43,940 nt of DNA from Verrucomicrobiota bacterium (GTDB lineage: Bacteria; Verrucomicrobiota; Verrucomicrobiia; Limisphaerales; CANJXF01). The stretch lies in contig JBBQRQ010000038.1 of the NCBI GenBank assembly GCA_038214755.1, forward strand, positions 1 to 43,940, in the 5' to 3' direction. Position numbers and translations under genes: made by a program. Of this stretch, positions 1-43,940 are shown in pieces (position 1 is the first letter of the stretch; every line of letters begins with the position of its first letter). The notes below the pieces were generated by a model. That model saw only the letters and a list, made by a program, of their open reading frames with translations, searched no databases and was not told the DNA's origin.

Positions 1-123
1 CGGCATTGTTCTGGCATTGGTTTTCCGAGTTGAGTTGCGTTGCGACTCGGAAGAGGAACCGACGCGCGCCAGTGTATCCCGCCCGTCAAGCCCCGCCACC
101 AGCAAACTTGTGTAGATACCAAT

Positions 124-274
124 GGCTTCAGCCGGGTGTTGAGGTCGAGAGGCGAGTTCAACCGCTTCAGCGGTTTGCCCCATGCGAGAAACCGCTGAAG
201 CGGTTGAAGGTCGCAATCTGTTTCTGTTCACCCGGCTGAAGCCGGGTGCTAATGAGAGTCGCAAGAAACTGGGA
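124..274. repeat. Nested palindromic REP/MITE-like element, copy 1 (left arm truncated)
   Basis: Perfect 20-bp inverted repeat at 157-176/189-208 (TTCAACCGCTTCAGCGGTTT) inside an outer IR at 124-138/229-243; closely similar sequence at 30147-30304. Confidence 0.85.
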
Positions 275-341
275 CGCGCTCAAATCCGCTCGAAACCGAA
301 ACCAGCTTGTGTTTCTGGGCTTGCCCATTCATTTTCGCGGT

Positions 342-1802
342 ATGATCTGCAAATGGTTTTCGCTTACCTCGCTTTTTTTATTTTTGATCGTCAGCAATTC
401 GCGAGCGGCCGACCCAATCGTAAAACGACCCAACTTTATTTTCATTCTCGCTGATGACCTTGGATGGAGCGACCTCGGTTGTTACGGTCACGCGCAACTT
501 AAAACTCCCAATATTGATCGGCTGGCCAAGGAAGGGACGCTCTTCACCCAATTTTACGTGAACGGCTCCGTCTGTTCGCCCAGTCGCTGCGCATTTTTGA
601 CCGGACAATTTCCTGCGCGGCATAAAATTCACGGCCATTACGCCGATCATTCGGTGAATGCCGCGCGTGGCATGAATGATTGGCTCGATCCCAAAGTGCC
701 GAATGTCCCCGCGCTGCTTCACGATGCTGGTTACGCCACCGCCCATTTCGGCAAGTGGCATCTTGGCCACGGTGAAGGCGCGCCACCGCCCACGGATTAT
801 GGCTTCGATGAAACGCGCACCGTCAACGCCAATGGCCCAGGCTGGGATGAACCGGACGTGACATTTCGCGCGAAATCTTCTGCGGCCATCGTGGACGAAA
901 CCATCCGCTTCATCACGGCGCACAAGGACAAACCTTTTTATGTCAACGTCTGGATGTTGATTCCGCACGCCGTCTTGAATCCAACCGAGGAGCAGATGCA
1001 GCCTTACGAACAGTTGAATCCCGGTGGCAAAGATTTTCCGTTCAAAAGCGCGGCGCAGATTTTCTATGGGTCAGTCACTGACATGGACAAACACATCGGT
1101 CGTCTTCTCAAAACGCTCGACGAGCGTGGCCTTGCCGAGAACACGGTGATTCTTTTTTCCAGTGACAACGGCCCGGAAGACATACACGTCAAAAACGCGG
1201 GCCACAGCGGAGTGGGCAGCGCGGGACCGTTTCGCGGACGCAAGCGGAGTCTCTACGAAGGCGGAATTCGCGTGCCTGGAATCATTCGCTGGCCGGGCAA
1301 GATTCCTGCCGGAAAAATTGATAATACCTCGGTGGTAGCGGGAGTAGATTGGTTGCCGAGTGTCTGCAAACTTGCGGGAATAAAAATTCCATCCAGTCAT
1401 AAACTGGATGGCGAAAACGTGAGCGATATTTTTCTTGGAAACTCGCGCGCGAGGGTCACGCCGCTTTTTTGGGAATGGCGCTTCCACATTGCGGGCGAAC
1501 CTTTTCATCACAGTCCAATGCTCGCCATCCGCGAAGGCGATTGGAAACTGCTGATGAATCCCGACCGCAGCCGCGTGGAGCTTTACGAAATCAAAAAGGA
1601 CCTCACGCAGTTGAACAACGTGGCAGAAAAGAATCCCGATGTGGTCGCGCGCCTGAGTGAAAAAGTTCTGGCTTGGCAAAAAGAACTCCCGCCCGGCCCG
1701 ATGGACCCCGCCGTTGGTCAAATGAGTTATCCGTGGCCGAGCAAGGAAAAATCTGCCGCGCCGCCCGGTGCGGCAAAGAAAAGGCGGGCGAACGAAAATT
1801 GA
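342..1802 (+). CDS. Exported sulfatase (arylsulfatase/GalNAc-6-sulfatase-like)
   Basis: PNFIFILADDLG, formylglycine motif CSPSR, GKWHLG, SDNGP, LYEGGIRVP. ATG 342 gives a signal-peptide-like N-terminus; the track start (246) lies inside the repeat. Confidence 0.92.
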   Translation: MICKWFSLTSLFLFLIVSNSRAADPIVKRPNFIFILADDLGWSDLGCYGHAQLKTPNIDRLAKEGTLFTQFYVNGSVCSPSRCAFLTGQFPARHKIHGHYADHSVNAARGMNDWLDPKVPNVPALLHDAGYATAHFGKWHLGHGEGAPPPTDYGFDETRTVNANGPGWDEPDVTFRAKSSAAIVDETIRFITAHKDKPFYVNVWMLIPHAVLNPTEEQMQPYEQLNPGGKDFPFKSAAQIFYGSVTDMDKHIGRLLKTLDERGLAENTVILFSSDNGPEDIHVKNAGHSGVGSAGPFRGRKRSLYEGGIRVPGIIRWPGKIPAGKIDNTSVVAGVDWLPSVCKLAGIKIPSSHKLDGENVSDIFLGNSRARVTPLFWEWRFHIAGEPFHHSPMLAIREGDWKLLMNPDRSRVELYEIKKDLTQLNNVAEKNPDVVARLSEKVLAWQKELPPGPMDPAVGQMSYPWPSKEKSAAPPGAAKKRRANEN

Positions 1803-1840
1803 TAGTTGTGGATAGTTTGAACTCTCTTACCTGGATCACA

Positions 1841-1910
1841 TCCCACAAAATAATTCTCCCTCTCCTCGCCAAACGAGGGGAGGGTTGGGGTGAGGAGTCC
1901 GATTAACCGC
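1841..1910 (+). repeat. REP-like repeat (TCTCCCTCTCC...GGGGTGAGG family), left of the QueC cassette
   Basis: Its reverse complement aligns with 4689-4790, and its core with 13734-13770. Confidence 0.8.
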
Positions 1911-1936
1911 TACGAGATGGAGAGAAAAACAGCTCC

Positions 1937-3796
1937 TTATCTCACGATGAAAACAGTGCATGGCCGTTTCTTTTCAAATTCGGATCGGAATTTGTCGTCG
2001 TTCGAAATTGCTCGGTGAGGATCATAGACTAAGAACAACACATGAACTTCAGACGGATATTTCATCAAGTCCGCTGCAATGCCGTCGGAAGCCTTGCTGG
2101 GAGTCGTTGAGCTTCGAATGAACTTACTCTCAATCAGAAGATTTTGTTCGTGCCACGAGTGATCTGGAATCGTCGTGGCGATGCCGAAGCGAATTGCCGG
2201 ATGTTCCCGCTCGAAACTGTCTTTTTCGGCATTGAGTATCGCGCTTACTTTGTCGTTGAAATCAGGCTCATCCTTGGGACTGTTCTTCTGGAAAGCGATG
2301 GGAATAGCCGCTTTCATTTTGGAGCAGACGTTTTCAACCAATCGCAACACCGGAGTTTTCAGATATTCCCTCTCCGCCATCAATTTGAGGAGCGAGCCTG
2401 CTGGTATCCTCTTTGCCAGCTTGTCGTGTTTGTTTCTGATTCGGTTAAGGGCTTCCATCGCCTGTGTTCCGTGGCGCTTGCATAACTCCCAAATTTTTGT
2501 GTTCGCTTCTTCTTCAGTCTTAGCGCCGACAAAATCCACAACGTCCGCGAGTTCATTTAGCAACTCTCGGCAAAAATGATCGGCATTCCATTCAGCGAAG
2601 TCACGCGCTTGGCGAATGTAATCAAGAAGTGTTGTTCGCACCTCACCCTCTGAAATCGCTTGGTTTATGAAATCTAACGCATAGACATCTGGCTCGTCTG
2701 TTTCTGCAAGCCCCGCAGCATACGTGGCAATTCTGCGGTCAATGCACTGAGAGCAACCACCGCAATGAGAAGCTTGCTCAAGTTTTAGAAAGGTTTTGCT
2801 GCAAGAGACGGCACTCGGAATGAGATGGCGCTGGTTGGATTTTCCCAAGCTCTCCAAAAGGTCGGCTTTTGTTTTCCAAAAGAAGGGTGTCTCGATTGTC
2901 AGTTTGCGACCGATCACCTCAGAAAAGAGTTGTTGGAGAAGATGGATGGTCTTGGGGTGGGTGGTCCGTGTAGCCCTGCCATTCATCAAGTCCTGTCGCC
3001 GGATAAAATTCAATGAAGTAATTCCATTTTCAAAAATGGAAAACTTTTGTTTTGAAAGAGCGGCACACAACGAGGCAGCTATTGAAGAATAGAGAAACAT
3101 TCGTGTTCGCTGTGTCTCTTCCGCTGCCCGCGGGCCGGTTAGCCCGCAGTGAAACTTGTAGTGTTGGATACGATTGGGGAATGCCTCAACTAGAGCTTTG
3201 ACGAGTTGCTCTTGAGTCCGGGCTGTTCCCGGCTGGCCGGATCGATGACTTATCAGAAAAAGGCTGTCCGTCGAGTTCGCAAGCAGTTCACTAACGCCAG
3301 CGAGAGAATCCAATCCACCGGAGAACAGCGAAATCTGAGCGTTCGTCTTGGCTTGAAGCGCGAATTCCTCACGGTCAAACAGGTCGGCAGGAGGCGTGCT
3401 GTGTCCTGGTTGAAACGAGAAATTAAATTCTCGGTCTCCAGAAAGGAAACTAAGTGCTTCATTCAACGTGCGGACAATTTTCGGTTGTTTCCAAAAATCA
3501 AAATCGCGCACCTTCACATGAAAATGGAAACTTCGACTCCACTTGTGGTATTCAACGGCGTCCTTCGGCCCTCTGCTAACGGAACGGTCTGCACAATAAA
3601 CGTAGGCGGCGAGTTCTAACAGGTCGAGGATTCGTTCAGGAAGATGGAACACGCTTTGGATGAAGCGCGGCAACCCGATCCGGACATTCCGGTTCTGCCC
3701 ATACTTGTCCAAACACAACGGCTTTATTTCTGCGACAACTTCCGCTGGAAGCTTCGCTCCATTGCAAAGAACATTCTGGTGCGTTGTCTTGGCCAT
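1937..3796 (-). CDS. QueC/QatC-like PP-loop enzyme fused to a C-terminal PD-(D/E)XK (REase_DpnII-MboI-like) nuclease domain
   Basis: QatC-like N-terminal DLLELAAYVYCADR...R; PP-loop LFSGGLDS; RTR..LY; ENG; TRTTHP; PFFWKTK; Zn cysteines SCSK...HCGGCSQCIDRR. The last ~125 aa carry KDEPDF...EREHP...IPDH...LLIESK...DLMKY...FLVYDP. ATG 3796 overlaps the upstream TGA. Confidence 0.85.
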   Translation of the reverse strand: MAKTTHQNVLCNGAKLPAEVVAEIKPLCLDKYGQNRNVRIGLPRFIQSVFHLPERILDLLELAAYVYCADRSVSRGPKDAVEYHKWSRSFHFHVKVRDFDFWKQPKIVRTLNEALSFLSGDREFNFSFQPGHSTPPADLFDREEFALQAKTNAQISLFSGGLDSLAGVSELLANSTDSLFLISHRSGQPGTARTQEQLVKALVEAFPNRIQHYKFHCGLTGPRAAEETQRTRMFLYSSIAASLCAALSKQKFSIFENGITSLNFIRRQDLMNGRATRTTHPKTIHLLQQLFSEVIGRKLTIETPFFWKTKADLLESLGKSNQRHLIPSAVSCSKTFLKLEQASHCGGCSQCIDRRIATYAAGLAETDEPDVYALDFINQAISEGEVRTTLLDYIRQARDFAEWNADHFCRELLNELADVVDFVGAKTEEEANTKIWELCKRHGTQAMEALNRIRNKHDKLAKRIPAGSLLKLMAEREYLKTPVLRLVENVCSKMKAAIPIAFQKNSPKDEPDFNDKVSAILNAEKDSFEREHPAIRFGIATTIPDHSWHEQNLLIESKFIRSSTTPSKASDGIAADLMKYPSEVHVLFLVYDPHRAISNDDKFRSEFEKKRPCTVFIVR

Positions 3797-4569
3797 CACT
3801 TGTTGCCCTCTCGACGCAACTCTTCCCGAATTTTTCCAAACGCAATTGCCAGAAATCCTTCAACCTCTTTGTCGGACGGCGTTGACTCTTTCGTATGAAG
3901 GTTGTGCCAGCCAGCGGCGAATGACTGCGTTATCTTCGCTGTTTCAAACGCATGCTTCGAAATGGTGTCGATGTGCTGTCGAAGTTGCTCTTGCAGCAAG
4001 TCGCGCTGTTCGATGGTGCGACATGAAGCAGAGGCTTCACGTTCCAAGAAATAATTCAGATAGCGCTCTGTGAATTTCGCGAAAAACAATCGCGACAATT
4101 CACAAAATCCAGCGCCGGTGGCAGCCTTGCTCCAAATTTCTGTCTGTTCGCCCTCACCTTGGAAAAGCGACTTCTGGCTGCTGTGTTCGCTATACCAATT
4201 CGCGATTGCATCACTGGCTGCGCCCTGAGCGAGTTGTGCATATTCCAGCGAATCGCGATTGTTGCTTACCCATTGATGAAGCGCTTTTGCGAGCGCAAGC
4301 GGAGAAAGCGTAGGTGAAATCTGTATGCCGTAAGGAAGAGTTTTTTGAGATCGCGGGGTGGTGCTAATCGAAAGTGCAACCAAGAATTTGAACGCGGCTT
4401 TAATTCCTGAATCGTGCTGGATTGACTCAAACCTCGACCGGACATTCGCCAATGTGCTCGAAGCAATCTCCGACGCATCAACTTGCGTTCCCGAAAAGCT
4501 GGCAATCTGTTTGACGACACCCTTCCAAGGCTGTGTCTTGGGAAGAACTCCAATGCGTTCGTGACCCAT
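3796..4569 (-). CDS. Helical partner protein of the QueC-like enzyme (putative QatB-equivalent substrate)
   Basis: 257-aa ORF starting MGHERIG; its stop TGA overlaps the ATG of the QueC-like gene (TGATG); no catalytic motif recognised. The QatB-like role is inferred from context. Confidence 0.65.
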   Translation of the reverse strand: MGHERIGVLPKTQPWKGVVKQIASFSGTQVDASEIASSTLANVRSRFESIQHDSGIKAAFKFLVALSISTTPRSQKTLPYGIQISPTLSPLALAKALHQWVSNNRDSLEYAQLAQGAASDAIANWYSEHSSQKSLFQGEGEQTEIWSKAATGAGFCELSRLFFAKFTERYLNYFLEREASASCRTIEQRDLLQEQLRQHIDTISKHAFETAKITQSFAAGWHNLHTKESTPSDKEVEGFLAIAFGKIREELRREGNK

Positions 4570-4688
4570 ATTCAGTGAATTGTTTGTTCAGTGCCTCGTA
4601 GAGTTGGGCGGAATGAACACCTCTTTAATAAAGAAATCAACGCTCGCTGTCACGCCATCCTTTTATTTCGCTCTGATGGAGCTTCTTT

Positions 4689-4790
4689 GCGGTTGGATTC
4701 GACTCCTCACCCCGGCCATCTCCTCGTTCGATTCGCCTACGTCTGACTTCGGCGCAACGAGTGAGGAAAGGGAGAATTATTTTTTTGGGA
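4689..4790 (-). repeat. REP-like repeat, inverted copy of 1841-1910 with a ~30-bp insert in the loop
   Basis: GCGGTTGGATTCGACTCCTCACCCCGGCCATCTCCTCGTT...GAGGAAAGGGAGAATTATTTTTTTGGGA versus the reverse complement of the left copy, GCGGTTAATCGGACTCCTCACCCCAACCCTCCCCTCGTTTGGCGAGGAGAGGGAGAATTATTTTGTGGGA. Confidence 0.8.
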
Positions 4791-4878
4791 CGAATTAGGG
4801 CGGCAAGGCGCATGAGGCCCTTCTTCCCACGGCGGAATGGTTGACGAACTTCGGCCCGTAGGCTTCAATAACTGCGCC

Positions 4879-5439
4879 GTGAAGACGATCGCCGCCAATT
4901 ATTCCGAAGAAAAGCTTCAGCAGGTGATCGTGTATTTCCTGGAGCACATTAATAACGTACATCTGGGCCGCATCAAGCTGATGAAGCTCCTTTACTTCGT
5001 GGACTTTGACCATTACGAAGCGCACGGACGCTCCGTGAGCGGCGCGGTTTACCGCAAGCTCCCGCACGGGCCGTATCCCAAAGACGCCGAAAAGCTCATC
5101 AAGAAAATGCTCAAGGCCGGACAGGTGCGCGAAATCAAGGCGGACCACAAGGGCTTTACCCAACACCGGCTCATCACGCTCAACGCCAAGTTCGATCCCG
5201 CAAAATTTTCCGGAGCGGAACTCCAGACGCTCGAACGCGTCGCCGCCGACTGGGCCGATTCCACGGCCGCGCAAATCGAAGCCGCCACCCACCGCGAAGC
5301 GCCGTGGGCCGGCCCGACCGACGGAAAGACGATTGACTACGAGATGGCCGAATATCGCCGCGCCATCGGCTGCGAACCGCTCGACGAATCCCTCGCCCGC
5401 TCGCGGAAGTTTGCGGATTACGTCGCCGCGCTGGCGTGA
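4879..5439 (+). CDS. Panacea/SocA-like (DUF4065) antitoxin
   Basis: IKLMKLLYFVDF...G..Y.KLPHGPYP and TH...PW motifs typical of DUF4065. GTG 4879 preferred over ATG 4837 (start uncertain). Confidence 0.85.
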   Translation: MKTIAANYSEEKLQQVIVYFLEHINNVHLGRIKLMKLLYFVDFDHYEAHGRSVSGAVYRKLPHGPYPKDAEKLIKKMLKAGQVREIKADHKGFTQHRLITLNAKFDPAKFSGAELQTLERVAADWADSTAAQIEAATHREAPWAGPTDGKTIDYEMAEYRRAIGCEPLDESLARSRKFADYVAALA

Positions 5440-5448
5440 TTTTCTCGC

Positions 5449-5814
5449 ATGGGGGCATTCACTGTCATTCGCACACCCGCGTTTGACCTGCTGGCCAGTG
5501 AATACGCCCGCCAACATCCCAAGCTCCACGACGATCTCGACTGGCTCCTCGGTCGGTTGGCCGAAGCGCCGGAACAGATGGGTGATCATGTGCCCGAACT
5601 ACGCGGCTTCGCGCTGCCCATTTTCAAAACGCGCTGCAAGGACTCGTGCCATCGCATCGGCGCGTCCGGCGCGTGGCGGATTTACTACGCGCTGAATAAA
5701 CCGGCTGGCCGCGTTTTCCTTTTGTTTCTCCACCACAAAAAGGAATACGAAAATCCCGGCGCGAAATTTCTCCTGCAAAAACTCGAACGTGCATTCGTTT
5801 ACGCGGCCAAATGA
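5449..5814 (+). CDS. RelE/HigB-family toxin
   Basis: 121 aa: VIRTPAF...IFKTR...GASGAWRIYY...VFLLFLHHK, RelE/HigB2-like; starts 9 nt after the Panacea gene. Confidence 0.75.
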   Translation: MGAFTVIRTPAFDLLASEYARQHPKLHDDLDWLLGRLAEAPEQMGDHVPELRGFALPIFKTRCKDSCHRIGASGAWRIYYALNKPAGRVFLLFLHHKKEYENPGAKFLLQKLERAFVYAAK

Positions 5815-6926
5815 AGTTTGGACTACACTCGGCTCTGGTTGCCGTCATTTTCCTGGCGAGCACTTGGGCAACCGGCGCGGATGAAATTTTCACGCTGGAT
5901 GTTTGTCAGCCGACGCCCACCCATTCGCGACACGATCATCAATTGATTTTCCCGCTGAAGGACGGACGGCTGATGCTGGTCTGGTCGGAATATTATGTTT
6001 CGACAGATTCACTCTCGAAAAATGAAGCACGCGACGACATGCCTTGCCGCATCTCGGCGAAAATCTCGGCGGATCGCGGACGTTCGTGGGGCGAGACATT
6101 TGTGTTTCAGGAAAACACCGGAAAGCTGAACGTCAAACATCCGAACTTGTTGCGCCTTCCTTCCGGCGACGTTCTTTTTTTCTATACGGAATGGAACTCG
6201 CGCAGCAATCGCGTCGTGTTGCTCCGTCGCTCCTCTGACGATTGCAAAAGCTGGGGGACGCCTCAGTGTTTCTCGCCTACGAATAGAATTACGAACATCA
6301 ATAACGATCACGTCCTCCGCCTGCGTTCCGGACGAATTATTCTGCCCGCTTTTTCCAGCCCCTCGGTCTGGGACAAAGGCGATCATTGGCAGGCTTTTTG
6401 TTATTATTCAGACGACGACGGACGCAGTTGGAAATCGAGCGAGCGCAAAATGGATTTGCCCGAACGCGGCGCAGAAGAGCCGTGCATGGTGGAATTAAAA
6501 AATGGCTCGGTGATGGCGCTGCTGCGGACGTCGTTAGGCACTCTTTACGCGGCGCACTCGACCGATGAAGGCAAGACCTGGGGCCAGCCGATCTCGACAG
6601 GTTTAGCGTCGCCCGCCGCACCTCCGCTGGTGAAACGAATTCCGTCCACCGGCGACCTGCTCTTGATTTGGGATCGGAACTATCAGCCAGACCATCATCA
6701 CAAGGGAGAGCGAACTCCATTGAGCGCGGCGATTTCGCGAGACGACGGAGCAACCTGGAAAAAAATCAAAGACATCGAACTTGTTGCTGGTGGTGCTGCT
6801 GCCTACGCTGCCGTGACCTTTGTCGGGAATGAGGCGTTAGTGACTTATTATTATCAGCCAAAAGGCTTTGGAGGCGCAAGTGGTGTGCGGCTCAAAGCTA
6901 TACCAGTCGATTGGTTTTATAAGTAA
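5811..6926 (+). CDS. Exported sialidase-family (BNR/Asp-box) beta-propeller protein
   Basis: Signal peptide; five Asp boxes (SADRGRSW, SSDDCKSW, SDDDGRSW, STDEGKTW, SRDDGATW); EEP, RTPL, AAY motifs. Confidence 0.88.
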   Translation: MKFGLHSALVAVIFLASTWATGADEIFTLDVCQPTPTHSRHDHQLIFPLKDGRLMLVWSEYYVSTDSLSKNEARDDMPCRISAKISADRGRSWGETFVFQENTGKLNVKHPNLLRLPSGDVLFFYTEWNSRSNRVVLLRRSSDDCKSWGTPQCFSPTNRITNINNDHVLRLRSGRIILPAFSSPSVWDKGDHWQAFCYYSDDDGRSWKSSERKMDLPERGAEEPCMVELKNGSVMALLRTSLGTLYAAHSTDEGKTWGQPISTGLASPAAPPLVKRIPSTGDLLLIWDRNYQPDHHHKGERTPLSAAISRDDGATWKKIKDIELVAGGAAAYAAVTFVGNEALVTYYYQPKGFGGASGVRLKAIPVDWFYK

Positions 6927-6977
6927 TCCCGTGAATGGTCATTTCAAAAAGAAGGGTGAAAGAAAACAATTGGTACC

Positions 6978-8300
6978 ATGTATCGCACAAAAATTTATTT
7001 TCTAATTGCATTCGGCGTTGCGCCAATTGTGTCAGGTGCAATCATCGGCACCAATATTTCTGCGTTACCAGTCACGGCCAAGCGCGTCGCTGGGCTACCA
7101 GTTGAACAACAACCCGCGTGGAAAAAATATCTTGAACGTTCCGAGCGACAACTGCGAGAGGATCAAAGCTTTCTGGCCAATGAGCTAAGAAAACACGGGC
7201 TGAAAGAATCTTTGCCCGCGCCAAAAGGTCAACGCGAGAGCCGCCTCTCGTTGCGTCAATCTGCTGAATGGTATGGTCAACCCGAAGCGCTGCGCATCGC
7301 CGACATTGTGGTTTCATTTCAAACGCCGGCCGGTGGATGGAGCAAAGGGGTGGATAACACCAAACATCGTCGCGCACCGGGTGGTCAATTTTACGGAGAC
7401 CTTAGCGTAATGCGCTTGGGCAAGTCCGATGATGCTCCACCGACAATTTCGGAATGGAATTACAACGGAACCTTCGACAATAGCGCTATGACCACACAAC
7501 TGCGTTATCTCGCGAAGGTCAGCGGCACGGTTGAAGCCAAGCGAGGTCAACCGTATCGCGCCGCCTTCATGCGAGGGATGGATTACATTTTTGCGGCGCA
7601 CTATCCGAATGGTGGCTGGCCTCAAGTCTGGCCATTGCAAGGCGGCTATAACGATGCGATCACCTACAACGACGATGCGATGCTCAACACGATACAGTTG
7701 TTAAGCGAGGTGGCAAAAGGAGAAAGCGAATTCTCTTTTGTGCCGAAACCAACACGCGAGCGCGCGGCAAAAAGCGTTCAGCGCGGAATTGAATGTATTC
7801 TTAAAAGTCAGATCGTTGTAAAAGGTCGTCGCACCGTCTGGTGCCAGCAGCACGATGCGCTGACTCTCGAACCTACCTCCGCCCGCAATTATGAAATGCC
7901 GTCGCAGTGTGATTCGGAGAGCGCGAGACTGATGATGTTCCTGATGCGATTGCCCGATCCCGATACGAAAATTATTACATCCATCCATGCGGCCGCTGCG
8001 TGGTTCGAAAAAACCAAACTGCTCGGCGTCGAATGCAAGGTGCTTGGCGAGGAAGGTAAGAAACTTATTCCATCTCCCGGTGCTGGTCCGATCTGGGCGC
8101 GGTATTATGAAATCGGTAGCGACCGGCCCATCTTCGGCGACAGAGACAAAACGATTCACGACGACATGAACGATCTCTCAAAGGAACGGCGTAATGGCTA
8201 TGGCTGGTTCAATGACACGCCCCAACAGGCACTGGAAGAATATGCGCTGTGGAAAAAGACGCATCCGCCAGCCACGAGACAGAAAGAAGCGAGGCTGTAA
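6978..8300 (+). CDS. pelA: Pectate lyase, PL10 (PelA/Pel-15E family)
   Basis: QTPAGGWSK, GTFDN, NGGWPQ, ITYNDDAM, WCQQHD, ARNYE, WARYYE, ERRNGYGW. Confidence 0.92.
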   Translation: MYRTKIYFLIAFGVAPIVSGAIIGTNISALPVTAKRVAGLPVEQQPAWKKYLERSERQLREDQSFLANELRKHGLKESLPAPKGQRESRLSLRQSAEWYGQPEALRIADIVVSFQTPAGGWSKGVDNTKHRRAPGGQFYGDLSVMRLGKSDDAPPTISEWNYNGTFDNSAMTTQLRYLAKVSGTVEAKRGQPYRAAFMRGMDYIFAAHYPNGGWPQVWPLQGGYNDAITYNDDAMLNTIQLLSEVAKGESEFSFVPKPTRERAAKSVQRGIECILKSQIVVKGRRTVWCQQHDALTLEPTSARNYEMPSQCDSESARLMMFLMRLPDPDTKIITSIHAAAAWFEKTKLLGVECKVLGEEGKKLIPSPGAGPIWARYYEIGSDRPIFGDRDKTIHDDMNDLSKERRNGYGWFNDTPQQALEEYALWKKTHPPATRQKEARL

Positions 8301-8661
8301 ACGGAGGTTAACGTAACGCTAAAAGCGCTGCGCGCCATGATTCTGGAAGCGGACGGCTGCATCGGACGCGACCATGTTCTTTTGATGACCATGTTTGATT
8401 ACGAACCGAAGTATCCCTGGTGCAAGTGGGATGCGCCGCTGGATGATGAAGTGCATACCGGCAACGATGCTATTCGTGATGAAGCTGGAGACATTTACTC
8501 CTCTATCGGGTTTGTGATTTGCGTGAGACCAATGGGCAAGGCGCGTCGCCTCGGCCACAAACAGGACTTTATCTGGCGGAGTTCGAATACAAGGAAGTTA
8601 CTCAGATGCCTTTCAAATTTTACGCTGCACACGGAAGGCGAAAAACTTTTCTCAATAGTCC

Positions 8662-10419
8662 TCAAGGAACCCACTGAAAGGCCGCGTAAATCGGTTGGGG
8701 ATTCGAACTGTCGCTCGTAACAATTTCCAGCAGTTTAACTTTTTTCCAGGCGGTCAAAATTTCATCATCGTCCGTTTTGAAATCCTTCAACTCGAACACA
8801 ACCGTTTGCCATCCCGCTGCTTTCGTCAGCTTTTGAATTGCGCTAAACTTTTTAGCATCCGACGCCATTTCATTTTCATAAACGGCCAGTTTCAAATCGC
8901 GCACCGTCGTTGAGTAAATTTGAAATTGCAGTTTCGCCCCATCCGGCCCGCGCCATTTTGGATCGCCCACTTTGTGCGTCCAGAGAGGAACCTGGCGCAA
9001 GGTCGTAATCCCATTTCTTCCGCCCGGCCCGGTCACGTTGGTAATCAAACAAGGAATGGGAGGAAGCGGATCAGGTGTCGGTGAGGTTGTGATCCAGCCG
9101 CCAGTTCCATCGGCAAAATCATCAATCAGCAGTGACGTCGAGTCCGTGGCTTTTGCGTGTCCGAGTTTCGCCGGAATTTTTGTAACGAAAGACGAACTCA
9201 GGCAAATTCCCGAAGCGTAATGCACATTCGCAAAAGCAAAAACCGGCTCGGTCACGTCGAGAATCGGTAACGAAGCTTTCCAGGTTTGATTTTTCTTTTC
9301 GCCTTCGACTGATCGCCAAAAACGATTTTTCGGATTGCGATTTTCGAGGGCGTAAAACAGTTCCACCTTTTGCACATCCCGAAAATTCGCTGGAGCAATC
9401 GTTAATTGCGGAACGCCTTGCTTGTCCAAACCCACAACAGCCTTCGGAGTTTTTGGCCAAATCATTTTTGAATTCTTCAGCCACGTATCCATCCAGAGCG
9501 GGAGATTATTTCCCTGCTCGCTCGCAATGTGGTGACGATAGCGCGGCGTGAAAGCCCAGCGACATTGCGCCGGGAGGGAATCAAGCGTTCGAAACGCCCA
9601 ATCCATTTTTCCATAAAAATCGTCGGTTGAATCCAGGTAAAGAATCGGACAGGTGATCAAGGGTGCGTAAGCTTCGGACGCCATTGTCTTCCGCCACAAT
9701 TTTGTCGAAGTATCGGACGCTTTTGGATCGAGTGCGCCGAATTCGTCGGGATAAGTCAGCCAACCCACACCGTAAATCGCGCATGCCGCTTTGACACGCT
9801 TGTCCATCGCGGCGAACGGCCAGGTAATTGTTCCGCCCATCGAAACGCCAAAAATCCCGAGACGATTTGCGTCCACTTCGGGTTGTTGTTCGAGCGCGGT
9901 GAGAGCGCGGCGGGAGACGCGCGTCCACAGATTCCATGAAGAAGCGCGCACCGATGGCTCAGTCGCTTCCATCTTGCCGCGAGCGTCCGAGTGATTGCCC
10001 TGCGTGAGACTTCCCCAAAGCGTGACTTTGGGGCGATTCGTCCAGATGCCACCCCAATTGAAACTCAGCGCGGCATAACCGCGTTCGTTCCAAAATTTCA
10101 GCCAGCCGGGATTCACCGTTTGTCCGCCACCGTGGATGTGTAAAATACCGGGCAAATTCTTTCCGCCGATGGGCGCGCTATAAATTGCATAGACGCGAAC
10201 TTTCTGCGCGCCATTCGTCATGCCTGTGAAATAAAACTCCGTATAATTCGCGCCGTGCTCCGCCCATTTTCTCAGGACTTCTATTTCCAACGGTTCGGCG
10301 CGGGGATCAAAATTTTTCCATACTTCTTTCGGGGTCGAGAGCTTTTGCGAAATTGTTTTCGCAGGGAGCGGTAATACGGCAGTCAGAGAGACGGCCCAAA
10401 TGAAAAATGCCAGTTTCAT
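8662..10419 (-). CDS. Exported alpha/beta hydrolase (dienelactone hydrolase/acetylesterase-like) with a C-terminal beta-rich, possibly carbohydrate-binding domain
   Basis: Signal peptide, LHIHGGG, nucleophile elbow GVSMGG after PEVDANRLGIF, STDDF and a downstream His. Confidence 0.8.
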   Translation of the reverse strand: MKLAFFIWAVSLTAVLPLPAKTISQKLSTPKEVWKNFDPRAEPLEIEVLRKWAEHGANYTEFYFTGMTNGAQKVRVYAIYSAPIGGKNLPGILHIHGGGQTVNPGWLKFWNERGYAALSFNWGGIWTNRPKVTLWGSLTQGNHSDARGKMEATEPSVRASSWNLWTRVSRRALTALEQQPEVDANRLGIFGVSMGGTITWPFAAMDKRVKAACAIYGVGWLTYPDEFGALDPKASDTSTKLWRKTMASEAYAPLITCPILYLDSTDDFYGKMDWAFRTLDSLPAQCRWAFTPRYRHHIASEQGNNLPLWMDTWLKNSKMIWPKTPKAVVGLDKQGVPQLTIAPANFRDVQKVELFYALENRNPKNRFWRSVEGEKKNQTWKASLPILDVTEPVFAFANVHYASGICLSSSFVTKIPAKLGHAKATDSTSLLIDDFADGTGGWITTSPTPDPLPPIPCLITNVTGPGGRNGITTLRQVPLWTHKVGDPKWRGPDGAKLQFQIYSTTVRDLKLAVYENEMASDAKKFSAIQKLTKAAGWQTVVFELKDFKTDDDEILTAWKKVKLLEIVTSDSSNPQPIYAAFQWVP

Positions 10420-10620
10420 GCGACAGTTTTTTTGAATGGCAAAAATGACTCAAGACAATTTGCGCAAACGGTTACTGGAGCATTAAGTTTAGGAGCATAA
10501 CCGCCTAGAATCCCAAGTAGAATCGCCCGAAGCGCCAAGCCCCTTTCATAATAGAGGGTTTATTAGTTAAGAGATCACCATGAGGACTTGGATGCGCGGC
10601 AAGTTTTGTCCGCTAAATTT

Positions 10621-13341
10621 ATGACAATGAATCTGCAAAAACGGTTTAGCGGGTCCCCCTTTTCGATTGCCCGAAAGTCACTGCCGGGATTACTAGCCGC
10701 GCTGATGGTTTCCTCCGGGCGTGGGCAAGCCATCCGGGCGTTCCCGGGTGCGGAAGGCGCGGGCGCTTACTCCACCGGCGGAAGGGGCGGGGATGTTTAT
10801 CACGTGACCAACCTCCTGGATGAAAATACCAATGGTGTTGCGATTCAGGGTTCGTTTCGATACGGCACAAAATATGGATCGAACTACACTTCCTTAATTG
10901 GCCCACGAACGATTGTTTTCGACGTTTCCGGCACCATCGAGTTGAGCGCGAAATTGAATGTCAAGAATCCCAACATCACCATCGCTGGACAAACGGCGCC
11001 CGGAGACGGGATCTGCTTCAAGAACTGGTATCTCACTTTGGAGGCGAACAACCTCATCATGCGCTACGTTCGAATTCGTCCCGGTCACGGCCCCGGCAAC
11101 GACAATGCGGCTCCGGACGGCCTGTCAATCGGTAGCGGCACCAACATGATCGCCGATCACCTTAGCACGTCGTGGGCGGGAGACGAGAATCTCTCTTGCA
11201 CGCGCAGTCCCTGGAATGTGACCGTCCAATGGTGCATCATGTCCGAGGCGTTGAACTATGGCACTCACGCTTATGGTTCGCTGGTCGCGCCGGAGCTTTC
11301 TGGAACGCGGATCAGTTGGCACCACAATCTCTACGCCAATAATCTTGGCCGAACGCCGCGCGTGGGCAGCCGGTTGTTTGCGACGAACTTCGTTTTTGAT
11401 TACGTCAATAACGTCAATTACAACTGGGGCACCGCCGGCGATTGGGGCGCGTGGGGCGTGATCGGCGGAACTCCCAATACAGAAACGGTCGATCTGAATT
11501 TCGTTAATAATTATTCCATCGCGGGCACGAATACCACGACGACGACAGCGCAGAACACCGCGCTCTCTTCCAATTTCGACACGACGAGGGTTTATCAATC
11601 CGGCAATCTCATCGACAGCGACCGCGATGCGATTCGAGACGGGACGAATACAGGCTGGGCGATGTTCCGCGGAACTTACACGCAAATGATTTCCGCTTTT
11701 TCGATTGAGCCGACCAATGCGATCACAACCACTGATGCGACGACCGCCTACTTTTACGTGCTTAATAAATCCGGCGCGAACGTCGTCCGTGACTCCGTCG
11801 ATCTTCGGGCCGTCGTCAGCGTCCGCGATCAGACTGGTCGTATCATTAACGAAACCGCCGAGGTCGGGGACTGGCCTGCGCTCAACTCGCAAGCGCCGCC
11901 AAAGGACACTGACCGCGATGGCCTGCCCGACTATTGGGAAATCGCCAAAGGCCTGAATCCAAATGCAGCCAGCAACAATGGCGATCCTGACGGCGACGGT
12001 TATACCAATCTGGAGGATTATCTAAACTGGCTCGCCGCGTCTCACGCCTTCTGTTTTGAAAATAGTTTTGTGGATATAAATCTTTTGTCGTTCACAGTCG
12101 GAATGAGTAACGCGACTTACTCGGTTTCCAACGGCACCAATGGCACGGTCACACTTTTGGGCGACGGTCACACCGCGCGGTTCACGGCTCCGACGAATTA
12201 CATTGGCCTCGCGAGTTTCACCTTCACTGCGACTCATCTCGCGAGTGGCTCGGTCTTTGGACCGGAACTGGTGGGGTTAATGATTCGCACGAATGGCCCA
12301 CCCTCCTTCACCAGTAATTCGTTTACCAAACCTGACGCGCGCATCGGGCAACCTTATTCCAATTCCATTGCGACCAATGCGACTGACCCCAATCCTGATG
12401 ATCCGTTGAGGTTTGCCAAACTCAGTGGGCCGACATGGCTTAACATCGCTGCTAACGGCGCGCTTTCTGGCACGCCTACCAACTCGGATGCGAGCACTAA
12501 TATTTTTCTCGTCAGCGTGACGGATTCGGGCGGACTTTCCAACACCGCCACGATGACTATCTACGTGACAGGCCCACCTTTCTTCAACAGTGATCCTTTG
12601 CTCAAACCCAACGCCAGTATGGGTCAAGCCTACACGGGTTCTATTGCCGGCGACGCCACCGACCCTAACACCAATGAAGTGCTAACCTTCTCGAAAGTCA
12701 GCGGTCCTGCGTGGCTCAATGTATCCACCAATGGCGCGCTTTCTGGAACGCCGGGAAATTTGGATTTGGGACCGAACAATTTTATGGTGCGAGTCACTGA
12801 TCCCGGCGGGTTGTCCGACGATGCGACGATGTCGATTGTGGTAGTCGTTCCGATAAATCGCCCGCCGTCCTTTAACAACGATCCCTTTACCAAACCCAGC
12901 GTCGTCGCGGGCCAGAGTTATTCCGGCTCACTGACCAATGACGCGAGCGACCCGGACCTCGGCGACTCGCTGAGGTATTCCAAAGTCAGCGGCCCCGCGT
13001 GGCTCATTGTGTCCACCAATGGAAATTTGTCCGGCACGCCACTCTCCAGCAATGTCGGCACCAACAGCTTCGTCGTGCGGGTCACCGACTCAGGAAATCT
13101 ATCGGACGATGCCACAATGAATATTGTGGTGACGCCCGCGCCTCCCATTCAGGCCATGATGTCACGGCAGGGAAGCGATCTCCTTTTGAGTTGGACTGGA
13201 GGCAGCGCGCCGTATCAGGTGCAAGTGACAACCAACCTCGTGAACATTGTCTGGCAAAATGTTGGAGCGCCCGTCACAACCAATCAAATGACGCTTTCAC
13301 CAAGTAACACAGCTTCATTTTATCGGATCCGCGGACAGTGA
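10621..13341 (+). CDS. Secreted PL1 pectate lyase with Ca-binding repeats and three putative Ig (He_PIG/cadherin-like) domains
   Basis: AFPGAEGAG..STGGRGG.VYHVTNL, TIAGQTAPGDG, DHLSTSW, HHNL, RTPR; DTDRDGLPDYWE and DPDGDGYTNLEDYLN; three ~95-aa repeats; C-terminal FYRI motif. Start ATG 10621 or 10627. Confidence 0.9.
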   Translation: MTMNLQKRFSGSPFSIARKSLPGLLAALMVSSGRGQAIRAFPGAEGAGAYSTGGRGGDVYHVTNLLDENTNGVAIQGSFRYGTKYGSNYTSLIGPRTIVFDVSGTIELSAKLNVKNPNITIAGQTAPGDGICFKNWYLTLEANNLIMRYVRIRPGHGPGNDNAAPDGLSIGSGTNMIADHLSTSWAGDENLSCTRSPWNVTVQWCIMSEALNYGTHAYGSLVAPELSGTRISWHHNLYANNLGRTPRVGSRLFATNFVFDYVNNVNYNWGTAGDWGAWGVIGGTPNTETVDLNFVNNYSIAGTNTTTTTAQNTALSSNFDTTRVYQSGNLIDSDRDAIRDGTNTGWAMFRGTYTQMISAFSIEPTNAITTTDATTAYFYVLNKSGANVVRDSVDLRAVVSVRDQTGRIINETAEVGDWPALNSQAPPKDTDRDGLPDYWEIAKGLNPNAASNNGDPDGDGYTNLEDYLNWLAASHAFCFENSFVDINLLSFTVGMSNATYSVSNGTNGTVTLLGDGHTARFTAPTNYIGLASFTFTATHLASGSVFGPELVGLMIRTNGPPSFTSNSFTKPDARIGQPYSNSIATNATDPNPDDPLRFAKLSGPTWLNIAANGALSGTPTNSDASTNIFLVSVTDSGGLSNTATMTIYVTGPPFFNSDPLLKPNASMGQAYTGSIAGDATDPNTNEVLTFSKVSGPAWLNVSTNGALSGTPGNLDLGPNNFMVRVTDPGGLSDDATMSIVVVVPINRPPSFNNDPFTKPSVVAGQSYSGSLTNDASDPDLGDSLRYSKVSGPAWLIVSTNGNLSGTPLSSNVGTNSFVVRVTDSGNLSDDATMNIVVTPAPPIQAMMSRQGSDLLLSWTGGSAPYQVQVTTNLVNIVWQNVGAPVTTNQMTLSPSNTASFYRIRGQ
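12292..13137 (+). repeat. Three tandem intragenic Ig-like domain repeats
   Basis: PP.F....(F/L)K...Y..S....A.DP....L...K.SGP.WL....NG.LSGTP...N.F.V.VTD.G.LS..ATM.I.V occurs three times. Confidence 0.85.
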
Positions 13342-13408
13342 ATTTCATCTGCATCGAAAACGCCAAGTTGCATGAAGCGGATAATTAGCGCGGAGTCTTC
13401 ATGTTTTA

Positions 13409-14914
13409 TCATCCGCCAAATTGTTTCCAATAGGCGGCCTTGAATGGATTTATTTTTGGCCCGAGGGCGTTTTCATTTTCCAGCGCGGGAAGAATCTCGC
13501 TCCACCATTGATCGTAGGCGGAACGCAGTTTCGTCACTACTTCGGAATGTTCCTCGATGACGTTTCGCTTTTCGCCCGGATCGGATTTCAAATCGTAAAG
13601 CTCGGTGTTGTTGACCAATTTGAAACGAGCGTTGCGCACGGCGCAGTTGGCAAATTTCGATTCTTCCGCCTTCCTTTTTTCCCATCGGCCAACATGAGTG
13701 AAAAGAAAACGGTCGGGCCAGGCGGTTTGTTCGCCCTCACCCCGGCCCTCTCCCCCGAGGAGAGGGAGAAGACTGCGCCCGTCTAGTTTTATGTGCTCCG
13801 GAATTTTTGCTCCGGCGATTTCGGCGAGCGTGGGAAAAATATCAACATGTGCCGTGAGAGAATCGCAATCGCGTCCGCCCTCGAGTTGGTTCGGCCATCG
13901 CCAGAAGGATGGGACGCGCGTGCCGCCTTCGTAGGGCGTGGCTTTTTGTCCGCGCATTCCAGCGTTAAAAACTTTCACTCCCGCCGTGCCGCCGTTGTCG
14001 GTCATAAAAATCACCAGTGTGTTGTCCGCGATATTCCATTCATCCAACTTCGCCATCAGCCGCCCAAAATTGTCGTCGATATTTTCGATCATTCCATAAA
14101 ACTTCGCGACGTTCGCGTCCACTTTGCCTTCGTAACGTTTGGCGTATTCTTCAGGGCATTGCAGCGGAGCGTGGGGCGCGTTGGGCGTGATGTAGGCGAA
14201 GAACGGCGATTTCTTTTTGCGCTTCGAGTCCATCCAGTTAATCGCTTGCTGGAAAAAAACGTCGGTGCAGTAGCCTTTGGTTTTTTCAAATTTTCCATTG
14301 TGGCGAATGGCGGGATCAAAATAAGTGTTGCCCGGCGCGTCGCCGCAACTACCGGGATACGTTTGGCCGATGCCCCCCGCCCCGTGAATGAACACCTCAT
14401 CGAATCCGCGCCGACCGGGCTGATACGCATCTTCATCTCCGAGATGCCACTTCCCGAAAATCCCCGTGGTGTAGCTTGCCGATTTCAAAACCTGCGCGAT
14501 GGTGGTCGCGTTCAAACTCATTCGTTCGCGTTCGTAAATGGTGTGCGTGACGCCGGAACGAAATTCATGTCGCCCGGTCATCAGCGCGCAACGGGTGGGC
14601 GCGCAGGTGGGGCTGACATGAAAGTCTGTGAAGCGAACGCTTTCTTTCGCGAAGGCGTCGATGTGCGGAGTTTTGACTATTGGATTTCCGGTGAATCCCA
14701 AATCACCGTAGCCTTGATCATCGGTCATCACGATGACGATGTTCGGACGCGCAGGCGCAACCGTTTGGGCGGCATCACTGATGTCTAAACACGCCATCAA
14801 TCCAGCGAGAGCGAGAAAAAGTTTTTTTCCTCCCGTGGTGGGAGAGTTCCTCCAGCAGCCACAAATTGTTTTCTCCAAAAATCCTCGCATTGATTTTTCG
14901 ATTTGATCGATCAT
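13409..14914 (-). CDS. Arylsulfatase
   Basis: PNIVIVMTDDQG, CAPTR, GKWHLG, TDNG, YEGGTRVP. Start uncertain (14914 or 14890). Confidence 0.92.
   Translation of the reverse strand: MIDQIEKSMRGFLEKTICGCWRNSPTTGGKKLFLALAGLMACLDISDAAQTVAPARPNIVIVMTDDQGYGDLGFTGNPIVKTPHIDAFAKESVRFTDFHVSPTCAPTRCALMTGRHEFRSGVTHTIYERERMSLNATTIAQVLKSASYTTGIFGKWHLGDEDAYQPGRRGFDEVFIHGAGGIGQTYPGSCGDAPGNTYFDPAIRHNGKFEKTKGYCTDVFFQQAINWMDSKRKKKSPFFAYITPNAPHAPLQCPEEYAKRYEGKVDANVAKFYGMIENIDDNFGRLMAKLDEWNIADNTLVIFMTDNGGTAGVKVFNAGMRGQKATPYEGGTRVPSFWRWPNQLEGGRDCDSLTAHVDIFPTLAEIAGAKIPEHIKLDGRSLLPLLGGEGRGEGEQTAWPDRFLFTHVGRWEKRKAEESKFANCAVRNARFKLVNNTELYDLKSDPGEKRNVIEEHSEVVTKLRSAYDQWWSEILPALENENALGPKINPFKAAYWKQFGG
13734..13770. repeat. 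Intragenic in-frame REP-like repeat
   Basis: CCCTCACCCCGGCCCTCTCCCCCGAGGAGAGGGAGAA matches the 4689-4790/1841-1910 family; it encodes LLPLLGGEGRGEG. Confidence 0.7.
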
Positions 14915-14989
14915 CGCCGTGATGTTTTAATCATACCAACGTTTTCAGGTAGTAAATAATTCAGGTAAAAAAACTGGAAATCTTAAAAC

Positions 14990-15226
14990 ATGGCAACTCC
15001 CGTCCTCAACGAAATCGAAATCCAATTTGCGCGGCTTTCCTCCGAAGCTCAACTGAGCCTCCTCGACCGTCTGAAGCGGCGCGTTCGTGTCAGCCTGTCC
15101 GATCCTCACGAAAACTGGGATGCCGAACTTTCTGCGATGGCAGCCGATCCGCAAATGCAACGGGAACTCAGCCAAATTACCGCTGAGTTCAACGTCACCG
15201 AAGACGATGGATTGGAAAGGCGCTGA
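14990..15226 (+). CDS. Putative antitoxin of the PemK/MazF toxin
   Basis: 78-aa acidic protein ending MAADPQMQREL...EF..TEDDGL; its stop overlaps the toxin ATG (TGATG). Confidence 0.7.
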   Translation: MATPVLNEIEIQFARLSSEAQLSLLDRLKRRVRVSLSDPHENWDAELSAMAADPQMQRELSQITAEFNVTEDDGLERR

Positions 15227-15573
15227 TGCCTGTCCAACGCGGCGAAATTCACTTGGTCGATCTGAATCCCGTGCAAGGCCGGGAACAGGCCGGGCGCCGG
15301 CCGGTTCTGGTACTCTCCGTGGACTCGATCAATCGCCTCCCGCTGGTCGTCACTGTCGCCGTGGGCACAAAAGGAGAAAACATCCGGCGCGATTACCCAA
15401 CGAATCTGCGGGTCTCGACGGGCGAAAGCGGTTTGCCAATGGAAACGGTTTTCCTTTGTTTCCAATTGCGGTCGCTCGACCCGAGCCGCTTCGTCGGCCC
15501 GGCAGCCGGAAAAGTTTCCGGCGCGGTATTGGAAAAAGTCGAGAACGCAGTGCGCCACTGTCTCGGACTGTGA
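15226..15573 (+). CDS. mazF: PemK/MazF-family endoribonuclease toxin
   Basis: RGEIHLVDLNPVQGREQAGRRPVLVLS...QLRSLD. Confidence 0.92.
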   Translation: MPVQRGEIHLVDLNPVQGREQAGRRPVLVLSVDSINRLPLVVTVAVGTKGENIRRDYPTNLRVSTGESGLPMETVFLCFQLRSLDPSRFVGPAAGKVSGAVLEKVENAVRHCLGL

Positions 15574-15661
15574 GCGGCCACTCACGCCGTAAAAATGTTC
15601 CAATCGGATGCGAAATATTCCGCGCAACGATTTTTCAGAGTCAGCGACCGCCCCTCCATAT

Positions 15662-18600
15662 TCATTTCAACGTTTGCAGGTAAGTCAGCAAATCCGTCAC
15701 GTCGCGCGGCTGCATGCCTTCGAGCAACCCTTCCGGCATCAGGCTGCGTTTGGTGAACTCCGCGCGGCGCACCTCTTTCATCTCAAGGCGCGTGTCCTCG
15801 ACATTCGGGCGGCGCAACACGATGGCCTCCTTGTCCTGCGAGACAAGAAATCCGTCGAGTAAATCGCCGTCATTCAATTCCACGCGAAAGATGCGGTAGC
15901 CCGACTCCATCGCCGCGTTCGGCGTGAGCACATTTCGCAACAGCGCCTCGATCCCATTCGCGCCCGCGCCGTTGAGCACGGGGCCGACCTGGCCGCCTTT
16001 TCCAGCGACGGCGTGGCAACTCATGCACAGGGTTGCAAAAAGTTTTTGGCCCTGATTCGCATTTCCGCTTTGCCCAGCCAACGCGCGAAACTTGGAAAGT
16101 TTTTCCGCCATTGCTTTGGCTTCCGCGGGATTGAGCAACGGCGGAAAGTCCGCAGTTCCCGCCACGCGCGCGCTGCCTTTCAAGGGCGGCCAGTTTGTTC
16201 CTGTGAAATAATATTGCAGTCCCGACGGCGTCACCTCTCCCTCGAAACTGCAATCAAAATCGGCGCGGATTTCCTCCGCTGTTCGCGGGCGATTCCACAC
16301 TCGGAATTCGGTCAGCCAGCCCGCCGTGTCCCGCGCCGGCGGCGTGGTGCGACCGATGCCCAAACCGGCGAACGTGTTCGTCACTGCGCGCGTGTCCGTG
16401 GCGTCGAGTTCGCCATTCAGGTAGAGATGAAACACGCCGCTGCCGTCGCGCGTCACCGCAAAATGATTCCACACATCCGGCACGATGATTTTTTTCGAGA
16501 TCAGCCGGTCGCCAATTTGTGGCCCGCAATAAATTCGGAATAGCCCCCCCGCGAAATTAAAATCCACGCCGCCCGGCACGCCGAGAATGCCGTCCTCATT
16601 GCTGATGTTCGGATCGAGCTTCAACCACGTCTCGACCGTGAACGCGCCCGCCAGCGTGAGGTTGGCGTCGGCGTAACTTTCCTTCCCGCCATCCAGCCGC
16701 AGCACTGGGCGGATCGTCAGCGCCCTCTCGCGGAGCAGCGCGGCGAGTTGCGAATCGTCGCCGAGAACGGCGTGCAATTTCTCGAGCGTGGTCACATCCA
16801 AATCGCTTTTCGGCAAAGCGCCGGAGGCAACGGCTTGCATGATGCCGCTCGCGCCTTGTTTCGCGCCGGACAAAAGGCTCAACGCGGAACGGCGTTGCGC
16901 GGCGGAGAGATCGCTCCAGAATTTGTTGAAAAGAATTTGCGCGGCCACTTGGTTTCGGGAAGAAGCGAGCGCCGCGACAGCTTCGTCCGCGACTTCCATT
17001 CGCGGGCTTTGCAGGTGAGTGAGAATTCCTTCGATTTGGTTTCCGCCCAACTCGCGCATGGCCCGGAGCGCAAGAATGATGGCGTCGTCGCTGAGTTGGG
17101 AATTTCCCGCCAGCAATGCGTCATCGATTAGCTCCTCCATCGCGGAAAGTTTGAAGCTCGAAGTGAGGCGAATCGACAGCAGTCGCGCGCTCGCGTCATC
17201 TGCCCAAAGAATTTTGGCCGTGTCCGCCAGCAGCGGCGCAAGTTTGGTCGCGTCGAAATCACGCCGGACTTTCAACAGAGCTTCCAGCGTCGCCTCGCGC
17301 GTGCCGCTGTTTTTGAAAATCGCTTTCAACGCATCGGCCACGCCGGGCTGCTCTGGAAATTGCGCCAGCCGCAAAACTTCCTCTGGCTCTGGCACGCGAT
17401 AAAGTTTGGGCAACCATTCGGCGAGTCGCGTCGCGCTCACTTTCGGCTCCAGCGCCAGTGTGGCTAAAATGCTGTTTTCCAGCGGACGGCCTTGCGAATC
17501 AAATTGCAGAAATTCCTCCACCAGCTTTGGTTGCTGTTCCAAAAACAAGCGCGCGAGATAACGCTCATAGTCGCGTTCGTAAGCTTCGCGAACTTTGATG
17601 AGCTTGCCGTTGAATGTGCTTTTGCCAAGCGGGCCGTCGAGCGGCGCGAGGTCCATCACGTTGACTAGAATTCGGATCGCGCCTTGCATTTCGATTGTGT
17701 TTTTTGCGCCGCCATTCGCGAGGTAGCGTCCGGTGACACGAATCACTTCCGCCCGCACCTCAGGCTCAGGATCGTGCGTCAACGGCGATTGATAAAACAA
17801 TTCGCCGGGCGGCAAACCCGCCTCGCCGCACGCGCGCATAGCCTCGCGCCGCACATTGCGATTGGTGTCCGTGAAAAGCGGTTTCAAGAGTGTGGCGTCA
17901 AGCTGTTGCAAACCTTCCAGCGCCCAAAGCGCGCCGATGCGCCGAGCGGCTGATTGAGATTTGTCGCCGAGAATTTTTCTCAAATCCGGCGCGAGGTTGG
18001 TCAGTTGCCGATCCGTGATCGCCTGCCACGCGAGATGATGTTGCGCCTGCGATTCGTCCCCCAGTTTCGCGAGCAACTTATCGCCGCTACCTTTCGTGAA
18101 GTCCGGCACGTCGAAGGGTTTTTGCTCGCGGTGTTTCACGCGCCAGATGCGTCCTCGTTTCTTGTCGCGATCGGGATGGTTTCGCGGAACCTCGTTGTGC
18201 GAAATAATTTTGTTGTACCAATCCACAATATAAAGGCAGCCGTCGGGGCCGAAGTGAATCGAAACCGGGCGAAACATTTCGTCGCTCGATTGAATGAAGT
18301 CCGGCAACTTCTGCAGTTCGTAACGCGGGCCATCGCGAAGAATTTTGAGCGCCTGAATTTTTCGAGTGATCGGGTTGGCGACATACATCACGTCCGCGTA
18401 CGGCTCCGGCCATGCGCCACGCGCATCGCTCAAGGCGAGACCACTCAAGCCGGTGCCGCCCATTTGAAAATCAGGCGCGGTGCCGGGAAATTCCGGCGCG
18501 TAACTTTTCCACTGCCCGCCGGAACAGCCGGGGTAATTCGCGTATTCGTGAAACGGCATAGCCGGATAGCCGAAGTCGTTCGCCTCTTGAATCCAGCATT

Positions 18601-20680
18601 CGCCTTCCGCCGTGAACGCAAGTCCCCAGATGTTGCACGGGCCTTGCGAAGTGATTTCAAAATCGCTCCCGTCGGCGCGGAACTTCGCCATGCGCGTTTG
18701 ATCAAATTGTTTTTCCACGCCGCGGGTCGTGCGGACCTTGCTGTAGTTGAACGCGCCCTGTGCCATCCAAAGCCAGTTCCCCGGCGCGCGCGTGAATTGA
18801 TGCGGAAACAAATGCGAGTCCTGCACGCCAAAACCGCTGAGAATAATTTCTCGTTTATCCGCGAGACCGTCGCCGTCCGTGTCGCTGAGAAAAACGATTT
18901 CCGTTCCGTGCTGAACATAGACGCCGTTTTTGTAGGGAAGAATTCCCAGTGGAATCGCAAGTCCTTCGGCGAAGACGCGCGGCTTGGAGGAATAACCGGT
19001 CGGCGAACTCGCGTCGCGGTCGAACACGAGCACTTTGTCCTTCGCGCGACTGGCGTAGAGTTCCTGGGCGACAGCCGGATTCTCGTTCGCGTCCACCGGA
19101 TATTCCAGCGCGGTCATGCTCCACATCCGCCCGCGCGTGTCCCAATCTACCGTCACGAATTTGCCGATGCCTTCGGACTCGCTCGCCACCAGTTCGATCT
19201 CAAATCCCGGCGGCAAGACGAACGCATTCCTCTCTTCATCCGGCGTAAGAGGCGTGCCCCGCAAAATCTTTTTCGGCTCTGGTGCGCCTAAAAATTTCTT
19301 GCCGGGCGGTATGGGCGAAAGTTCTTCAATCACTCCGCTTGCGCCGGGAAGCGAGGATGGTTTTTCAAAATCCACCGGATCGCCAAATTGTTCGCGCGCT
19401 TCAAGGAGCAGCTTTTCCAGACGAGTTCTCTCATTCGAATATTTTGCAGACGAGGCGAGGTTGTTCAATTCATCGGGATCATTTTTCAGATCGAAAAGCT
19501 GCAGGTTCTTTACGCCGCTCGCGTTGTATTTAATTAGTTTCCAGCGCTCGTCGCGAATCATCCGCTGACAATCGCGGTAGGCGCCAAAAAGATATTCGCG
19601 CACTTTGTTTTTTTTGCCTTCGATGATCGGCGACAAACTTTTGCCTTCAACAATGTCCGGATTATTTGCGCCGCCGAAATCGCAAATCGTCGGGAAAAGA
19701 TCGTAGAGATAAACCAGCGCATCCGATTGGCCGTGCCGAATTCCCGGGCCGACGAAAATCAAGGGCGGCTTCACATGTTCGTAAAGATTTTGTTTGCCCA
19801 TCAAGCCGTGACGGCCTCCGACAGCGAGGCCTTGATCACTCGAAAAAATAATAATCGTGTTTCCGGCAAAACCGCGTTGCTTTAGCGTGTCGAGCACACG
19901 GCCGACTTCGTGATCCAAATGCGAAATGGTCGAGTAGTAATCCGCGAGATGTTGGCGCATCACTTCGGGCGTGCGCGGATGCGGCGCGAGGTCTTCGTCG
20001 CGCACGTGCAACTCGCCATTGTCGAACGGATGTTGCGGCATGAAATTTTTCGAGAGAGAAATTTTTGACGGATCGTAAAGTTGGGTGAATTCAGCGGGAG
20101 CCAATCGCGGGTCGTGCGGCACGGGCGGAGCGAGATAAATGAAAAATGGTTTTCCGCCGTCATGATTTTTCAGAAACTTAATCGTCTCGTCGGCGTGTTC
20201 CGTCGCGGAATTTGTCGTTCGCCCTTGCGTGGAAATATTGATGTCAAACGCAGAATTGCCGAACGTGCAACTGTTGCCCGCCTTGCCACAATGAAATGTC
20301 GCGTAACCCGCCTCCTTCATTAACGTTGGCAGGAGCGGCACCGCGGGCGGCGCGTTCGTCGCTCGCGGATTTGCCGGAATTTTCCAGAGGGAACGACCCG
20401 TGATCAGCATCGTGCGACTCGGCAGACAAACCGCGCCGTGCATCGATCCCATGCAATACGCGTTGTTGAAATGAAAACCTTTCTGGACGAGGCGATCAAG
20501 ATTGGGCGTTTTGATTTCTGAATTTCCGAGCGCATGAATCGTGTCCCAACGCTGGTCATCCGTCAGGATGAAAAGAATGTTGGGCTTGGACGTCGCCGCG
20601 CCAGCGGTCAGCGATGGTAAAAGAAAAACTCCGCAAATAAATAATGCGCCGATCCATCCGATTATTTTTTTAAACTTCAT
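15662..20680 (-). CDS. Fusion protein: sulfatase + PVC-type membrane-bound dehydrogenase propeller + HEAT repeats + LamG + c-type heme domain
   Basis: Signal peptide; PNILFILTDDQR, CLPSR, GLMGKQNLYEH; LPPGFEIELVASE, DTDGDGLAD, FRPV....GPDGCLYIVDWYNKIISHNE; LamG-like FTVETW, WNHFAVT, EFRVWN; CMSCH...GPVL and SLMPEGL. Confidence 0.9.
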   Translation of the reverse strand: MKFKKIIGWIGALFICGVFLLPSLTAGAATSKPNILFILTDDQRWDTIHALGNSEIKTPNLDRLVQKGFHFNNAYCMGSMHGAVCLPSRTMLITGRSLWKIPANPRATNAPPAVPLLPTLMKEAGYATFHCGKAGNSCTFGNSAFDINISTQGRTTNSATEHADETIKFLKNHDGGKPFFIYLAPPVPHDPRLAPAEFTQLYDPSKISLSKNFMPQHPFDNGELHVRDEDLAPHPRTPEVMRQHLADYYSTISHLDHEVGRVLDTLKQRGFAGNTIIIFSSDQGLAVGGRHGLMGKQNLYEHVKPPLIFVGPGIRHGQSDALVYLYDLFPTICDFGGANNPDIVEGKSLSPIIEGKKNKVREYLFGAYRDCQRMIRDERWKLIKYNASGVKNLQLFDLKNDPDELNNLASSAKYSNERTRLEKLLLEAREQFGDPVDFEKPSSLPGASGVIEELSPIPPGKKFLGAPEPKKILRGTPLTPDEERNAFVLPPGFEIELVASESEGIGKFVTVDWDTRGRMWSMTALEYPVDANENPAVAQELYASRAKDKVLVFDRDASSPTGYSSKPRVFAEGLAIPLGILPYKNGVYVQHGTEIVFLSDTDGDGLADKREIILSGFGVQDSHLFPHQFTRAPGNWLWMAQGAFNYSKVRTTRGVEKQFDQTRMAKFRADGSDFEITSQGPCNIWGLAFTAEGECWIQEANDFGYPAMPFHEYANYPGCSGGQWKSYAPEFPGTAPDFQMGGTGLSGLALSDARGAWPEPYADVMYVANPITRKIQALKILRDGPRYELQKLPDFIQSSDEMFRPVSIHFGPDGCLYIVDWYNKIISHNEVPRNHPDRDKKRGRIWRVKHREQKPFDVPDFTKGSGDKLLAKLGDESQAQHHLAWQAITDRQLTNLAPDLRKILGDKSQSAARRIGALWALEGLQQLDATLLKPLFTDTNRNVRREAMRACGEAGLPPGELFYQSPLTHDPEPEVRAEVIRVTGRYLANGGAKNTIEMQGAIRILVNVMDLAPLDGPLGKSTFNGKLIKVREAYERDYERYLARLFLEQQPKLVEEFLQFDSQGRPLENSILATLALEPKVSATRLAEWLPKLYRVPEPEEVLRLAQFPEQPGVADALKAIFKNSGTREATLEALLKVRRDFDATKLAPLLADTAKILWADDASARLLSIRLTSSFKLSAMEELIDDALLAGNSQLSDDAIILALRAMRELGGNQIEGILTHLQSPRMEVADEAVAALASSRNQVAAQILFNKFWSDLSAAQRRSALSLLSGAKQGASGIMQAVASGALPKSDLDVTTLEKLHAVLGDDSQLAALLRERALTIRPVLRLDGGKESYADANLTLAGAFTVETWLKLDPNISNEDGILGVPGGVDFNFAGGLFRIYCGPQIGDRLISKKIIVPDVWNHFAVTRDGSGVFHLYLNGELDATDTRAVTNTFAGLGIGRTTPPARDTAGWLTEFRVWNRPRTAEEIRADFDCSFEGEVTPSGLQYYFTGTNWPPLKGSARVAGTADFPPLLNPAEAKAMAEKLSKFRALAGQSGNANQGQKLFATLCMSCHAVAGKGGQVGPVLNGAGANGIEALLRNVLTPNAAMESGYRIFRVELNDGDLLDGFLVSQDKEAIVLRRPNVEDTRLEMKEVRRAEFTKRSLMPEGLLEGMQPRDVTDLLTYLQTLK

Positions 20681-20693
20681 TCAATGACGACGT

Positions 20694-20848
20694 GGGTAGC
20701 ATCTGCCTCCGGCGGGTGCGAAACCATTTCGATGTTCAGCGTTGGATGTTGGATGTTAATTCTCTTCCAAACATTGAACATCCACCACTGAACATCGAAC
20801 ATCGAATTGCGGAAATCTTTTCGCACCCGTCGAAGGCAGATGCTACCC
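20694..20848. repeat. GTAG-type REP doublet enclosing an inverted 7-bp microsatellite
   Basis: 30-bp IR at 20694-20723/20819-20848 with 2 mismatches; inner IR of GATGTT(G/C)-type units at 20728-20757/20770-20799. Confidence 0.85.
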
Positions 20849-20864
20849 GCCGGTCTCCCAGATT

Positions 20865-23099
20865 TCATCGTGGATTCCGATAAAACGGGTGATCTGATCG
20901 CAGACCAATGCTCGACATTTCAACCGGCTGGAAACCGAGTTTCAAGGCCGGCGATTCCGGCTTAAGACGTAAATCGCCTTTGTCGAAATTTACAAAAAGC
21001 GGATCGACGGACAGGCTGTGAGTCTCGACGCCAAATGGTTGTTCCTTCTCCAAATGCGTTTGACCCCATGCGCTGTCTTCAAAACAGAAATAAATATTCT
21101 GGTCGGCTTGGCAATCCCGCAAGCGCGGTTCACCTCCAGCGCCATAGCGGCGATCTTGGATCATGGCCGGATAATCTTTGCGGCGGGACACGATGATATT
21201 GCGCTCGATGCGGGAACCGGCGACGGGATTGACTTCCAGACCGATGTAACCGCGAACGACTCGCTCCGGACGAATCGGACGCCTGCTGGGAAGCATGTCA
21301 GCGATGATGTTGTTGACGATGTGGTTGACGCCCTTGCTGCAAATTCCCTGTCCGATGCAGCGCGTGCGATAAATGAAATTTCCCTCAATGATGGTTTCGT
21401 TTTGATCGTCATCACAACGGATGCCGTCCGCCATTCCGTCGCTATCACAATCGTGAATGTAATTTTGCCGAATCAAATTTTCCCGACCAGTTCCTGAAAT
21501 ATAAATTCCGTCGCCGTCTCCCATCACTTCCATGACGTGATGAATATCGTTGCGCTCCACCACATTTTTTCTCGCGTGCATGAACGGTTCGCGCTCCTGC
21601 CAGGTCATTGATTTTGGAAGGTTTTTCAATTCTGTCCATCTGACGGTGCGATCGCTCTCGGGCTTGGCGGAATTCCATCCCGCGCGCGTGCTGACCGTGA
21701 TGCCGCCGTAAGGAGCGTTGTGAACTAAATTGTTTATGACCCGATTTTCTCCGCTCTGCCAAATCATAATTGCGGGTGAGGCCCAATAAATTTCGCCGAT
21801 GTGATGAACCCAATTATTGCTCACCACGTTTTGACGATTCACGTCTTTCGTCCCCGGGCCGTAGCCAGCGAGAAGAATTCCAACGCCGCCGATGTGGCTG
21901 ATCTCGTTGTCCACAACCTGATTGTTTTGGCAGTGCAAATCCAGCCGAATGCCGGCCCCGCTGCTCGCGGTGAACCGACATGCCTGCACCGCGCATTCCT
22001 CGGCTCCGCGAAAACGGAGGGCGGCCGTGGGGCGATCAAACATTTCCCAGTGATGTTGCAAACCCCAGCCGGTTTCCCCGTGCCATTGATAACGCTCGGC
22101 GTGTGTGAACGTCAGCCCGCGAAAAATCAGACCTCGCACCGGTTCGTCTTTTGCTCCGTCGTAATCAATTTTTCCCTCGACGCGAATCAGTTCAGTGAGT
22201 TTTGGCGCGACAATATTTTTGCCGGGTCGTTTGCCGCGCGGCCAAAGATAAATTTTTCGTTCGCCGGAATTGACCACCCATTCGCCGGGCTGATCGAGCA
22301 CTGCCAAAACGTTTTCAACCCACGCGCTGACCGGAACAAATTTCACCTTGCCGATGGACCGCGACGCCGGAGCCGCCATCGTCGCAACGCCTGATTTCTC
22401 ATCGAGAGAAGCGAATGGCAAAATACTCATCTCATAATCCGCGGTGGGAATGACGAGAAGCTCGCCCTCTTTCAGGTCAGGCCAATTGCGAATTGCGCCA
22501 GACGGAAATGTAATTTTATCGGCGGAAGGTTTGTTGGTGGAATCCGCAGGCGCGAATCCTTCGCCTCTGGCTCGCGGCAAGCGTTCATTGCCGTCGTACA
22601 ATGTAAAAAATTTCTCCAACTCTTTTGGCAGATCGGCAATCCACACTTTGTCTCGCGCTGCCGCAGGCAGGTTCGCTGGATTTGTTTTCAGTTTTTCCCA
22701 ATTTCGAATCGGCACGCCGGAACTGACGACAGGTTTTTCGTCAGCGTAGGCCGCATAAGTGATTGACCCATCCTTCGGCGCAGAATCGGCGAGTGAGAAA
22801 ACCAGCGTTTCGCCCCGGCGATAAATTCCTCCGCGAATTTTGACGACGAAGTTTTTCTTTGCCCGATTTTTTTTCAAGTCACGAACTGCATCCCGCGCCC
22901 TGGCCAGCGTTGCAAAAGGTCCATCGGATTTCGCGTCGTTCGCTACAGCCAATTGTCCCGACCAATTGTCATTGCCATTCGTGGCAACGTAGAAATCCGC
23001 TGCGGCGGATAATGTCGCGCCGCAAGCTCTCGGGGCGACGCAGAAAAAAATGAGAACCAGGGTGAGAGCACGATAAAATAATACAGCCGGCATCAGCAC
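20865..23099 (-). CDS. Exported right-handed parallel beta-helix protein (GH141-like glycoside hydrolase)
   Basis: Signal peptide; DFYVATNGND.WSG...DGPFATLARARDAVR; PGEW; repeated N.I.H strands; DGDGIY. Confidence 0.8.
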   Translation of the reverse strand: MLMPAVLFYRALTLVLIFFCVAPRACGATLSAAADFYVATNGNDNWSGQLAVANDAKSDGPFATLARARDAVRDLKKNRAKKNFVVKIRGGIYRRGETLVFSLADSAPKDGSITYAAYADEKPVVSSGVPIRNWEKLKTNPANLPAAARDKVWIADLPKELEKFFTLYDGNERLPRARGEGFAPADSTNKPSADKITFPSGAIRNWPDLKEGELLVIPTADYEMSILPFASLDEKSGVATMAAPASRSIGKVKFVPVSAWVENVLAVLDQPGEWVVNSGERKIYLWPRGKRPGKNIVAPKLTELIRVEGKIDYDGAKDEPVRGLIFRGLTFTHAERYQWHGETGWGLQHHWEMFDRPTAALRFRGAEECAVQACRFTASSGAGIRLDLHCQNNQVVDNEISHIGGVGILLAGYGPGTKDVNRQNVVSNNWVHHIGEIYWASPAIMIWQSGENRVINNLVHNAPYGGITVSTRAGWNSAKPESDRTVRWTELKNLPKSMTWQEREPFMHARKNVVERNDIHHVMEVMGDGDGIYISGTGRENLIRQNYIHDCDSDGMADGIRCDDDQNETIIEGNFIYRTRCIGQGICSKGVNHIVNNIIADMLPSRRPIRPERVVRGYIGLEVNPVAGSRIERNIIVSRRKDYPAMIQDRRYGAGGEPRLRDCQADQNIYFCFEDSAWGQTHLEKEQPFGVETHSLSVDPLFVNFDKGDLRLKPESPALKLGFQPVEMSSIGLRSDHPFYRNPR

Positions 23100-23202
23100 G
23101 TTTTAGAACGCGGCTAATTCTTTTGCACCTCAATTTCGCAGCGGTGGATTCCCGGAATTCCGGAATCTTGTCAAAACAACAAAGAAAGCTATTCTCACAA
23201 TC

Positions 23203-23550
23203 ATGATCCTGGAAATCTCCGATCTCGACATTATCAAAGACAACGCTTTGAAAAAATTTGAAGAACGTGTGTCCGGCGCGGGCGACGATTGCCAAAAAAT
23301 GGAACGTGAAGCGGCGAAACTGGAATCGCAATTGGAACAGCTTTTTTCGTTCACTGCGGTCATGGCGCGTCGGGAATCTGATGTCGCCAAAACCGCGGAG
23401 CTTTGGACCAGCCTGGTTAAAACGTGTGATGTTTTCGCCGGGAAAGTTTTCCAGCTTTCGCAGCAGTTTTCATTGGGCACATCTGCCTATGACAACATTC
23501 TCGACATTCGTAGTTCCGCGGAAGAAATGCGCGCGCTGCACAGTCGATGA
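23203..23550 (+). CDS. Hypothetical helical protein
   Basis: 115-aa ATG ORF with natural composition filling the intergenic space ahead of the TA cluster. Confidence 0.6.
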   Translation: MILEISDLDIIKDNALKKFEERVSGAGDDCQKMEREAAKLESQLEQLFSFTAVMARRESDVAKTAELWTSLVKTCDVFAGKVFQLSQQFSLGTSAYDNILDIRSSAEEMRALHSR

Positions 23551-23650
23551 TTGATGCGAGAGAAATCTGCTTTTGAGAAATTCGACCGCGATGGTTCCAT
23601 GTGATTTGCAAACTGTTTTGTTTTTCGATTCGCAATGATAAACTTTGACC

Positions 23651-23842
23651 ATGAGCGCAACAGAAATTATCCAACAAATCGAATCTCTGCCGGAGGACGA
23701 GCTTGATAAAGTATTTGCCAGCCTGATCGAAAATGAAGGATGGCGTGAAGACCTGCTCGACTTGCTGACGATCGAAGCGCGGCGCAACGAGCCTTCTGAA
23801 CCGATGGAGGATGTTTTCAAAGAACTCGGCATCCAGGCATGA
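23651..23842 (+). CDS. Putative antitoxin (addiction-module type)
   Basis: MSATEIIQQIESLP...EDLLD...EDVFKELGI; acidic; ATGA overlap with the downstream RelE gene. Confidence 0.75.
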   Translation: MSATEIIQQIESLPEDELDKVFASLIENEGWREDLLDLLTIEARRNEPSEPMEDVFKELGIQA

Positions 23843-24093
23843 ATTGGACGATCTTTTTAAAGCGTTCCGCGAAAAAGGAATTGGCGGCCATCTCTTCTCA
23901 AATGCAACTTCAGATCGCAAAAGCGATTCGCGCTTTGGAAATTGAACCATTTCCGGCTTCATCAAAAAAATTGAAAGGCCGTGATGAATTTCGCCTTCGG
24001 GTTGGTGATTATCGAATCCTTTATACCGTTGATTACGCCAGTCGAACTTTGAGCATCGCTGCCATTGGGCATCGCCGAGAGATTTACCGCTAA
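23839..24093 (+). CDS. relE: RelE/ParE-family toxin
   Basis: SAKKEL...P.P.SSKKLKG...FRLRVGDYRILY...IGHRREIYR. Confidence 0.92.
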   Translation: MNWTIFLKRSAKKELAAISSQMQLQIAKAIRALEIEPFPASSKKLKGRDEFRLRVGDYRILYTVDYASRTLSIAAIGHRREIYR

Positions 24094-24146
24094 AAATTAA
24101 AAAACATGAGCCGATTATAATTCGACGACTCTCAAACTTTTCCAAT

Positions 24147-24458
24147 ATGAGTGAGGAAAAAGAAATTTCGCAAAACGAAAAGGAAATGGCTCTGCGAGAA
24201 ACCGCACTGGCGTATCGCGTGGGCGCAGGCGAATTCTCCGTCGAGGACGAAGACGAAGGTTGGATTCAATTTCGCGATCAATGCCGCCGACAAATGGAGC
24301 GCTCCATCGACAACCGAATCAAATACGGGTTTTGCAAAATGTATAAGCCGGTGCTCGACGATGCGCCGTGGCGCGCTTTCAAAACGATGGCCGAGTATCG
24401 CCAATGGTGCGAAGACAACCTGCCGGAATATCTCGGATTCAAACGAACACTCCGATGA
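24147..24458 (+). CDS. Hypothetical protein coupled to a nucleotidyltransferase (putative TA partner)
   Basis: 103-aa ORF; its TGA overlaps ATG 24455 (ATGA). Confidence 0.65.
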   Translation: MSEEKEISQNEKEMALRETALAYRVGAGEFSVEDEDEGWIQFRDQCRRQMERSIDNRIKYGFCKMYKPVLDDAPWRAFKTMAEYRQWCEDNLPEYLGFKRTLR

Positions 24459-24979
24459 CGCCGCAATTTCAACCAGAACAGGCGCGGAAAATCGCCGAAG
24501 CTTTTGCGGAGGCGGGCGTCGATTATTTATTCATCGGCAAAAGTGCGGCGGTGTTGATGGGTTATCCCGCCGTCACACAGGATGTGGATGTTTTTGCCCC
24601 GCGCTCTCCCGAAAATTGCAAACGTATCATCAAAGCGCTCCGCAAAATTGAATTTGAAATCCCCGCGCCATTGGAACAATCCCTTTTGCGCGGCGACGAT
24701 TTTGTGCAAATCAAATCCGGGCCTTTCGATCTGGATATTATTTTTGCGCCTGATGGGATCGCCAGTTTCGCCGAAGCAAAAAGTCGCTCCATCGTTCTCG
24801 ACGGTTTTCATTTGGCGAATTTGCGAGACATTATCGCCAGCAAACGGGCCAGTGGCCGCGACAAGGATTTGATTGATCTCAGTTATCTCGAACGCTTCCG
24901 CCAGGAATATGAAAAGAAAAATCCGCAGCCGCTTAAATCCGCCGCGGACATTGTCGCGGAACGCAGTCCCAAAAACTAA
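24455..24979 (+). CDS. Pol-beta superfamily nucleotidyltransferase (DUF6036/AbiEii-like)
   Basis: YLFIGKSAAVLMG...TQDVDVF, LDII, IIASKRASGRDKDLIDL. Confidence 0.8.
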   Translation: MTPQFQPEQARKIAEAFAEAGVDYLFIGKSAAVLMGYPAVTQDVDVFAPRSPENCKRIIKALRKIEFEIPAPLEQSLLRGDDFVQIKSGPFDLDIIFAPDGIASFAEAKSRSIVLDGFHLANLRDIIASKRASGRDKDLIDLSYLERFRQEYEKKNPQPLKSAADIVAERSPKN

Positions 24980-25094
24980 TTCGGAAGCAGACCAATGATT
25001 CCCAAGGGCGGTCCGAACAGTTAGAAATCTTTCATCGTCGGCGACGTCGATCCTGCTAATCGACTTTCGACGGCAGTTCTCATGGGCGAAACGC

Positions 25095-26438
25095 TCAGGC
25101 AATCTGCGGAACTTCAAAACCTTTTCGGTATTCGCGCTTGAGATATTTGTTGGCTTCGTTGTCCGTGAATTGTTCGGTCTTCGGATTAAATTCCAACATG
25201 CGAGCGAGCCGATACGAAAGATTTCCGAGGTGACAATGCACGCTAGAATTGTGGGCATCGAGAGTGGAGACAGCCATGTCTTCCGTTTTGCGCGAACGAA
25301 TCGCTTTGAAAAAATGTTCCCACTTGCTGAGTTTTTCCATCTTGGGCGCAGAGTCGGGAACGGGAATCGGGTCGTGTTCAACCGTCTTGTCTTTTTTGTT
25401 TTCCTTGTAACTAAAAAAACCTTTTTCCCAAACGTAAAAACCTTTCGTGCCGAAGAAACTGTTGCCGCAATTGCCCGCCTGCGCCTCTGGAAATGAACCG
25501 AGATTGCGCACTTCAAAAGTCATGATCGATCCGTCGGCGTAGGTGAAGGTGGTGGCTTGCGTGTTCGGTGTTTGGCCGTCGTCGTCCAAACCAAAACGGC
25601 CACCCGCGCTGAACACTCTCACCGGTAATCCGCGATTGTGCCCCCAACACGCAACGTCCATTTGATGAACGCCTTGATTGCCGATTTCGCCATTGCCGTA
25701 GTCCCAAAAATAATGCCAATCGTAATGGACAAAAAGTCCCGGCTTCTTGCGATCCACGTTGAGAAGAAATTCGCGTTCGCGCGCCGGGCCTTGCCACAAA
25801 TTCCAATCGAGATTTTCGGGAACCGCGCCCGGTTTGCCGTGGCCGATCGAGCCACGATTTCCATTTTTGTAAACGTATCCGCGCGACTCGACAATTTTTC
25901 CAATGAAGCCGTTGTGCATCAATTTCATGTCGCGAATCGTCGTGGCGTTGGAACGATTCTGCGTGCCGTGATGGACGATGCGTTTGTATTTTTCCGCGGC
26001 AGCGACGACTTGCCGACCCTCGTAAATATTATGCGACATCGGTTTCTCGACATAAACATCCTTGCCCGCCTGACATGCCCAAACCGACGCGAGCGAATGC
26101 CAGTGGTTCGGCGTGGCGATGGTGACGGCGTCGATATTTTTATCCTCCATCACCTGGCGGAGATCTTTGTACAACTTCGGCTTCTTACCTTGCGCGCTTT
26201 CCACCGTTTTTGCGCCGCGTTCCAAAACATTGGAATCGACGTCACAGAGCGCGACATACTCCACTTCATCTTTCATATCGAGTATGTCTTTGATGTGCGA
26301 GCCGCCTTGCCCATTGAAGCCAATGGTGCAAACACGAATGCGGTTATTCGCGCCAAATACTTTTCCGCTCGCGATTGTCCCCGCAACGATCACGGCGGCG
26401 GTGGTTTTTCCTAAAAATTTTCTACGAGTAATTTGCAT
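25095..26438 (-). CDS. Tat-exported Gfo/Idh/MocA oxidoreductase
   Basis: TRRKFL Tat motif; IDAVTIATPNHWH; GKDVYVEKP; GTQNRS; NQGVHQMD. Confidence 0.93.
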   Translation of the reverse strand: MQITRRKFLGKTTAAVIVAGTIASGKVFGANNRIRVCTIGFNGQGGSHIKDILDMKDEVEYVALCDVDSNVLERGAKTVESAQGKKPKLYKDLRQVMEDKNIDAVTIATPNHWHSLASVWACQAGKDVYVEKPMSHNIYEGRQVVAAAEKYKRIVHHGTQNRSNATTIRDMKLMHNGFIGKIVESRGYVYKNGNRGSIGHGKPGAVPENLDWNLWQGPAREREFLLNVDRKKPGLFVHYDWHYFWDYGNGEIGNQGVHQMDVACWGHNRGLPVRVFSAGGRFGLDDDGQTPNTQATTFTYADGSIMTFEVRNLGSFPEAQAGNCGNSFFGTKGFYVWEKGFFSYKENKKDKTVEHDPIPVPDSAPKMEKLSKWEHFFKAIRSRKTEDMAVSTLDAHNSSVHCHLGNLSYRLARMLEFNPKTEQFTDNEANKYLKREYRKGFEVPQIA

Positions 26439-26487
26439 AATGAATTATTCAGACGCGGTTGAAGGTAGCGGAGGTTTCCATAACTTT

Positions 26488-26512
26488 GGTAGCACCGACT
26501 TCCAAATCGGCC
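26488..26512. repeat. Single GTAG-type REP
   Basis: GGTAGCACCGACTTCCAAATCGGCC: GTAG followed by a CCGA/TCGG hairpin. Confidence 0.5.
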
Positions 26513-26520
26513 AATTTTTC

Positions 26521-26640
26521 TAAAATCAATTCCATGTAAACGACATCAAGCCAGCGACCGAACTTGAACCCGACCTCTTTAAAGTGGCCGACCTTCTCGA
26601 AGTGAAACTTCGCGTGCAACGCCACGCGGGCGGGCTGGTT
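26521..26640 (-). pseudogene. C-terminal fragment of a GNAT acetyltransferase (phosphinothricin acetyltransferase/YncA-like)
   Basis: Manual translation NQPARVALHAKFHFEKVGHFKEVGFKFGRWLDVVYMELIL; an in-frame TAG lies immediately upstream and the N-terminal part is absent. Confidence 0.8.
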
Positions 26641-26770
26641 CTACCCGGCAATCGAGCTCGGCGATTTGTTCCAGTGTGAGTTCGCCGTCAAAGTCCTCCA
26701 CAACTTCGCGTATTTTCTTGAAAGCTTCGTGTTGTCCCTCAAACGGAAGCTGGCAAACTGTTCAACGACT
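26641..26770 (-). pseudogene. Frameshifted remnant of an addiction-module antitoxin-like gene
   Basis: Manual translation VEQF/(shift)/QLPFEGQHEAFKKIREVVEDFDGELTLEQIAELDCR resembles the LT.EQ..ELDRR motif. Confidence 0.5.
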
Positions 26771-26827
26771 CACGTCCAAACTTTATTCCTTCAATTTGTC
26801 CTTCGCAATTCGTAAGTTTCTATTCCC

Positions 26828-27775
26828 ATGATCCCTCGCAAGATTCTCAAAAAAATTCGGCAGATCGAACTGCGCACAAATCGGCTCGTGACTGAAACAC
26901 TCGGCGGGCAATACCACAGTGTCTTCAAAGGTCAGGGAATGAATTTCGAGGAGGTGCGCGAGTATCAGCCCGGCGATGAAGTCCGCTCGATTGATTGGAA
27001 TGTCACGGCGCGGATGAACCATCCGTTCGTGAAAAAATTTGTCGAGGAACGCGAACTCACGCTCATGCTCCTCGTGGACGTAAGCGGTTCCGGTTTGTTC
27101 GGTTCCGGCGCCCAATCGAAACGCGAGCTTGCAGCGGAGATTGCGTCCGTGCTCGCCTTCTCCGCCATCCGCAACAACGACAAAGTCGGTGTGATTCTTT
27201 TCAGTGAGGAAGTTGAAAAATATATTCCTCCGAAGAAAGGTCGCCGCCATGTGTTGCGAGTTATTCGCGAAATTCTTTTTCACGAGCCGAAAAAGCGCGG
27301 GACAAACTTGAACGCTGCTCTGGAATTTTTAAATCGTGTCACCGCGCATCGGGCCATTGCCGTCGTGATTTCAGATTTTATCGGCGAGCCGACCCCGACA
27401 AAATCAACCAACAAAACGCGTCGCTCATTTCTCTCAGAATCGCTGGCACAAAGTGCGTTCGTCTCTTTGCGTTCCACCAACAAACGCCACGATGTCATCG
27501 CGATTCAAGTGATTGACCGTTACGAATTGGAACTGCCCGCGCTCGGACGATTGATTTTCAAAGATGCCGAGACGGGTGAAGTCGTGGAGATCAATACAAA
27601 CGATTCGCGCAAACGAAACGCTTTTGCGGAGCGACAATTGAAAAATCAATCGGAACTTTTACGAATGTTGCGCTCGGCCAACATCGACGCGATCCCTCTC
27701 CGCACCGACCAGGACTATGGCCCCGCGCTCGGAAGATTTTTTGAAACGCGCGAAAAACGTCGTCGGCACGGATAG
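26828..27775 (+). CDS. DUF58 (MoxR-associated vWA) protein
   Basis: G.YHSVFKGQGMNFEEVREYQPGDEVRSIDWNVTAR, LLVDVSGS, VISDF. Confidence 0.93.
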   Translation: MIPRKILKKIRQIELRTNRLVTETLGGQYHSVFKGQGMNFEEVREYQPGDEVRSIDWNVTARMNHPFVKKFVEERELTLMLLVDVSGSGLFGSGAQSKRELAAEIASVLAFSAIRNNDKVGVILFSEEVEKYIPPKKGRRHVLRVIREILFHEPKKRGTNLNAALEFLNRVTAHRAIAVVISDFIGEPTPTKSTNKTRRSFLSESLAQSAFVSLRSTNKRHDVIAIQVIDRYELELPALGRLIFKDAETGEVVEINTNDSRKRNAFAERQLKNQSELLRMLRSANIDAIPLRTDQDYGPALGRFFETREKRRRHG

Positions 27776-27820
27776 CCAACCAAGGTCAGCGCGCATCTTG
27801 ACGCGACCAATCCGATCAGT

Positions 27821-27915
27821 GTAGTGGGGCAGGCTTCCAGCCTGTCTGAGCGGGCATCTTGCCCGCGAACTGGGACTGGAAGCCCTGCTGGCAGACAAGA
27901 TGTCTGCCCCACTAC
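27821..27915. repeat. GTAG-type REP cluster (BIME-like)
   Basis: GTAGTGGGGCAGGCTTCCAGCCTGTC ... GACAAGATGTCTGCCCCACTAC in inverted orientation, with internal GCGGGCATCTTGCCCGC. Confidence 0.85.
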
Positions 27916-28003
27916 TTTGGCGGTGGTATCAAGATGCGCCCCCAGGTCATCTTGAAGGTGAAATCCTTTGACCGTTTCCTCGGAACGCATTATTAGTTAT
28001 CCC

Positions 28004-28072
28004 GTGAATCGCAATTTAAACCTTCGACTGCTACTTAACGCGCTGCTTTGCGGCGTGGCGGTTGGGTTTTAA
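28004..28072 (+). CDS. leuL: Leucine attenuator leader peptide (22 aa)
   Basis: GTG...TAA encodes MNRNLNLRLLLNALLCGVAVGF (7 Leu, including the run CTG CTA CTT); it lies upstream of a terminator and leuA. Confidence 0.8.
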   Translation: MNRNLNLRLLLNALLCGVAVGF

Positions 28073-28095
28073 TTTCGTTCACGATTAATTTTGTT

Positions 28096-28134
28096 AAACC
28101 CCATTGCCAAACGGCGGTGGGGTTTTTTGTTTTT
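28096..28134 (+). terminator. Attenuator terminator of leuA
   Basis: Stem AAACCCCATTGCC/GGCGGTGGGGTTT plus a T tract; 28056-28072 can pair alternatively with 28094-28109 (antiterminator). Confidence 0.85.
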
Positions 28135-28305
28135 AACCACGAATGAACACGAATAGAAACGAATCAAAAAGTGCCAGCACGTGTCCCGATTCAATGGGGC
28201 GCGGCTGTGTCGTCCTCGACCAGCCGCTGCGCATCAAACACATTGCGAGTGGGCGGCGACACCGCCGCGATCCGCATTGGTGTTCATTCGTGTCCATTCG
28301 TGGTT
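28135..28305. repeat. Inverted 10-bp-unit repeat (CACGAATGAA type) enclosing a REP-like pair
   Basis: AACCACGAATGAACACGAATAGAAACGAAT (28135-28164) versus ATTGGTGTTCATTCGTGTCCATTCGTGGTT (28276-28305). Confidence 0.75.
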
Positions 28306-28326
28306 CAATTCGCAGCCGTTAGTTTT

Positions 28327-30033
28327 ATGTTGAAAGACCCATCAAAAAAATATCGCGCGTTTCCGCCGGTCCATTTGCCTGACCGGCAATGGCCCAACCG
28401 CGTCCTCACTCACGCGCCGATTTGGTGCAGCGTCGATTTGCGCGACGGCAATCAGGCGCTCGCCGTGCCGATGAACGTGAGCCAAAAGTTGGAATTATTT
28501 CAGACGCTGGTGAAATGCGGTTTCAAAGAAATCGAAGTTGGATTTCCTTCCGCGTCGAACACGGAATTTAATTTCAACCGCCGACTCATCGAGGAGAACC
28601 GCGCGCCCGACGACGTTTGGTTGCAGGCGCTCGTGCAGGCGCGCGAAGACTTGATCGAGCGCACGGTCGAGTCCCTCGTCGGCGCGAAAAAAGCCATCAT
28701 CCACCTCTACAATTCCATCTCGCCCGCGCAACGCCGCGTCGTGTTTGGCAAATCGAAAGAAGAGATCAAAGCCATCGCCGTTCAAGGAACCAAATGGATC
28801 AAGGAACGTTTGCCGCGGCTCAAAAATTCCGAGGTGATGTTTCAATATTCGCCGGAAAGTTTCAGCGGGACGGAAGTCGAATTCGCCAAAGAAATTTGTG
28901 AAGCGGTCATGGACGTGTGGCAGCCGACACCGCAGCGCAAAATGATTTTGAATTTGCCGGATACCGTCGAGGTCGCGATGCCAAATGTTTATGCCGATCA
29001 AATCGAATGGATGTGCCGCAACCTAAAAAATCACGAGTCGCTCATCATCAGTTTGCACACGCACAATGACCGCTGCACTGGAGTCGCGGCTACGGAGCTT
29101 GGTTTGCTCGCCGGTGCAAATCGCGTCGAGGGAACACTTTTCGGCAACGGCGAACGCACTGGAAATTTGGACATCGTGACAGTTGCATTAAATCTTTACC
29201 AACACGGCATCGATCCGAAATTGGATTTTTCAAATCTCAATTCGCTCATCGAAGTTTACGAGCGCTGCACGGGCATGAGTGTTCCAGCGCGCCAGCCCTA
29301 CGCGGGCGAATTGGTTTTCACCGCCTTCAGCGGCTCGCATCAGGACGCGATCAAAAAAGGTTTGGCGGAATGGGAGCGTGGCGCGCAAAAAAATTGGGAC
29401 GTGCCGTATCTCACGATTGATCCCCAGGACGTTGGCCGCGAGTATCGCGAAATCATCCGCGTCAATTCTCAGAGCGGAAAAGGTGGCGTCGCCTATCTGC
29501 TCGAAAGCGAATTCGGAATTGAGTTGCCCAAAGAAATGCAGCGCGAATTCGGCCCCATCGCAAACACCGAAGTGGATCGCCTCGGACGCGAAGTCAGTGG
29601 CGCGGAATTGAAGGAAATGTTTTTTCGCGAATACATCGAGCGCGATCAACCGTGGCAATTGCAGAATTTTGAAACCGACAGTCGCGACGGCAAAGTTCGT
29701 TGTCGAGCGAAGTTGCTCCGCGATGGCCAGCCCATCGAAATTTCCGGCGAAGGCAATGGACCCCTCGCCGCACTCGTTCACGGATTTAGCACCGCTGGAA
29801 TTCCCCGTTTTGAGATCACGCATTACAGCGAACACGCTTTGGCTTCGGGCGAAGAAGCGGCCGCCATTTCCTACATTCAAATCAAATTTGCTGACGGCAA
29901 AACACGCTGGGGCGTTGGAGTGGATACGAACATCGAACTAGCTTCCGTCAAAGCTGTCCTCAACGCGCTGAATCGATTTTCCCAACAGGAAAGGAGCGCG
30001 GACAGCCTTGTCCGCGCGAACCCGACGTTGTGA
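28327..30033 (+). CDS. leuA: 2-isopropylmalate synthase (yeast/actinobacterial type)
   Basis: WCSVDLRDGNQAL, EIEVGFPSAS, YSPESF, HTHNDR, GNGERTGN, AFSGSHQDAIKKG, IRVNSQSGKGG. ATG 28327 chosen because the longer ORF is repeat-derived. Confidence 0.95.
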   Translation: MLKDPSKKYRAFPPVHLPDRQWPNRVLTHAPIWCSVDLRDGNQALAVPMNVSQKLELFQTLVKCGFKEIEVGFPSASNTEFNFNRRLIEENRAPDDVWLQALVQAREDLIERTVESLVGAKKAIIHLYNSISPAQRRVVFGKSKEEIKAIAVQGTKWIKERLPRLKNSEVMFQYSPESFSGTEVEFAKEICEAVMDVWQPTPQRKMILNLPDTVEVAMPNVYADQIEWMCRNLKNHESLIISLHTHNDRCTGVAATELGLLAGANRVEGTLFGNGERTGNLDIVTVALNLYQHGIDPKLDFSNLNSLIEVYERCTGMSVPARQPYAGELVFTAFSGSHQDAIKKGLAEWERGAQKNWDVPYLTIDPQDVGREYREIIRVNSQSGKGGVAYLLESEFGIELPKEMQREFGPIANTEVDRLGREVSGAELKEMFFREYIERDQPWQLQNFETDSRDGKVRCRAKLLRDGQPIEISGEGNGPLAALVHGFSTAGIPRFEITHYSEHALASGEEAAAISYIQIKFADGKTRWGVGVDTNIELASVKAVLNALNRFSQQERSADSLVRANPTL

Positions 30034-30076
30034 GTTTCTCATCCGGCGCAAGACGCGGACAAGCTGTCTGCCCTCT
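29992..30076. repeat. GGAG-type REP doublet overlapping the leuA 3' end
   Basis: GGAGCGCGGACAGCCTTGTCCGCG ... CGCGGACAAGCTGTCTGCCCTCT in inverted orientation. Confidence 0.7.
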
Positions 30077-30146
30077 GCTTTTGGTGTGGGCATGGGCGCC
30101 TCTCACTTTCTTGCAATGTTCGTTTCGAATCTCATTAGTGTTGAGG

Positions 30147-30304
30147 TCTCATTAACACCCGGCTTCAGCCGGGTGTTGAGGTTGCGAGGCCAGTTGAACC
30201 GCTTCAGCGGTTTGCTCCAGGTGGAAAACCTCTGAAGCGGTTGAGGGTCGCAATCTGTTCCTGTTCCGAAGCCGGGTGCTAATGAGAGGTGCAAGAAACT
30301 GGGA
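30147..30304. repeat. Nested palindromic REP/MITE-like element, copy 2
   Basis: Terminal IR TCTCATTAACACCCGGCTTC (30147-30166) / GAAGCCGGGTGCTAATGAGA (30268-30287) with 1 mismatch; inner AACCGCTTCAGCGGTTT pair; matches 124-274. Confidence 0.85.
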
Positions 30305-30378
30305 TGCGCACACGCTCTTGCGAAAGCGAATTTCCCCTTTTCTTTCGAGCACTCGCCTTTACTCTCCGTCGCGTTTAA

Positions 30379-31794
<1,416 letters not shown>

Positions 31795-31803
31795 ACCATT
31801 TTC

Positions 31804-32499
31804 ATGAAAGGAATTTTCATCACGTTTGAAGGCACGGAAGGCAGCGGAAAATCCACGCAAATTGGTTTGCTCGCCGATAAATTGCACTCGTTGGGATTCA
31901 CCGTTCAACAGTTGCGCGAACCGGGCGGCACGCCCATCGGCGAGGAGATTCGACACACGCTCAAACACAGCGAAGCCAACTACGCGATGACAGCGGAGGC
32001 TGAATTATTATTGATGAATGCGAGCCGCGCGCAACTCGTTCGGGAAATTATTCGCCCGATGCTTGCTCTCGGCCACATCATTTTGTGCGACCGTTTTTTC
32101 GATTCGACCATTGTCTATCAAGGTTACGGTCGCAAACTCGATTTGAAAAAAGTTTCCGGGATAATTGATTTTGCAGTCGGCGAAATTCGACCTCATTTGA
32201 CCCTGCTGCTGCACGTGCCTATCGCCGTCAGCGAGGAGAGGCGGCGTTCACGCCAATCGATGCTGCTCGAAGTGCCGCAGAAAGAAAAACCATCACAATC
32301 CGCCCCGTTGCCCTTCGACAACAAGCTGCGTGATCGCATGGAAGAGGCGGACCGGGATTTCTTTGAGCGAGTGGAAAATGGCTACCACGCCCTTGCGCTC
32401 GCTGAACCTGGTCGAGTGAAGTTGATCGAAGCCACCCAATCCAAGGAATTGGTGGCGCAGGAAATTTGGAAATTGGCGGAACCGCTGATCCGCGGGTAG
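31804..32499 (+). CDS. tmk: Thymidylate kinase
   Basis: FITFEGTEGSGKSTQ, REPGGT, CDRF.DST.VYQGYGR. Confidence 0.96.
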   Translation: MKGIFITFEGTEGSGKSTQIGLLADKLHSLGFTVQQLREPGGTPIGEEIRHTLKHSEANYAMTAEAELLLMNASRAQLVREIIRPMLALGHIILCDRFFDSTIVYQGYGRKLDLKKVSGIIDFAVGEIRPHLTLLLHVPIAVSEERRRSRQSMLLEVPQKEKPSQSAPLPFDNKLRDRMEEADRDFFERVENGYHALALAEPGRVKLIEATQSKELVAQEIWKLAEPLIRG

Positions 32500-32515
32500 C
32501 ATCTGCCTCCGCCGA

Positions 32516-33532
32516 TCAGCCTGCGTTTTCCAAAGGCTTCGCGGAAATTTCCAGCATCCGTTCAATCGGCAGACGCGCGCGGCGAATGATTTCGTCGCTC
32601 AATTCGATGCGCGGATTCAAGTCCATCATGCAGTCGTAAAGTTTTTCGAGCGTATTCATCTTCATGAATTTGCATTCGTTGCAGCGGCAGTTCGCCACCG
32701 GCGCGGGAATAAATTTTTTTCCGGGACACTCTTTTTGCAGCCGATGAATCATGCCCGCTTCCGTCGCGATGATGATGGCGCGCGCCGGACTGCGTTTGCA
32801 GAACTGCACCATTTTTTCCGTCGAACAAACTTCGTCAGCCAACATGCGCACGGCTTTCGTGCATTCGGGATGCGCGACCAGCGGCGCGTCGGGAAATTCG
32901 CGGCGGATGCGCGAAATATTTTCGTGCGTGAACTCCACGTGAGCGTAACAATTTCCCCGCCACAAAGTCATCGGACGGCCCGTTTGTTCCATCACCCACG
33001 CGCCGAGATTTTCATCTGGGACAAAAAGCAGATCGCGATCTTTCGGCGATGCGTTCACGATTTTCACCGCGTTGCCACTGGTGCAAATCACGTCGCTCAA
33101 CGCCTTCACTTCGGCGCTGCAATTGATGTAAGTGATCGTATAAAAATTTGGATTCGTGTTCTGCAACGCTTTTAGTTTTGGCGCGGGACAACTTTGCTCG
33201 AGCGAACAACCCGCGTCTTTGTCCGGCAAAATCACGATCTTGTTTGGGTTCAAAATCTTTGCCGTCTCAGCCATGAAATGAACGCCGCAAAAGACAATCA
33301 CGTCCGCGCTTGTCTTGGCCGCTTGTTGGGAAAGTCCGAGGGAATCGCCGACGAAATCCGCTACGTCCTGAATTTCCGGCACCTGATAATTATGGGCGAG
33401 GATGATGGCGTTGAGTTCTTTTTTCCGGGCGACAATATCGCGGGAAAGCGCATCAAGTTTTTCGGGCGGCAGCGGCTGGCGCGTCACGAAATCGAAGTCC
33501 CGTCGCGGTTGGATTTCAGTCAGGTCGATCAT
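32516..33532 (-). CDS. nadA: Quinolinate synthase A
   Basis: ILAHNYQ, FVGDSL, FCGVHFMAETAKILNP, AGCSL, YINCSA, AHPEC, C.FMKMNTL. Confidence 0.96.
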   Translation of the reverse strand: MIDLTEIQPRRDFDFVTRQPLPPEKLDALSRDIVARKKELNAIILAHNYQVPEIQDVADFVGDSLGLSQQAAKTSADVIVFCGVHFMAETAKILNPNKIVILPDKDAGCSLEQSCPAPKLKALQNTNPNFYTITYINCSAEVKALSDVICTSGNAVKIVNASPKDRDLLFVPDENLGAWVMEQTGRPMTLWRGNCYAHVEFTHENISRIRREFPDAPLVAHPECTKAVRMLADEVCSTEKMVQFCKRSPARAIIIATEAGMIHRLQKECPGKKFIPAPVANCRCNECKFMKMNTLEKLYDCMMDLNPRIELSDEIIRRARLPIERMLEISAKPLENAG

Positions 33533-33538
33533 AGGTAA

Positions 33539-33566
33539 AATTTACCTTCGCGGCAGATTCATGCAA
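33539..33566 (-). promoter_or_regulatory. Sigma70-like promoter for a probably leaderless nadA mRNA
   Basis: TTGCAT-N16-TAAATT-N6-ATG. Confidence 0.55.
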
Positions 33567-33609
33567 CCACTCGCAATGTTTGCGGCGAGCGATTCAATGC
33601 AAGAGGGTT

Positions 33610-33846
33610 TTACGCAACAGCCAGTTCACGGGCGTGTGGAATATCACCGGCGTGGAGCGGACGCACTTGGGTATGTTCCAGCGTGAGCAGCGCAACCGTG
33701 TGGCCGTCATAACCGACGAACTCAACCTCAAATGCTTCGCCGTTCCCATGCACCAGAACGGCTGTTCCAACGTCGCCTCGTTTTAATTCGTGTTTGGGCA
33801 AATCGCACGTCAACACAACGGCGTCGAGTTCTTGAATCTTGTTCAT
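33610..33846 (-). CDS. DUF4926 domain protein
   Basis: IQELDAVVLT.DLP...LKRGDVGT.V.V......FEVEF...DG.T.AL.TL. Confidence 0.88.
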   Translation of the reverse strand: MNKIQELDAVVLTCDLPKHELKRGDVGTAVLVHGNGEAFEVEFVGYDGHTVALLTLEHTQVRPLHAGDIPHARELAVA

Positions 33847-34184
33847 AACTTTGGAAGCGGATCTGCGGTTACGAAACGCGGCGCATCACTGCTGGGATAG
33901 ATATACCATGCACTGCGCACGTTCAAGATCGTACCATCCGGCGCGGTGAGCGGACTGTCCAACACATAGCGGATTCCATAACGGGTTTCCTCTGTTGTGA
34001 CGATTTCGTTTTGTTGCACGTGCACGATCAAGGCCTTCGCCAGTCTTTGCCAATCAGCGACAGTGAAGCCGAACCTTAAGAAAAATGATGCCTTGCTGCC
34101 ACCGGCAGGATGCGCGGGATTCAAGAGATAGCGTGTGATCTTTTGTTGCGGAACTTTGGCCAAGTGCGCGTTGGGCACTTTCAT
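33843..34184 (-). CDS. DUF6883 domain protein
   Basis: MKVPNA..A.V...KIT.YLLN..HP.GGSKA.FF...GF...YG..Y...W......PRFVTA.P; ATG 34184; 4-nt overlap with the DUF4926 gene. Confidence 0.8.
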   Translation of the reverse strand: MKVPNAHLAKVPQQKITRYLLNPAHPAGGSKASFFLRFGFTVADWQRLAKALIVHVQQNEIVTTEETRYGIRYVLDSPLTAPDGTILNVRSAWYIYPSSDAPRFVTADPLPKL

Positions 34185-34200
34185 TTTATTCCCGGTTGCG

Positions 34201-34270
34201 CGGGCGGCAGCGGCTGGCACGTCACGAAATCGAAGTCGCGTCGCGGTTGGGTTTCAGTCAAATCAATCAC
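34201..34270 (-). repeat. Diverged direct duplicate of the first 70 nt of nadA (33463-33532)
   Basis: 63/70 identical by manual alignment. Confidence 0.92.
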
Positions 34271-34416
34271 GAAGAAAAAGTAACTGCTTGGTGAATAGTC
34301 GCAATCTCAGATTGGTGTCCGCGCAAAAAGAATGCTGCCTACATCTGTCGGCAGAGCAGTCTAGCGATTCCCTTGCATCTGAAACCAGGAAGGTTTTCTA
34401 CGGACAGAAGTTGCAT

Positions 34417-34448
34417 AAAAAAAGGCCGGGGAAAAGATTCCCCGACCT
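34417..34448 (-). terminator. Rho-independent terminator after nrdJ
   Basis: Minus strand reads AGGTCGGGGAA-TCTT-TTCCCCGGCCT-TTTTTT. Confidence 0.85.
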
Positions 34449-34466
34449 CTCGTGCATTCTTACCGC

Positions 34467-37400
34467 CTAGGAACAGCCGAGACTTTCACCGCAATTCAAA
34501 CATTTGTAGCAAGCGCCATTGCGCACCGTGAAGTGGCCGCAACTTGGGCAGGTCGGCGCGTCCGATTGATTTATAAACGTGATCGAGGTAATCGAAGTGA
34601 CGCCAGTTGCCCCGTGATCTCCGTTGCCATTGGCGCGCGGGGGAGGAAGGGAAATCGGCTCGGAATCTTCCGCCATCGGAAGGTCTGAAACAGGGCGATT
34701 TAGATTCTGCTTCATCGCCTCTTCCAAACCTGGCATCGCCAATTCTCGCTGCGCCGGATTCACTACCGCGGCTTCGCGATGACCGGGAATAAAATTCAGC
34801 GCCATCCAGCGGAAAACGTAATCGATGATCGACGACGTGTTGCGAATCTCCGGATTTTTGGTGAAACCCGACGGCTCAAAACGTTGGTGCGCGAACTTGC
34901 GAAGCAACGTCTCCATCGGCACTCCAAATTGCAGCGCCATGCTCGTGAGAGTGCCGATGCTGTCCATCAGACCACCGATGGTGGAACCTTCCTTCGCCAT
35001 CGTGACGAAGAGTTCGCCGGGCTGACCGTCCTCGAAAAGGCCGACAGTCAAATAACCTTCGTGACCCGCGATGTCGAATTTGTGAGTGACCGCCGAGCGG
35101 GTGTCCGGCAGGCGACGACGCAACGGCTGTCCCGCGACCTGGCGCAACTTCGCATTCTCAGCTTCGAGTTCTTTAACGCGCGCATTTTCCGGTTCGGTAT
35201 TTCCGCCGCGTTCATTGGTGCGTTTGGTGTTGAGTGGTTGCGAACGTTTCGAGCCGTCGCGATAAATCGCCACGCACTTCAATCCCATTTTCCACGCTTC
35301 AACGTAGGCGTTGCGAATCTCGGCGACCGTCGCTTCGTTGGGCAGATTCACCGTTTTGGAAATGGCGCCGCTAATGAATGGTTGGGTCGCTCCCATCATT
35401 TTCAAATGCGCCATGTAACTGATGCTGCGTTTGCCTTGGGCGGGTTTGAACGCGCAATCGAAAACGCCGAGGTGTTCGAGTTTCAATCCGCTGCGAATTG
35501 TTAGTAGTGCAGGCATCCTGCCTGCACCCTTTGGTGTAGCGTCGGACAAAACATCCCCGTCCGAGGCAGGCTGGAAGCCTGCCCCACTATCTTCCACGTC
35601 TTCAATGGTGTCGTGCTTCTCGATGTGCGTAAGAATCCCAGCGACTTGATTTTCACTGTAGCTGAGACGGCGCAGCGCATCGCCGACGCCGCGATTGACC
35701 ATTTTCAACATGCCGCCGCCCGCGAGCAGTTTGTATTTTACGAGCGCAATGTCGGGCTCCACGCCGGTCGTGTCGCAGTCCATGAGAAACGCGATGGTGC
35801 CCGTCGGCGCGAGCACGGTGACTTGCGCGTTCCGGTAGCCAACTTCTTTTCCACGAGCCAGCGCGCGATCCCAACAATGGCGCGCTTCGTCTTTGAGATA
35901 AGTAAATTCTTTGCTCGGCTGAATTTGTTCAACGGCGTCGCGATGAAGTCTGATGACGTTGAGCATCGAGTCGACATTGCTCCTGGCCAAAGGTTTTTCC
36001 ACACCGGCACAACGCGCGTTTTCGTATCCGGCGAATGGCCCGGTGACGCTGGCGATTTCCGCCGACTGCTCGTAGGAATGTCCGGTCATCATCGCGGTAA
36101 TCGCGCCCGCCAGCGCGCGACCTTCGTTTGAGTCATACGGAAATCCGTAGCTCATGATTAACGAACCCAGGTTCGCGAAGCCCAATCCGAGCGTGCGGAA
36201 GATGTGGGAGTTCTCCGCGATTTCCTTCGTTGGGTAACTCGCGTTATCGACGAGAATTTCCTGCGCCGTAATAAAAATCCGCACCGCCGCTTTAAACCGT
36301 TCCGTGTCGAACACGCCGTCTTCGCGTTTGAATTTCATCAAGTTCAGCGACGCGAGATTGCAGGCTGTGTTGTTCAGAAAAACATATTCGCTGCACGGAT
36401 TGGTCGAGTGAATCGGCTCCGTGCCTTTGCACGTGTGCCACTTCTGAATCGCGCCGTCGTATTGCATTCCGGGGTCGCCACAAATCCATGTTCCTTCCGC
36501 GATTTTATCCAGCAATTTGCTCGCGTCTTTTTTCGCAAGCGGTTTCTCGCCGGTCACGGTGCGGGTCACCCATTCTTTGCCGGTGAGCGCGGCGTTCATG
36601 AATTCGTCACTCGCGCGCACGGAAAGATTTTCATTCTGATACATCACGCTGCCGTAAGCGTCGCCGTTGTAAGAGCCGTCGTAACCTTGCTCGATCAGCG
36701 CCCACGCCTTCCGTTCCTCCTTCTGTTTCGCATCAATAAATTCTTCGATGTCGCCGTGCCAATCGCGGAGCGTATTCATTTTCGCAGCGCGACGGGTTTT
36801 GCCGCCGGACTTCACGACATTGGCCACCTGATCATAGACTTTTAGAAAACTCATCGGCCCGCTCGGACGACCGCCACCGCTCAACTTCTCTTTGCTGGAA
36901 CGAATCGGCGTTAAATCAGTCCCAGTGCCGGAGCCGTATTTGAAAAGCATCGCCTCGCTGTGGGCCAGACGCATGATGTCTTCCATGTTGTCCTTCACTG
37001 CTTGAATGAAGCACGCGCTGCCCTGAGGATATTCATATTGGGTCGGCGCGCGCTCGGCCTGCTTCGTTTTGGGATTGTAGAACCAGTTGCCAAGCGCGGA
37101 ATTTTTTCCCACGCCGTACTGATGAAAAAGTCCGACGTTGAACCAGACTGGCGAATTGAACGCGCCGAATTGATTGACGCAAAGCCACGTCAATTCGTCG
37201 TAAAAAATTTCGCCGTCTTCCTTGCTGAAATATCCGTCAGCAATTCCCCAATCCGCAATTGTCCGGCAAACGCGGTCGATCAATTGTCGCACCGAGGTTT
37301 CGCGCTCCGGAGTGTTTTGTTCACCGTAAAAGTATTTTGAGACAACAACTTTGGTCGCGAGCACCGACCACGATTTCGGCACTTCGACGTTTTCCTGCTT

Positions 37401-37622
37401 GAAAATTATTTTGCCGGCGTCATCCGTGATTTCCGCCGTTCGTTTTTCCCACTGCAATTGATCGAATGGTTTGATCTTGGCATTGCTGAAAACGCGTTGC
37501 AAATGGAGGGATTTTTTCGGCGAATTAATTCTGCGTTGAGCAGTCTTGCGCGCGGAGGTAATCTTGCGATGGCGCGTTTTGGACTGGGAGGACGAGAGGA
37601 CTTGATCACGGGCGTCAATCAT
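34467..37622 (-). CDS. nrdJ: Class II (B12-dependent) ribonucleotide reductase with TSCPD domain and C-terminal Zn ribbon
   Basis: FNSPVWFN, QGSACFI, STNPCSEY, APTGTI, SGAISKTVN, YRDGSK, C-terminal CPSCG...CYKCLNCG. Confidence 0.96.
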   Translation of the reverse strand: MIDARDQVLSSSQSKTRHRKITSARKTAQRRINSPKKSLHLQRVFSNAKIKPFDQLQWEKRTAEITDDAGKIIFKQENVEVPKSWSVLATKVVVSKYFYGEQNTPERETSVRQLIDRVCRTIADWGIADGYFSKEDGEIFYDELTWLCVNQFGAFNSPVWFNVGLFHQYGVGKNSALGNWFYNPKTKQAERAPTQYEYPQGSACFIQAVKDNMEDIMRLAHSEAMLFKYGSGTGTDLTPIRSSKEKLSGGGRPSGPMSFLKVYDQVANVVKSGGKTRRAAKMNTLRDWHGDIEEFIDAKQKEERKAWALIEQGYDGSYNGDAYGSVMYQNENLSVRASDEFMNAALTGKEWVTRTVTGEKPLAKKDASKLLDKIAEGTWICGDPGMQYDGAIQKWHTCKGTEPIHSTNPCSEYVFLNNTACNLASLNLMKFKREDGVFDTERFKAAVRIFITAQEILVDNASYPTKEIAENSHIFRTLGLGFANLGSLIMSYGFPYDSNEGRALAGAITAMMTGHSYEQSAEIASVTGPFAGYENARCAGVEKPLARSNVDSMLNVIRLHRDAVEQIQPSKEFTYLKDEARHCWDRALARGKEVGYRNAQVTVLAPTGTIAFLMDCDTTGVEPDIALVKYKLLAGGGMLKMVNRGVGDALRRLSYSENQVAGILTHIEKHDTIEDVEDSGAGFQPASDGDVLSDATPKGAGRMPALLTIRSGLKLEHLGVFDCAFKPAQGKRSISYMAHLKMMGATQPFISGAISKTVNLPNEATVAEIRNAYVEAWKMGLKCVAIYRDGSKRSQPLNTKRTNERGGNTEPENARVKELEAENAKLRQVAGQPLRRRLPDTRSAVTHKFDIAGHEGYLTVGLFEDGQPGELFVTMAKEGSTIGGLMDSIGTLTSMALQFGVPMETLLRKFAHQRFEPSGFTKNPEIRNTSSIIDYVFRWMALNFIPGHREAAVVNPAQRELAMPGLEEAMKQNLNRPVSDLPMAEDSEPISLPPPRANGNGDHGATGVTSITSITFINQSDAPTCPSCGHFTVRNGACYKCLNCGESLGCS
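35502..35589. repeat. In-frame intragenic REP doublet inside nrdJ
   Basis: The reverse complement of 35564-35589 (TAGTGGGGCAGGCTTCCAGCCTGCCT) is 25/26 identical to the intergenic REP at 27822; the partner arm TAGTAGTGCAGGCATCCTGCCTGCAC is at 35502-35527. Confidence 0.88.
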
Positions 37623-37743
37623 AGGTTTGTTTCTTTTTTAAAGTTGTTTTCGCGGACAAAATCCGACTGAAAATCAATTCAGCCGGAGACAGAGTTTTCC
37701 CGGACACATTTTGGCAACTGGCTCGATGCTTTCAATCCAGACA

Positions 37744-37796
37744 CCCCATTACATTGGGAGCGAGAGCGAGCCTAGCACCACATATTGTGGTTTCAA
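37744..37796 (-). promoter_or_regulatory. nrdJ promoter with tandem NrdR boxes
   Basis: GCACCACATATTGTGG (37775-37790) and CCCCATTACATTGGGA (37744-37759), 31 bp apart, resemble acaCwAtATaTwGtgt. The minus strand reads TTGAAA-N16-TAGGCT with the stronger box filling the spacer. Confidence 0.75.
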
Positions 37797-37912
37797 GAGA
37801 TTTTTCAAAAAAAGTTATTCGAAGGACTTCCGGGGTAAAATGGGCGTGCGTCCTCGCCGAAATTCTTTGAAAGTTTGCTGTAGAAAAAAATTTTCTTAAC
37901 TGGGGAAGATTG

Positions 37913-38716
37913 CTAGTGAAGACGGGACTTGCTCACCGTTTTTTCGACGCTTGGAATTGCCTCATAACCAACACCCGTCGGCGTCCAGCGGCGCTTGACT
38001 AAAATGGTATTGGTAGGCAGACCAAGAATTTCGAAGTAGTTGGTCGGCGGCACTAGTCGCAAGTGGTTAAAATCTGGGAAAAGGAGGTATCGCCAACCGA
38101 AACTAAAGCTTACGATGTTACTCGAAATACCGGAAACGTGGACGACACAATTGGCCTTCCTCGTTTCCCATTCAAATTCATAATACGGCAGCGGATATGT
38201 CTTTGGATGCTCCTTCGTTTCGACGTACGTCCACCCGTTCGACTTATAGGAAATTTTATCATCAATCCATTTTAACTGCTCCTTCTTAACCGGTTTTTTG
38301 AATCCGATTTGTTTCACTGGAATTCCGTAAGCCACCATAGCCGATTCGGCAATTTGTTGTGCTTTTTTAAATGTTAAAAGGTTCGTCTCATGCATCCATT
38401 GGGTATGGTTGGTTAAATAGCCGACGTAATATCCCTTGTCTGTAAATCCAATAGGATCTCCGGTGTTGCTTCCAAAAATATAACGATCGTCAAAAGTTAT
38501 ACCCGCACTTAAACCCTCGGGGTGGGGAGTCGCGTCGAAATGCGTGACCTTGTTTGATGCGATGAGGCTATCGTTGAGATGCCATTTCAACGCCAAAGCC
38601 TGCGCATTGGTCATGATTGTGTTGAAGGCATATTCTTTGAAAGCTGGAGTATTCGTGGGTATGACCCCGCTTAAGGTAAGCACGATCATGTTGGTAAGAA
38701 GATTCGTGACGATCAC
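37913..38716 (-). CDS. Hypothetical exported protein, distant paralog of the two upstream genes
   Basis: TNTPAFKEYAF...AQ.LA..WHL aligns with TTPAYQEAAF...AN.V...LGL; similar AQQIA and YY..EW segments. Confidence 0.7.
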   Translation of the reverse strand: MIVTNLLTNMIVLTLSGVIPTNTPAFKEYAFNTIMTNAQALALKWHLNDSLIASNKVTHFDATPHPEGLSAGITFDDRYIFGSNTGDPIGFTDKGYYVGYLTNHTQWMHETNLLTFKKAQQIAESAMVAYGIPVKQIGFKKPVKKEQLKWIDDKISYKSNGWTYVETKEHPKTYPLPYYEFEWETRKANCVVHVSGISSNIVSFSFGWRYLLFPDFNHLRLVPPTNYFEILGLPTNTILVKRRWTPTGVGYEAIPSVEKTVSKSRLH

Positions 38717-38777
38717 AATTCAACGCCGCTTTCCTTTATGTTTCTCGGCACGGGCAAAGGCGAAGTGCCTTAGCCCG

Positions 38778-39632
38778 TTAGTCTGCGCGGGGAGGCGGCA
38801 GATATATTGTTTCCACTGGTCGGTTAGTGGTAATAGTGGCCTTTCCCGGAAATAATGCTGCCAAATTGGTGAACACCACAGGCGCGCGCAGGATGTATTT
38901 TGGATCTTCCACGCTTAAGCTGAGAAGTGTTTTGGTTGGCAAGAATAATTCCACAGATGCTCCCCCTCCAGCCGAGTAAGGCGGTTTGCCTTTCGTCAGC
39001 CACGAAACGATGTAAAGCGGAGTGAACTTGCGTTTTGGCAATTCTCCCATGTTGACGTTATTCCAATAAGGATCGAGAGCGACGCGGACATCGTAATCCC
39101 GGTTCAAGGCTTGGATATCCATGCGAGCAGTAGCCAGCCATTGTGTCGCCAGTTGGTAAGCGGTATTGGTGTCCAATCGCTTGAGTGGCCATTGGTATTT
39201 TTCCGCATACTCCCGACAATTACCGTCTATGTTCGCGATTGTTATATCACTGAACTTGTTCCCGCGTTTGACAAAATACCAGTAATTTGTCGTCTTTATG
39301 TTTCCGATTGCTTTTTCTGTGAACGCATACCCGAACGGAGAAATAAAAGCATGAACAATGTCGGACTCTGTTATCGGACGACTCTCCAGAAGGCCGAGGT
39401 CAGAAACGACTTGATTTGCTTCTTGAACGACCAGCTTAAAAGCCGCTTCTTGATATGCGGGTGTGGTAAACATGAAGTCAACGCTGACGAGTTCACCGTT
39501 CGTGTTCACTGTTCTAGGCACGCCGGGCGGAAGCTCTTGGGTCGTATCATTCGGAATTGCAGATAAACTCGCTGCCTGCGTTTGCAGTAACATCAAACAA
39601 ACCAGAGGGAATAGAATCCATTGCGCGTTCAT
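38778..39632 (-). CDS. Hypothetical exported protein (paralog 2)
   Basis: Signal peptide; GGAG just upstream of ATG 39632 (alternative start 39656); extensive identity to 39752-40573. Confidence 0.8.
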   Translation of the reverse strand: MNAQWILFPLVCLMLLQTQAASLSAIPNDTTQELPPGVPRTVNTNGELVSVDFMFTTPAYQEAAFKLVVQEANQVVSDLGLLESRPITESDIVHAFISPFGYAFTEKAIGNIKTTNYWYFVKRGNKFSDITIANIDGNCREYAEKYQWPLKRLDTNTAYQLATQWLATARMDIQALNRDYDVRVALDPYWNNVNMGELPKRKFTPLYIVSWLTKGKPPYSAGGGASVELFLPTKTLLSLSVEDPKYILRAPVVFTNLAALFPGKATITTNRPVETIYLPPPRAD

Positions 39633-39751
39633 ATTTCTCCACGAGTTATTCAGCATTCTCAGGAGCGGCGTATTTTATATCTCCGTCTAAGTTATGTCAG
39701 TTCTATCGACTTGAAGTCCCGGGAAACCAACGATGTAGATCTTGCCGATGC

Positions 39752-40573
39752 TTAATCCAGGCCGGGTGCTGGTCCCTCAACTGTTTTGACAGGATAATTT
39801 GTAACAATGGTGGCGTGCCCCGGAAACAACGCTGCTAAATTAGTGAATACCAGCGGCGGGCGCAGAATGTATTTGGCGTCTGTGACGCTTAATTGCAGCA
39901 GTTGCTTCGTCGGTAGGTACAATTCTACGTAAGCAACACTGCCGACTGAATCGTCCGTCTTTTCTTTAGATTGCCATGACACGAAGTAAAGCGGCGTAAT
40001 TTCCTTTCGAGCTTTCTTTTCTGCGCCCGGCAGCATGTCTGTGGTCAAATCTATGTGCAGTTCACAATCCCGATTCAATCCTTTTACATCCATATGCACC
40101 GCCGCCAGCCATTGCGTCGCCAGTTGATAGGCTGTGTTTGTGTTCATGGCTCGAACCGGCTCGGCAAACTTCTTGTCCCGATATTTCACATAGTAGTCAT
40201 CATAGTTGGCAATTGTCAGATCGCTGAATTTGCACCCTCTGCCAACGCCATAAAAGTAATTGGTTGTTGTGACATTCCCAATCGCCTTGAACTGGTAAGC
40301 AAATCCAAACGGAGAAATAAAAACGTGGGTTAAATTTTCTTCGGCAATTGATAGCGCCTCCAGTTTTAGTTCTTTGGCCACTTTGTTGGCTTCTTGGAGT
40401 ACCAGCCGCAAGGCTTCCTCTTGATAGGCGTGGGTGGTAAAAGTCGAATCAATAAATTCCACGGTGCCATTGGTGCTTAAGACTCGCGGCACACCGGGCG
40501 GAAGCCCGTCCATCGCCCGAGCTTGAAATAAAACGCAAAGAAAACAAAAGGTGAGGTAAAATCTATTCTTCAT
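39752..40573 (-). CDS. Hypothetical exported protein (paralog 1)
   Basis: MKNRFYLTFCFLCVLFQARA signal peptide; shares LPPGVPR, FISPFG, KAIGN, KFSD, NTAYQLATQWLA, LPTK, KYILR and VFTNLAALFPG with paralog 2. Confidence 0.8.
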   Translation of the reverse strand: MKNRFYLTFCFLCVLFQARAMDGLPPGVPRVLSTNGTVEFIDSTFTTHAYQEEALRLVLQEANKVAKELKLEALSIAEENLTHVFISPFGFAYQFKAIGNVTTTNYFYGVGRGCKFSDLTIANYDDYYVKYRDKKFAEPVRAMNTNTAYQLATQWLAAVHMDVKGLNRDCELHIDLTTDMLPGAEKKARKEITPLYFVSWQSKEKTDDSVGSVAYVELYLPTKQLLQLSVTDAKYILRPPLVFTNLAALFPGHATIVTNYPVKTVEGPAPGLD

Positions 40574-40583
40574 GGGACTTTGG

Positions 40584-43500
40584 TTATTCAACATTTGAAG
40601 GGGCAATATATTTTTTGGCAGGAGTCACCCCGGTATTGACGCCATTAACCGTGAGACCCTGAAATCCAACGATATAAATCTTGCTGGTGGAAATGTTCGT
40701 GTAGGAATACGAGTAACCAGTGCCAAAGACAGTTACGTTCTTATTTTCAGGCACTGCCAACGGCGTTCTGCCTGAGGCCGACACCGAAGCGACGTCTAAG
40801 CATTCTTTCAATGGCCTGCCATTCATCCACATGGAATAAAAATTTGCCAATGTCTGTGTGTAGCCCTTGGCGATATTGATCGCTGCCGTGGAGTTCTCGC
40901 TAAAGCCCAACCATCCGGCATGAATATCCGCCCAGCCCACATACGCCTGCGCACCGGTTTTGTTTCGTGCGGCTTGCTCCTGCGCTCCTTTGCCAATCGG
41001 ATAAATGCCAAAAGCCCGCCGCCAATCTTTTCCTGAAGCAGTGGCGCAGCCATCCAGCCAAACAAATCGATAGGGATTCTGCGTCATTAAACCGTTGGTC
41101 TTTGTGTAGGTGTTTTTTAACCGCGAACTGACATCTGATGCCGTAATGTAGGCATCGTCGTCGTAATTGCCAATCCAACTGTTGGTTCCATGGCCCCTGA
41201 TATAAATTTGCTTAGTCAGACCGTTAGTCATGTCCGGTAGTAGCGTTTCAATAACGCTTGGAAGGCTTGCTGGATCGTTGGTTAATCTTGACCGCCGAGT
41301 CATGTAGCCTGGATATTCTCCGTGTATATCAGGCAAGTAACGATTAAAATAAGACTGATAGACCCCGTAGCCTAAATTAGGTTTTATTAAGGCATCAACC
41401 ATACCTTGTAAGCCGTTCCAAATAGCCCCGTTTTTTGCATAGGCGGTTTTCAAAGCATCATTTGTAGGTGTGTAAAAATAAACTACATCCATGTTTGGTC
41501 CCCATTCTGACAACGAACCTTTTGCTCTAGTCAAAATCTTTTTCGGTTTGTTGGTTGAGACATTTCCCGGGGTGTTCGCATATGCGACGGTGAACACCGC
41601 CTGCACTTCGCTGTTGGTGAATGGCGTAACGCCATCGGCCAACATCCCATCCCAATTCTCCTCAATAAATCCGTTGGACGTGCTGTTGGTAATCGTTTTG
41701 ATCAGCGTCGGCGGAGTCGTTGAGGTGTCGTAGAGATCAATCTGGTAGTCAGCATCCGCCGCAAATAGCTTCGCATCCACGTATGCCCCACTATCGTCAA
41801 ACATGGAACCGCTCTCAAAAAACTGAACGGAGTTGCTCGAATAAAAGGGCAGTAATTTGCCCATTGAAAGTGTTACCGGATGTTCTGTTCCCGGATCTGA
41901 GCCATAACGAAATCCAGCCGACAAATAATGCTGGCCTAAGGGGTCAAAAGCCACATTGAATGAAAGCAGGCAATTCCCATTGGTGGCTCGGGTACATTCT
42001 TCAAGGGTCACGTCAATCCCGTTCATGTTGAGGTTCAAGGTCCCCGCGTTTGTCACTCGATCATAACTTACCGGTATTTCAAAGGTGGCAAAGTCTGGTT
42101 CTTCGCCCGTTGTGATTTGCAGCAACGTCAGCGGATTATTTGCGTCCAGCGGATTCAAATTTAAGGCGCGTTTGATTCTTCCTACCAATCCGTTGCCAGA
42201 AAGATCAATGTCATCATAGACCGTGCTGTAAGCATCCGGTGTCACGCCGTCCGTCATCGCCAGAGTGGGGTCAGTTTCATTGGAATCGAATTGCCCATTT
42301 CCATTGGCATCTTCGACATAATCAGGAATACCATCGCCGCCGCCCGAATCCGAATCCTTCGGGAAACCATTGCTCGCGGCGACATAGTGCAATCCTATAC
42401 TAACATTTCCCGTTTCATCACCTTCCTTTGTTTGGTCGGTTCGAGTGGTGTAATGGTAAAGTCCAGCCTCGGCCGGTGAACGGCTACCGGCCTTGTGCAA
42501 AGGTGAACTTGTCGGCAAATAATAATTTCCAAATGTGCTGGTCTGATACGCGGGCGCGGACGACAAAACCATGTCATTCACCGCATCCGTGCCACCATCA
42601 TCATTGTTCACAGCTAAACGGGACATTTGCCACGGTTCCAATTCGGATGATGTCCGTTCCCAGTATCCGTTGTAATCGTGATTGAGCGGCGGTGGGCCGT
42701 CTGACTGATATTCAAATGCTACTTTATCGAACAGATTATCCCCGAACGCCCAAAGCTCTCCAGTTGATGTCTCTCTGGAGTTCACCACCATCCGCCCTCC
42801 ACGAAACAAGTTATTGTTAACAGCGAACTTAAAATCGATGTTAAGGCCCCCTGGATAAGCATAGTAATTGGGGTCGAGCCTGATATTGAGCCGGTCGAAT
42901 AAATTATTAGCCCAGAACAACGAGCCGGGAGGGGTTATCGAGTAGCCTCGACCGAAGTCCGAATAGCCAATGGTGATGTGCCCACCATGTAGATTGCAGT
43001 CCTGCATGCGCCAGTCCATGGAACTGTCCGGTGACCAGCCGTACCCCAATTCCCAGGAAAAACCAGACCAGAATTGGTAATCTTCTGTTGGCAAATAAAA
43101 ATTAGAAAAGCGGAAGTCCATCTTCGGCGGTGCCTTATCCAATTCCCAAAGATTAGGAGCGAAGGCCAGCATGTGATAATCTATTCCGTAAAAATCCCAA
43201 AAGACAGTACGAGGGAACAAAAACGGACCTTCCTGGACAAATAGAACCGAGGCGAAGGTGTTCGGACTGTTCGGAGTGCCCTTACTAATGAAAGTCGAGT
43301 TTCCGCTTAGTTGAAATCCTCCAAGACTCCAAAAATTCTCGATATGATCGTTGCGAAAACCGATAGCGGTTCCAGGCTGCACCGTGATTGTGCCGCCTTT
43401 GACAACCATTGAAGCAACCGTGTAATCCAAGGCGTCGTAATGATAACCCAAATCCGGCGCACCGCTGATATAGCGCGGGACTTGCGAAAAAAGGGTCAAC

Positions 43501-43805
43501 TCGCCCTCAATTACGAAACCCATGGGAAAATCTACTGGCGGCTGGGTCGTTTTCTTTTTTAGATAATTCAGCAAGTCGGAATCAATTAATGTTGTTCCTT
43601 GAGCACGGAAGGAGCTATCTGCCTTCAAATAATGACCACCCGCACCCGACGTTTGAAATGGAGAGACGGCCGTTGAAAACTGATGCTGTCCGAATTCGCC
43701 ACAGCTGTAAAACCCGTTGTAGCTATCGCTGGTGTGAGGCAGCGTTCGGGAATGTTGAATGTTAGCAAGAACACAATTTTTCAGAGTAAATGCGCTGAAA
43801 CCTAG
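40584..43805 (-). pseudogene. Large extracellular multidomain protein, 5'-truncated by IS insertion (beta-helix-like repeats, Ca-binding motif, C-terminal His-Gly/Asp-Gly-Cys domain)
   Basis: The 1014-aa track ORF (TTG 43628) stays open ~60 more codons upstream (FSAFTLKNCVLANI...YNGFY...PFQTSGAGGHYL, homologous to the internal DYNGY...YQTSTFGNYYL repeat), with no ATG or signal peptide before the IS end. Confidence 0.7.
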
Positions 43806-43806
43806 T

Positions 43807-43940
43807 CTAGTGTCCCGTAATTAGCTAGACATATTGGGTTTTCCGTGCAAAATTGGATTCATGGCGAAAATGGCGGCGGCGGTTCAACTCTCGGAGATCG
43901 ACCGAAATCAACTCGGAACCTGGGTTCGAGCCCAATTCAC
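43807..43940 (+). mobile_element. Left end of a probable IS630-family element (continues beyond the window)
   Basis: CTAG site followed by TGTCCCGTAA at the point where the large gene breaks, then a transposase-like ORF start. Confidence 0.65.
43861..43940 (+). CDS. IS630-family transposase N-terminus (partial)
   Basis: MAKMAAAVQLSEIDRNQLGTWVRAQFT resembles the L(S/T)..(E/D)R..L..W.R start of IS630 transposases; only 26 codons are visible. Confidence 0.6.
   Translation, partial: MAKMAAAVQLSEIDRNQLGTWVRAQF

Follow-up and report, generated by a model that had tools for sequence, protein, structure and literature searches.

Two coupled genes for a QatB-like protein and a QatC-like enzyme with a fused nuclease domain: a likely undescribed, minimal relative of Qat defence

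The window, that is, the whole stretch of 43,940 nucleotides that was analysed, contains two overlapping genes transcribed in the same direction, which code for a QatB-like protein (hereafter the partner) and for a QatC-like enzyme of the QueC family with a nuclease domain fused to its C-terminus (Table 1). The pair is likely to be a QatBC module that is minimal by nature and carries its own effector, and a Qat relative that has not been described. The partner is a protein of 257 aa with the N-terminus MGHERIGVLPKTQPW (MGHER), and its TGA (3798-3796) overlaps the ATG of the enzyme gene (3796-3794); the enzyme, of 619 aa when counted from this ATG, was called by the ORF finder from a GTG one codon earlier, at 3799. 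The preliminary description of this DNA had reported a TGATG-coupled pair whose first product starts with Met-Gly-His and whose second product combines SGGLDS, Zn cysteines, an N-terminal extension and a C-terminal nuclease domain, and all of these were found, with positions and overlap as claimed. Compared with the homologous locus L001, both genes were under purifying selection (dN 0.11-0.16 vs dS 1.7-3.4). The gene pair is real, intact and under selection.

Table 1. Positions in the window of the gene pair, its functional sites and the flanking elements.
Feature	Position	Strand	Basis
Partner gene, QatB-like, 257 aa, predicted all-helical	3796..4569	-	ORF list, homologs, predicted fold match to QatB
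N-terminal motif MGHERIGVLP; Gly2, predicted acceptor once Met is removed	4540..4569	-	Conservation; predicted interface
TGATG stop/start overlap, translational coupling	3794..3798	-	Sequence
QatC-like QueC-family PP-loop enzyme fused to nuclease, 619 aa	1937..3796	-	Profile and PDB matches, model
QatC-like core, residues 1-482 (N-extension, Rossmann core, C-terminal helical extension)	2351..3796	-	Model, alignment
PP-loop SGGLDS, residues 159-164	3305..3322	-	Kept in 71/71 full-length cores
T-R-T-T-H-P, residues 276-281, QatC-type residues where QueC/Cap9 have the CDG-binding Tyr/Asp	2954..2971	-	Alignment; PMC13279940
Zn site C332...C345-x2-C348-x2-C351	2744..2803	-	71/71 cores
REase_DpnII-MboI (PF18742) PD-(D/E)xK domain, residues 483-619, swappable effector slot	1940..2350	-	Pfam, Atlas
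Putative nuclease triad D545/E556/K558	2123-2167	-	Intact in 61/62 genome loci with DpnII-type tail
Palindromic REP-like element, left copy, inverted relative to right copy	1842..1899		Arms of the two copies 86% and 88% complementary
REP-like element, right copy, upstream of partner gene	4701..4788		Fragments recur elsewhere in same-genus genomes

The genes around the pair code for a sulfatase, a Panacea/SocA antitoxin, a BNR-repeat protein and a pectate lyase. No known defence system adjoins the pair in the window, only the Panacea antitoxin gene; no match to a sigma-70 promoter was found upstream of the pair, and a four-gene run of the window (37913-43628) gave no match in Pfam or PADLOC. 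The palindrome flanking the pair had four BLAST matches in its own genome. As previously stated, qatA and qatD are not adjacent: with profiles built from six QatA and seven QatD proteins, the whole genome gave no QatA match and a single weak TatD-like match (41.5 bits), located on another contig. The reported lack of an adjacent CD-NTase, queD or queE gene was likewise confirmed, the partner having no CD-NTase match in Pfam or PADLOC and none of these genes lying beside the enzyme gene. The pair was searched for in 60 related genomes, eight of them from the same genus and one of the 60 unpublished, and was found in none. In the same-genus genome G051 the site is empty, with the pectate lyase gene following the sulfatase gene after 42 bp, and the stretch of approximately 5 kb that holds the pair, the Panacea module and the BNR gene in the window is absent. 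The closest named relatives are from Verrucomicrobiota.

The partner has 1610 homologs at E<=1e-3. Among the best 120 of these, 113 carry Gly-His immediately after the start codon and four carry it behind a longer called start, the other three having Asp, Arg or Glu at position 2. Scanning genome contigs with the single partner sequence retrieved nothing, whereas the scan by partner alignment succeeded and confirmed 129 relatives, of which 80 were kept; from metagenomes, 359 were confirmed and 80 kept. Further pair loci were found on four viral contigs and on one of 72,556 plasmids, and the phyla with the pair include Verrucomicrobiota, Chloroflexota, Bacteroidota, Poribacteria, Planctomycetota and Desulfobacterota. 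A QatC-like gene directly follows the partner gene in 79 of the 80 genome loci, L061 being without one. Conservation of the partner Gly, on which the earlier proposal depended, was found throughout the genome loci: among loci picked by C-terminal patterns, Gly2 is kept in 80/80 from genomes, 79/80 from metagenomes and 3/4 from viral contigs, and the two exceptions (L109 and L151) both precede a broken QatC gene. His3 and Arg5 are also present in each of the 80 genome loci. Seven loci are frameshifted or interrupted (L009, L012, L016, L040, L051, L059 and L077). No conserved third gene was found across the 80 loci, where the recurrent neighbours were restriction-modification (RM) genes, in at most 8/80 loci. 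Profile searches near the pair detected QatD in 0/164 loci and QatA in 1/164 (L075, weak and non-adjacent), many of the metagenome loci having short flanks. This survey, with its fixed two-gene order and no common third gene, supported the proposal of a self-contained, two-component, defence-like module without QatA or QatD.

The PADLOC QatC match of the enzyme had an E of 3.9e-49, its score against NCBIfam QatC was 194.6 bits (below the equivalog cut-off of 280), and among PDB sequences it matched the QatC chains 9vlk_A (E 1.5e-23) and 9zee_B (E 1.8e-22). Foldseek with the enzyme model (mean pLDDT 87.4) placed QatC 9y01_B best by far (E 2.4e-18, TM 0.74 on target), followed by QueC and Cap9 at E 1e-5 to 1e-4. 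The N-terminal extension comprises 150 residues. All the QatC signature motifs listed in PMC13329287 (D63, Dx4R..WxR, SGGxDS, RxRxxxF/Y, ExG, T-R-T, HP, Px4TK, four Zn Cys and Y376) are present, and among the homologs each position is kept in 69-71 of 71. The S, G, G, D and S of the PP-loop are each found in 71/71 full-length cores, and the QatC-type active-site and Zn residues are complete in all of them. Against TIGR00364 (canonical QueC) the enzyme scored 18.2 bits versus a cut-off of 150.3, and its 619 aa compare with about 220 aa.

Assignment of the partner relied on fold, since library scans of Pfam, PADLOC and NCBIfam gave no family match, including none to the QatB sequence family (NCBIfam NF041924, PADLOC). 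Weak matches to Pfam RVT_1 and PADLOC RT/Drt3a (E 0.001-0.01 over 50-60 residues) and to thioredoxin (E 1) were discarded as noise. In the partner model (pLDDT 81.9) residues 1-7 have low confidence and the first helix starts at residue 13. Foldseek gave no match at E<=0.001; the QatB chains 9y01_A and 9y02_A had probabilities of 0.91 and 0.82 (all others <=0.38), with E 0.2-0.5 and TM 0.44-0.48. Structural realignment to QatB 9y02_A and 9y01_A yielded Z 11.7 and 11.4 and rmsd 4.0 and 4.3, with the next best at Z 6.8, although Z below about 13 can be common among helical bundles. The alignment covered 194 and 205 residues of 211-215, model residues 10-256 lying on QatB 64-287. In a wide fold search against a library of representatives only, QatB was not among the best 50 matches listed, which held dynamin-type bundles only (Z up to 7.7). 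An hhalign comparison with seven QatB proteins was not significant (P 0.034, probability 1.5%) and its register was similar. The Atlas lead for the partner was 0.88, in a cluster with 15% QatB. Because of the fold match, the position of the gene before qatC and the Atlas lead, the partner is most likely distantly homologous to QatB, with a shortened tail; the fold match implies that the 60-residue flexible tail of QatB would be shortened in it to about 10 residues. Fold and profile comparisons of both proteins, as had been proposed, thus led to QatC for the enzyme and to QatB, by fold and not by sequence family, for the partner.

The two proteins were then modelled together. A prediction with enzyme core 1-482, partner 2-257, ATP and Zn scored 0.91, versus 0.00 for the best of three controls; the mark used was reached by 116/157 solved pairs and 2/215 mismatched pairs in a calibration without ATP and Zn. 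The runs shared at least 87% of contacts, with partner pLDDT of at least 85. The predicted interface involves partner residues 2-11 and 15. On the enzyme it includes residues 260-278 (substrate loop), 349-353 (Zn-site helix) and 384-432 (C-terminal helices), corresponding to the two surfaces by which QatC contacts QatB (PMC13279940), and also residues 472-475. The prediction is a 1:1 complex that resembles QatBC in architecture, the ten-residue tail of the partner lying against the substrate loop; the score may reflect likeness to solved QatBC structures. The suggestion that the partner N-terminus enters the active site stood as far as residue 2, which lies in the predicted interface; the residue it contacts was not listed.

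The C-terminal part of the enzyme behaves as an exchangeable slot. In the window, Pfam PF18742 (REase_DpnII-MboI) covers residues 508-611 (35.2 bits, cut-off 27), the Atlas score of the tail for the same family is 0.94, and D545/E556/K558 are invariant across 73/73 aligned proteins. By its residues, the fused PD-(D/E)xK nuclease is predicted to be catalytically intact. Past residue 482, the 80 genome loci have 62 DpnII-type tails, nine TIR tails (the catalytic-region Glu being present in 9/9) and three others, the remaining six being broken, absent or cut by the contig end. The 120 best core matches have 82 DpnII-type, 31 TIR, one PNP+EAD7 and one class III cyclase tail, and five are truncated; the cyclase form is carried by L115, with an MGHER partner, and the core of the PNP form is 86% identical to that of the window. 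Short tails of 76-212 residues without a Pfam family occur in L031/L108, L073, L078, L110 and L111, and the three short-tail forms that were checked each keep the catalytic core. A FastTree tree was built from 86 cores, broken ones being excluded: 71 full-length cores of genome loci, the core of the window, five close proteins, two viral and seven canonical QatC. In this tree, whose deep nodes are weakly supported, at least six independent tail swaps were counted (TIR in two places, PNP, cyclase and two short-tail kinds), with TIR, PNP, cyclase and short-tail forms each nested inside DpnII-bearing clades. A swap between PF18742 and PNP has also been published for Detocs effectors (10.1101/2023.01.24.525353). 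The idea of a gated nuclease, as put forward in the preliminary description, was strengthened because the homologs bring swappable effectors, and the tail is rather probably an effector gated by the QatBC core.

The immediate neighbours of the pair (the nearest up- and downstream ORF of at least 100 aa) were compared with PADLOC. Matches at E<=1e-8 were obtained for 45/148 neighbours, a figure lowered by shadow ORFs among them, versus 4/108 background ORFs, taken from 20 arbitrary stretches of 6 kb in the window's own genome and in 18 of the host genomes. A matching neighbour was present in 37 of 78 loci, which are not fully independent, two loci having no such ORF. The neighbour types include RM I, II, IIG and III, AbiE, DRT, Gabija and a Pycsar/CBASS TIR effector. 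We consider it highly probable that the pair is an anti-phage defence system.

As to how it would act, we lean towards a self-contained anti-phage switch, in which the enzyme tags Gly2 of the partner and thereby activates its own fused effector. Removal of Met would leave Gly2 as the nucleophile; the enzyme would adenylate a carboxylate available upon infection, probably not host CDG, and ligate it to Gly2, and the tagged complex would dimerise or oligomerise. PD-(D/E)xK nucleases, TIR NADases, class III cyclases and PNP domains generally need dimerisation or oligomerisation. The cell would then degrade DNA (in the form of the window), NAD+ (TIR) or ATP (PNP), in a response of the abortive-infection type. 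Defence in E. coli is lost with QatB G2D and with QatC SSAA (PMC13279940). A broader proposition, possible though tentative, is that QatBC is a general-purpose immune switch, in which an infection-derived metabolite other than host CDG, placed by a PP-loop ligase as a single covalent mark on the N-terminal Gly of a partner, drives assembly of whatever C-terminal domain is present. Its outputs would be a nuclease, a TIR NADase, an ATP nucleosidase or a nucleotide cyclase, and the short non-toxic tail found in integrase/Prim-Pol elements could regulate the element. If true, bacterial immunity would possess a new signalling logic, and the hidden output of QatABCD would have an explanation.

Other readings were weighed against the tagging switch. 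The core might defend alone, the fused tail being an accessory, independently regulated effector that replaces QatD; this is suggested by QatBC, already known to defend on its own, which stops lambda in E. coli with no fused effector (PMC13279940), by reports on QatD, an NTP-inhibited nuclease that acts autonomously and has weak affinity for QatB (PMC13434339), and by the retention of the catalytic core in short-tail forms. We regard it as unlikely, given that the nuclease triad is kept in 61/62 loci and that, where a tail was lost, another toxic domain has taken its place at the same junction, which is the pattern of a true output slot. Still less likely is a guard, in which the partner, tagged or bound constitutively, would restrain the effector until infection stops the tagging or strips the partner and so frees the nuclease. 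In its favour, the partner gene lies upstream and is translationally coupled, as antitoxin genes often are, and a large predicted interface falls on the helices beside the tail (384-432, 472-475); yet L012, L016 and L059 have a broken partner and retain a nuclease tail, even if some of these breaks may be assembly errors. Moreover, G2D and active-site mutants of QatABCD lose defence and are not reported as toxic in the available text of PMC13279940, which fits activation better.

The preliminary description had assumed that QueC-family defence enzymes attach a deazaguanine, and proposed that the pair might sense phage deazaguanine metabolism. In such a scheme, the enzyme would recognise 7-deazaguanine precursors of phages with dG-modified DNA and attach CDG to Gly2. 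Deazaguanine attachment has been shown for Cap9 (10.1101/2025.04.06.647259) and is weakly supported for QatC, where LC-MS/MS of QatB revealed a low-level NDG peptide and intact-mass MS was negative (PMC13639016). CDG is bound in QueC and Cap9 by a Tyr/Asp pair, Tyr-x-Asp in both (PMC13279940); in 71/71 cores aligned to canonical QatC, S/T-R-T stands in its place. In published work, none of three groups reconstituted a QatC reaction or demonstrated that QatC turns over CDG in vitro (PMC13279940, PMC13376578, PMC13639016), and CDG-dependent activity was not observed in two of these studies (PMC13376578, PMC13639016). QueD was matched in 63/80 hosts, a count with no matched background and hence no enrichment test, and in 17/80 there was none. 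Seven of these 17 are single-contig chromosomes, five of which were tested for QueE (three none, two partial), and in 16 of these 17 hosts the core is full and the nuclease triad present. Since hosts without QueD carry intact pairs, the pair can be kept without host CDG synthesis; such hosts could obtain CDG only from outside, which would suit the sensing of a phage precursor. In the window's own genome (97% complete), QueD and a QueE-like gene were found and canonical QueC or QueF was not matched, which would also suit it; in the same-genus genomes tested, QueC over the cut-off was found in none of four. Qat acts on lambda, T4 and P1, phages not known to contain deazaguanine. Phage deazaguanine sensing is thus not supported so far and appears quite improbable, and the ligated substrate would rather be another metabolite, or an imported one. 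Least probable by far is an RM-like scheme, in which the QueC domain would mark host DNA and the DpnII-like domain cut unmarked DNA: the tail is related to restriction enzymes and many neighbours are RM genes, but E. coli QatC bound neither DNA nor RNA (PMC13376578), an RM scheme would have no use for TIR, PNP or cyclase tails, and the partner Gly2 is left unexplained.

Under the tagging switch, the effector sits on the enzyme itself, so that activation would be readable as DNA cleavage or, for TIR and PNP forms, as loss of NAD+ or ATP; assays could then be used to look for trigger and substrate. The anti-phage mode of QatBC and the ligation substrate of QatC are stated as open questions in three structure papers from 2026. 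Qat-type immunity would also be widened from mostly Pseudomonadota to many phyla. In the literature we found no description of a pair of a QatB-like protein and a QatC-effector fusion, although candidate tables of defence-discovery papers or the network tables of PMC13329287 may list such proteins; the available parts of 10.64898/2025.12.03.692087 and 10.1101/2024.01.28.577318 have no QueC or Qat content. No effector-fused form is listed for 631 QatD-anchored clusters in the accessible text of PMC13434339, and for the QatC cluster of PMC13329287 proximity to qatA/qatD is seen in only about 34% of cases. Consequently, the claim of a new defence system stands in that this form was not found described, and is narrowed in that it is a Qat variant whose partner is most likely a remote QatB.

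Among known systems, canonical QueC shares with the enzyme the PP-loop and the Zn site, whereas the enzyme has a QatC-type active site and no queD or queE beside it. Type IV CBASS (Cap9-CdnD; 10.1101/2025.04.06.647259) also has a QueC-fold enzyme, Cap9 acting on the N-terminal Gly of its partner; the pair is unlike it in having no CD-NTase, Cap10 TGT, second messenger or CDG-binding Tyr/Asp pair of Cap9, and the enzyme without its tail is 2.6 times longer than Cap9. Detocs (10.1101/2023.01.24.525353) likewise joins a signalling core to a swappable C-terminal effector, with PNP and PF18742 interchangeable, but its signal is histidine-aspartate phosphotransfer, that of the pair being the proposed PP-loop ligation, and no core is common to both. 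The closest resemblance is to the QatBC of QatABCD, with the qatB-qatC gene order, a predicted QatB-type helical fold, an N-terminal Gly2, all QatC motifs and a predicted interface to which substrate loop and C-terminal helices contribute. The pair differs from it in having neither QatA nor QatD, in a partner that starts with MGHER instead of MGTS and has a tail of about 10 residues versus the 30-90 disordered residues of QatB (only Gly2 being common), in a structural identity of about 12% for the partner and 22% for the enzyme, in the clade-specific invariant residues H184, E227, Q229 and R274, and in its fused, swappable effector domain. The pair does not map fully onto a described system, as QatA and QatD are missing, the partner falls outside the QatB family and the enzyme stays below the QatC cut-off; it likely works like QatBC, and does not belong to QatABCD as defined.

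The gene pair is bracketed exactly by two inverted copies of a REP-like palindromic element, which may be a trace of its mode of arrival. A Panacea/SocA antitoxin gene is followed by a 121-aa gene that gave no family match and likely encodes the corresponding toxin; this module and the pair are both absent from the same-genus genome G051. The four-gene run at the other end of the window had a GC content of 46–50% (versus ~53%), and none of its genes was matched by Pfam or PADLOC.

Features of the window
Feature	Position	Strand
REP-like palindromic element, two inverted copies	1842-1899 and 4701-4788	
Panacea/SocA antitoxin gene, then 121-aa gene	4837-5814	+
Four-gene run (1014, 284, 292, 267 aa)	37913-43628	-

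QueD and QueE-like genes were present in the window's own genome (G000, 97% complete; L083, L085), in which no match to canonical QueC or QueF was detected; a QueC above the cut-off was likewise missing from all 4 same-genus genomes tested.

On a viral contig (L109:5998-7103), Gly2 of the partner is replaced by Arg, upstream of a QatC remnant with an internal deletion, which may represent either decay or a phage-borne decoy. Enzymes with short C-terminal tails (loci L073, L078, L110, L111; L031/L108), for which no Pfam family was found, fall into a single subclade with strong tree support (1.0) plus an isolated case, and possibly reflect a non-toxic, regulatory employment of the module. Their neighbours include HTH_17 excisionase-like, integrase, and Prim-Pol genes, surroundings that resemble satellite or integrative elements.
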